A stretch of 52,096 bases of DNA from Klebsormidium nitens. Its lineage: Eukaryota > Plantae > Klebsormidiophyceae. Location: assembly GCA_000708835.1 (NCBI GenBank), contig DF237466.1, forward strand, positions 14,809-66,904, in the 5' to 3' direction. The first letter of the stretch is position 1; every line of letters begins with the position of its first letter. Positions 1 through 52,096 of this stretch are shown here, in pieces. The translations under genes were made by a program, and so were the position numbers. Below the pieces are notes generated by a model. It saw only the letters and a list, made by a program, of their open reading frames with translations. It did not search any database and was not told the DNA's origin.

Positions 1-1829
1 CCCGACCACCCCTGCCCCGACCACCCCGGCACCGAATACCCCTGCTCCGACCACTCCCGCCCCGACCACCAAGGCCCCTGTCCCGACCACCAGCGCCCCT
101 GTCCCGACCACGGCGGTCCCCACTATCGCACCGACCACTCCCGCCCCGACCACTAAGGCCCCTGTCCCGACCACTAGCGCCCCTGTCCCGACCACGGCTG
201 CCCCGACTGTCGCACCCACAATGACCCCGGCGCCCACCCCGGTTGCCACGCGCCCGCAGCCCTGCATCAGCAACGGGACGTCCGTGAAGGGGGGTGAGTC
301 ATTGGACGCCTTCCTGCCATCTCGCACGGAAAAGCCGAGTTCGCTCTATGCAATTGAACATCGAAATGAAAACTTGGGGCTTAGGATTCCGGATTGTGTA
401 CGGACGAGCATCTGGCTTCTGTAAGAACCCAGAAAAAGCTCGTCGACTCCGAAAAGTCGACCGGGTTGACAACGGATGCATGTTGCCACTTTCTGCCTAG
501 GACAATGAGCACTCCTGAACTTTATGCTGATGAAGAATCTCTCTTTTTGCAGACCCCCATTTCATCGGCAAGCACGGCGAGAAGTTCGACTTCATGGGCG
601 AGGCGGGCAAGGACTACTGCCTGATCGCGGATAAGCAGATGCACATCAACATGCACGTCTTCGCCGGCCGGAGAGAGGGCACCACTGTGAGTTTTGCCTT
701 CCATTCTTTCATCCAACCAAAAGGAGAATAGGATGTTTTTTTGATTAGGAAGCTCTTTGAAGTTTGTAAGAACTTCGAATTTTGCACATTAGCTTCTCTT
801 CTGGTGCTACCTGGTTTTATTGAGCAGACTCCGTGCTTCTAAGTTCTGCCGTCTGCATTAAGCCACACTTGTTCGTTCGAATTACTTCAGAAGGTGCTCC
901 GTCATGCTCTGTCCACATCCTCCTTCCGCTCCTTTCCGTTCCGTTCCTTCCGTTTCTTAACCGGCTACTTTCTCCGCCGCAGTACATCTCCGAGATCGGC
1001 ATGCTCATCGGCACCGATGAGATCTACGTCGCCGCAAAGTCCGCCGACACCGCCGGGTGGAAGGACTACCAGGGCCAGGTCCTCGTCAACGGGGTCGAGC
1101 TGCCCGCGTCTGACTTCAGCATGACGCTTGCGGACGGCCTCAGCGTTACGCGCACCCGGACGTCCGTGCGGGTGGTCAAGGCGGACTTGCTGGATGTCAC
1201 CCTCGACATCGCGCGCGCGGCGTTCTGGGAGAACGGGCCCGGCCAGAACTTCGTAAGTCTCAAAAGCTGACAATTGTCAAGAGTCCGTTCGTCAGATTTG
1301 TTAATGCCTTCAAGGTACTATTCAGATGCTCTAGCATTTGCCAGCTTTACAACGAGGCTGCCAGCGAATGCTTTTTGCGATCGCGACTTTGCCTCATGAC
1401 ATGCAAGCGACGTTTCCCAAGGTCGTGCGCTAGACCAACTCAGCTTGCATTCCTTGTTTCCCTTGAAACTATTTGACTGTTCCCGTCACCAAACTCTTCA
1501 GGAAGCAAGGACATAGACCGAGAAACAGCTCTCTAACCTTCCGCCCATCCTCTCCGCAGATCAACTTCAAGGTTTCCACGCTCAGCGCGACCCCCAGCGT
1601 GCACGGCGTGCTGGGCCAGACCTACCGGGAGACCGCCAAGACGTACCAGAAGCTGTCCAACGGGCCCGAGTACAAGAAGCTGCGCGCCAACGGGATGCCT
1701 TTCTTCGTGGACGGAGAGGAGGACGACTACCAGACGTCCGGCATCATGGCGGCGGACTGCAAGTTCGCGCGCTTCGCGCTGACGGAGTCCACCGTTTCCG
1801 CCGGCGGCAGGAAGCTATTGGGTTTCTAG
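1..1829 (+). CDS. Root-cap / LEA-related secreted protein with Pro/Thr-rich mucin-like N-terminal region (5' end outside window)
   Basis: Exons <1-293, 553-686, 983-1252, 1560-1829, all GT-AG and in phase. Motifs KG-DPHFIGKHGEKFDFMG, YCLIAD-MHIN, VHGVLGQTYR and GEEDDYQTSGIMAADCKFARF match the plant root-cap (PF06830-type) family as recalled. Confidence 0.85.
2..245 (+). repeat. Coding PTTPA/PTTxAPV tandem repeats with an 84-bp (28-aa) higher-order duplication
   Basis: Frame 2 reads PTTPAPTTPAPNTPA... Units 47-130 and 131-214 encode PTTPAPTTKAPVPTTSAPVPTTA(V/A)PT(I/V)A. Confidence 0.95.
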
Positions 1830-2763
1830 GAACACGGTATTTGTGAGGAGCTCGAATAGCGAATGTAGAACAGTGTAGCGACTAAGTTATGGGAATGGAA
1901 AGCAAACAATTCTTGGTGGGCGGAGTTGCCCTTTCTAGAATTTAGCTCGCGGGACGTAGTCGACAACTCGTCGACGACGATCAAAGCCCAGCCGAAGTTT
2001 TGACGCAAGGAGTTGCATACATTCCGGCAAACAGATTGAAGAGCGAACTTCTGTGCGTTGCTTGAATAGAAGCCAAAGAGGGGGATCTGATTAGCAAAAG
2101 GCCCTTCCTCAGGAACTTACCTTAGCGTTCTTACTTGATCTCCTTAGATCTGTCCAGTCCATCTCGTCCGTAGTCTAACCTAGAAGAACATCATTCTTTC
2201 ACTGACGCTAATTCTATAAGACAGGCAATTGAATACAGGCAATAGAAGCCAGATAGTCAAACAGGCCTTGACGAAGGTTTACCAATCGGAACCCAGCAGC
2301 ACACGGACTGAATGCAATAGATGGCTTTGCGGAGAGTTTATCATGCTTCGTCCACTCGCGGCTTACAGTCATTCTGAAATGGACTCGCATCAATAATCAC
2401 TGAAGTTGATCATCTAGATCAAGATAGTCACGGTTGCCATCGCTACGTCATTCTATGCAGCGAGAAACTTTAAGAAGCACAGTAGCAAGACGCGGTCAAG
2501 GACAAATCCGCTTTGCACACGATTTTAGGCTCTTCGGCCCATGTGCAATGATGTACTAGTTGATCCTTATGCTTAAAAGACTGCTGCAAGCCGCCCGTGT
2601 AATAACCGATTCAATCTAAGTTCAATTCAACTTGAAGGCCCCTACAAGCCTCACTACTCCTACTCCTCAAAGCGGTCGATGACGGGAACTAGTGAAACAC
2701 TTGACCAGTACACACGCGACAGGGGTTTGCAGCATGTTCATGTAGAATGATGAAGGTGAGAAC

Positions 2764-2940
2764 TAGATTCTGCAAATAATTGGCAAGTCTCCAGTGCGGC
2801 TGCCTGTCACAAGTCAGCCGCAAGGATCCCAGTTTGAAGCACCTGGATGAGGCATACCTGGACAACGCGGTGCTCAGGTTGGCAACTTCAATTTGCAAAG
2901 TCGGGCCTTCGATTGGCGCCCCAGCTTTGCACGCAGACAC
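2764..2940. repeat. Dispersed repeat copy 1 (diverged direct copy at 13639-13827)
   Basis: Shared ordered blocks: gcaaat..tggcaag..cagtgcggctgcctgt..ttgaagcacctg..aacgcg.tgctca.gttggcaactt..ttggcgcc..gcacgcagacac. Confidence 0.8.
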
Positions 2941-3713
2941 TGCAGTTCTCTCATGCATGAGATCCGCATGAGATCCGATGTAGTATAGTATAGTATATAT
3001 CATGTATACGATTGCGAGCTTAAGCGAACTCGAAACTCACAACATGTCGCTCTCGCAAAGGATCGATTTTTGACGTCTACGTACAAATTGAGTTCATTGA
3101 GAGCGACAAGACAAAGTTGAGTGAGCGAAGCGAGCTATAAAACGCTTCTGAGAGGCGAAATGTTTCATTTGAAAGGATTGCAAGAACCAAAAGCGGCGGC
3201 CTTGCCTCTGCCAAGCAAGCCCTTCCGAATCAGTACGTTTTAAAACCCGCCCTCCCCCCCGCCCTCAGTATGCTAGCTCCATTCGCCTAATTCAAACATG
3301 AGCAATCCAGATGTTGATATTCCGTCGAAGAGCTGCACCCAACACTCAAACTTCTCTATTTCTGAAGTATTTCGCTGAGATAGTTAAGCTATAATCTGGT
3401 GGGTCGTCATAATTTACAACATCAAGCGAACGATACTTCAAGTTCAGCACTTTACAAACTAAAGTAACGTCCTCCTAAATCCATCAACACGCCTTCTTGC
3501 TGGGTGCAGTCGGTTAAACGCTCTCTAAAGATGTAGAGCGCAAAGCAGCTATGTACGTTTCGAGGCGCCTTGTCACATGGCTAAAGAAAATCCTCAAGTA
3601 ACCAAGCTTGCTTAGCCCCTGGTTAAGCGGTCTACAATCATACAAAAGCTGGTTATGGGGCACCTAGCCAAACATGGTCAAGAGCGACAGCACCCCGTAT
3701 TTGAGCAGAACGT

Positions 3714-6645
3714 TTAGCTACCAAAGTACCAGTTGTGGGAGGGGTCGGCCAGGTGGTCAATCAGGTTGGCGTACGGGCCCTTCCCAGTGTGGAGCGCCTG
3801 GTGCAGGAAGCCTCCGGCCGCAATCATTGCGAGCCGCCCGTTCTTAATCTCCTGCGGCGACGAGCGAGATGGACCGGCCTCAGAATACTCGGGCGTGGGG
3901 TGCAGAAAGCTATTCCAAGCAGCGGTGTTTATAACTCTTACGGTTTCAAATGCAAAATGGCTTGCGGCGGCTTGAAGCAGTCACCAAGGTTCGTGGCGAT
4001 GGCAATGATGGGGAAAAGACGTCCAGCCTTCGAATCCATTAACTTCAGTCTCTCTGTGAGTCTCCAGAACAACGCACGGCCGGCCAGCTCGTACCTCAAG
4101 CAATTGCAGACTAAGACGCGCGAGGTGATCGCAACAGCCTCTGACTCTTCGCAATCCTCATTTGAACGGCGGCTTTGTCAACCCGAAACGTGACGCTCTG
4201 GTAGAACATCGGCACCAGACCAATCTTGCAATTCGAGCAGCCAGTTCACGGGCTTGTTAACACTGAACTCCTGACTGCAGCTTGGGTTAAACGGTGGCAA
4301 ACTCTCCCAGTAACAGAATACGTGCTCACCTTCTCCCTCAGGATTTTGATCTCGTCGGCCGTCACGTCCTCTCCTGTAGTCAGGCCCAGGGGGTCAAACC
4401 CAGGGTAGATACCGACCCCCTCGATGTCATCGTCGTAGCCGTTCTTGGCCTCCCGGAAAAGGCGGGAGAGCTCCACAATGGCGACCAGGTGGAAGAGGCC
4501 GATGCCCAGATAGCTCGTCGGGATCTGACACAAAACACAAGCTGAGGTTAGGCAAAGCTTTGAAAGCTTGATTGGTGTCAGGTCGGGTGCCCAGAACACT
4601 CCACGAGTGTGCTCTTGGGAACAGACAGAACAAAAGCCTATCTGCATACATGTTTAGTGGGAGGCCAACGCTTCTACTGGGCGGAACGGGGTAAAAGCTG
4701 GTCAGCTGCCCTTTACCAATCATCGTTTCAGGGCGCAGATTTTCGGTGACAGGAATGAAACGAGAAGTGAGATAGGGTTAGAGCATACTTTAGACAGGCG
4801 GCATTCTTGTCGTCAGTGCTTTGGTTCGCAGGAAGGAAACAACAAGTTGTATGAATTTCAGTTCAACACAAAAACCCTTCCCTTTGCACAGCTTGATTGC
4901 AGCAGCATCTAGTAAGTAAAATGGAGCATATGCAGGATTTATTTTGGTCACTAGCAACTCAAGCAGACGCTTGGATTAGTAAGCGGTGACGAACTTCTCA
5001 GGCCCACCAAGGTGCAAAGAGATCTTCGAGCGTAAGTAGAAGCGGGTACTAGCGAGAATGAGGGTCCATAAAGACTATTCTAACAAACAACAATCCGTTA
5101 TCAGGACATCCAGGGAAGCAGTCAAACGGAGTTCGACTGGGACGTTTTTAAGAAAAGAAACAGTCTGCTTTCAGCCCAGATCAATACAATGTGCAACGAC
5201 ATAATTGAAATACGTTTCTTGTAGGTTCCGATCGGCGCTTCTGACTTTGGCGCAGAAAGTGGTCGAGCTGTCGTGTGGTCACCAAATTGAGCTCACCGCA
5301 AAAGGAGGAATTGCGAGGATGAAGGAGCTGCCTCCAGCGTCGATGGCCTTGTGCGCGGCAGTGTACCAATCCTCGCGTCCCTGCAGAGAAACGCGCGTCT
5401 TTCTTTAAGAAAAAAGAAAGACCAGAGTATCAAGGACCTGTTCAACCAAGGAAACTCACTGGTGTTCTGGGCTATTCCCTTCTGCAGCAACTGGCAAGGC
5501 AGCAAAGCTGACTTCTAAATCGGCGTCATCAGCTTGATCAACTTCTTGTAGATTGATGTGGCTTCTGAATTGGCAGAATGCGTACAACTGCGAACCAGAG
5601 CTTTGTCTCGGGGGGAGCGAGTTTCGGATGAAGAAGCGTCGTAACCAGCTTCATGCCTCATTCCTGCTACTTACAATCGCCTCTGGCACGAAGGCGCCGA
5701 CGGTAGCCAGCATGGCAAGCCGCCCGTGGAAAACCTCAGCCTCCACAAAGCGGGTTGCGAGACGGGGATCCTCCGCGAGCTTGAGAGGGTCGAATCCACG
5801 GTCACTGCAGGGCAGAACGACAAGTACATGGTGTTCAGTCGTCTGCAGTCAGAGGTTACGACATAAGGCAGAAGCCAATTCAAAGAACCGGACGAATGGA
5901 AAAGAAGAAGATGGGGAACAAGAAGACGGAGCTAGGCTTTCATTGAGGTCTTTGCTGTAAATTTTAAGATGTGGAACTTCATGTGAAGGGGCAAAAGGTT
6001 GCTTGACCAGTCCTAGATCAGTTGCACACAGCATATGAAGCTGATTAACGGTGAAGCAACCGCTTGGCAGCAGGTACAAATCCAGCACTGCCTATTAGAA
6101 AGACTCTGGAAGTGTTTAAAGTTAGGCTCGTATCATACAGAGTTCAGCTGATCGAACCTTCTATTTCAATGTTCTAGACATTCAAGGAAATCGGAGAGGC
6201 ACAGAAACGTGGTCCGAAAGTTGTTGGAGCAGACGGAATTGCGCAAGTGAAGACTTCTAGCGAGCTGTTTAAAGCACTGCCCGGGCAATAACTGGCCCTA
6301 GGGCCCACAAAGCAGTGCATGGGGCACAACGACCAACACTGGAGATCAATCAGTTGCAACGATTTCAGAGCCCACTGTTCATCCAAGAAAGCCTCCGCAA
6401 CACTCCCAAGTGTCACATGCTCACGCGGGCAGGCTGCCGTTCAGGTACGGCGGGGCTTCAACGCCCGGCAGCCACATCGGCCTCTCATCGGTCGTCATTG
6501 ACACGCGGGCGCCCCTCGCAGCATTGGCGTAGACTGCGCCACCCTTTTGCACAAATGAGGTGGACTGCCTGGACCTGCAGATGGTGGCGAGGCCGGACGC
6601 CAGGGCGGGCATCTTGATGGCACAAGCGAGGGTTGACACTGCCAT
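3714..6645 (-). CDS. Chlorophyll a/b-binding light-harvesting protein, divergent paralogue A (255 aa, His at a603 ligand)
   Basis: Exons 6645-6425, 5804-5675, 5380-5297, 4524-4330, 3851-3714, in phase. Transit-like N-terminus, [20 protein letters not shown], helix [13 protein letters not shown], helix [15 protein letters not shown], helix [32 protein letters not shown]. Confidence 0.93.
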
Positions 6646-7387
6646 GTTGAGAGACGACAGCTGGCCGAGCGAGCAAGTGAGGTGGTGTTGGTGGTGAGTT
6701 GTGAAGCTCAGCGGTGCTGCTGCGCAGTCTGCAGCTGAGAGAAGGGAGGGAGAAAACTTTGAGCAGGCGGACTGGGGCCACGCCAGGGTGCTCAATTGAG
6801 CTGCAATCTGTTTTTGCGAGAAGTATGAGAACTTGGGATCGAAATCTAGTGTGGGCGAATTGCTATGCACTGCTAACCATAGCTCACGGTCTTGTGTTCA
6901 TGTGTTGTACTAGTCAGACTAGTAGATAGTATCAGCACTGGCTACGTGACCGTGATCTATATAGATCACTGGTACAGCGATTCGCCCCTCTTCAGGCGAC
7001 TCCGGCAGGTGCAGTGTCATCAAAATCAGTGGCGCTCACACTTTCACACAGCTCACACACAGTGCAGTGGGTCAGCTCTTTTGATCAGCGTCTTGCTGCT
7101 TCGCCCTTTTCAACAGTGTCGGCCGCCATCAAATTCTGAGCTGGCCGCGTGGAAGACCGCAGATAATATTCCTGCCTTAGCTTGAACACGACTGTTGGGG
7201 GCGCTGGGCCCGAGATTTCGCTGTAGTTTGGGCATGTCGGCTGAGCTCGGCTCTCCCAGCCGGCTTTGGATTAGGGCAGATCGGGAGTTTCGGCTTCCCA
7301 TTTGCTAGAAGGTGCTGAGTGTTGCGTGCGGCCAATGATTGCAGGGAACGCCGATCGTATATCCGCCGCGTGTCAATCCTGGCTGGA

Positions 7388-7393
7388 CACGTG
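7388..7393. promoter_or_regulatory. G-box (CACGTG) in the region between the divergent LHC genes
   Basis: acCACGTG-type core in context gACACGTGGgat. G-boxes are common in light-regulated promoters, but a 6-mer can arise by chance. Confidence 0.35.
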
Positions 7394-8342
7394 GGATAAT
7401 GTATCCGAACACAGAATATCGAACCACCCTACGAGGAGTAGGCCGGGACAGCTCGGACGGCGGCAACCGGGCCTAATTTTGGGTAGGACGGATCTGCATG
7501 GTGGAAGCAAACCGGGAGTTATGTCCTCTATAATTAGCGCCGTACAACAAAGTTTGACGGATGCGGCAGGGTCAATGCAATCCTAGCCGTGTATCCGCCA
7601 AGGACGTGGGAAGGTTCTTGGCTGGCGTTCAACCGAGATTTCGTCTTATCCAAGAGGACCACTACTCGGCTTCCTTTTGACACATGGGACAGACAAATAT
7701 CCCAGTTTGTGGCTGCCGGGGGCGGCTGTTTGGAGCAGGTATTCTCTGCGTAATAAATTTAACAATTAATACACATTTTTGCATTGTCAGAGTCGGCCGT
7801 AAGTTCCCTCGCTTGGAAGCTTCGACTCGTGTGACGACTTCCGCTTTTCTCAAGAAAAGTGTTTTCCACGACAACAACCACACTCAGCGAAAAGCTACTG
7901 TATGTCGCACAGAAGCTCAAAAGTGCACCGTGCACAATACTTTCCCAGTCGCACTCGACTGGACATCTCATAATATAATGTACTGGTATCTATCTTGAGC
8001 ACTATTCTCGACATTGTGATTGGCAGAGTCCGAGTTACATCACCCCGAGTACGTCGCCCCGAGCTGGGCAGTACTGCACTAACCTCCTTTCCTGCGGCTG
8101 GCGGCAGCGCGCCTCCGGTTTAGGTCCGTTTTCGAGTAATTCAGCTCCCGGTTAGCTTTGCAGGTTTGGCTCACAAACGCAAATTTTGCGCCGTTTCTAC
8201 AAACTTTGACTGTGCAAGCGCTCAGAGCTGACAGATTTCCAAGTTGCTTGTAGTAGCTGCCACTTGCAACCCGCTTTCAGCAGCTGCACTGCTCCCTTCC
8301 GGTTCAGCCCGTTTATACCGCCGCCCCACAGCGCCACCAATC

Positions 8343-11300
8343 ATGGCGGCAAGCAGCGCCCGCGCAATTCCCATCAGCGGCGTCATGATCACCCGGGGAG
8401 CAGGCTCTGCTGTGGTGAACCAGCCCCAACTGAGGTGAGAGTACTGGGGCGTTTTTGTGAAACTGATTTTGTGAAACTCTTAGGGCTGACCGGCCAGTCA
8501 TGAGTGACGTCATTGCATCATTGAACACGGGGCACGCCTGTTTTGCTGTACTGCTCGAACTTCTTGACCCGTGCAGTCTGCTTGATCAGGAAAGTGGCAG
8601 CTAGCACCGGCGTCTCCGGCCGTGGTATTCTGCAGCTGGCCGTGCGCAGTGTATCACTATATGAATCAGCTCATGAGCGACTTTTATCCAGCTCAGTTTC
8701 ACTCATTCGACCAGAATTGCGCTCCCAAGTAGAGTGCTGATCCATCTCCAAAACTTGAGAATGGGCCTGCTTCGGAGTTAAGAATGTCCTAGCAGCTGTC
8801 AAGCTTGCTTTACTGGTAGGCTACTAGTCGTCCTTCTCAATGTGTCAAAACTTTTGAAGCAACAGTACATGGAACCGCCCTTTTTTAAGCTCTCCATTCT
8901 GGCGTGCCAGCCACACCTCGACATTCCAGTTCCTACCAGACTTTTCGGGCTGATCGTTTGCTGAAGGGTCAATGTGTCGAATACAGTACGATTCGGGTGC
9001 AAAGCTACCAGCCAGCTGGCCGAGTATTGGTCATGCAATCGCATTTCTCTGTCAAGAAGTTTTTCACGCTTCTCAAGCTGAATCTTCACAACTTTGCAGG
9101 ACTGCGCTAGCCGGGTGCCGCCTTGCCCCCCAATCCTGCGTGTCCACCGGCCGCATCCGCATGACCGCAGGGGGCTCCAAGACCGCGAGCGGCGTCAGAA
9201 AGACTGTGGGCTCGAGGCGCAAGATCGCCGCTGAAAACGCCGACGCCGTCTGGATCCCAGGCTTTGAGCGCCCCGCCCATCTTGATGGCTTTCTTCCTGG
9301 GTGCGTTCAGACACGTTTCTTTGTCTCTGTTTTGTTGTTCCTCGTCTCTTGTTTCTCGTCTCTTGTTTCTTGTTCCCTGGTCTGTTTCTCACACTATCTT
9401 GTTTAAATAAGCGGTTTTCCCCCTCCTAGTGTTAGGTGTTGCAATACTGAGGATCAGTTTGTCATCACACTGTGGACACAAAAGACTCAAGTGCGCTGGC
9501 CTCCGGAAAGTAGCCTTTGCTGAAAGCACGAAACTCGCTTTTGAGTCTCAAGTACAGCGAATTCTGGAGAAACTACTCACCAGAATGATGAGGCATGCCC
9601 TTGACATACCTGCTGGGGAAATGGATTCAGGCAACGTTCACTGAACTCTAAAGTTCAACAGTCATACACGAACAAACGATCTTACACGTACAAAGATCTG
9701 CTTAAACTCTCGCCTCAATTCCAATTGCTACCCTTCAGAACCATCCATGCCAGCTTTTCACCTCTTTGTCAAGAACCCTCATGGTCTGCAGACACTTTCC
9801 GAACCTTCGGTGTCCAGCTATATACCCTAACAGCGGCTAACCCGCAATTGCATTTCGGCCATGGCACTCTAGGCTTCGTCCCCCATGTACTAACAAAAAC
9901 CTCGTGGGCCTTGTCACTGAACGAAGACTCCGTCCCCTTACAACGAACATATTCTGCCGCTCGTGTCCTGCAGCGACCGCGGCTTTGACCCCCTGAACAT
10001 TGCGGTGGAGGAGGGCGTCCGCAACCGGGTCATCGAGGGGGAGGTCCTCAACGGCCGGTGGGCGATGCTGGCATGCCTGGGGGCGCTTGTCCCCGACCTC
10101 CTGGGGAAGGGCAACTTCGGCGACCTTGCCAGGTCCAGCGCCTGGCTTGGAGGGCCAGTTCTTGGCCTGGAGCCTGTCGGGGTGACTTGCCTATGCCCCT
10201 TTACTTGCCTATGCCCCTTCGCTTGCCTATGCCCCTTCACTTGCCTATGCCCCTTTACTTGCCTATGCCCCTTCACTTGCCTATGCCCCTTCACTTGCCT
10301 ACGCCCCTTCATTCGCGTTTTGTTTCTGACTGCGGTGCAGAAAAGTGCACGTGCTTCGCATTCCCCTCCGTTCTCATTCTGGTCGACGGGAAGTCGCTGG
10401 ACGTTCCCTGGGAAGGAGAGTCGTCGTCTCTTCTCACTTCTGATTCTGCGCCCATGCTAGGGCACGCATAGGCGAACACGTGCTGTCTCTTTCATCTCTG
10501 TTCAATCGGGAGTCGGTTGACCTCCCTGCTTGTGGCTATGGTGATCAAACAGACCGTCTGTACCGCGACGTTAGGACGTTCATCTTCTTTGTCTGGAATT
10601 CTGAAAACAGCGTGGCCTCAATCCGGTATTCTGGGTTTTTGCTCCGGATCGGGGTTCTTTTTCAGACCAAATTGATTCTGAATAGAGCAATTAATACCTG
10701 GGTTCGAAACAACGGAGACTAATCTTTCAAGACCAGGTCGCTCTAGCAGATCGTGGTCATGACGTAGCCGTTTATAGTGCTCCTTCCTGAGAGACACGGA
10801 GCTTTCGGACAGAATTTCTGCAGTTTCTCCGTGTCTCTCAATCTTGCAGTATACCTCCTGATGTCTCCTCCGAAAGCGAACGAGCTGACATCAAAGGACG
10901 CAATCTAATCAGATACGCAAGCGATATCCGCAGAGGCGATACACTGACTGCAGCACACAGAACCCGCCGGCAACCTTTAAACCTTGATTCCGTTTCTGCC
11001 CCGCAGATTCCCACCAGCGGCCTCGGGCTCGCCTTCCTCCTGGTGATCGGCGCGTGCGAGTGCATCCGGCTGAATGCTGAGGTCAGGATCGGCTACGAGA
11101 GCTACGATGACGTCAGCAGCTTCGTGTACCCGGGCTTCGACCCGCTGGGCTTCCTGGAGGACAAGACTGAGGAGGAGGTCAACGAGCTGCGGACCAAGGT
11201 GAGGCTCGGAAACACAGGAGATTTTGGCACTTAACCATGGATGGTTAGGGGCTGTTTATAGCTGGTCAGAGACTGCTTATATGTCCAGCAACCAGACTTG

Positions 11301-12488
11301 CGCTTTAACCAGCCCCGGAACAAGGTCAAAGCCGGGTTACTACATCCTCTCCAGTACGTTGATTGACTGCCCGCTTTAAGATCGCTGCTGAGGTCTTATC
11401 TTAAGCAACTCAGCTTTTCAGACCGTTTTTGTCTGAACCTTTGTGTAAGGCCATCGTGATCTCGAAAGCCGGATTGTTTGAGACTGACACAGCCTCGGCA
11501 ATGATCTCAGATTGGGAGTAATAGCGCGGTGCAATCCCGCGCTTCTTTCTTTTCCACTTCAGCCTTCCTTTCTTTTCTCCTCACTCGGCCACTTCCTGTT
11601 CGTCTTCTCTTTTCTTCCTTTTCGCTTGCCACTTCTGCTCTCTCTTCCAGTTCTTCGACTCGCCTGTCTCCTCTAGCGAGAAGGAAGGTAGGTGTCGCCC
11701 ATTGCAAAACCACAACGGAACGGAACCGCCTCCTTTGCACTTCCTGACTGAAGCCAAGCCGAGCCAACAAGAGTGCCCCAAATGCTCATAATGGTACCGT
11801 AGAAAGTTGTGATCGTTATCTTTGTCGATAGTTCTTATAGTCCCGTGTGCCGGTGGAGTGATAATGTCAGCCGTCCACAGGTCAGGAGTTCGAAACCTGG
11901 TTGATCAAGGATGCCTTTCGCTGGTAGATATTCTTGGATGGCCTTTCGCTGATAGATGAACTTGAGACGCCGTTTCCGTTCAAAAGAGATGCTCTCATCT
12001 CGGGAGCAGACTCTTTTTTTGGATGTAGGGTGATCACGACTCAACAGCTTTCATCGTTCTTCTATCTCACAACGGACAACTGCACATAACGAAGCCTGAT
12101 TCGGCATGGGTTAGATGCCCTTCTGCCATACCCGACTAGTTGAGTGCTGTTTAAACAACCCGTTAACCGAGGCGCAAACCCTTCCTGTGATCTGTACTAC
12201 AGGAGCTGAAGAATGGGCGCCTGGCCATGGTCTCCTTTATCGGTTTCCTCTGGCAGTACCTACTGTTTGAGTGCTGGTTAAACAACCCGTTAGCCGAGGC
12301 GCAAACCCTTTTTGTGATCTGTACTACAGGAGCTGAAGAATGGGCGCCTGGCCATGGTCTCCTTTATCGGTTTCCTCTGGCAGTACCTGGAAACCGGCGA
12401 GGGTCCCATCACAAACCACACCAAACACTTGGCGGACCCCAGCGCCAACTGGCTCTTCAACGGCAGCCCGATCGTGTGGCCCAACTGA
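8343..12488 (+). CDS. Chlorophyll a/b-binding light-harvesting protein, divergent paralogue B (283 aa, Asn at a603 ligand)
   Basis: Exons 8343-8434, 9100-9300, 9974-10181, 11007-11198, 12330-12488, in phase. [81 protein letters not shown]. Confidence 0.93.
10184..10310 (+). repeat. Intronic 18-bp minisatellite, about 7 copies (acttgcctatgccccttc/t)
   Basis: Directly visible tandem array that starts within the 5' splice site of intron 3 of LHC paralogue B. Confidence 0.95.
12140..12388 (+). repeat. 127-bp tandem duplication of intron end, acceptor and first 59 nt of the last LHC exon
   Basis: tgagtg at 12141 and 12268; cag|gagctgaagaat at 12203 and 12330. The intronic parts differ at 4 positions, while the exonic parts are identical. 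Confidence 0.95.
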
Positions 12489-13638
12489 TAGCGTATCAGT
12501 ACCGCCCAGAGATAGAAAGTTGTATAAGCTCCATAGGTTTGGCTTGGAACCCAGCTCATGTAAGTAGCTAGATTCCGACTGGGCGAATGCATTGCATGGC
12601 ACTTGTGTGCAGGGGGCGTCAGCGGCTTGGACTTCGAGGTCCCTTTCGTGCGACCGGACGCACGTTGCAGGACGGTAGAAGTTGGGTTACCGTCACCTGG
12701 ATTTGAAACACAGTTTATTGACGCTACCTTTGTACATAACCAAGGCTGATTGACAACGATTCTTATACTTGACCGACCTTTCGCGTTGTGATCGAAACGA
12801 ATCATGTGACAATGTCTCTACGATTCAAAAGTGCTCCACCCCCTAGTATTGCCCAGCATTTTGAGCAAAGCTAGAATACCGCCACGGACTTTGGTGCCTT
12901 TTCCTTCTATTCAACACCCTCCGAAGCGCTTCGCGAGGCCCAGTGCGAGTGGGCGCCGTTCGGCCATTCCCATGGCCCCAGAACATGACGGCCACGTGGC
13001 AAAACCGCGGCGCGGCCGATCCATCAAAGCAGCGAACCTTACTCACGGGATATGTAAATCTCAGAACCCCAATTGGAAGTACTGAAAACCGGACACGAAA
13101 TCCGGACACGAACTAAGAGCGTCCGCTTTAAGGGCGATCCCAGTCTTAAACTCATTCTCCATCCAGATCGGCAGCGCACTGAAAACAGAGGCGCTTTAGG
13201 AGCGCCGCCGCTCTCAACGCGCATGATGGAATCAGGGGCGAATGTGCTTGAATTGTCCGGTTTTCTAGGTCGGAATGTACTGAAAACGCGTAATTTAAGA
13301 GCGAACGTCGGAAACCTTAAACATGAATGAAACGGGTTCTAACGATGCTTAAGAGCGGTACGGTCTGCTTAGCTAGCGGACTGTCCTACATGCTGGGAGG
13401 CGTTGCTCTCTAATATGGCACTATCTTACTTGCCAAATGGGAAAGATGGCGCTCAGGGTCCTGCACCATACGCTATACGTACTGCCAATCTCTACAGTGA
13501 TACTGCGCTACTACAAATGCACTCCAAGTCCCTCATGTCGACCTTGCGTAAACATTCGACAAGTATACACGCGTCATGCAGGGGTTCGCAGCTTGTTGAT
13601 GTAGAAATCGAGACAGGTGCAAGTGGGATTAAGAACTG

Positions 13639-13827
13639 CAGATTTCGCAAATGACTGGCAAGACCGCAGTGCGGCTGCCTGTATAGCCGCTAGGTTGCAT
13701 GCAGATTGAAGCACCTGCAAGGCATGTCGCGGGGGCAGTCTGACCAACGCGCTGCTCAAGTTGGCAACTTGCAAGTTAAGTCGATCGGGACTTTGGCGCC
13801 TAAGTTTGGTCTTTAGCACGCAGACAC
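13639..13827. repeat. Dispersed repeat copy 2 (see 2764-2940)
   Basis: Same ordered blocks as copy 1, same orientation, with indels. Confidence 0.8.
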
Positions 13828-14510
13828 AGACGGTCGATCCTCCATTAGATCGTCGTGTCCGACCAATCATGCTATCATAACTTCAATTAACGAACTGCGT
13901 CCATGCAAGTACGTACGTCGAAATACGAAGTGCAAAGTAGGTTCGACTATGAAGTCACGTGTGAGGTGGCGGGAACGTACCGGCGGAGGTGTTTAAGCAA
14001 CTTGGTTGCAGCTGCGTGCACGGCCCGCATAAAAACTCCACTTTATACGAAACACTCATGGTGCCCCTGCGGACCTGAATATATGTATGAGCATGCATTC
14101 CTTACGCGCAGACGCCATTCGTTCAACATGGATCGGATATACTCAATGGACCGTATTGAATATGCACGTCCGACGAGCTAGAAGCTCTGAGTTTAATTCC
14201 GCTTAATTTTGCGAGTTGCCAATACTTGCATACGACGAGGAACAAAATTGTTTTTGCACGGTCATGTGGAGGATCAACGGATTCAACTCTAGAATCTGCA
14301 TGCAAACCGGATGCACCTTCACATTGAATGAATGCTTGGAACGTGCCAATAATACTTTTCCGCGTCCAAACACAGCCTCAACGAATTTACTATCAGCCCT
14401 TGGCATATTTTCTATCTTTTCTTTCTAGCAAAACCAACTTTCGCATTTGTAACAAGCGCATCTGCTAAAAGCTCTCGTGCTCAGCAATCCGCTTATGCGG
14501 CACATCCGAT

Positions 14511-17500
14511 TTATTGAGCAGGCGGAGCAGACCAATGGCTGGGATCATACGGGGTCCCGTACACTTGCATGTTATACATTTGCTGCTGGTACGTGACGTG
14601 GGTTGGGTCGATGGCGGAAGCGGTCGCTGGCTGGACGGGGCCGTAAACGGGGGCGCCGTAGTGAATCGGGGGAGCCTGCACCATAAGCGGATCTTCGGTC
14701 ATACACCGGGCCATCCTTGCAAGGGGCTTGTACAAGCAACTGTGCAATCATGTAATCTATCGCTTTTGGGTGCCTGCCCAAGTGCAGACGACAAAACGGA
14801 AGGACTCAAGCGCCGATGACGTCACCTTCGACACGCGTCTGCTCAAACCCTTCATCAACTCAGCAAGCACTGTTTCGAGCATCTAAACAAGCTGTCAACT
14901 GAAACTTGGTGGAAATTTGAGAAAGACCGGGCTTGGAGAAAGAGAGCCTCAAGAGGATACCAGATCGATAACGGCTACAGATTGCTCCAAGCTTGCAGAT
15001 CCTTCCGAATTGAGATGGGGTCTATAGGGCGCCCGTGTGGTCAAAGCACGTGGGTGAGAAGGACACTAAGCAGAAAACCAACCAGACCTATGCAGAACTC
15101 ACCTGCATTCCGTATGCTCCAACCGGGTGCATAACCGGAGCCATCTGTCCATACGGGTCGTGCGCCAGGTAGCCATGCTGGTACTCGGGCGTCGCATACT
15201 GCGGGTGATAAGGTACGTGTCCCGGTTGATACCCCTCCGCGACCTGGTACGTACCGTAGTACGGGTCGTGCGCATAGTACGCGGTCGGGGGGTGCTCGTA
15301 CACCACGTGCCCTTGAGCGTAGGCCGGTTGGCCGTCCTGGTGGTAGATCGCCCCGGTTACGACTTGACCCGGTTCGTAACCCTGCTGGTGCCCGTACGCT
15401 GCTCCAGCGTCCGCATATGTTCCGGGTACCGCTTCGTATGGCGGCGCTTCGGACGGGTAAAGAGCGCTTAGGTCGGCGGAATATTCACCGGTCGGATCGG
15501 GGTGCTCTTCTCCTAGCAGCTGCTGCCCGGTTGCTAGCTCGCCGGGGGATCCCTCCACAAACGGAGCTTCTAAATGCTCGCGGTCGGGGTCCAAGCCCGG
15601 AGCAAACTGATCCATAACCGGCTCCTCGTACAGCATAATTTCCTGCCCGGCATGCCCGCTTTCTGCGGCAATATCCATCCCTTCCTCGACCGCCACGTGT
15701 TCCATCTCACCCTCTGCCACGGGTCCCATCTCGGCCCCTGCGTCCTCAACGGCCTGGTTAATCGCGTTTGCCTCTGTCCCGTGACTGTCGATTGGCGGGC
15801 AGATATTCTCTACCGCTACTTGCTCCCCACCTGGCGCGATAGCGCTCTCCGACGGATGCCCAGGTAAACCCATCGGGGGCCGCATAACCACCGGCATGGG
15901 TTGGTGCATGACCACCGGCATCTGCATCTGCATGTGCAGATTAGGGGGATAATTAGCCAGATAACCCCGCCCCGTCTGCGGCCGTGCCCGCGTGCGCCCC
16001 TTCTTCGCACCCGGCTCTCTTTTCCGCCCCTTCCGCCCACCAACCGGGCTCAAAACCTTAACCGGAGGACTAAACCCGTCGTTTCTTGCAGGACATGTTG
16101 ACGATGGGTTTGGTAAAACCGGGATCTCAACCGCTGGGTCAACTGGCTGGTCGACCGGTAAGTGAACCCGATCACCTTGGTCAACTGGCACAACTGCGAG
16201 CGGGTTTGGGTTTGAGGTAACCGGCGGCGACTTTTTCCGTAGGGCCGCTTTTTCCGCGCGAGCTTCGGCTGCGATTCGCAGCGCCTCCTGAGCTGCGCGC
16301 GCCGCCTCTAGTTTCCGCTCCTCCTTGGCCTTCTTTTCCAGAATTCGCGCGGCCTTCCGTTCCTGCCGATGTGAAGTCGAGATTGTTAGCGGACGCCCCA
16401 TTGAGCTCCCGGACTGAGATCGTGACAACGACTGGAAAAATTCTGGAAACCAACTGCCGGAATTTTGGACGGGGCGCTACTTTTGGGACACTTGTTGCAG
16501 AGGGTGTCAAGCTGACTTTCCATAACGGTTCGCAAAGCAGCGAGAAATGAAAAATGGTGGCTAACTTGATCACGTGGATATACGAACGCTACCACGTCAG
16601 CTGTGTTCCTGTCGCGCTGCCAAGAGCCCTCTCCTACTTCGACACTCCAAGTTGCGACTCATCTCAAATCAACGCGGACTTCAGTTGCATCGTGGGGATT
16701 CTTAACGTAGAGCACAGTAGCCCGCCGAAGTACCGACGTAGCCGGGAATTCAGAACGAGGACTTCCTAAATGATGTTGGCAGGAAAACTCGACGAGAGAA
16801 GCCAGCAGGCTAACACGCGCCAAGGCCTGGCTTCTGAACCCATTGACGTTTTTAAACCCCAAAAGTGAAAACAGAACTCGATCAAACAAGTAGCAGGCAC
16901 TTTGAGCCAACGCCTTGAATTCAATCCTACAACAGGGTTCAGGTTGCTTACCGCTGCTGCGATCGCGGCTGCTTGCTGGTCCTCGGCCCTCTTCTTGAGG
17001 GCGAGCACCTGGGCAATCGCCAGAAACTTGGGGTTGCTGCTGTACAGGAATCCGCGCAGCTGCTGGCCGCCCACCGCCGCCGAGATCGAGAAGCCCGTCT
17101 GGAGCAGGTCCTCGATCTGCACTCGCAGATTTGCAAAATTTGTGTGTTCGCGCCTAGGAATTTGATTTTCTGAGTTGATGTCCATCGGACATACTTTTCT
17201 TGTCCAGATGGTGAGATCACTGCTGCCGACATCGAGAAGGCGGTGTGGAGCAAGTCTCCGATCTGCAACAAGCGGTTTTGCGATTCGTTTGTTTGCTCCG
17301 ACGCGTTCTGAAATGTAGTCGCTGTGGTTGCATACGAGAATAGGGATGGATTTTCGAGTACAGAGTTTGAGAAAGTGAAGAAGTGGGCGGCCTTCTCGGT
17401 TGAGGGAAACGACGAGAGCGTTGAAAGGTTTCTTTATGGGACCAGCAAGAAGGAAGGAGTTCGGCCGTTGATATCATCAAGACTCTTTGCAATTCAATGA

Positions 17501-20500
17501 AAAGAGTGGTGATAGCTCCTCGTGATGGTGGATCTTTCATGAGGCGTCAATCTCGCATAAGGGCTCTCTCGAGACTACGAAGATACATACAAGATCGCAC
17601 AGGTGACGCCAAACGCCTCTTTGCAAAGTGTCCTTGAATGGCGTTTTGCAACGGCACACGCAGACGCGTTCTCAGCCCTTAGAGACGGCTCGCTGACGCC
17701 TGCAATCCTCATTAAAGCTCTGGGCGAGTGTAAACCGCAACTAGCAAACGGAACTGGAACCAAGTTGTAAAACCCATACCGCCGAGGTGGAGATCGTTGA
17801 TTGGTACGAACCAAGTTGCTGCTTCTCAAACCGTGCGAAAGCACACGCGCGGTACGCCCTCTTCTCGCAGAAGCTAGATCGTTTTCAGAAGCGCTGAAAG
17901 TAGTTTTTGAGCGCTGACGTCACCTTGATGTCAATGGTCTCCTTGGGCGGCTCCTCCTTGATCTCCGGGACCTTGATGAGGGCCCATCCGCCGAATCTTT
18001 CCCCCGCAACGATCTCTGTGCAAATGGGTGAAAAACGTGTTTCCTTGGGATACTAGGGCCACCCGTAATGTCAGCGAAATAAGCGCCTGAAGCGAAGCAA
18101 ACGATCTAGGGAACGGCTGAGATCAAAGTGGTAGCTGGATTAGCAGTCAATGGAGGGCCGAAATCTGGATACCAGGCTTTTTCTGATCTTGGAAGAGTGT
18201 GTGACGTTATATGCCCCAGTAGGAGGAAAAAGCGTGTAACCTTGAGATACTAAGGGCTACCCATTAATCCACTAAAATCAGCGCCTGAAGCGCCAGCAAA
18301 CTATCAAAGGATCGGCAGGGATCAGAGTGGTAGCTTAAATAGCAGGCTTTTTCTTATTTGAAGAGTATTTGACATTATAGGCCCAGTAGAGAACAGGAAC
18401 ACGCTCACGACCAGCGCATACCGCCAATTTGAGGAAATTCAAAGCCAATAGCAAGCCGGAAAGATGTTCGGATGTGGCGGCCGAGCAGCATCATAAAGCA
18501 GAAGTCTACAAGAAAAGTTGCGGACATCCTATTTACCAAAATCGAGCGAAGGAGAGGGCAGATGCAGGCGGAACCGAGTCCCGGTATAACGACTGCAACA
18601 ATCCTCAAAACGAGAAAAGGGCTTAACTTACCAGCCCCGTCCGCACGATCATGGGGGGCCGCCTCCGCACGAGGATAGGCCCCTTCGGCAGCTTCTCTGC
18701 GTTCCCGCGGCGGCGCAGCCTCTGCGCACCCAAAAACTCTGGAGCTGTCTAGGTGAGACGCGTGGCAGTCAAGGTGGTCATTGCTGACGTCAGCGGCGGG
18801 CTGGAGGGGGTCCGGCGCGGGGGGCCTGTCGTCTGGGTATTGCGGGCCGGCAGGAGCGGCGTGCGGGGTGGGACTGGGGGCGGTTTCTCGGTGTGAATAC
18901 GCAGCTTCTGCTCTTCCGAGGTCGGGAACGGAACCAGTTACACCGGGTTTAGGAAGATCGCTTGAGTTAGCAGAGAGGTCAGAAGGACAATGCTGTAAAT
19001 GCGGCCCGGCAGCCGCTGCTGGGCCGGGCTCTCTACTCAGGAGGGGGTTTCTCACACCGCTTTCTGGTGGGGTCAGGGTTAGCACCGTTGACTGTGGAGG
19101 TGTTGGCAGCACTGGTCTTTCTCGGTTAGGCGGTAAAAGGCTGGCCGGACCTAAACCCGGGGTTAGCGAATCTCTTTCATTGATTTCGTTGGCAGGGGCG
19201 GCAGTTTCTTCGACCCGACTGATGCCGTAGTTATTGCTTAGCCCCTCTTGCGCTGCTGACTGTCCTTCGTCTCTCTCGGCGTGGCTATCGATCGCCAAAC
19301 CTACTCTATTTCCGTTCTCGACAGGTGTGGCCGCACTAGTCGCGACTCCACATAAGCCCACAGATCGCAACGACTCCTCTCGAGGAGCATGACAACTTTT
19401 TGAAGGAGTCCCTTCCGTTTCCCTTATCCCGTTTCCCGTTCCCGTTCTCCCGTTCTCCCTCCGCCCTGTTCCTTCTTCCGTACTAGCAACTCGTACTTGA
19501 GCACCCGCAATTTCGGGCGACACAACTCCTTCCATACGGGCTGGTGGGTCGCCCTGAGGCCCACCGTTTGCTGTTGCTTTCGTCCCCCTACGAACGGGCA
19601 CCAGTTTCTTCGCGCGCACCAGCCCCGTCGGCCGGTAGTGAAGCTCCCTCGCGGAGTAGATTGTCTGCACCCCCGCCGAAACCAGTGTCTTTCCACCCCC
19701 CCGAACCGTGCCCGGAGGTCTTTTTTCACCTTTTTCACCCGGCGGGAGTCCCGTGCAGCCGTTCCTGGACACCCCCTCACGCGCTTCCGACCGACCTTGA
19801 TTTGAAGGTTTGACTCCTAGACTCATGACATGTAGACTTTCCCCTCTCGTCCCATTTGCGTTTATCACTTCTGACCCCCGATCTGGAACCGTACTTCGCT
19901 TCTCCCCCGGACAGCTTCCGTCATTCTTCTCCGACGCCCGTTTCTGCACTTCTCTGATGTGACCATCATTTTCAAACCGTTCCCCTTCCTCCCTTTCCCC
20001 TTCGTTTCCCTCTTGGCGAGACACCCCCCCTCCGCCGTTTTCTCTCCGCTCTAGTCCTCCACCCAGAAAAGGGTCCATAAGTCTTTCTCCCGCCCCTAGT
20101 TCCCCGGCAGGAAACACCCTTGGCAAAGAGCCTTCGCCCGTCTCCCGCGCCCCACCGGCCGCAGAACCCCCTCCCGCTCGTTCTTGCTCCGTAGACAGAG
20201 CTTCCATGCCTAGTTGGTCCGCGATCCTCGACACCGCCTCGAAGTAGCGCGCGGCGGTCTCCGTGTCGACCCGGGCGGTTTGCCCGCTAAAACTGGAGAT
20301 GACCGTCTTCCGTCGCTTGGCGGGACGCAATGGTGGGGCCGGCGCGCGCGGCGTGTGCTTGGCGAGCCGCTTTACGTCGGGGCCTGACTGGCCGAGACCT
20401 GGCCATAAGCGAGAAGGCATGAGCGAGAAGGGAAAGATATAGAATTTCGTTCATTCGCAAGTGACGGAACGAGGAGTGGAGATGACCGTCTTCCGCCGCT

Positions 20501-23500
20501 TGGCGGGGCGCAATGGCGGAGGCGGCACGCGCAGCGTGTGTTTGGCGAGCCGCTTTACATCGGGCCCAGACTGGCCGAGACCTGCAGGAATGAAAGCGCA
20601 TCAGCAAGAAACGAACGGCAATAGAGTGACTTCCATGACACATGGATGTACAATGAGCGAAGACGACCTTTCTGTGCCGCTTGGCGGGGCACGATGGTGG
20701 GGGCAGCCCGCGTGGCGTGTGTTTGGCGAGCCGCTTTACGTCGGGGCCAGACTGGCCGAGACCTGGCGATGGGTGAGAAGGCATGAGCGAGAAGGGAGAG
20801 ATATAGACTTTCATTTATTTGGAATTGACGGAACGATGAGCGGAGATGACTGTGTTCCGCCGATTGGCCGGGCGCAATGGTGGGGGCAATGGGCTCGGCC
20901 TTTCTTTAGCAAGCCCCTTTCCGTCAGGGCCACACTGGCCAAGACCTGGACGAGGATGAAAGGGAATCAGCAAGAACGAACGGACATAGAGTGCCTTCAT
21001 TGACAAATGGATGCACGATGAGCGGGAACAACCGTCGTCTACCGCTTGGCGGGACGCTCCACGTGGCATGTGTTTGGAGAGCCACTTTACGTCGGGCCCA
21101 GACTGGCCAAGACCTGTGCAGAAATGTGATAAGGCAGTGTGGACACATTACTGGCACTCACGATGTAAAGTGACAGGAATAGAGTGTAGTGTCCGATTTG
21201 CAACGGCTTCTCTCCTCGTCAAAGGAATCGCGATGCCACCTTCGCTTGCAACTCAAGAAAAGGAAGCCCGCAGGCGTATCTGGGACTGTTTGTTTTACAA
21301 CCTTGCGGTTGACGCAGACGCCTTCGACGTACCTCCAAATTTCCATTCCAAAATGTTCTCTTTCAAAATTCTTATGCGAGATTCTTTTTACATCTCCCTA
21401 CAAGCTTTTTCTGCAAGTCTGATACTCTCCGACCACGATCCTTGTGGTCAGTTGTCCGCTCCACGCACACAGACTTTACGCTCACCGTATGCCCACCGTT
21501 ATCAGACCCTTTTTGAATCTCGATTGTAGATCACCCCTTCAAGCATCCCTACTTTTGACCTAGGTTTGCAAGTTGAGCAAGAGCAACGACGTTTAGAAGG
21601 GCCTTGCGGGAGCAGACAAGACATACTTCCACGTCTGTTCAGATTGGAGCCAAAGCTCAGCTTGCAAAAGTAAAACGCGCGCTCACCTGTGAGCAGCACA
21701 AAGAAGCCGCTGGTGGGCGCGAGTTCCTCGTCGCAGCCCCCGTAGATGAGCAGGTCGCCCCCCCGGGCGTCCACCAGGGCCGACGCGGCAGAGAAGCGGT
21801 GCCGGGGGAAGGCGCCCCGGGCGGCCTGGCGCCGCCACACCAAAGTATCTGCATGAGCTAGGTTGGCGTTGCTAAAACTTCTACTTCTTGCTTTCCACTC
21901 ACTCCCTAGCGGAAGTCGCTTTTCGCGCTTTTTGTTCATCCCCACCTTCATCCGGCATATCGCCGGCAGTCTCTTTAGAAGTCTCTGTAGTCGTCAAATC
22001 CGAAACCTTTGAAGCGGACTTCAGCGCGAAAGGGAAATTGGGGCAAAATGCATTCTGGGTTTGGGCTCACGAGTCTTAATCCGTGGTCACGTTTTATGAG
22101 GCCACGCTTATGACAGAGAAGTTGCGCATCTCGTCACAATGAAAACAAGTGCAACACGCTGCCTGAAAGCCGCTTGTCCAAAAACGCCTCTGTCTAGTTG
22201 TCCAAGTGAGCGAACCCTGTCAGTCCTACCCGCTTGATAGGAATGTTAGGGCTACTGCTCTTCATCGGCGTAGCAATAACAAAACGTACTACGGCCTGTG
22301 TGCTGTCTGCTGTCTCGTCTGGCTTAAGGCCTATTCCCGAAGATCGGTTCAGTTGCGGCCGCCGACTCATTTGTGAGCCCCCTCGCTCTTGGGCAAGCTT
22401 TTTGCAGCGGACTTCTGCGAGGCATTTGCCAAGCAGACTAGGCACTAACAAAGTGACCAAAGATCCAATGCGTATACCAGGGACGTAACTTATGGAGGGC
22501 GCCGCCCATGAACGGAACAACGGAAGGAAGAAAAGCTGCAAGAAAGCCTCACCATCATAAAGGAACGTAGATTTCATTGTCACCTTTGCCGCACTAGCGG
22601 GAGAAGATAAATGACAGCACGACACTCACCGAGATCGAGGACACATATATCGTTTAACAGCTTCCGTTCCCCTTTGTCCACCCCGCCGAAGATGATGAGC
22701 TGGCTGCCAACGAGAGCGCTCACGTGGCCGGCGCGGGGCGCCGGCAGCTCGCCACGTGGCTGCAGTTTCGTCCATACGAGCATCTCTGAAAACGAAAGGT
22801 TGCGATAAGACGACTTGTTTGCGAAGTCGTGATTCAGAGACAAATATAGGACATTGAGAAGGGCATGAGTGTAGAATTGAAAAGGCCGTATCAATGGAGA
22901 AAGAACTGAGCTTTTGAACGCACACAGAAGGTAGGAGTTCGGACGTTGCAAAAGAAACGGAAAGGTGGCGCCACGAAAGCGATGGAGAACGATAAGGGGA
23001 AGCCAAGCTGGTTTCTGATCCAGTATCGACACCAGTGCAACGAACCCACTCCTTCGACGCTGGCCTTTCAGGTGATTATGCGGAAAGCTGTGGGGTCTTC
23101 CTCTAAGGAAACAAGTGCCCAATTATTGAACAACTTACGGCCGTCTGCTCGAGACCACCAGCGAGAAGCCTCGAACGACCACAAATATCCTGCGATATTC
23201 CTCCCCCGCCGTCACAAACAGCATCAGAGTCTCTAGTCTGGGGGGGGCGCTACAACACACCGTGTACAGTTCGTGAAATTACAAACACGCGGAATGTGCG
23301 AGAAACCAGGCTCGCCTGTATCTAGAGCGAAAATGTCGTTCAGGGGTTGATCGTCCGCATCCTGACCGCCAAACACGATGAGAGACGAGTCCCAGGCGAC
23401 CATGCTGTGGCCAGTCCGGGCAGATGGTCGCCCTCCGGACGTCTCGAGCTTCTGCCACGTCAGAGTCTCTGCAAAGGAGCGGCGATTGGGCTTGAGATCG

Positions 23501-25555
23501 TATGTACGTGGCGGAACTGGGCTTCCAAAATTCTCAGGTCACTGGTTTGCGCACTAGTTGGGCTTTGTTCAGGAGCGAGTGAGTTTGAAATCTTCTTTGA
23601 CAGGACAACACATGATCATCGGCTTTCGTTAAGAGAGGGAGTTGCGATATGCCAATTGCAGTGCGCTATTGAAAAAGAGAGAGCCACCTTGAGAAGCCGG
23701 GTACGAAAATGGTCAAGACCGAAAGCTTCTTTGAGACCTCCTTTTCTCAACCGCTTGACATCTCTCCTTCCTCTCCGCAAATGACTGCTCATCAAATCGT
23801 CAATACAGGAAGTGCAGTGTTCTTGAAACAACACTACCTACGCACCTAGAAGGTAGTCCCAAGTAGCAGAAACCTTCTCTTTACCTGTTTCGAGCCGATA
23901 GACGTCATCGAAGTAGAGGTCGTCCTCGTTCTCTTTGTCGGCTCTTCTACAGCCCCCAAACACATACACCAATTGGTCTACAGAGACGGCCGCGTGGCCT
24001 TCTCTGGGGCAGGGGGCGTCGCCTGTGGTCTCGGGTGTGATCCACTGGTTGGCATCTGCAGAGGACAGAATAGTCCGTTTCTTATTATCGGACTTCTGAA
24101 GGCACTTTTGGTACTCATTTGTTATGCAGATGTAATTTCGACTTGCGCTCCTAACCAATTGGGCAAAATGTGAAGCCTGACGAAAGTTGGGTTGAGATAT
24201 GGTCATAGAGAGATGACGTCCTCAGCTTTTGACAGAAGCCCTCAACTGCTGCGACCAGCTCCGAAGAACGAATGTACGTTCATCTTCAAACTTATCAAAC
24301 TCATCGACTGGCTGAGGTTCCACCGTTTACTGAAGTAGGTTCAGATGTTGAAGGCAATGCCGCGACATGTTGACAAACTTGCTATTGTTTATTCTAACTC
24401 CCAGGTTCGGCCAATTAAGAAATTGAAGAACGGATGTGCATTCTTAGGCATAGCCTGCAACAGCCGCTCGTTCAGGAAGCCTCCACTCAACCTTCTGACC
24501 CTTTAGTGAACGCAGAAACCATATACGCACTGGCCTACTCTTGATTCTGCCCTATCTCCGAATTTGAACTGATACTTGTTGTAGATCTTGTGTCGATGAG
24601 AAAAAAGAACCCCACCATCAGTCAGCCCACGGATCTCCTAAGCGTCTTCTTCCTGCTCAGGATGTTTGCGAGACTAGGCGGCCCGACGCTACTTTGTGGT
24701 CGTTGCGGATGCGGTTTCGTTTTCCTTACCCGTGTCTAAGATGTGCAGATCCCCCAAAGTGGCCTCTGAGTTGCGGCCACCAAAGACGAACAGCTTGTGA
24801 CCAACAGTGGTGCAAGTGTGGCTCTCGCGGGGCGGTGGCTGCGGCCCCGACAGCTTGGGGCGTTTCCACAGCTCCCGGCCTGCAAACAGTTCATCTTCTG
24901 TCTTTCCTCATAATACAACATGTTTACTTTTCGACGGCATATTCTCCCCTTTACCGTTCAGCCGGTTCCGGCAGCTACTTTAACTAAGAAGAACAGGAGC
25001 CGCAGTTCCACGTAGAACTATAGTGCAAACAATGATATAGCGAGAGAGGCGGTAAGCTTGCTTGACATGCTCCCTATACGCTTGTTGAACGGCTACTGCG
25101 GGAGCTTCGACAAGGGGAGACGCAGTACAGCAAGTTTGACCAGCAGTAGTGTTGCTGTCCTCAAGTCTCCTGTCTTTCTACGGCAGGCCACATGCCCAGG
25201 CTCTCTCGTCTCGAGAAAATGTTTTCTGTTTCTAAATGAGCGGTCTGTCCTGTCGTGAGGGCAGCAACACTATCGCTCAAAATGAGTACACATCTGAATC
25301 GCCGCATTCTATGGAACGATCTGTTTTTCACATAGTAGAAGATCACATTGACTCACCGGTGTCATATTTGCAGACTCCAACCACCTGCTTCCGTGCGCAG
25401 TTTGTGCCCCCGACAGCAAACACCCATCTCTCCCCCCCTAAGGACACCAGGTTGAGTGTGTGGCAGTAGCGCTCTCCAGGCCCCAGGACACCGCGGCCCT
25501 CATCTTTTTCTGCTTGTGACTTGCGCTCCACCTCATTCACAGTGTCCCATTGCAT
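14511..25555 (-). CDS. Kelch-repeat protein (six-blade; Arabidopsis At1g18610/At1g74150-like) with long disordered insertions, ~1502 aa
   Basis: Exons 25555-25357, 24879-24730, 24055-23885, 23468-23316, 22785-22630, 21848-21687, 20398-18632, 18015-17924, 17116-16952, 16431-15103, 14675-14511, in phase. One kelch repeat per exon 1-6 (PGERYCHT, PPPRESHTCTTVGHKLFVFGG, PREGHAA..VFGGC, SARTGHS, PRAGHVS, RFSAA..IYGGC). C-terminal IEDLLQTGFSISAAVGGQQLRGFLYSSNP resembles the family's GYTIET.IDGKPLRGILF motif. Continuity beyond exon 6 is inferred from phase and this motif. Confidence 0.8.
17072..17297 (-). repeat. 146-bp-period duplication of acceptor plus start of kelch exon 9
   Basis: tgcag|ATCGGAGACTTGCTCCACACC (17262) versus tgcag|ATCGAGGACCTGCTCCAGACG (17116). 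The upstream intron text is also alignable. Confidence 0.85.
18049..18389. repeat. Diverged intronic tandem duplication (~197-bp period)
   Basis: gatacta.gggc.accc..agcgcctgaagcg..agtggtagct..caggctttttct..gaagagt..ccagtag at 18049-18222 and 18246-18389. The second copy has a deletion. Confidence 0.85.
20295..21120 (-). repeat. Five-copy ~180-bp array, each unit = intron end, AG acceptor and start of kelch exon 7
   Basis: cag|gtct(c/t)ggccag at 21113, 20945, 20762, 20581 and 20398 (spacings 168, 183, 181, 183). Units encode GLGQSGPDVKRLAKHT..PPLRPAKRRKTVIS variants. Confidence 0.95.
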
Positions 25556-26586
25556 CCTGAGGGCTTAACTCTCTGCTTCACATCTGGAAAACTGAGACAT
25601 TGGGCCACAAACTGCTGGTCACCACTGCATGTTGTGGTCTATGCCAGATTTTGAAGTTCACACACACACGAGCCCGGTATAGATTTTGAAGCCGTGCTGG
25701 GTGGGATCGACAAAGCAACTCACAGTTATCTGATGAAAATGTTTCTCTTGGACTTTCACTCCATTAGCATTCAAAGAATGGAAGCTTAAAGCAGGTGTAG
25801 CCCTTTTGAGCATTGCAAATACTAGGCAGCCAAGAAGGCCACATTAATGTGAGTCTTGCGACTGCCAGTATCAAGGTGCCCTGAAGCGCTCCAATTGCAA
25901 TCTTCACCACTCTCCTCGTGCAATTTCAACCAAGAGCTTGATTCCTCTCCCAGAGTCCCAGGGGCCGGAGCACTGTCACAAGCTTTCCTTCCAATCGTCC
26001 GCTCAAGTTCAACAACAGCCGCCCTTCCAAACTGTTGACCGCAAGGCTGCAGTGTGTGCAGCGCAGCATCCCAAGGTATGAAAGAACGTTTGTATGGAGC
26101 AGAGAAACTGGTAGCTGTGTTCCCTTGGCGCCCCTTTCGTGCTTCAGCAGCATCTGAAAACGCTTCCTGCTTTCCCCCACCATTCAATTTCAGGAGCAGA
26201 GGGAAGAACTAAGGGCCGAAACTAGAGCACTTATATTGCCTAAACCCGAGTAATATAAGCGTTGCGTGACCGAACGGCTGGCAGCCGACGGCATAAGCCG
26301 GTTCTGCCTTTTCCGATGTCCATAGAGTTTTCAGCAGCAAGTCCTTCCTAGCCTGCAGCCTCAGGAAAGACGGTATGTCCACGGCGTCTATAGCCTCTCC
26401 GGTGCTGCATACAAACGAAGAAATTGCTTGTTTAATCAAAATCTGCAGCACTCGAAACTGGATCTACACACCATGCTTGGCAATTGGGAGCAGCTGCTGA
26501 TCGAGAGTCAGACTTGGAGAGAGTGTAATACTAGCTGAGGGAAATGTAAGTTGGTTGCAGCATTGCGCTGCTCAGCACCTTTTGAG

Positions 26587-29500
26587 ATGCCTTCCTTCCA
26601 AGCGCCCTCGCCCTCGGAAGTCCCTGTCATCAGCCTCTCTGGTGGGCAAGATCAGAGCCGTATCGCAGCAGCTATCAAGGAGGTGAGGGGAAGCAAGGAA
26701 AGCCGGGGGAAACATGTGCTGTCTTCGGTATATTGAAAGGAAGAGACGATTGAATTTGAAGCTTGCCGTCCTGTGCTTTTTGTACTCAACAGCTTGGCCC
26801 ATTTGAAGGACCCTGAAGCACCGTTGATTGAGTTGACATTGAAGAATTAGAAGCCAAGCGGACAATCCAACTGACAGACAGCAGGCAGGTTCTTAAGTCT
26901 CCGCTCTCTGGCCTTTAGTCAAACAAACTCTACTGCAGTGGCTGGGTAACTCACAGCCCCTGTACAGCCCTCCCGCTTATTTTTCCTACCCCCCTTACTT
27001 AAGATAGATCACCCAAACTATCCTCAGGACTTGATGTCTTCGTGAGCAATTCTGCATTTCCTTGGTAAATACACATGTGAACGAGTTGCTTGATGGAACA
27101 TCTTCTTCCCGCCAATGCCATGTTTTCAGACGGAGGGGGCTCTCGCTAACTGGCCTTCACGATGACAGGGCAAACTTTCCGCGCAGGCTTGTGTCAAGTC
27201 CGGGTTCTTCTACGTCGCTGATCATGGAGTTGACGAAGGCCTCGTGCAGGCAACTTTTGAGCAGTGCCGCCTCTTTTTCAGCTTGCCAGAGGTGAGGTCT
27301 TGCTCCTCTGAGGGTCTTTTTGAGAGACGAGTTGCAGGCTCAGGTCTTCTACTCTTTGGCCTGACTTCGGGGTTGAATTGACCAGCAAGTAGGTCTTGCA
27401 TCAACTCGGCTGCAATTCTCATGAGAAGATAGAGTTTGCATTACGAGGCTTGATTAGGGTCCTGTCATTGTCCACAAATATTGAGCAGTATACTGTCACG
27501 TTTTGTGCTTAATTTTCGTCCTTTTGATATGACACTGACCCATAATCTTGCAACTCAGACCTAGATCTTTTTCCATCCAACTGATTCTGATGCAGGCTGA
27601 GAAGATGAAGTACCTGCAAGACTCAAACAACCGAGGTTACACCCCGTTTGAGGAGGAAACGCTCGATGTGACGCGGCAGAAGAAGGGGGACACCAAGGAA
27701 GGGTACTACATCGGGCGAGAAGTCCCTCTGGATCACCCAGACGCAAGCACACCGTTATGTGGCCCAAACGTGTGGCCAGATCCAGGTGAGGGAAAACTTG
27801 TGTGGTTTCTGAGACCGAGTTTGAGAAATTGTTGTATCCCTTTCGGAAGGTGTTTGCATGTGTAAGACGCATACGTAAGGTGGATCTTCGCTTGACTGCG
27901 ATTGGAGGTTTCCCTGCGACCCAGTGGTCTCCTCAAGTGTGACTCTCTGCTGCGTAGTTGATGCACGTATAGTAGCCGCAGTCGTCATGAGTGTGAAAGC
28001 CGTATAAATATCTTCTCGAATACCGATCACAGGGCCCGGGTACTCTCAAATCAAATGCAGACGTTCTCCCTCTCTGGCGGCCAACTATGGAAAGGTACAT
28101 GGCGGCCATGACTGCGCTTGCCCTCCGGCTGACGCGCCTCATCGGCCTGGCGCTCGGACTGCCGGACGGCTTCTTTGACCGCCCGGGCATGTTCGACAAG
28201 CCGTCCGTATTCCTTCGACCTCTGCACTACAACGGTGAGCTTCAGTCCTGGGCAAAAGAGGGTTGTCCCTCAGAGCTGGTTAGTACTTTGAGTAGCTCAA
28301 GGGAGCCACAGAGGCGTATTCTAAATGTCATCCGGTTTTCCCAATCGCTGCACCTTATCAGCAGGTTTTCCTTTGGAGGAAAGGTCGCCTACTCAGTACA
28401 TAGGACATCAATTAAAGGGAGGACCTTCGCAATAATCGGCCCTGACCGGTCGTGGGGAAGAAAACGAGGCTGCAGGCCAATCCCAGAATCGCCGACAGAT
28501 TCCTCGTTGGTTATCGAGTTTCGGGCGGCCGTTGCTTGATGCAACGTTTCCAGTAGCGTACTTCCTGCGGCCTGAGTGGTCGGCTCTGCTACCTTACACC
28601 CTGCAACTTGTGACCAAGATTCCCCTTCATGCGGGCATTTCGATCCCCATCAGACCTCCACAATGTCTGTGTTGCAGCCGAGCCGTCTGCGCCCGAGGAT
28701 GGCATCTTCGGCGCCGGCGCCCACAGCGATTACGGCATGCTGACGTTGCTCAAGACGGACGACGTCCCGGGCCTCCAGGTAAGAGCCAGTCCACATTGAC
28801 CATGTATGCGTTCCGATATTTGACCCTGAGCAAAGAGCGGTAGTGGGAACTTCGACTCCCTGGGAAGTGAGCCAGTTTCGAAGGAGACAAGCCCAAAATT
28901 CTCGCCCCGCTTAGACGGGCTGGGCCCGGTTAAAAGTATCTTGTATCTGGTCAAAATCCCGAGAGAAGAGGCAGCCGCATTCTCTTAAGGACGTCGGTGC
29001 TAGGTCGCCTTTCGGCGACCAGAAAACAGCAGCGCCCATTTCCTGGGTGCCCCCATTTCCTAGCTACGTAACGAAGTCGCAAGTGACTGTCCGCTCGTGA
29101 CCTTACGTTACTCCTGCGTCTTTCAGCTGATCACTACGCTTCTCGGAGAACGTCTTCAAGCCCCTCGCCGCTAACTAGAGCGGAACTATTTCTGCAGATC
29201 TGTCTTGAGAAGGACGCCAAGGTGCAACAATGGATCGACGTGCCCCCTGTTCCGGGCGCATTTATTGTGAACCTGGGGGACATGCTGGAGCGGTGGAGCA
29301 ACGACCGCTTCAGGTAACCAGTCCAAATCCATCCAATTGACTCCTAAATCGCGTGCTTAGGCAGTTGTGTGGGCTCGGTTTGTTGTGGTGACTTCGAAGT
29401 AAGGATTTTTGCGAGCCTGGGGCACTGATGCAACTCCAGTGAAACCGAACGCAATGCAAGTTTGAGGCGTGCCTAAATTCTGGCAATTCTGTTCGATGAG

Positions 29501-30810
29501 TTCTGTGCTGCTTGGAGCCAGGGGATACCATGAGGGTCCCAACTGGCTGCTGACGCATTCAAAAGCCTGCCCTTCGAACGACGACTTTTGTTTCGCTCAT
29601 TTGGAATTTGGGACAGGACTCTAAGAATCCGCACAGAAAGGGCCTCGGTCATGGGAGCGGTGGTCCGCAACGAAGGAATGAAAGGTTATAAAGTTGCTGC
29701 TTGGTTTGCTTTTAAAGGTGCTTGGACGAGCCGCGAGTATGTTTCGTGTCTAGATCCTCCCAGGAGAGTCTGTCGACATTGGTACCGGCGAGCGGGCCGT
29801 TTGAGCCTTGGTCCTTTATTACGCATCGGCCGAAAGATGCGTCGCCGGTTTGGCTGCCAATCTGCGGCACTGTGTAATCATTGCGCGCTTTTGATGTTGA
29901 GGGGGAATTCACATCTCCTCGTAATGGTAAAACCGCTGTTCATGGAAGGCCGTTGCGGGCAGAATGTCTGATTGTTCCGGCTCAAGCATACGCTATTCCG
30001 CATCTTGAGTGGATTGCCGCATCTATTATACGCTATTCCGCATCTCAAATGGAGGGGCTCCTTTTCTTTTGGCAGGTCCACCCTGCACCGAGTCATAGGT
30101 CGCGGACAGGAGCGTTATTCGGTGAGCGCCACGCACATTCATATTTATTCTCGAATGGTTCTGCCCTCAAGAAACAGCGGAAACCAAGCGGACTTTTACC
30201 TTGTACAAATTTTGAGGCGTGTGTGGTAAGAGGGGACTTCTTCTAGAGATTCCTCGCGTGCATATTTGCATCGCTGCACAACGCTGAAAAGTACCATGGA
30301 AACAGGTCACAAGGCTGAATGAGTCTTTTGACGAACTAGGCTTGTTTGCTCCCATCTCGTGCAGATTCCATTCTTCTTCGAGCCCAACTTCGACTGCCTG
30401 GTGGAATGCTTGCCCCAGTGCTACAGCGATGACGACCCTCCAAAGTGAGATCGCCGCATCGCTTTCTCTTGTAACACTTTCATCTCATTTTCATTTCGTC
30501 TTGCCAAGCTCGCTTGAAACCATCTGATTGCTAGTCCTCAACAAAATCTTCGTCCGCTCCATGATTAACGCTCACATTGAAGGGCACTTGCTTCCCCGAT
30601 TTCGGGTCCATTGACCGTCTTGTAGACAGGAGCTGGAGCCTGTGTAGAGTGCTTCTGTATTGATGCTCTTGAGCTCATTCTCGGCTGCCTATCATATGGA
30701 GATTCTGCACTGACATGTTGCTGCTTTGGCGTCGCAGATACGCCCCGATCAAGGCGGGGCATTATCTACTTGACAAATACGGGATGACACATGCGGGGTA
30801 TAAAGGTTAA
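26587..30810 (+). CDS. 2-oxoglutarate/Fe(II)-dependent dioxygenase (DOXC type, DIOX_N + 2OG-FeII_Oxy), 326 aa
   Basis: Exons 26587-26682, 27187-27291, 27596-27785, 28061-28234, 28678-28778, 29198-29313, 30076-30121, 30365-30444, 30738-30810, in phase. [34 protein letters not shown] (HxD), [20 protein letters not shown] (distal His), RYS (RxS). Confidence 0.95.
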
Positions 30811-31576
30811 GCAAACAGCAATCCGGAGTGTTCGTCTCTAATGTAAAGAAGTTCACTGCTCCTTGTTAGATAGGCACAGTCGGATGCCGCTTCGCTTGAA
30901 AGCAGCTACGACTATGCAGAGTTATTCGAGATTCTTAAAGTATGGATTCAGAATAGGGCCCGCTGAGCATCTCAAATGAGTCTTGTGGTAAGTTCCGATT
31001 CCAGATAGGTAGTCAAAGATCAAAGACTGACTTAATAAGTATTAGCATATGATATTGAAAGTGTACATATCATAATGCTTTCGTTTCGTTTTCGGCCTAC
31101 ACCAACTCTGACGGGCGTGCGGAACATGGTTTGTGATAAATTCATGATATATTGTTTCCCTTGCACTCTGCTTGGAAGATCATATTGCTTATATTCGATC
31201 AGTACAATGTGCAAAAAGCCTTGAAGGCCTGAGCTTATTTGAACAATCTGCTCCTAGCCAAAAACGCTATTGGCCGTCGATATCACGTAATCCGCGTCTT
31301 CAGTGCACGCAGTCGACGAGCTGCATATGAGTTACCGCACCCGACATACGATCCGACGTGAGGGACTGCTGGCGCGCAATTTGATATTTCGCGCGGGCTA
31401 CAATTCAAGTTGAGCATGGTTCGCAAAAACGCTGCGGCGCGTCTGTTCAATGATACAATTGGACTTCCGACGGAACCAGTTCTACCTTCCGACAAAACAA
31501 TCCCAACACCCACTTTCCGACGTTACGTCGCTACAGCAACATCCTTTCCGGCACTTCTGCCATCTTCGTTTTGTGC

Positions 31577-33498
31577 TTAGTAAACCGGTACCACGGTGGT
31601 TGCCTGCAGCTTGTCAAAGTTGTTCCACATGAATCGGCTCGGGGAGGTCGGGTCGAGCCCCATGAAGAACCCCCAAACCATGTTCGTCCACTCCTGCTTT
31701 GAGATATGGCCATCGCCGTCCGTGTCGATAGCCTCGAACGACAGCTTTGCATCCTCCTCCCAATTGCGCCCGGCCCCCTTGTGCATGTTGCAGAACTCCA
31801 CCCAAGAAACCTCTTCATCGCCGTCTTCGTCAAGAAGCTGCACGAAATCACTCCGGCAACTCTCGTGATTGTTTTAAGGGCCGATTGTGTCAAGATGAGC
31901 TCCCGGGGGACAGGTGGGGTTACTTTGGAGCTTAGGGTGGGTGCGGGTGCGGAGCGCGTAATCTTTTGGATTAGGATTCTTAGTTGAGGGGCCCGAGCTT
32001 ATGTATCTCGAAGCAATTTCCTGTTGATGCAACCTAGACTTGCCAGTATACACGAATCGGTCGAGGCATCGTGAAGAGTAACTCAAGAATTGGAGGAGAT
32101 CGGCATGGCACGTACTGCACCACCCGCAGATCTACATATTTCTTAGAGAATGAACAATGAGCGTTGGGGTTATGGGTAGCTCGGTAAAACTCGTTACCGA
32201 GCAACCCAACTTCGGGCAAAGAGTGGACGCCCATCGTGACCAGGATGAAGAATTGACAGCTATGTACAATGGTTCAGCGATTCCAGATTCAAGCCACAAC
32301 GTGCACTTGACGACTATTCGCCAGAAACCAATTGAACCACGCGGCGGACGTGTGAGCACGCTAATGCACACTTCACAAGAAGAGACGAGAGCGTCAAAAC
32401 AAGCGTGGGTCTTGGTCACTCAAAACTCTGGATTGACTTTGTCAAGGGTTAGCAGGCCTGACCCTGTTTCCAGTCCATCAAGGTCTGCTGACCAACTTTG
32501 AATTGCCAGAACTTCTACAAACTGAACAGATTAATAACATCAAGAGTCAATGGGACTCACGCCGAACCAGCGATTGCCGATCTTCTCGAGATACTCCGCG
32601 ATGCCCGAGGTGCCACACTTGTCCGCCATGTGCTGAATCATGTCCCTCTTGCTGAGGGGGATCCCCTTGAAGCCGTAGAAGGTCCACGCTTCGTCGTAGC
32701 CAATATTGAAGGAGGCCAGATCCGCCTCGGTCAGGGGCTTCTTGATCTGGGCTAGAGTGCTGCAGATGAAAGTAGACACCTGTCAGTCTCCTGATGAACC
32801 GAGGTTCCTAGATGAGATGGGCACTTTTGCAGGCCTTGTCTCTTTTGAGGGAAAGGAGGTTTGTTGGAGAAGCAGCACCTTGTGGGTCTGGCCTGTTTCC
32901 AAGCCGGAAGTATTGCCATAAGACAGGTCTGAGCCGAATACGTATACTAAGCGCTGCTTGAAAAATGGGCAGCGCGATCAACTTATCAATCATGTTGCGC
33001 TTTTTTATGAGTCAACTCTTTTGAAAGGATCGAGGAGAGCTCTGGGCTAGGGAGAGAGTGCTGCAAAACGAGGGGCACCTTCGTATGTTGGCCTTTCCGA
33101 ACAGGCTACTATTTACCTGGTCTCTGATACTTTCCTGAGGTTTTCAACACGGATTGGATTGTAGTCCTGCGTTTTACTACTGTGAAGGTGTCGCTCTAAA
33201 CTGCCGTGACGGGGGGCGGTACGGGGAGAAAGCTCTTCAAATTTCTCTTGGGCCGTCCATTGTAACGACCACATTTCTGAACGCGGGTAAAATGCTGTTA
33301 TCAAAACCACCCAAGCCTAGAAGAAGCGGCGGGTAAAACTTACAGCACAAGCGAGCGGTCCTTGTCATCCTGCGCGAGGAAGCCATTCTTGTCGACGTCG
33401 AGAAAGTCGAAGAAGTAGGAGATCTTCTTCTTCCAAAAGTCGTTGGCCAGGTACTCGCTTGCCGTGTACGTGGGCGGCGGTGTTACCATGGGACCCAT
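31577..33498 (-). CDS. EF-hand protein of the sarcoplasmic Ca-binding protein / calexcitin / photoprotein-like type, 204 aa
   Basis: Exons 33498-33344, 32759-32561, 31837-31577, in phase. EF loops DVDKNGFLAQDD, DEDGDEEVSWVE and DTDGDGHISKQE, with the second hand degenerate. Also FWKKKISYFFDFLD and the C-terminal GFFMGLDP. An alternative start at 33489 is possible. Confidence 0.85.
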
Positions 33499-35123
33499 AT
33501 CCCTTCACGGTTGCGTGTGTGACGTCACTGTGACCTGGTGGAGTCTGCAAAAGCAACGGGCGAACCAGGTGTCAATGGTTGGGGCTATCTTTCTAGGCTA
33601 CATGTGTGACACCACAACTTCAGGGGGGACTTTGCCCGCAAGAGGGAGACCTTGCAGCAGAAACCAGCCCGGCTGTCCACTGTGCGACTTCTGCACGTTT
33701 TCGACTATCTTTTCCCGAGCCAGCTGCTGGTAAGATCGAGATTGACATTCAGCCTAGCTGTCATGCACTTGTGGAGTGAAGCTCCGCTACGTGGTGATTG
33801 CGCCCCTGATCGAGATGGAAGTCAGTCAGGATTAGCAGATGCCCTGTCACAACCAGATGGATTGCGTTTAGACAACACCGGATTTTAAGTTATGATTCAA
33901 GGGCATTACTCCTCTTAGCTCGTGAAAATGAGTGAGCTGGTGATCTTGCAGACTTTAGACTCAAGTTAGACTATCAAACTCAATTTAATTACTCAAGATG
34001 GCCAAATGCTTCCATGCTTCCAAATGGAAGCCTACAACTAGTCAAGATTCATTGATCCGTTAGAAAAGCTCAGAACCATTGATTGTGTGCACAGATGGAT
34101 GCTTCACAGATGCTTCACAGATGTGATGCGCCTCAGTTGTTGAAACTTCAGTGATCAGTATAGGTGCCCATTGGCCCGCCCCAGAAACACCAGCCAGTCT
34201 GAACAATGAGGCCAAGGCCAAACCAGCTTGGCTTCATCAACGAACAGACACTTGTAGGTGAGTGAGAACCCAGGAACCGTCAGATTCAACCTGCGATGAA
34301 CGATGGTAACCAAATAAAGGACTCCGCGCGGCCAGTCCAAATAAGATGGCTTTTTTCAAAGGTCTTATCTGCAAAGCTGTATATGAAATTAGGGGGAATG
34401 TAAAAGTCAAGCCGCCGGGACTAGACAATTACCTGAGACGCAAAAGAAGATCCTCTGAGAAGCCGCCAAAACTCAGACCACCGCGACCTACTGATCAACC
34501 AGCTGCCCAGATCGACCAGGTACTCAAATGTTCGAAGCAGCTGGCGTCTCCAGTGCAAGTGCCGGTTGAAGGTCAAAGAAAGGGTCAGCGCGCAGGAGAC
34601 TTACTTGCAGTGCTTAACTTGTCAAGCACTGAAGATGCGCGAGCGTTGCAGTGAAAGATTGCGAACACCAAAGTCTGTACACGGATTTCAGCGAATGGGC
34701 GAAGCTGCGAGCTTCCGCAGCAACTGGACAGTGGAAGGAAAAGAGGGCCCTGACTCTGATCTGAGGTGGCGACTCAAAGGAATTCTTGATCTGCAGCTGG
34801 CCGCTGGAGCGTCAAAGAAGACCAACGCATACGTATATGACATCTGCCAGTACTGGTGTTTGCCCTTTGCCAGTACGGTACTGTGTATACTGGTGTTTGA
34901 TCGACTTGGTTCGAGCGCTGCAATGATTGCAGTGGCCTGAACATGAAACTGGGGTACCAGTACAGCCCTGAGCCAAGGCTGCTACCTACCGCCCCCTACG
35001 GCGAACCCAACAATCATTAATGTGTCGTCAGACTCACAATGATCCAGATCCACTGCGCCAGTAGGTAAGTACTAAGTACTATTATAACCGGCCAGAATCC
35101 GATTCTACTAAATTTTAATCACT

Positions 35124-35379
35124 GGGACCGGGTGGGGTTATTTAGGGGGTTAAGCACGGCTGTGAGCAGTAATTTTGTTGGTTTGAGATTTCTGTGTTTA
35201 ATTTCCTTTAACAACTCACAAGGCTTAATACCGACGCAAAATACTCTTAATTGTACAAAACTCCCAAATTCTTCGAGCTACCTGGGTACTTAAACCAAAA
35301 CCCTAACCCAAATATTCATGCACGAGCCCCGCACGGCCAAAACCCACCCTAACAGCCCAACTAACCCCACCCGTCTCCC
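35124..35379. mobile_element. Candidate MITE / fold-back element
   Basis: Imperfect ~29-bp terminal inverted repeats (gggaccgggtggggttatttagggggtt versus the reverse complement gggagacgggtggggttagttgggctgtt) around an AT-rich non-coding core. No TSD was found. Confidence 0.5.
35298..35306 (+). promoter_or_regulatory. Telo-box-like AAACCCTAA
   Basis: Exact motif inside the candidate MITE. Function is unsupported. Confidence 0.25.
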
Positions 35380-36850
35380 GGGCGCCTCTAGCTAGATTGA
35401 GATGGGAGTTATCCGTAGCAAGTGCCCGGTTGGGCAGAAATCCTCTGTTTTCCGAGGCCCGACCTGCCCATATCAAATTTGTTGGTCAATGTTGCAACTT
35501 GCAAGCGATAAAAGAGTCAGATCTTGCATCAGGCGGCCCGTCATTTTGCTCCTTCAAATACAGCCCAATCTGTGGAATCGCCGCCCCAGTTTCCTAGAGC
35601 AGGTTGTACTTTCCACTGATTTTAAGCTGCTCAATTCGCATGGCATACAAAACCTTTTTCTTCAATGGGCAAAATCCTCTGAACCGGATCGACAATCAAT
35701 AAGGGTACCGGAGTTGTGACGTCCCTGCATATGGTCTCATGGCTGGGGCCCACGAAGCGGCCCTTTGCTCCCACCCTATCCCGGTATTCCGTTGATTCAT
35801 AGCGAGATGGCCCGGTGTCTCCCATTTTTGCGTAACGCCACAACATCCTGTCGACTGACTATACGAACACACTGTTTTGCAGTTTGTAACACTGTCATGT
35901 GCTGCGTATGGTTGCATTACGGGTCGTTTGAAGGCGCTAATCTTCCACTCTGCAGCCTACCGTACGTGTGTTTATGAGGCATTTTGAGGCGTCCACTCAT
36001 TTGATTAATATCTGTTCGTATTGAAGGAGACCTCACACTTGGACACAACAGGTCGTCTGCATGAGCGGTCCCCCAGGCCCGCTCCATGAGCGCGCCATGT
36101 GATCTGAGCACTGTTGAGATGCATCGAGAGGCCCGCCCTGTATACGTGGAATCAACGGGACGACGCGACTTCTGGCAGGCTCGTTTGCCATCTCCATCAT
36201 GGTGCGCGGCACCGTCCAAGAAAAAGTTGATTGTGTTTCACTTCGTCTATCTTGTGATCATCAGTGGGCGGGCTGACAGGAAGTTCGCATCATCAGAACG
36301 TGTAGCTTGCAATCGACCCGTGTGATAAAAGCTGGCTGTGAATGTTGGAGTTTTCCACAGTGTCTGGCATGAGGTGGGGTATCAAAAGCGGAACCATGCA
36401 CTGAGGCCGCATTGCAATATCGTATGTTTTTGAGCCCTACCTGCAAAATCTACCATACAGTCTTTGGCTGACTCAACTAGTCAATCGACAAAGCACGCAA
36501 CAACACGACACTGCGACGCCTAGACCCTTCAGGACTCGTATAGATCTTACCAGGTCTTTGCTGTATCCGGATTGTTGCATAGCTGTCGACTCTAAATACC
36601 ACTGGTCCTATGCGAAGCGGAACGTAAGGGTGATTAGGGCCCTCTAGCTACATCTGTCCAGCCAACCGTATGATACAGTGAACTTTATATGACAAATCAG
36701 GCGGCATCCGGACTGACTCATCCAACGGTATATTGCCATTTCAGTCAACGATCCTCCGCAGTGCACAGTTCCGTCTCTATTTAAGTGCTATCAGTCAGCG
36801 GCTATTGTATTATATAAAGTACCGGTAATAGACTTCCAACTTGGATCACC

Positions 36851-39800
36851 TTACGAGGGAGTCTCAAGCGCCCTTTCCACGCGCCGAAGCGCCTCCGCCA
36901 GCGCAACCTCGTAGGCGCTCCCCACTCCCAGAGGGTTTCGAGGTTTCGAGTCGGCGCTTTCGAGCGCCGCGGCCGCGCTTCGCGCCTGTGCGCGCGCTCT
37001 CTCGTGGTCTTCGTAGCTGATCGACGGCAACATGCTCGCAATGACATCCCTCTTCCGCTGCAGTTCGTCCTCCGGGATCCGCCGCAGCTCCTCGATGATG
37101 TCAACCCCGCCTTGCATGACGTCATTCTCCGGGATGAAGACGGAGTAGCTGCTCTCGTCTTGCGGGAGGAAGGACGTGTACTCGTCGTAAGCGGACGCCC
37201 GGTGGAAGAGCACTGGGATGCACCCGGCCTGCCAACAAACACGTTTGGATCAGTCTCATTCTAAAGCGACCTTGCCAGGAAGCTTTGATGACGACCTCGG
37301 GGGAAAACAAACATCACAACGGAGCGGTTAAACGAGCAAGAACAGGAAAATTAAAACAGAAGATGCAGTCGCAACGAATAAATAGAGCCGTTAGCCCATC
37401 AAATGTAAAGCGACGATGGCGCTGTACTTGAGGAGAAATGGATGGCGATGACCTGGTGGAAGAAACTATGAGGGGAGTAGACGCGAACATGCCAGCCAGA
37501 AGGCTTTGAACTTGATTCACAAGCCAGGCCCAACTTCTAAAGGCAACTTTCGACACAAGGAACCTCGGAAGAGCTGTAAGAAAAGCCTCGTTGCCGAGGG
37601 GTCCATTTCGCCTTAGCCTTACAGGTCTGAATGCTGCAAGTCTGACGACACCGGCGTTATTCTCATGAGCCGAAAACGGTTTGCCGATTCTACTGCACAT
37701 TCAGACAAATCTGGCCGCTTGACCCGAGTCCGATCTGAGCCTCGAACGCGAAAGGTTTGGCCACAGCGCAGAACTTGGACCCTGCGATGACCTGGATGCC
37801 ACTCATCGAAAGTCATACGTTTTGCAGCTCGAGAACAGTTCTGCGGCCGGATCGATTGGGATTCGGGTCAGGCGGCCAGTTTGACCGAACCTTCAGTGTC
37901 AGGGATCTGACCTGCAGCGAGTCGAAGAGGCTCCGCCGGGTCGGGCTGTCCCCGCTCGGCTGCAGGCAGAACTTCGCCCTCTAAGTGCGGAAAACGGAAA
38001 GCGGCGGAACCGGAAAGCAAGTCTCTTACCTGCAGCGAGTCGAAGAGGCTCCGCCGGGTGGGGCTGTCCCCGCTGGGCTGCAGGCAAGACTCCGCCCCTC
38101 GACTGGATCCTTAGGAGGCGGAAAACGGAAAGCGGCGGAAGCGGAAAGCGGCGGAACCGGAAAGCGATTCCCTCACCTGCAGCGAGTCGAAGAGGCTCCG
38201 CCGGGTGGGGCTGTCCCCGCTGGGCTGCAGGCAGAACTTCGCCGCGAGCTGGGCTTCGAGGACTTTCGTGCACGGGCACTCCATGCCGCACTCGACCAGA
38301 TGGCAGTCCCCCGGGTGAAGCTCGCACTGCTCGGCGATTTTCGCCCGCAGGTTGCGGCCCCAATGGAGGCCCTCCCGGTTCAACTGCCCGGCGAAACTCG
38401 CCAGGTTTGTTCGGTTGGATGATTGGATGAGTTGTTGGTGGGCGGTGATGTCCTCCGGGCTGCCGGGGTGGAAGCAGGTTGGGTAGGGGATGCTGACCTG
38501 AGAGAGGGGAGGGCATCTCGTCAGAAAGCGGGGGAAAGTGCATTTGGAAAGATGCCACCGAAGCGAGCTCAGCCTCATCTGTTGGGTTCCAAGTGCAGTT
38601 TTTGTAAGACATCCTACTGCAGGTTACCTCTGGGTAGGATGACGGTAGGGATTGCGAATCGAACAAATCTCCTGTTCAGGAGTAAGAAGCAATCTCACGA
38701 CTCTCAAACAGGTCGAGCGAAGCTTCTCGAGTAAAACATACCCGTCGGATTGCAGGGGTGCTTTGGCGTTGGGTACCGAGGTTTGCAGGACCGCTGCTGA
38801 GGCGCTAAGAAGTGACCAACAGCTAAACAGGTTTCGCAGAGCACATCACGTGGAACTTAACTCTTCTCGACACTTCGAATGCCAAAGCACTAAAGTAGCC
38901 AGTATGCATGACCGTGTGAATAAGCAGACTCGACCAGGTTTGCAATCACGTTACCTGGCGCTCCGGTCCCGTAAAGACGCTCGATTCAATGCCCATGATG
39001 ACGAAGTTCTTGGTGTGCTTCGTCTTGAGAAGGCCGTTGGTGCAACACGTGTCGTCTTGCAAGCCGTCGAAGTTCACGTGGCCCATCGTCGTGATGTGAT
39101 CTCGGCCCTTATTCCTGAAAGCGACATGAAACGGCTGTCAAGTTAACGGAAGCGCGCAACGGCATCTGCGGGCCAAGCAAATCAACCTGCTCCCGGCGGC
39201 AAAATTTTGAGGTCTCAGGTACGCTAAAAAAACTAAGGCCCCGTCATAGAAGGATGTCCACTTAAAAGAATACCGGCGCGTTCAAAGTACCGGTAACAAT
39301 GTTCATCAACTTGCGTTATCTGTGTCAATCAGGACTGTCGTCCAGTCCTCTTATCCGTCCAAATATTCAGATTCAGGCAGAGCTTTTTGCAGCGCAGATC
39401 GTACCCTTACACGAACACTCTCCTGCGGCAATATGCAATTTCAGATTCGACCCGAAGGTCTACTTCAAAATTCTCATGCAGCGAAAGAGTTAAAAAAAAC
39501 GGGACCTCCAAGTCTTAAAGCTTACCTCCGGAGATACGGCAGCTTATTCAGGTGGGCGCCCAGTAGCCGCCCCACCAAACCAAGCGGCGAATACTCGGGA
39601 CACGTGGCGCGATCACAGTGGAGCGTCCGATTGTGATGCAGCATGCCGGTGTAAATGGGCACGTAGAACGCGGCCGCTTCGTTGCCGTCCAGAGTGCGGC
39701 AGGGGTACGAGTCGCGCATGTACTGCAAAAGTGGGTGCGGAAATCACGTGTTGACGAAAGGTCAGAGAAGAAAGAACCCATCGGCATGAAGGAGTGGTCG

Positions 39801-42268
39801 GTTGAAAGCGCACTCAAGCTTTTCTGTCACGCCAATAACGGGAATCGAAGGTTAGATAACAAGGAGCTCGAAGGTAAACTGAATCATTGTCTTTCGAACC
39901 TATCCGGGACAACCAGCTAGCCGAGAAACGACACCATTCTTGGCAAGCTGCGAGGCAAGAGCCTGCCGTTCTGAAGCCGCTGACGGCGAAGTTGGAAGCA
40001 CGTTCTCATAGCTCTCTTCGTTCTCGAGAAGAAGCTTTTCTGTTTCGACACAGATTGCATTGGCGCGTCGAAGATCGTCAAAATTGTCAGTCGCAAGACT
40101 TCTTGATCGGAGACGCCAACAGATCCTTGCAGAGATTCGGCGACTCCGTCTGCGTTTGAGTCAGGGCCCCCAAGAGCCCATGAGTTCTGGGGCTGCCGCC
40201 CCCCTTCTCATTGGCAGTCTAAAACGACGGACTCTTTCCTCTAGACTGATAAAATTGAACTTCTCGTTCACGAGTCAGGAACATGCGTCGACCTAAATGC
40301 TGAAACGAGCCGGAGCTACAAAAAGCAGAGGTTTGGAGAGAAAGCAATGCCCGGCAAACCGTGCTCTGAGTTGAGGACGCACACAATTCTCTTCTTTTCA
40401 CTTCCGCTCAGTCGAAAATTCTCAGATCCACTCTGTTCTCACCTGGTGAAACATGACCTCCAGCGCAAATTGCCCCGTATCCGCCCAGCTATTCACGGGG
40501 CTCCCCATCTCTTCCAAAAGCGCAACTTCGCTTCCAGTTAGGCGAGGCCCGATCCCTCCCAGCTCTGGCGCGTACACGGTGCACGCATTGCGGGGGTGTT
40601 GCGACCAGAAGCTGCTGCCGGCGCAAGACAGCGAGAGGACGTCCGTGTGGAACTCTGACGGCAAATCGTACACGTAGACGAGCTCATCCGAACGGCAACT
40701 AGGGTCGGGCCTGCAAAAGCAGACAATATCTTCAGGGTCCGGAGGAATCAGAGGTTAATGTTTTTGAGAGTGCTATTTGGGGTTAGATGGCAGACCCGAC
40801 CCTAGTATAGAGAGGCTGTCTAAATAGAAGTAGGCCGGAAGGTTGCCAGGTGCACAATGAGTCCGGAGGACAATGCGGAAAGTTCAGAATATCGCTACAT
40901 AGAGCAAGGGAGGTCTGTAAAGCTTGATACAATCGAATGTGATTGGATGAAAGTCACACGAGCTGAATCTCACGGGGCCTGCAGCTATACATATTGGGGT
41001 TTGTGAGCGGGAATGATGTAAGAGTGAGAGTGGCTGCTCTTTGATACAGATAGTTGACCCTTTTGATCCAGGTCAATTCGTAGTCCCTTGGCCTGCATAC
41101 TGCACGTCAACCCTTTACCAATCAACCCTCGACTTGTGAAGCAACTGTCATGTCTAAAAGGGACATTGAGAAGTCAGTCAAAGGGTCTTGAGCGGCTAAG
41201 CACATGCGTAAACATTGGACGGCTACTTTCGCAGCAGATGAGCTTAGAGACTCAATCACGACTTGTGGCCAGTTTAAGGAGCTTGTTAGACAAAGTGCCG
41301 CAAGGAACTTTCTTGGCCTGGTTTTATACAACCAGACCTCAATCTCAACAGGCAATTAGCCTTTTAGCACCACGACTCGGTTCAGATCCTGAACAACAAG
41401 CTGAGGCCTCCACCACAGAACTTTCCCTGCTCTGAGTAAATCCTCCTCACCTTACTGGTTGTGCCCCTCCCTCAGAAAGCTCCGCAGAACTTGCCGCTCC
41501 CAATCCCCCCACAGCCTCTCTCTTCGGCCCCTCCTCCTTCCCTACCTCCCCCGTTCCTTCCTCACTCCGTCTCTCGTCCCGGATCTCTGGGGCTTTCTCG
41601 TCCTCTGAGCCCAACACATCCCCAAGCTTGTTCTGCAACTCCTCCTGAAGAACTCCATCACCCGCTGCCCCTTCCCCATTCTTGTCGTCCAGGCTCCCTG
41701 CGCCTTCCGAGGCACTGCCCGCTTCCGAACAGCCCGGAGCGTCCGTGTCCCCCCCGTTCGCACAAGCCTGCTGTGTCTCAGCTTCTACAGTCTCAGGAGT
41801 TCCCCTTTCGGCAACCCCTCTCGTTCCTTCCTCAGAGGGGACCACCTGTGTCTCAACTCTAGTTTCATTATGCAATGCATGCGAACCCCCGCTATTGTTA
41901 CCCCCGTGCTCTGTGACTTCTGCCCCACCCAACTCGATATCCAAAGCATGCGTTTCGTTCACCGGCGTCTCTGAGCTTTGATTGCGGTCCGCCTCTGCTT
42001 CTCCCAGGAGAGCATCGTCAGAGCTCCCCCCATAAGGCGTCTTATTTGCTAGCTTCTGACGCTTGTGCACTGCAAATGCTAGCTCCCTTGGCTGCTGTAC
42101 CCGGTTGGTGCTGCGGCAGATCAGGGCCGTGCCATTGACACCGAGGAAGCCTCCGTTAAAACAACCCCATAAAGGGGGGAGGGACACGAGCATAGCGGTG
42201 CACAAGAGAAGAGTGACTGGGAGCTGCCAGCAAGGCAGTATTCGCCGGATGAGCTTGGAAGCTCTCAT
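36851..42268 (-). CDS. GT47 (exostosin-family) glycosyltransferase, MUR3/KAM1/XLT2-like clade, 713 aa
   Basis: Exons 42268-41451, 40710-40443, 39722-39526, 39114-38955, 38497-38177, 37228-36851, in phase. N-terminal hydrophobic anchor, [69 protein letters not shown]. Confidence 0.93.
37912..38243 (-). repeat. Triplicated exon end plus 5' splice donor of GT47 exon 5
   Basis: ..CTCTTCGACTCGCTGCAG|GT at 38177 (gtgagg), 38030 (gtaaga) and 37912 (gtcaga). The intronic ttccgc repeats are copied as well. Confidence 0.95.
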
Positions 42269-43549
42269 GTTTTCAATTGTTTTCAGGGTTCAGATCAATT
42301 GCTGGAAGCTCAAGGCTGGTTGAATGCTGCAGATAAAAAGGTCACTCAGATCAGCTGCAGCTTAGATGACTTGAGACCTGTGGAATGAATCTGTGAGGAG
42401 CCCTCCTTATTAAAGGACATGGGGCAGTGGCATCGCTCGTGTGCATATATAATGATCCAGCTTTGTTTTTGAGCTTTGATGATTTGAGCAATTGTTGGGA
42501 GTCTTTGCAGTAGTAAGTGGTCTATTGCTGGGACGTCAAGCTCCACAGCAAGAGTACTCAGCAATCAATTCGTTGGCGACATCAGTCTGGGCGCCCGCTG
42601 CTGTGAGTGAGACCGAAACAAAGTCAGGGGTCCAGGCCTGCCTGCTGGCTGCTTCAATCACCAGAAGCTTGCAGCATTCCGGAGAAGCAATGGGCCCTTC
42701 TGCTCTGCGACCTAAATCACTCCGTGCTGTTTGACCCAAGCAACTGGCTCAGCTTGGTTCGTAGCCTAGGAGGATTTTGTATCCTTGCAAGTTACTATGC
42801 GACGAGCTCTCATCCCTTTCGCAAGACGCCATGGGCAGCGTCTACAAGGCACCTTGATGCGGCAGTGCGCCCTTTCCATCACATCACGGCCTGTCCTCCA
42901 AAGCAGTCAGAGTCGGTCCGGGTCAGAGTACTCGCGGGACATCGGGACGCCCGTCAAAATTCAGATCAAAACGTCATGAATCATGATGCATATTCGGGCG
43001 CCGCAACGGCTAGCTAGCCCGTTGACTGCTCAGAAGCTGCCACTTGGCACTTTGCGACGCTACGCCGGCACGCAATCATGTAACCCAGGTGATCACCCAA
43101 GACTCCAGTACGTACCGCAGTACTACCCATACCACGATGGTCCCTGTGTTCCGCCTGAACGATCCAGACCGGACTCCTTCCGGGAATGAGCCGGGCTCTG
43201 GGAGCGGAACGGAATGCTCAGCCAGCTTTTCTGAAAATTCATCTTGAACCTTGCTGCAATTGCAAAGAGAAGCTGATCAAGAGAAGTGCAGCTCTGGCAT
43301 GGCTTATTTTATTGTCCACGAGGAGAATCGCAGCTCAACATTGAGCAGATGTCCCTCGTACAGATACCGCACTGTGGCAAGCTGTATGCTGGCACCAGCT
43401 TGCCGACTGACACCACAGCTTGTCGGACCCATACAAGCTGCACATATCAGTTGTCTACTGGCATCGTCTTGAGGCCTCCACATTCAATATGTAGGATAAG
43501 GGTCCAAAATATCATCTTGGAAAGAAATTCTAGCTTTTTTTTCCTACAG

Positions 43550-46500
43550 AACGGTCGGGCCCTAGTAAATTGGAAACGCAATAGAGTCGCTAATGCAATT
43601 GGCGGCAGACGAAACAGCTGGGGAAGGGGGGTAGTGGCACTAAAGGCGAAGATCACTGCAGCATTCAAAGGAGCAGATCACTGGAGAAAGGAAAGTCACA
43701 ACGAGCCGCCAAACGGAAGAGCAGATCTCCAATGTGGAGCACTAGAAAATGAAAAAGACTCAGGAAGTAACTCAGGAAGTGACAACGAGAAGCCTCTCTC
43801 TGTGCTGTTTGCGGCAGGAGGCACCGGAGGGCATGTGGTAGGACCGTCTCATTTACCCTACTTTCAGTACATGCTGTTGCTTCCTTATTCTGTGGTTCAT
43901 GTGACGGCGTGCTAGAATGGAACAAGTGATCATCTCTGCTCGGTCTTGCTTGATGCTATCAGGTCGTTGCACTTGTTCGCTTGTGATGGAAGCTGCTGAA
44001 GAACAGAGTCCAAGTTTGTGTCTAGATGAGAAAGAGATTCCTTCAAATGGGGCCAAGTTTCCTGTCCTAAAGGCTCAAGCCATGTTCAGAAACTGTATCT
44101 TGACACACAAAAGCCGACAACTGGATGGCACACAGTCAGTGCATCAGTGGCCTCGCAGGTCCCAGGTTGAATGGTGTAACGAGAACAGGTCTTTTACTAG
44201 CTCTGTTTCAATTGTAGAATCACGTTCGCTGCTTTCAGTGACCAATTACGATGTTATTTGATGGTTCTTTCGAAGATCTTTCACAATCAGAGGAACTTCG
44301 TTGGAAAGTATCCACCTTTTTAACCACCACCAACGAGTTAGCGGAAGCAGACCACTTACTTCCCCACTTTTGGCTGCAGTATCCCGCAATTGCAATTGCG
44401 GATGCGATCCGCCAAGCTGCCCCCAATGCGGAGATCCACTTTGCGGGGACCAGCGAGCGGATGGAGGCAAAAGCAGTGCCTGCAGCCGGATACAAATTGC
44501 ATGTCATACCCGCCGTCAGCGTGCGGCGGCCGATATGGTCCCCAGCAAACACTCTGCTTCCCTTCAGGTAAGGCTGAGAGAGCCTGTGCCATCTGTTGGT
44601 TGTCAAATTTGTGATTCTGCTTTGGTCAATCTGTTTAAAAATCATTCCTCAGAATACAGAATTCTGACTGGCGGAGTCGTTAGAGAGTCGTCGGGGTATC
44701 GTGTGTGGAACTGCCTCCCGTTAACGGCCATGTACGACTCTGCACCGTGGAGACGTGGTTATGGAAGGACTTCGCTGAGAAGGGGGCTGCCCAATAAGAG
44801 CGTTGGGGTCGAGGAATCCTCTAAGGGATGGAGAGTCCTGAATACTGAAGCTAGTGTTGTGGTTTCTCAACTCTGACCCCCAGCTCTTTATGAATGACAC
44901 TGACGTGAAGAGGTCACACCTTCATCAAGGAACATTGGCCGGATTCGTCAGCACGAGGACTCAGAACCTTACGACCAGAATCTTGGTTCAGTGTGCGAGA
45001 CTGTTCATCGCAAAAGGGACACTCAGTGCGGGGTAGCTAGTTTTTAATGGGAAGGCTGGGCAAAGCAAGATTGATTTTTCCTCACCATCTTGACGCGATG
45101 ATATTCAACCTGCCTTTCTTGCAGGTTACCAGCAGCCCTCTGGCAGTGCTACCGCCTGGTCAAGCGGGTAGCGCCAGACGTGGTCGTAGGCACTGGTAAG
45201 CCGTGGATCTCGCAAATCTCTCCGATTTCCATTGCGCTTGGCAATATGCACTTGCTTGAGTTACTTTTCCAAAGACAAGCTTTGTCATTCTTTCCTTGGA
45301 CAAATCATACAACGTTCAGTTGTTACATATTGGGTGCTGGGGATTATCGATTTCTGATGCGGCGTCGAGTAGTCGGCAATGTCTTTCTTCAAAGGAATTC
45401 AAGTCCAGAAAGCTGCTTTGATTCCTCTTCAGCAAATCGCTTGGCCGTCACACGGCGGTAGCGAAGAGCCAAACAGAATACCCTCTTAGAACCCTGCTTA
45501 TTATCAGTCCACCAGATCTAAACAGAAACACAATCTAAGTCCATGCATACAGGTATTATGCTTGTGGCATGGCAGTCCGGATCGACGAAACTGCGCTGCC
45601 TTTTATTCTCCAAAGCGTCTGTCGGATCCATGCTCAGGAACAGACAGTAATCCAACCTGCCAAAACCCAAAGAAGCCCGCTCTTTTTGTCACTTGCACAT
45701 CTTCATAAATACCTCAGACACCGAAGCACCGTTTCTCAATATCGAAGTACTGTTGCGCCAGGTGGCTACGTGTCCCTGCCCACGTGTCTGGCAGCCGCCC
45801 TTCAGCGGAGGGCGGTCGTCATTCAGGAGCAGAACGCGTATGCAGGCCTCGCAAACCGCCTCCTCGGCCTCTTTGCGACGGCCATCTTCCTGGCGTTCGA
45901 TGCCGCCAGGAAATACTTCCCCAAAGACAAGTGAGCACACACAGAAAACGCCTTTTTTTCTACTTTGCACCTTCTCACTCAAGTAGTTCGTGCACGGACT
46001 TCTCGACTTTATCATCTACCCTGTGTAACGCCTGTCAGACTCTTCTTCATTTTGCGCTGAGTGCCTGTGAGAGCCCCTGGATCAGCTTGGCTGACGGTTT
46101 CATCATGCTTCTCCAACGATCTTACAAAGAGGCACGAAAGCCCGTGGAATCTGGATGTCTCTGCTTTGCTGGCAGGTGCGTAGTCGGTGGAAACCCGACG
46201 AGGGCGTCACTGCACACTACACACGTGTCTCGGGCGGAGTCCCGCCGCTGGTTCTTCCCACAACTAGACGAGCGAGAAGCAGAAGAGGCCCAGGTCGTTC
46301 TCATCCTCGGAGGTGCGCCTCTTTGGAGCCACTCATTGTCGCATTCAGAGCCATAATCGGGTTGAAAAACCCTGAATGGAGCTGATTAAAAAGACGCATT
46401 GGAAGGGAAGTTTTGTAAAGAAGCTCTTCAGCGGGTGGGGATGGGGAGTGAAAGAGCATGACTTGTGAGAGCAAAACTTGACACATTGAAAACAGGCACA

Positions 46501-48756
46501 GAAGTCTCGGTTCCTCGTCGACGACCTATTCAGACGGAACGACCGACAAAAGCATGTTTTGGTCATTACTAAGCTTCTCTGCCATCAGTAAGATCTTCAA
46601 AAAATTGCCTGCGGGATCTTGGATTATACAATACGCGTTGGTATTATCTCTTGATTTTAAAACGATCACAGCGAACAACTTCATCAGTACCTAACCAAGC
46701 TGAAGACACAAGCAAGATTTGCCGATAATTCTGCACGTTCGTTCGCTTCCAACCTGGTACCGCCGTGCTTGCAGTCACCCGTCATTTAAGGTCGTCGTGA
46801 ACATCCTGCGAACCTCGTATCCCGGCCCCGAGGTTCGGTTGTGCTCAAAGGCGAAGTTTGGAAGGGCCAAACGGCCCCTCCTTCAAAGAAACGAGATCGG
46901 GACGTTGACCGGTTCTTTACTGATCAATTAAGTTGTGCCGGTTTGAATGGAACTTCGGGCAGGGTTGTCGCACGGCCACTCTTTCCCCGAAACACGAGTT
47001 AACCGCTTCTTACTGATCGGTTGGGTTGTGCCGGTTTGAAGAACTTAGGATTGTCGCATCCCCAGTACTCCATGTTCAAGTCTGAATTCTGTGCACATAT
47101 TTGCAGGCTCGCTCGGAGCAGCGGCTCTGAACGCAGCACTCGAGCGCGGCGCGGCCGCCGGCATCCTGGCCCCCTCGCCCTCGCGCCGTATCATCTGGCA
47201 GTGCGGACCTCGGTACCACGAAAAGCTGGCGCAGACGGTGGAAGAGCAGCAGGACCTCCTGCTTTTGCCGTAAGTTCTTCAGATTGGCTGTAACTCTCTG
47301 AGACTGGCTGCAGGGACGTAAGTGCAAGAGGATTTGGTTTTGGTTTTGCAGTGCACAAGTTGAGTTTCCATGGGGGCTTCTCGTGGGCGGTCAAATGATG
47401 GAGGTGGCCAGCAGTCTACACCATCTGCCCGTTGACCTTATATGTTGTGGCCGCCGTGTTTCACGGCGTGAGCGTATCGCACCGGATGTACTATATGTAT
47501 CTCAAGATTCAATGCATAGAGCAGGTTGCACCTACTGCAGCAGTTTCTGATAGCCCGGTACCCGACACTCGCTGTGTCCTACCTTCGTACACATGTCGTT
47601 AATGCAGAGTCTATTCAAGGGGCCGCTGGGCAGCTTCTTTCTGTGCTCATTTCATAACTCAAGCCGTCGAATCACCCAGTCATGACGTCATCCAACGGCT
47701 CGACCGATCCTCATCCGGCGCAACCGCCGGTGTTATGCGGCCGGGTGCAAGGAGACTCTCCTCGAGCCGGTCCGAGACCTCTTCGCATTCGCTCTCCGTC
47801 AATGTTGAAGTAAGATACGCAAGCACCGTGTGGACGCTATGACAGAATCTAGTCACATCGAGCTGACATTTTCTCCCGCCCTCCAGCTTCGTCAATCGCA
47901 TGGATCTGGCGTACCGTGCGGCGGACCTGGTCGTCGGGCGAGCGGGCGCAATCACGTGCAGCGAGCTCCTCGTTACCGGGACTCCGTCGCTGCTGGTGAG
48001 TCTCGCTTTTCTTATGCACGCCTCCTCTTCGAGGATTCTCGCGCGCAGTGAGTTTGTCAGTGTGCTAATCCAGACGTTCAATCTGAAGAACCTTGTCACA
48101 GATTGCCCGGTTATTGAGGCGCTTCCTGTGCTCAGATCCGCGGTCGAGCTTGTCTGAAGAGCAAGGACGCTCCGCTGAGGTACTGGCAGCTCTTCATTCT
48201 AGCGGTTTGTTTCAAGAGTGTGAGTGAAACGTATGAGCACTCGCAATTTGCTTGCTTTGCTAGTGGCGCGCGTCCTCGAGTCGCACTTTCTTCGGTGATG
48301 TTCCCTTCTTCGTTCAGATACAAATACGCCGCTCAAAACGAAGAGTATAACATTCTTCTGATGCGAGTTGATAGTGAAGAGTACGTGTTGGCCGTGAGCA
48401 CCCTTATTTCAGTTGCGAACCTGTATCTCGTTACGCTCTTCGCCGACTCACGTGGGCGTCCTTGTCGTTCGTTCTTGCACGCGCAGGTCCCCTCTCCAAA
48501 CGTCGCCCAGGACCACCAAACAAAGAACGCGCTGGCGATGGAGTCATTCGGGGCGGCGCTGCTTATGGAGGAGAGACAGCTGTCGGCGGATTCGTTAATT
48601 GAAAATGTTGAACGTCTTTTAGGCGACCGGCAACGTTTAGACACCATGCGCAGCCGAGCGCTTGCAGCCGTCAAGCCAAACGCCGCCAGAGACATTGCGC
48701 TCGCCGTTATTAAAGTAGCTAGCTTCGCGAAAAGAAGCGGCCAGCGCTTGGTCTAG
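43550..48756 (+). CDS. murG: Nuclear-encoded MurG (lipid I GlcNAc transferase, GT28), probably plastid peptidoglycan; 5' exon(s) unresolved
   Basis: Exons 43550-43837, 44380-44567, 45125-45195, 45762-45930, 46176-46312, 47107-47269, 47887-47995, 48487-48756, in phase. Signature motifs GGTGGHVYP, GTGGYVS, EQNA..G.ANR, GNPTR, GGSLGA, FVNRMDLAYRAADLVVGRAGAIT.SE, DHQTKNA. Confidence 0.95.
46908..47058. repeat. Diverged ~60-bp intronic direct duplication (94-bp period)
   Basis: accg.ttct.tactgatc..gttgtgccggtttgaa..gaactt..ttgtcgca at 46908 and 47002. Confidence 0.8.
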
Positions 48757-50125
48757 GCATGGGGACGAGATAGAAGAGGCTGCCAGTTGCCAGAGGATTT
48801 GCGTGCCGGGTATTCAATCAGTCGGACTGCAGGATTCTTGACGGAGGATGTCGAGTTGCCTCAGGACACTAACGTTCATAACCGTGAGAGCGGGATTGTT
48901 GAGTACGCCTTTTATGCAAAAGCGACTCGACTAATGTGTCTGTGCTCAATCAAGTGCCACGGTAAGGACTCAATACGACTGGTAAAACTTGAGATTATTG
49001 AGCGACCTTTCTTGGTCACATCTGTTGAGCTAGAGCGCCAGTTATATGAACTGGTAGTCTCAAAAGCCCGGCCGATTGCATCAGCTCGCAACTTAAGCGA
49101 CATCGATGCCATGGCAATGCACATATGCATGATCTGTAGACTTAAGAGCGTTTGATCGATCAATCACACGCGCTACGATAAAAAACAATGAAAATGAGTC
49201 GGTGCCAGTTGTGGCAAAAGATCAATTAGTGCAATACACGGTTTTGTCTGATTTTACACGTATGTGTCAACAGGTGTGAATATGGCCAAGCATGCATGCT
49301 ACGTGACGACGATGATCGAAGGCCGCCGAGACCGGATTCACATATCAAAGAGTTTATAACCAAACTTATGATTTATCGAGCTAGAGCCTTTCGCTAGTTG
49401 TGTGGGGTGCCAGCAGCTTTGTCATGAGAGGCGGGGAGTTAGCCACTGAAACACGCTATCATTAGGTGCTTCGATCAGACGTGAGAAGAACGGCAGCAAC
49501 TGGCGGCATTTCTGACTGACTCAACGTCATTTTTAAATATTGTTTACAAAGCTACTTACGTTCTTACAACTGGTCGGAACAGTCAGAACGTTCTCATTCT
49601 GGACTGGATCCCGCGACTGGCAAGCATGTTTAACTATCCAAAAGTATGCCCATTCCTACTTTGTCTCAGGCAAATCGGGTCGACGCTGTAACTTCGAAGC
49701 ACCTCGCAACATGACTTTAACAGGACTAGCATCAAAGATGTATATCTTACACGCTGGCAAGCAAGTCTCCTGATCTACATAACATCCCTATGGTACAGGC
49801 GTCGGGCGCTCTCAAATCTGTACTTATGGAGGACGCAATCAGCATCATTCAGCCGAATCCGATGCCCCGGGGAGTCGCCGCATCAGAAACACAAAGGGGG
49901 GGAGGAATCATTGAATGGTTCGTACTGGCAGGCGACATGACGACTGCTCACGTCTAAATGAAGTCTGCCTCGTAGTTGATTGGTCGTAGCCAGTCCTTGA
50001 TATCCTCGAGACAATATCCGGCAGATTGGAAAAGAGCGACGGATCGTCCACAAAGTCAGGCCACGCCATCGTAGTCGTCGTCCAGAACGGTATTGGGCAT
50101 GGGATTCGTAGCTCACAGGAGGATT

Positions 50126-50296
50126 GGCTTTCTCCCCACCCTTCTCCCCCCCCCTCTCTCCCCCTCGGGGGGGGAGACTAGATTCTTCTCCGGTGCGGGA
50201 GAATGTCTCCCCCTATATCGAGCAGGGGGAGAACATCTCCCCCTATATTGAGCCAGGGGGGAGAACATCTCCCCCAGACGTCTCCCCCTGGGGGGT
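50126..50296. repeat. G/C-run palindrome array with 30-32-bp units
   Basis: gggagaa(c/t)(a/g)tctccccc at 50197, 50227 and 50259, flanked by C-runs and G-runs. Confidence 0.85.
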
Positions 50297-51110
50297 TCGT
50301 ACGGGACTTAGTGGGCTATATAGATTAGCAAATGCATTTGGACGAGAAATTATAGAGCATATGAAGCATAATACTTCGGATCCTTCAAAATCCATGCAAA
50401 GAACATCGTTCCGGACCTGGCATGCTTCCGAGGCAAACGTCGAGAAATAATATGGACAAGCACGTGATTCCGTGTCATGGTGCACAAAGTCTATGCATAT
50501 CTGCAACTATGCCCGACTTTTTAGACTGCCTTTGGACACCGCCGCTACGGTCGCCGCAATCCTTTCTATCGTTTAGAAGCATTTCCAAAGTTCTTCCAGG
50601 TTAAAAGTCGCTGGCAAATGTACAAGGCGCCACGATGTACAAGATTGAACGTCCCGCCGTATATTTAGGTACCTGGCCGAGAAAGAGACAAATTTAGGCT
50701 TAGCAGAGCGTCCCAAGAGAGAGAAATTTCGGCGCTCGTATTCTTTTTAAAACCAAGGCGCTCCTTTGAAAGTCAGGTTCATCGAAATGCTCATAACCAG
50801 GCCCCCCGCCGTCGGCAGAAAATATCATAGATAGACAGAGAATGTCGGTGCTGTTGCACGACTTGACGGTTTGATCGGTGAAACCGAATCGCCGGGAGGA
50901 AAACGGTTAATCACTGGGTTGCCATGGGTTGCCGTTCTTTTAGCGACTTCCGAGAAAGAAGCGCCACTGCGCTCGATGACGATGGAGAGCTTCTCGACTT
51001 GGTGCATCTCCTAGCTGGACAACCTTTAGAACAGGGAAAGACTTCGGCGACAATAATACAGCCTTACCCTGATGATAGCTGCTCCCCCGCTCTATCGTTC
51101 TTCCTCCGCT

Positions 51111-51990
51111 CTAACGTTCTTCCTGCAGCCAGCAGACCACGTGCGACGCCAGATTCTTCCCACGGAAGAAGCGGAAAAGGCGGTCGTAGCTGATGATCGT
51201 GCAGCCCTCCAGGTGCTGCAAGGTTCGACAGAAACATCAGTGGCAGTCAAAAAGGATTCCGGTGCAAACCTGCAGCGAATGGGAAACCGTGGCTTGTGGC
51301 TGTCGCATCTTCGCCGTCTGAAGTAGATTCAACCGCCCAACTCTTCCGTGTTGTCTGTAGAAAAGTCGTTAGTAGCAATGCATGTGTATCCTCACACCGC
51401 ACGAACTAAGTTTTCGTTCCGACGTGGGTGTTTAAAGGACTCGAAACAGACCAAGGAGAATTTTTCATAGAGATTGAGCTGGTGCTCAGGATCTGTTGTT
51501 TCACAAGCTGTCGCTTTCGCCCGTCTCAAATGCGCCGATGCATGAGCTCGTCGGGCGTACGAAGGACACAGGCATATCAATGTTCCAGATCAATGTTCCA
51601 GATTAATGTTCCAGCTGACGGGTTGGGAATGTAAGGTCACAAAGAGAATTATTAAAAGACCGTGGAGGCGTTTGCTTGCCTTGAGTAGGTAGTCGAGGAG
51701 CCCCGTGTCTCTGATAATGGCATCGTGGGCAAGGTCGCGCAACCTACTGCGCTCCACCCGTACGCCAGGTCCCACCCACTCCATCATAAAATCAGCAATC
51801 TGCTGCTGCGCCTCTTGAAACCTGGGAGAAGAGGGACAGCGTCAACAACATGTTGACGCTTAACTTCACGGTTTGGAGCAGCCTCAGAAAATCTAACCTG
51901 GTTGGTAGGTTTCACAGGTTCTCTGTCAAAGAATGACTCACCGCTTCTCCGCCAGGATTGCGAAAGATCTATAGCGACGACCGACGGCAA
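51111..51990 (-). CDS. DYAD/SWI1/AMEIOTIC1- or MS1/MMD1-type domain protein, partial
   Basis: Exons (upper end uncertain)-51942, 51821-51680 and 51215-51111 give ILAEKRFQEAQQQIADFMMEW..RSRLRDLAHDAIIRDTGLLDYLLK|HLEG..RLFRFFRG..VCWLQE. This resembles R.ELR..AR..IGDTGLLD(H/Y)LLKH..YWLE. The model needs the GC donor aag|gcaagc. Confidence 0.65.
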
Positions 51991-52096
51991 GCATCATACG
52001 ATCTTGCAGATGACTGGCACGCGAGTTTGAGTGGCCAATCAAAACGAGAGACTGAAATCTAAAGAGGTTGCTTCGGCTACTGCCCGTTGCTACGTC

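Follow-up and report, generated by a model that had tools for sequence, protein, structure and literature searches.

An SCP-like four-EF-hand protein encoded by an expressed gene of the green alga Klebsormidium nitens

A gene of Klebsormidium nitens, whose product has been deposited as a "hypothetical protein", encodes a 204-residue member of the compact four-EF-hand SCP-like superfamily, which comprises the invertebrate SCPs, calexcitin, the Renilla coelenterazine-binding protein (CBP), the Ca-regulated photoproteins and actinobacterial calerythrin/CabD. Taken as a whole, the data are probably best explained by an expressed SCP-like protein that would buffer Ca2+ and Mg2+ or serve as a slow sensor, and would not be a photoprotein. 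Klebsormidium is a green alga near the ancestors of land plants, and this SCP type differs from the usual plant calmodulin-like kind, which gives the protein an odd place in the tree of life. The result is a family placement for a deposited sequence and not a new mechanism.

The gene lies on the minus strand of the window, by which is meant the whole stretch of 52,096 nucleotides analysed. Its coding span, in three exons, is exactly 31577-33498. The main features are listed here from the 5′ to the 3′ end of the gene.

34433-34690, minus strand: non-coding 5′ leader exon with two alternative donors; the upstream end is approximate
33545-34432, minus strand: 5′UTR intron of the long-leader form, acceptor AG at 33546-33545
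33344-33544, minus strand: exon with the remaining 5′UTR and coding exon 1, as seen in contigs
33364-33399, minus strand: EF-hand 1 loop DVDKNGFLAQDD, with Asp at loop position 12
32760-33343, minus strand: coding intron 1, phase 2, GT..AG, 584 nt, joint in four runs
32561-32759, minus strand: coding exon 2, 199 nt, residues 52-118, with linker helices and the degenerate EF2
32639-32674, minus strand: degenerate EF-hand 2 position GFKGIPLSKRDM, with no Ca-ligand pattern
31838-32560, minus strand: coding intron 2, phase 0, GT..AG, 723 nt, joint in four runs
31360-31837, minus strand: last exon, residues 119-204, TAA at 31579-31577 and about 215 nt of 3′UTR; contigs reach 31360-31425
31796-31831, minus strand: EF-hand 3 loop DEDGDEEVSWVE, with Glu in place of the usual Gly at position 6
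31691-31726, minus strand: EF-hand 4 loop DTDGDGHISKQE, canonical
31580-31690, minus strand: EF4 exit helix and C-terminal tail (WTNMVWGFFMGLDPTSPSRFMWNNFDK...VP), from alignments A1 and A2

Both coding introns are bounded by GT and AG, and the corresponding joints (31837/32561 and 32759/33344) are both present in assembled contigs of four runs from four studies, which bear the label 'RNA?', as guessed by the tool. This is an expressed nuclear gene with spliceosomal introns, and its product is identical to GAQ89397.1 (P0156; KFL_005170070). Coding exon 1 (33498-33344, 155 nt) starts with the ATG at 33498-33496, three codons downstream of an in-frame TGA (33507-33505), and provides residues 1-51 and the first two bases of codon 52, including the N-terminal helix FWKKKISYFF and EF1. 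The coding part of the last exon (31837-31577) amounts to 261 nt with the TAA. On the 5′ side, contig loose ends at 33547 and 33549, the longest of which is 255 nt, map to 34436-34465 and 34610-34634 and reveal the leader exon, which ends at 34605 in the short form or at 34433 in the long form, with GT after each. Low-depth contigs also span 32132-32590, in the region of coding intron 2, contig depth being no readout of expression level. A four-exon model was considered and discarded: the mini-exon near 32451-32500 disrupts the reading frame and is backed by no contig joint. N-myristoylation at Gly2 was discarded as well, since Pro comes next and the orthologues begin with M-A-P.

The first-pass annotation had described a 204-residue protein with EF1, EF3 and EF4 loops and a degenerate EF2, flanked by characteristic motifs before EF1 and after EF4. 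The gene model and the loops bear this out, and both motifs, FWKKKISYFFDFLDVDKNG and VWGFFMGLDP, are found in the protein. As read from the loop residues, EF1, EF3 and EF4 display the full ligand pattern and EF2 is dead; its position aligns beneath the EF2 loops of the bacterial members. Within EF1, the family alignment of 85 sequences shows a conservation of 90% or more for each of D34, G39 and D45. The Asp at loop position 12 is also found in Nereis SCP and in Renilla CBP; its use as a mark of the SCP-like family comes from our own alignment reading, there being no published definition. The EF3 loop reads DEDGDGEVSWVE in the orthologues L001 and L002, and the paralogue P0012 has Gly at position 6; no variant at the EF3 Glu was seen in the assembled contigs. 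This Glu probably weakens the EF3 site in Klebsormidium nitens, and it could abolish Ca binding there altogether. The canonical EF4 loop is the best stretch for Pfam EF-hand_1/5/6.

The C-terminal tail is of the family type F-x-x-G-x-D-P-x-x-P...(F/W)-G, with D180 and P181 nearly invariant in alignment A1, and is followed by an extension of about 15 residues specific to Klebsormidium sequences in A1 and A2. G174, F176, G178, D180, P181, W189, F192 and D193 are invariant in all four Klebsormidium-type sequences. Searched alone, the tail after EF4 gave no significant match, so its resemblance counts only within the full-length alignment. The protein is acidic (pI 4.6) and contains 14.7% F/W/Y, with eight Trp, an aromatic and Trp content unusually high compared to the bacterial members.

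The family assignment by sequence relies mainly on profile A2, built from Klebsormidium-type sequences only. Its best match among solved structures is Renilla CBP (2hps, E 1.4e-14, 57.7 bits, profile 29-199 against chain 11-183), followed by Nereis SCP (1q80, E 4.5e-12, 49.5 bits, 28-198 against 2-171), each match being one colinear stretch from end to end. Mitrocomin and aequorin likewise align in a single colinear stretch. Calmodulin scores at most 43.6 bits with this profile, below 2hps and 1q80 and in three partial stretches. That the signal goes beyond chance is seen from the Pfam EF-hand families, which exceed their cut-offs, and from exon 1 alone, which finds the aequorin N-terminus as its best solved-structure match (residues 11-37, E 0.0085); exon 2 alone matched no solved structure.

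One could still ask whether an ordinary plant CML or CBL sensor of unusual look is at stake. Generic Pfam EF-hand families, which exceed their cut-offs, are the sole family-library matches (NCBIfam gave only sub-threshold EF-hand-type ones), and a single-sequence search of solved structures ranks calmodulins first. However, these calmodulin matches are partial, repeated and confined to EF3-EF4, they are outranked by colinear SCP and CBP matches once the family profile is used, and the fold comparison below separates the protein from AtCBL2 and from a soybean calmodulin lobe. Such a plant sensor is thus barely credible.

The AF2 model (pLDDT 92, pTM 0.87) shows one globular domain with two EF-hand pairs face to face, which is the SCP-like arrangement. 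All of the best 50 Foldseek matches belong to the SCP, photoprotein, calexcitin, CBP and bacterial CabD group. In an exhaustive structure search, the highest Z scores were obtained for 2hps (19.7), juvenile hormone diol kinase (JHDK, 18.1) and the Pinctada and Nereis SCPs (16.7), followed by calexcitin (16.5), clytin (16.1), CabD (13.6) and calerythrin (12.3). More generally, 2hps, 7pjd, 9l5m, 1q80, 4ndb, 3kpx, 4wri, 4mn0, 3akb, 1nya and 2sas lie in the Z range of 12-20 over 155-180 aligned residues, compared to only 5.8 over 74 residues for AtCBL2 (1uhn) and 6.3 over 69 residues for the C-lobe of soybean CaM4. In the Atlas, TM values of 0.72-0.79 were found to arthropod SCP and actinobacterial clusters. 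The initial proposal of an SCP/aequorin-like family, with an architecture atypical of plant CaM, CML and CBL proteins, is thus supported by profile A2, by Foldseek and by the exhaustive search; the structural check that had been suggested places the model closest to SCP-type chains, and neither sequence nor structure puts the protein among ordinary plant sensors. The second rank of Bombyx JHDK (176 residues aligned) raises the idea of an SCP-fold enzyme, for example a small-molecule kinase like this insect protein. The identity is only 15%, and the fold likeness to non-enzymes is equally high, which makes such an enzyme extremely unlikely.

The gene is not alone. Purifying selection acts on it, with dN/dS of 0.13-0.15 at dS 0.42 for the orthologues L001 and L002, in which exon 2 is 89-92% identical. 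The paralogue P0012 is 50% identical and has both coding-intron positions in common, and further paralogue types are represented by P0009/L003 and P0014/L004. Klebsormidium-type algae contain a small gene family that comprises no fewer than three to four paralogue types and is older than the divergence of the sampled species.

Regarding its origin, the first-pass annotation had proposed either an ancient gene or one gained by horizontal transfer that later received introns. Our data speak only to part of this alternative: they argue against a recent bacterial donor, and the gene may be either ancient in eukaryotes or moved between eukaryotes. In a careful tree, the phylogenetic check that had been suggested, the algal pair groups with animal-type members, namely Owenia, P0088 and P0268 (a six-row set), outside the 44 actinobacterial-type rows (support 98/86); long-branch caveats apply, and the SCPs, CBP and photoproteins of animals and cnidarians with solved structures do not figure in the tree. 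A recent transfer from a bacterium, of the calerythrin-type actinobacterial kind, with introns gained later, would fit the very large size of the superfamily in Actinomycetota. Several of the next-best exon-3 matches after the Klebsormidium-type sequences are indeed actinobacterial among the matches listed, and no other green-lineage homologue appears among the 150 matches listed by the big HMMER search with exon 3. These matches, dominated by giant multi-EF-hand proteins, all score at least 50 bits and therefore permit no conclusion that other plants lack such a protein. Such a transfer is nevertheless very unlikely, given not only the tree but also several other observations. The best match in the bacterial genome scan (Lentzea) is only 27% identical, the scan having given only matches at this identity or partial ones; the best bacterial profile score of 72 bits compares with 75 for the animal-type P0088 and 64 for an annelid domain; the FWxxKMxxYF helix, present in animal-type members, is missing from the bacterial rows; and the two introns are common to paralogues just 50% identical. 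Other searches added little: a word search with exon 3 returned only two Klebsormidium-type fragments within its length window, the same search with P0012 found nothing beyond P0012 itself, and two metagenome scans were blank. The 120 matches listed with the mixed alignment A1 are mostly actinobacterial and, being swamped by these rows, uninformative on nearest neighbours.

By analogy with the role attributed to SCPs and calerythrin, Ca2+/Mg2+ buffering or slow sensing is the most likely function. The protein would reside in the cytosol, because it carries no targeting extension. It would bind two to three Ca2+ ions, through an EF1 with the family-typical Asp-12 and a probably weakened EF3 among others, and its two EF pairs may clamp round an aromatic core. 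What speaks against a buffer is that the best match by both structure and sequence, Renilla CBP, is a ligand carrier. JHDK, okadaic-acid-binding protein 2.1 and the photoproteins are also binders of hydrophobic small molecules, and since several family members have this property, the protein may not be a buffer alone. A Ca2+-gated carrier is therefore possible, though it appears clearly less likely than a buffer or sensor. It would operate in the manner of Renilla CBP or of the okadaic-acid-binding protein of sponges: its aromatic interior would hold an endogenous hydrophobic metabolite, and Ca2+ at EF1, EF3 and EF4 would open the protein and release the ligand. The high aromatic content is consistent with this proposal, and so is the similarity to CBP over 180 residues (rmsd 2.4). 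The model is also nearer to ligand-bound forms (TMq 0.74 for 2hps and 0.71 for 1el4) than to Ca-loaded apo forms (0.64 for 2hq8, 0.59 for 1sl7, 0.63 for 1sl8), but AlphaFold is inclined to closed states irrespective of biology. The paralogue P0012 adjoins an NRPS-like A-T-R reductase gene, whereas no recognisable biosynthetic gene lies beside the gene of the window, Pfam having found nothing on 20 neighbouring ORFs (25.8-42.3 kb of the window). The ligand-contact His residues of the photoproteins are replaced. In an extended scenario, Klebsormidium-type algae would have kept, or taken from another eukaryote, a small animal-type SCP/CBP family whose members carry such a metabolite under the control of Ca2+, with a functional tie between one paralogue and the adjoining carboxylic-acid-reductase and O-methyltransferase genes; as a whole, this is improbable.

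Plant calcium signalling inventories include CaM, CML, CBL and CDPK proteins; with its SCP/CBP-type protein, this streptophyte alga contributes a class uncounted in such surveys. To our knowledge, the SCP group is treated as animal and bacterial in the literature searched, and a search by locus tags and by SCP-family names combined with Klebsormidium or green alga retrieved no publication that deals with it. According to a 2012 study, the photoprotein branch arose at the base of Metazoa (PMC3570280). The presence of an intron-bearing, expressed, selected and duplicated member in the green lineage implies either that the animal-type branch predates animals or that it moved between eukaryotes. 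If the carrier reading were true, it would mean calcium-triggered release of a small molecule, undescribed in the green lineage. Ca binding and ligand binding can both be assayed, the protein being small, well-folding, Trp-rich and easily expressed.

How does the algal protein compare with the known systems? It shares the fold of the photoproteins aequorin, obelin, clytin and mitrocomin (Z 16.1 for clytin, TMq 0.66-0.73), and the alignment of exon 1 to aequorin includes the W and F-x-F-L-D-V. In contrast, the His of the aequorin GRHKHMF motif is replaced by Ile26, and the C-terminal His/Trp/Tyr presumably correspond to Val172/Phe176/Phe187, in a less certain register anchored on D-P. EF1 position 12 is Asp and not Glu. 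The photoprotein chain stops soon after its D-P...G-G tail, where the C-terminal Pro caps the cavity; the algal chain extends 23 residues beyond D180-P181 and ends with V-P-V-Y. Given these replacements, the EF1 Asp-12 and the longer chain, light emission is not expected, which agrees with the early view that luminescence is unlikely.

The actinobacterial members, such as calerythrin (1nya) and Streptomyces CabD (3akb), share the fold, the EF1 Asp-12 and a D-P-x-x-P tail, at lengths of 175-185 residues, the best of them reaching the 72 bits given above. They differ by their low identity (20-29%), their retained canonical EF2-like loop, the lack of the N-terminal Trp helix and their separate position in the tree. 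The nearest non-Klebsormidium tree rows are the tandem SCP-like protein of Owenia fusiformis (P0066, CAH1796031.1) and the metagenomic P0088 and P0268, all with the same Y-L-x-x-x-F-W-x-x-K-M-x-x-Y-F start. P0088 differs as an unbroken 181-residue ORF on a 1.2 Mb contig, with about 28% identity, and the Owenia protein by its tandem duplication.

With Renilla muelleri CBP (2hps/2hq8), 180 of the 184 residues can be aligned, with four EF-hand motifs in one globule, the EF1 Asp-12 and an F-x-F-G-L tail after EF4 in both proteins. The identity is 18%, the algal chain is longer by about 17 residues at the N-terminus and about 15 at the C-terminus, and EF2 has lost its loop pattern completely in it; no coelenterazine is known from the alga. 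Nereis diversicolor SCP (2scp/1q80) is matched colinearly, is the top Foldseek match, and has a comparable N-terminal W-x-x-K-M-x-x-Y-F helix and F-W-G tail. The SCPs known so far have been found in the muscle and neurons of invertebrates, and the algal protein departs from them by its 21% identity, its richness in Trp and the Glu at EF3 loop position 6. In Nereis SCP, EF1, EF3 and EF4 are functional and EF2 is non-functional, which is the same loop pattern as in the algal protein.

The gene is located on the minus strand, with three coding exons spanning 31577-33498, as read from the sequence and from translation of its pieces:

33498-33344, minus strand: coding exon 1 (translation; contig joints)
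32759-32561, minus strand: coding exon 2 (translation; contig joints)
31837-31577, minus strand: coding exon 3 (translation; contig joints)
33546-33545, minus strand: acceptor of the 5'UTR intron (assembled contigs)
near 34433-34690, minus strand: 5' leader exon with two alternative donors (contigs)

Coding intron 1 splits codon 52 (CT/C, Leu) and coding intron 2 falls between codons 118 and 119, both with GT..AG borders; an in-frame TGA at 33507-33505 lies upstream of the ATG. Both coding joints are carried by assembled contigs from four public runs of four studies, labelled "RNA?" (the RNA label is a guess), with no further joint within the coding region. A word search with exon 3 retrieved two fragments (88-90% identical), one of which led by cluster look-up to P0156 (GAQ89397.1, KFL_005170070), a 204-aa "hypothetical protein" of Klebsormidium nitens, onto which the exon translations map at residues 1-51, 53-118 and 119-204, residue 52 being Leu. 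The span and the 204-aa length proposed by the first-pass annotation are thus borne out by translation, contig joints and database protein. A four-exon alternative was rejected, since it would disrupt the reading frame and no reads support it.

The leader exon ends at 34605 or 34433, each form joining one common acceptor at 33545/33544, and both forms occur in several runs. Intron 2 is largely covered by low-depth contigs (32132-32590, two runs, depth 4-6 versus 14-120 on exons), for which unspliced RNA, DNA carry-over or an independent transcript may account; the intron also contains a 114-aa ORF on the plus strand (32157-32501). A separate, well-covered transcript at 31000-31117 stops about 250 nt downstream of the 3' end of the gene. 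No recognisable domain was found by Pfam in the 20 neighbouring ORFs at 25.8-42.3 kb, including those around that transcript.

In a JGI metagenome, two orthologue loci (L001 and L002) carry the three exons in unchanged order, with a dS of 0.42 and a dN/dS of 0.13-0.15 relative to the window gene, which is a real gene under selection. A HMMER search with exon 3, considered for listed matches of at least 50 bits (weaker plant relatives would fall outside), identified a K. nitens paralogue, P0012 (KFL_006760030, 215 aa, 50% identity over its full length), and two more Klebsormidium-type fragments, P0009 and P0014. The two coding introns of the P0012 gene match those of the window gene in alignment position and, being common to paralogues of 50% identity, predate that duplication. 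Together with the spliced transcripts, they rule out contamination.

The P0012 gene (5599-7636 of its locus on scaffold DF237625.1) has as a neighbour, at a distance of about 1 kb, an NRPS-like gene of the carboxylic-acid-reductase type (A-T-R), whose domains are AMP-binding, PP-binding and NAD_binding_4. The P0009 type, 59% identical in the last exon, is found on a Klebsormidium-like metagenome contig (L003, 1928-2248 and 3675-4322); the adjacent ORF there is a Prim-Pol of the type found on the large transposons of K. nitens. The exon-3 search was led by giant proteins (P0003-P0008 and similar; 1,200-3,300 aa, 8-23 EF-hand stretches); in many of them the match (query 28-74) takes in EF4 and the SCP-type tail behind it. 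P0003 and P0004 bear NCBI and Logan source labels.

Pfam assigns only generic EF-hand families to the protein. Searched alone against solved structures, exon 1 best matches the aequorin N-terminus, followed by those of obelin and SCPs (sarcoplasmic Ca-binding proteins). A profile built from four Klebsormidium-type sequences only, searched against all solved chains, ranks first the Renilla coelenterazine-binding protein, CBP (E 1.4e-14, profile 29-199, chain 11-183), then Nereis SCP (E 4.5e-12, profile 28-198, chain 2-171). Calmodulins come below both, with three partial repeats only, and mitrocomin and aequorin align as single colinear stretches. The AlphaFold2 model (pLDDT 92, pTM 0.87, 85-row alignment) points the same way: the best 50 solved structures in Foldseek are all SCP, obelin, aequorin, CBP, calexcitin, JH diol kinase, berovin, CabD or okadaic-acid-binding protein, and ESM Atlas searches are consistent with this placement.

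Z scores of the model against solved chains (exhaustive structure aligner)
2hps (Renilla CBP): 19.7
7pjd (JH diol kinase): 18.1
9l5m (Pinctada SCP): 16.7
1q80 (Nereis SCP): 16.7
4ndb (calexcitin): 16.5
3kpx (clytin): 16.1
3akb (CabD): 13.6
1nya (calerythrin): 12.3
soybean CaM4 C-lobe: 6.3, single lobe
AtCBL2: 5.8, single lobe

This structural comparison, suggested by the first-pass annotation, separates SCP-like chains (12.3-19.7) from CaM4 (6.3) and AtCBL2 (5.8). The SCP/aequorin-like assignment was upheld by the profile ranking, and best matches among plant CML or CBL proteins, looked for with the profile, Foldseek and the exhaustive aligner, did not occur.

The loop sequences agree with the predicted degeneration of EF2 alone, with one refinement at EF3. 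The EF1 loop DVDKNGFLAQDD has Asp at position 12, a feature it shares with Renilla CBP, with Nereis SCP and with at least 90% of the family alignment. All ligands are lost in EF2 (GFKGIPLSKRDM), and EF4 is canonical. The EF3 loop DEDGDEEVSWVE (31796-31831) keeps the ligand pattern, with Glu at position 6, normally Gly and indeed Gly in both orthologues and P0012. The contigs carry no variant at this position, which makes Glu a real, lineage-specific change in K. nitens; it may weaken that Ca site. The His of aequorin GRHKHMF corresponds to Ile26 in the exon-1 alignment. The aequorin C-terminal His/Trp/Tyr, presumably, become Val/Phe/Phe, in a D-P-anchored register. The anticipated replacement of the photoprotein His/Trp stands, and photoprotein chemistry is not conserved.

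By analogy with SCPs, this acidic protein (pI 4.6) would most likely be a cytosolic Ca2+/Mg2+ buffer or slow sensor. It is unusually rich in aromatics (8 Trp, F/W/Y 14.7%), with only 0-2 Trp in three other members checked (two bacterial-type rows and the metagenomic P0088). This richness is one argument for the main rival, a Ca-gated carrier of a hydrophobic ligand, which we consider rather unlikely; CBP as best match, a model that resembles the ligand-bound structures more than the Ca-loaded apo ones, and the reductase gene adjoining P0012 also speak for it. The SCP-type buffer or sensor is the reading retained here.

Regarding origin, 185,579 bacterial and archaeal species, each represented by a single genome, were covered by a pattern scan, in which no match exceeded 27% identity (Lentzea). 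The Klebsormidium profile was scored on all sequences fetched.

Profile scores
P0088 (unbroken 181-aa ORF, 1.2 Mb contig): 75 bits
best actinobacterial protein: 72 bits
Owenia fusiformis (annelid) tandem SCP, domain 1: 64 bits
Owenia fusiformis tandem SCP, domain 2: 48 bits
Renilla CBP: 58 bits
Nereis SCP: 50 bits

A 50-row maximum-likelihood tree, made up of the algal pair, Owenia, P0088, P0268 (also metagenomic) and 44 actinobacterial-type rows, groups the algal pair with Owenia, P0088 and P0268, apart from the actinobacterial-type rows (support 98/86), the algal pair and its companions having odd composition and long stems. A constraint keeping five of the group together, without P0268, is not rejected (p-AU 0.41). 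The start Y-L-x-x-x-F-W-x-x-K-M-x-x-Y-F is common to the alga and animal-type rows and missing from bacterial ones. Of note, the Owenia protein (P0066, CAH1796031.1) has two SCP-like domains in tandem, each beginning Y-L-x-S-x-(F/Y)-W-x-R-K-M-x-T-Y-F, a motif also on the algal proteins. A recent bacterial origin is thus unlikely, and we conclude from these sequence comparisons that the algal protein has its affinity with animal-type members. Its source may be either an ancient gene lost in other lineages or a transfer between eukaryotes.

The searchable literature yielded no paper on the locus tags, and none on proteins of the SCP type from green algae or Klebsormidium. Overall, gene model, contigs, profile and structure matches confirm the initial observation and support its interpretation. 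Renilla CBP and Nereis SCP have been placed beside the photoprotein clade, the photoproteins being inferred to be of metazoan origin (PMC3570280). The Klebsormidium protein adds to the known SCP-like superfamily, a compact four-EF-hand group, a member from an unexpected lineage.
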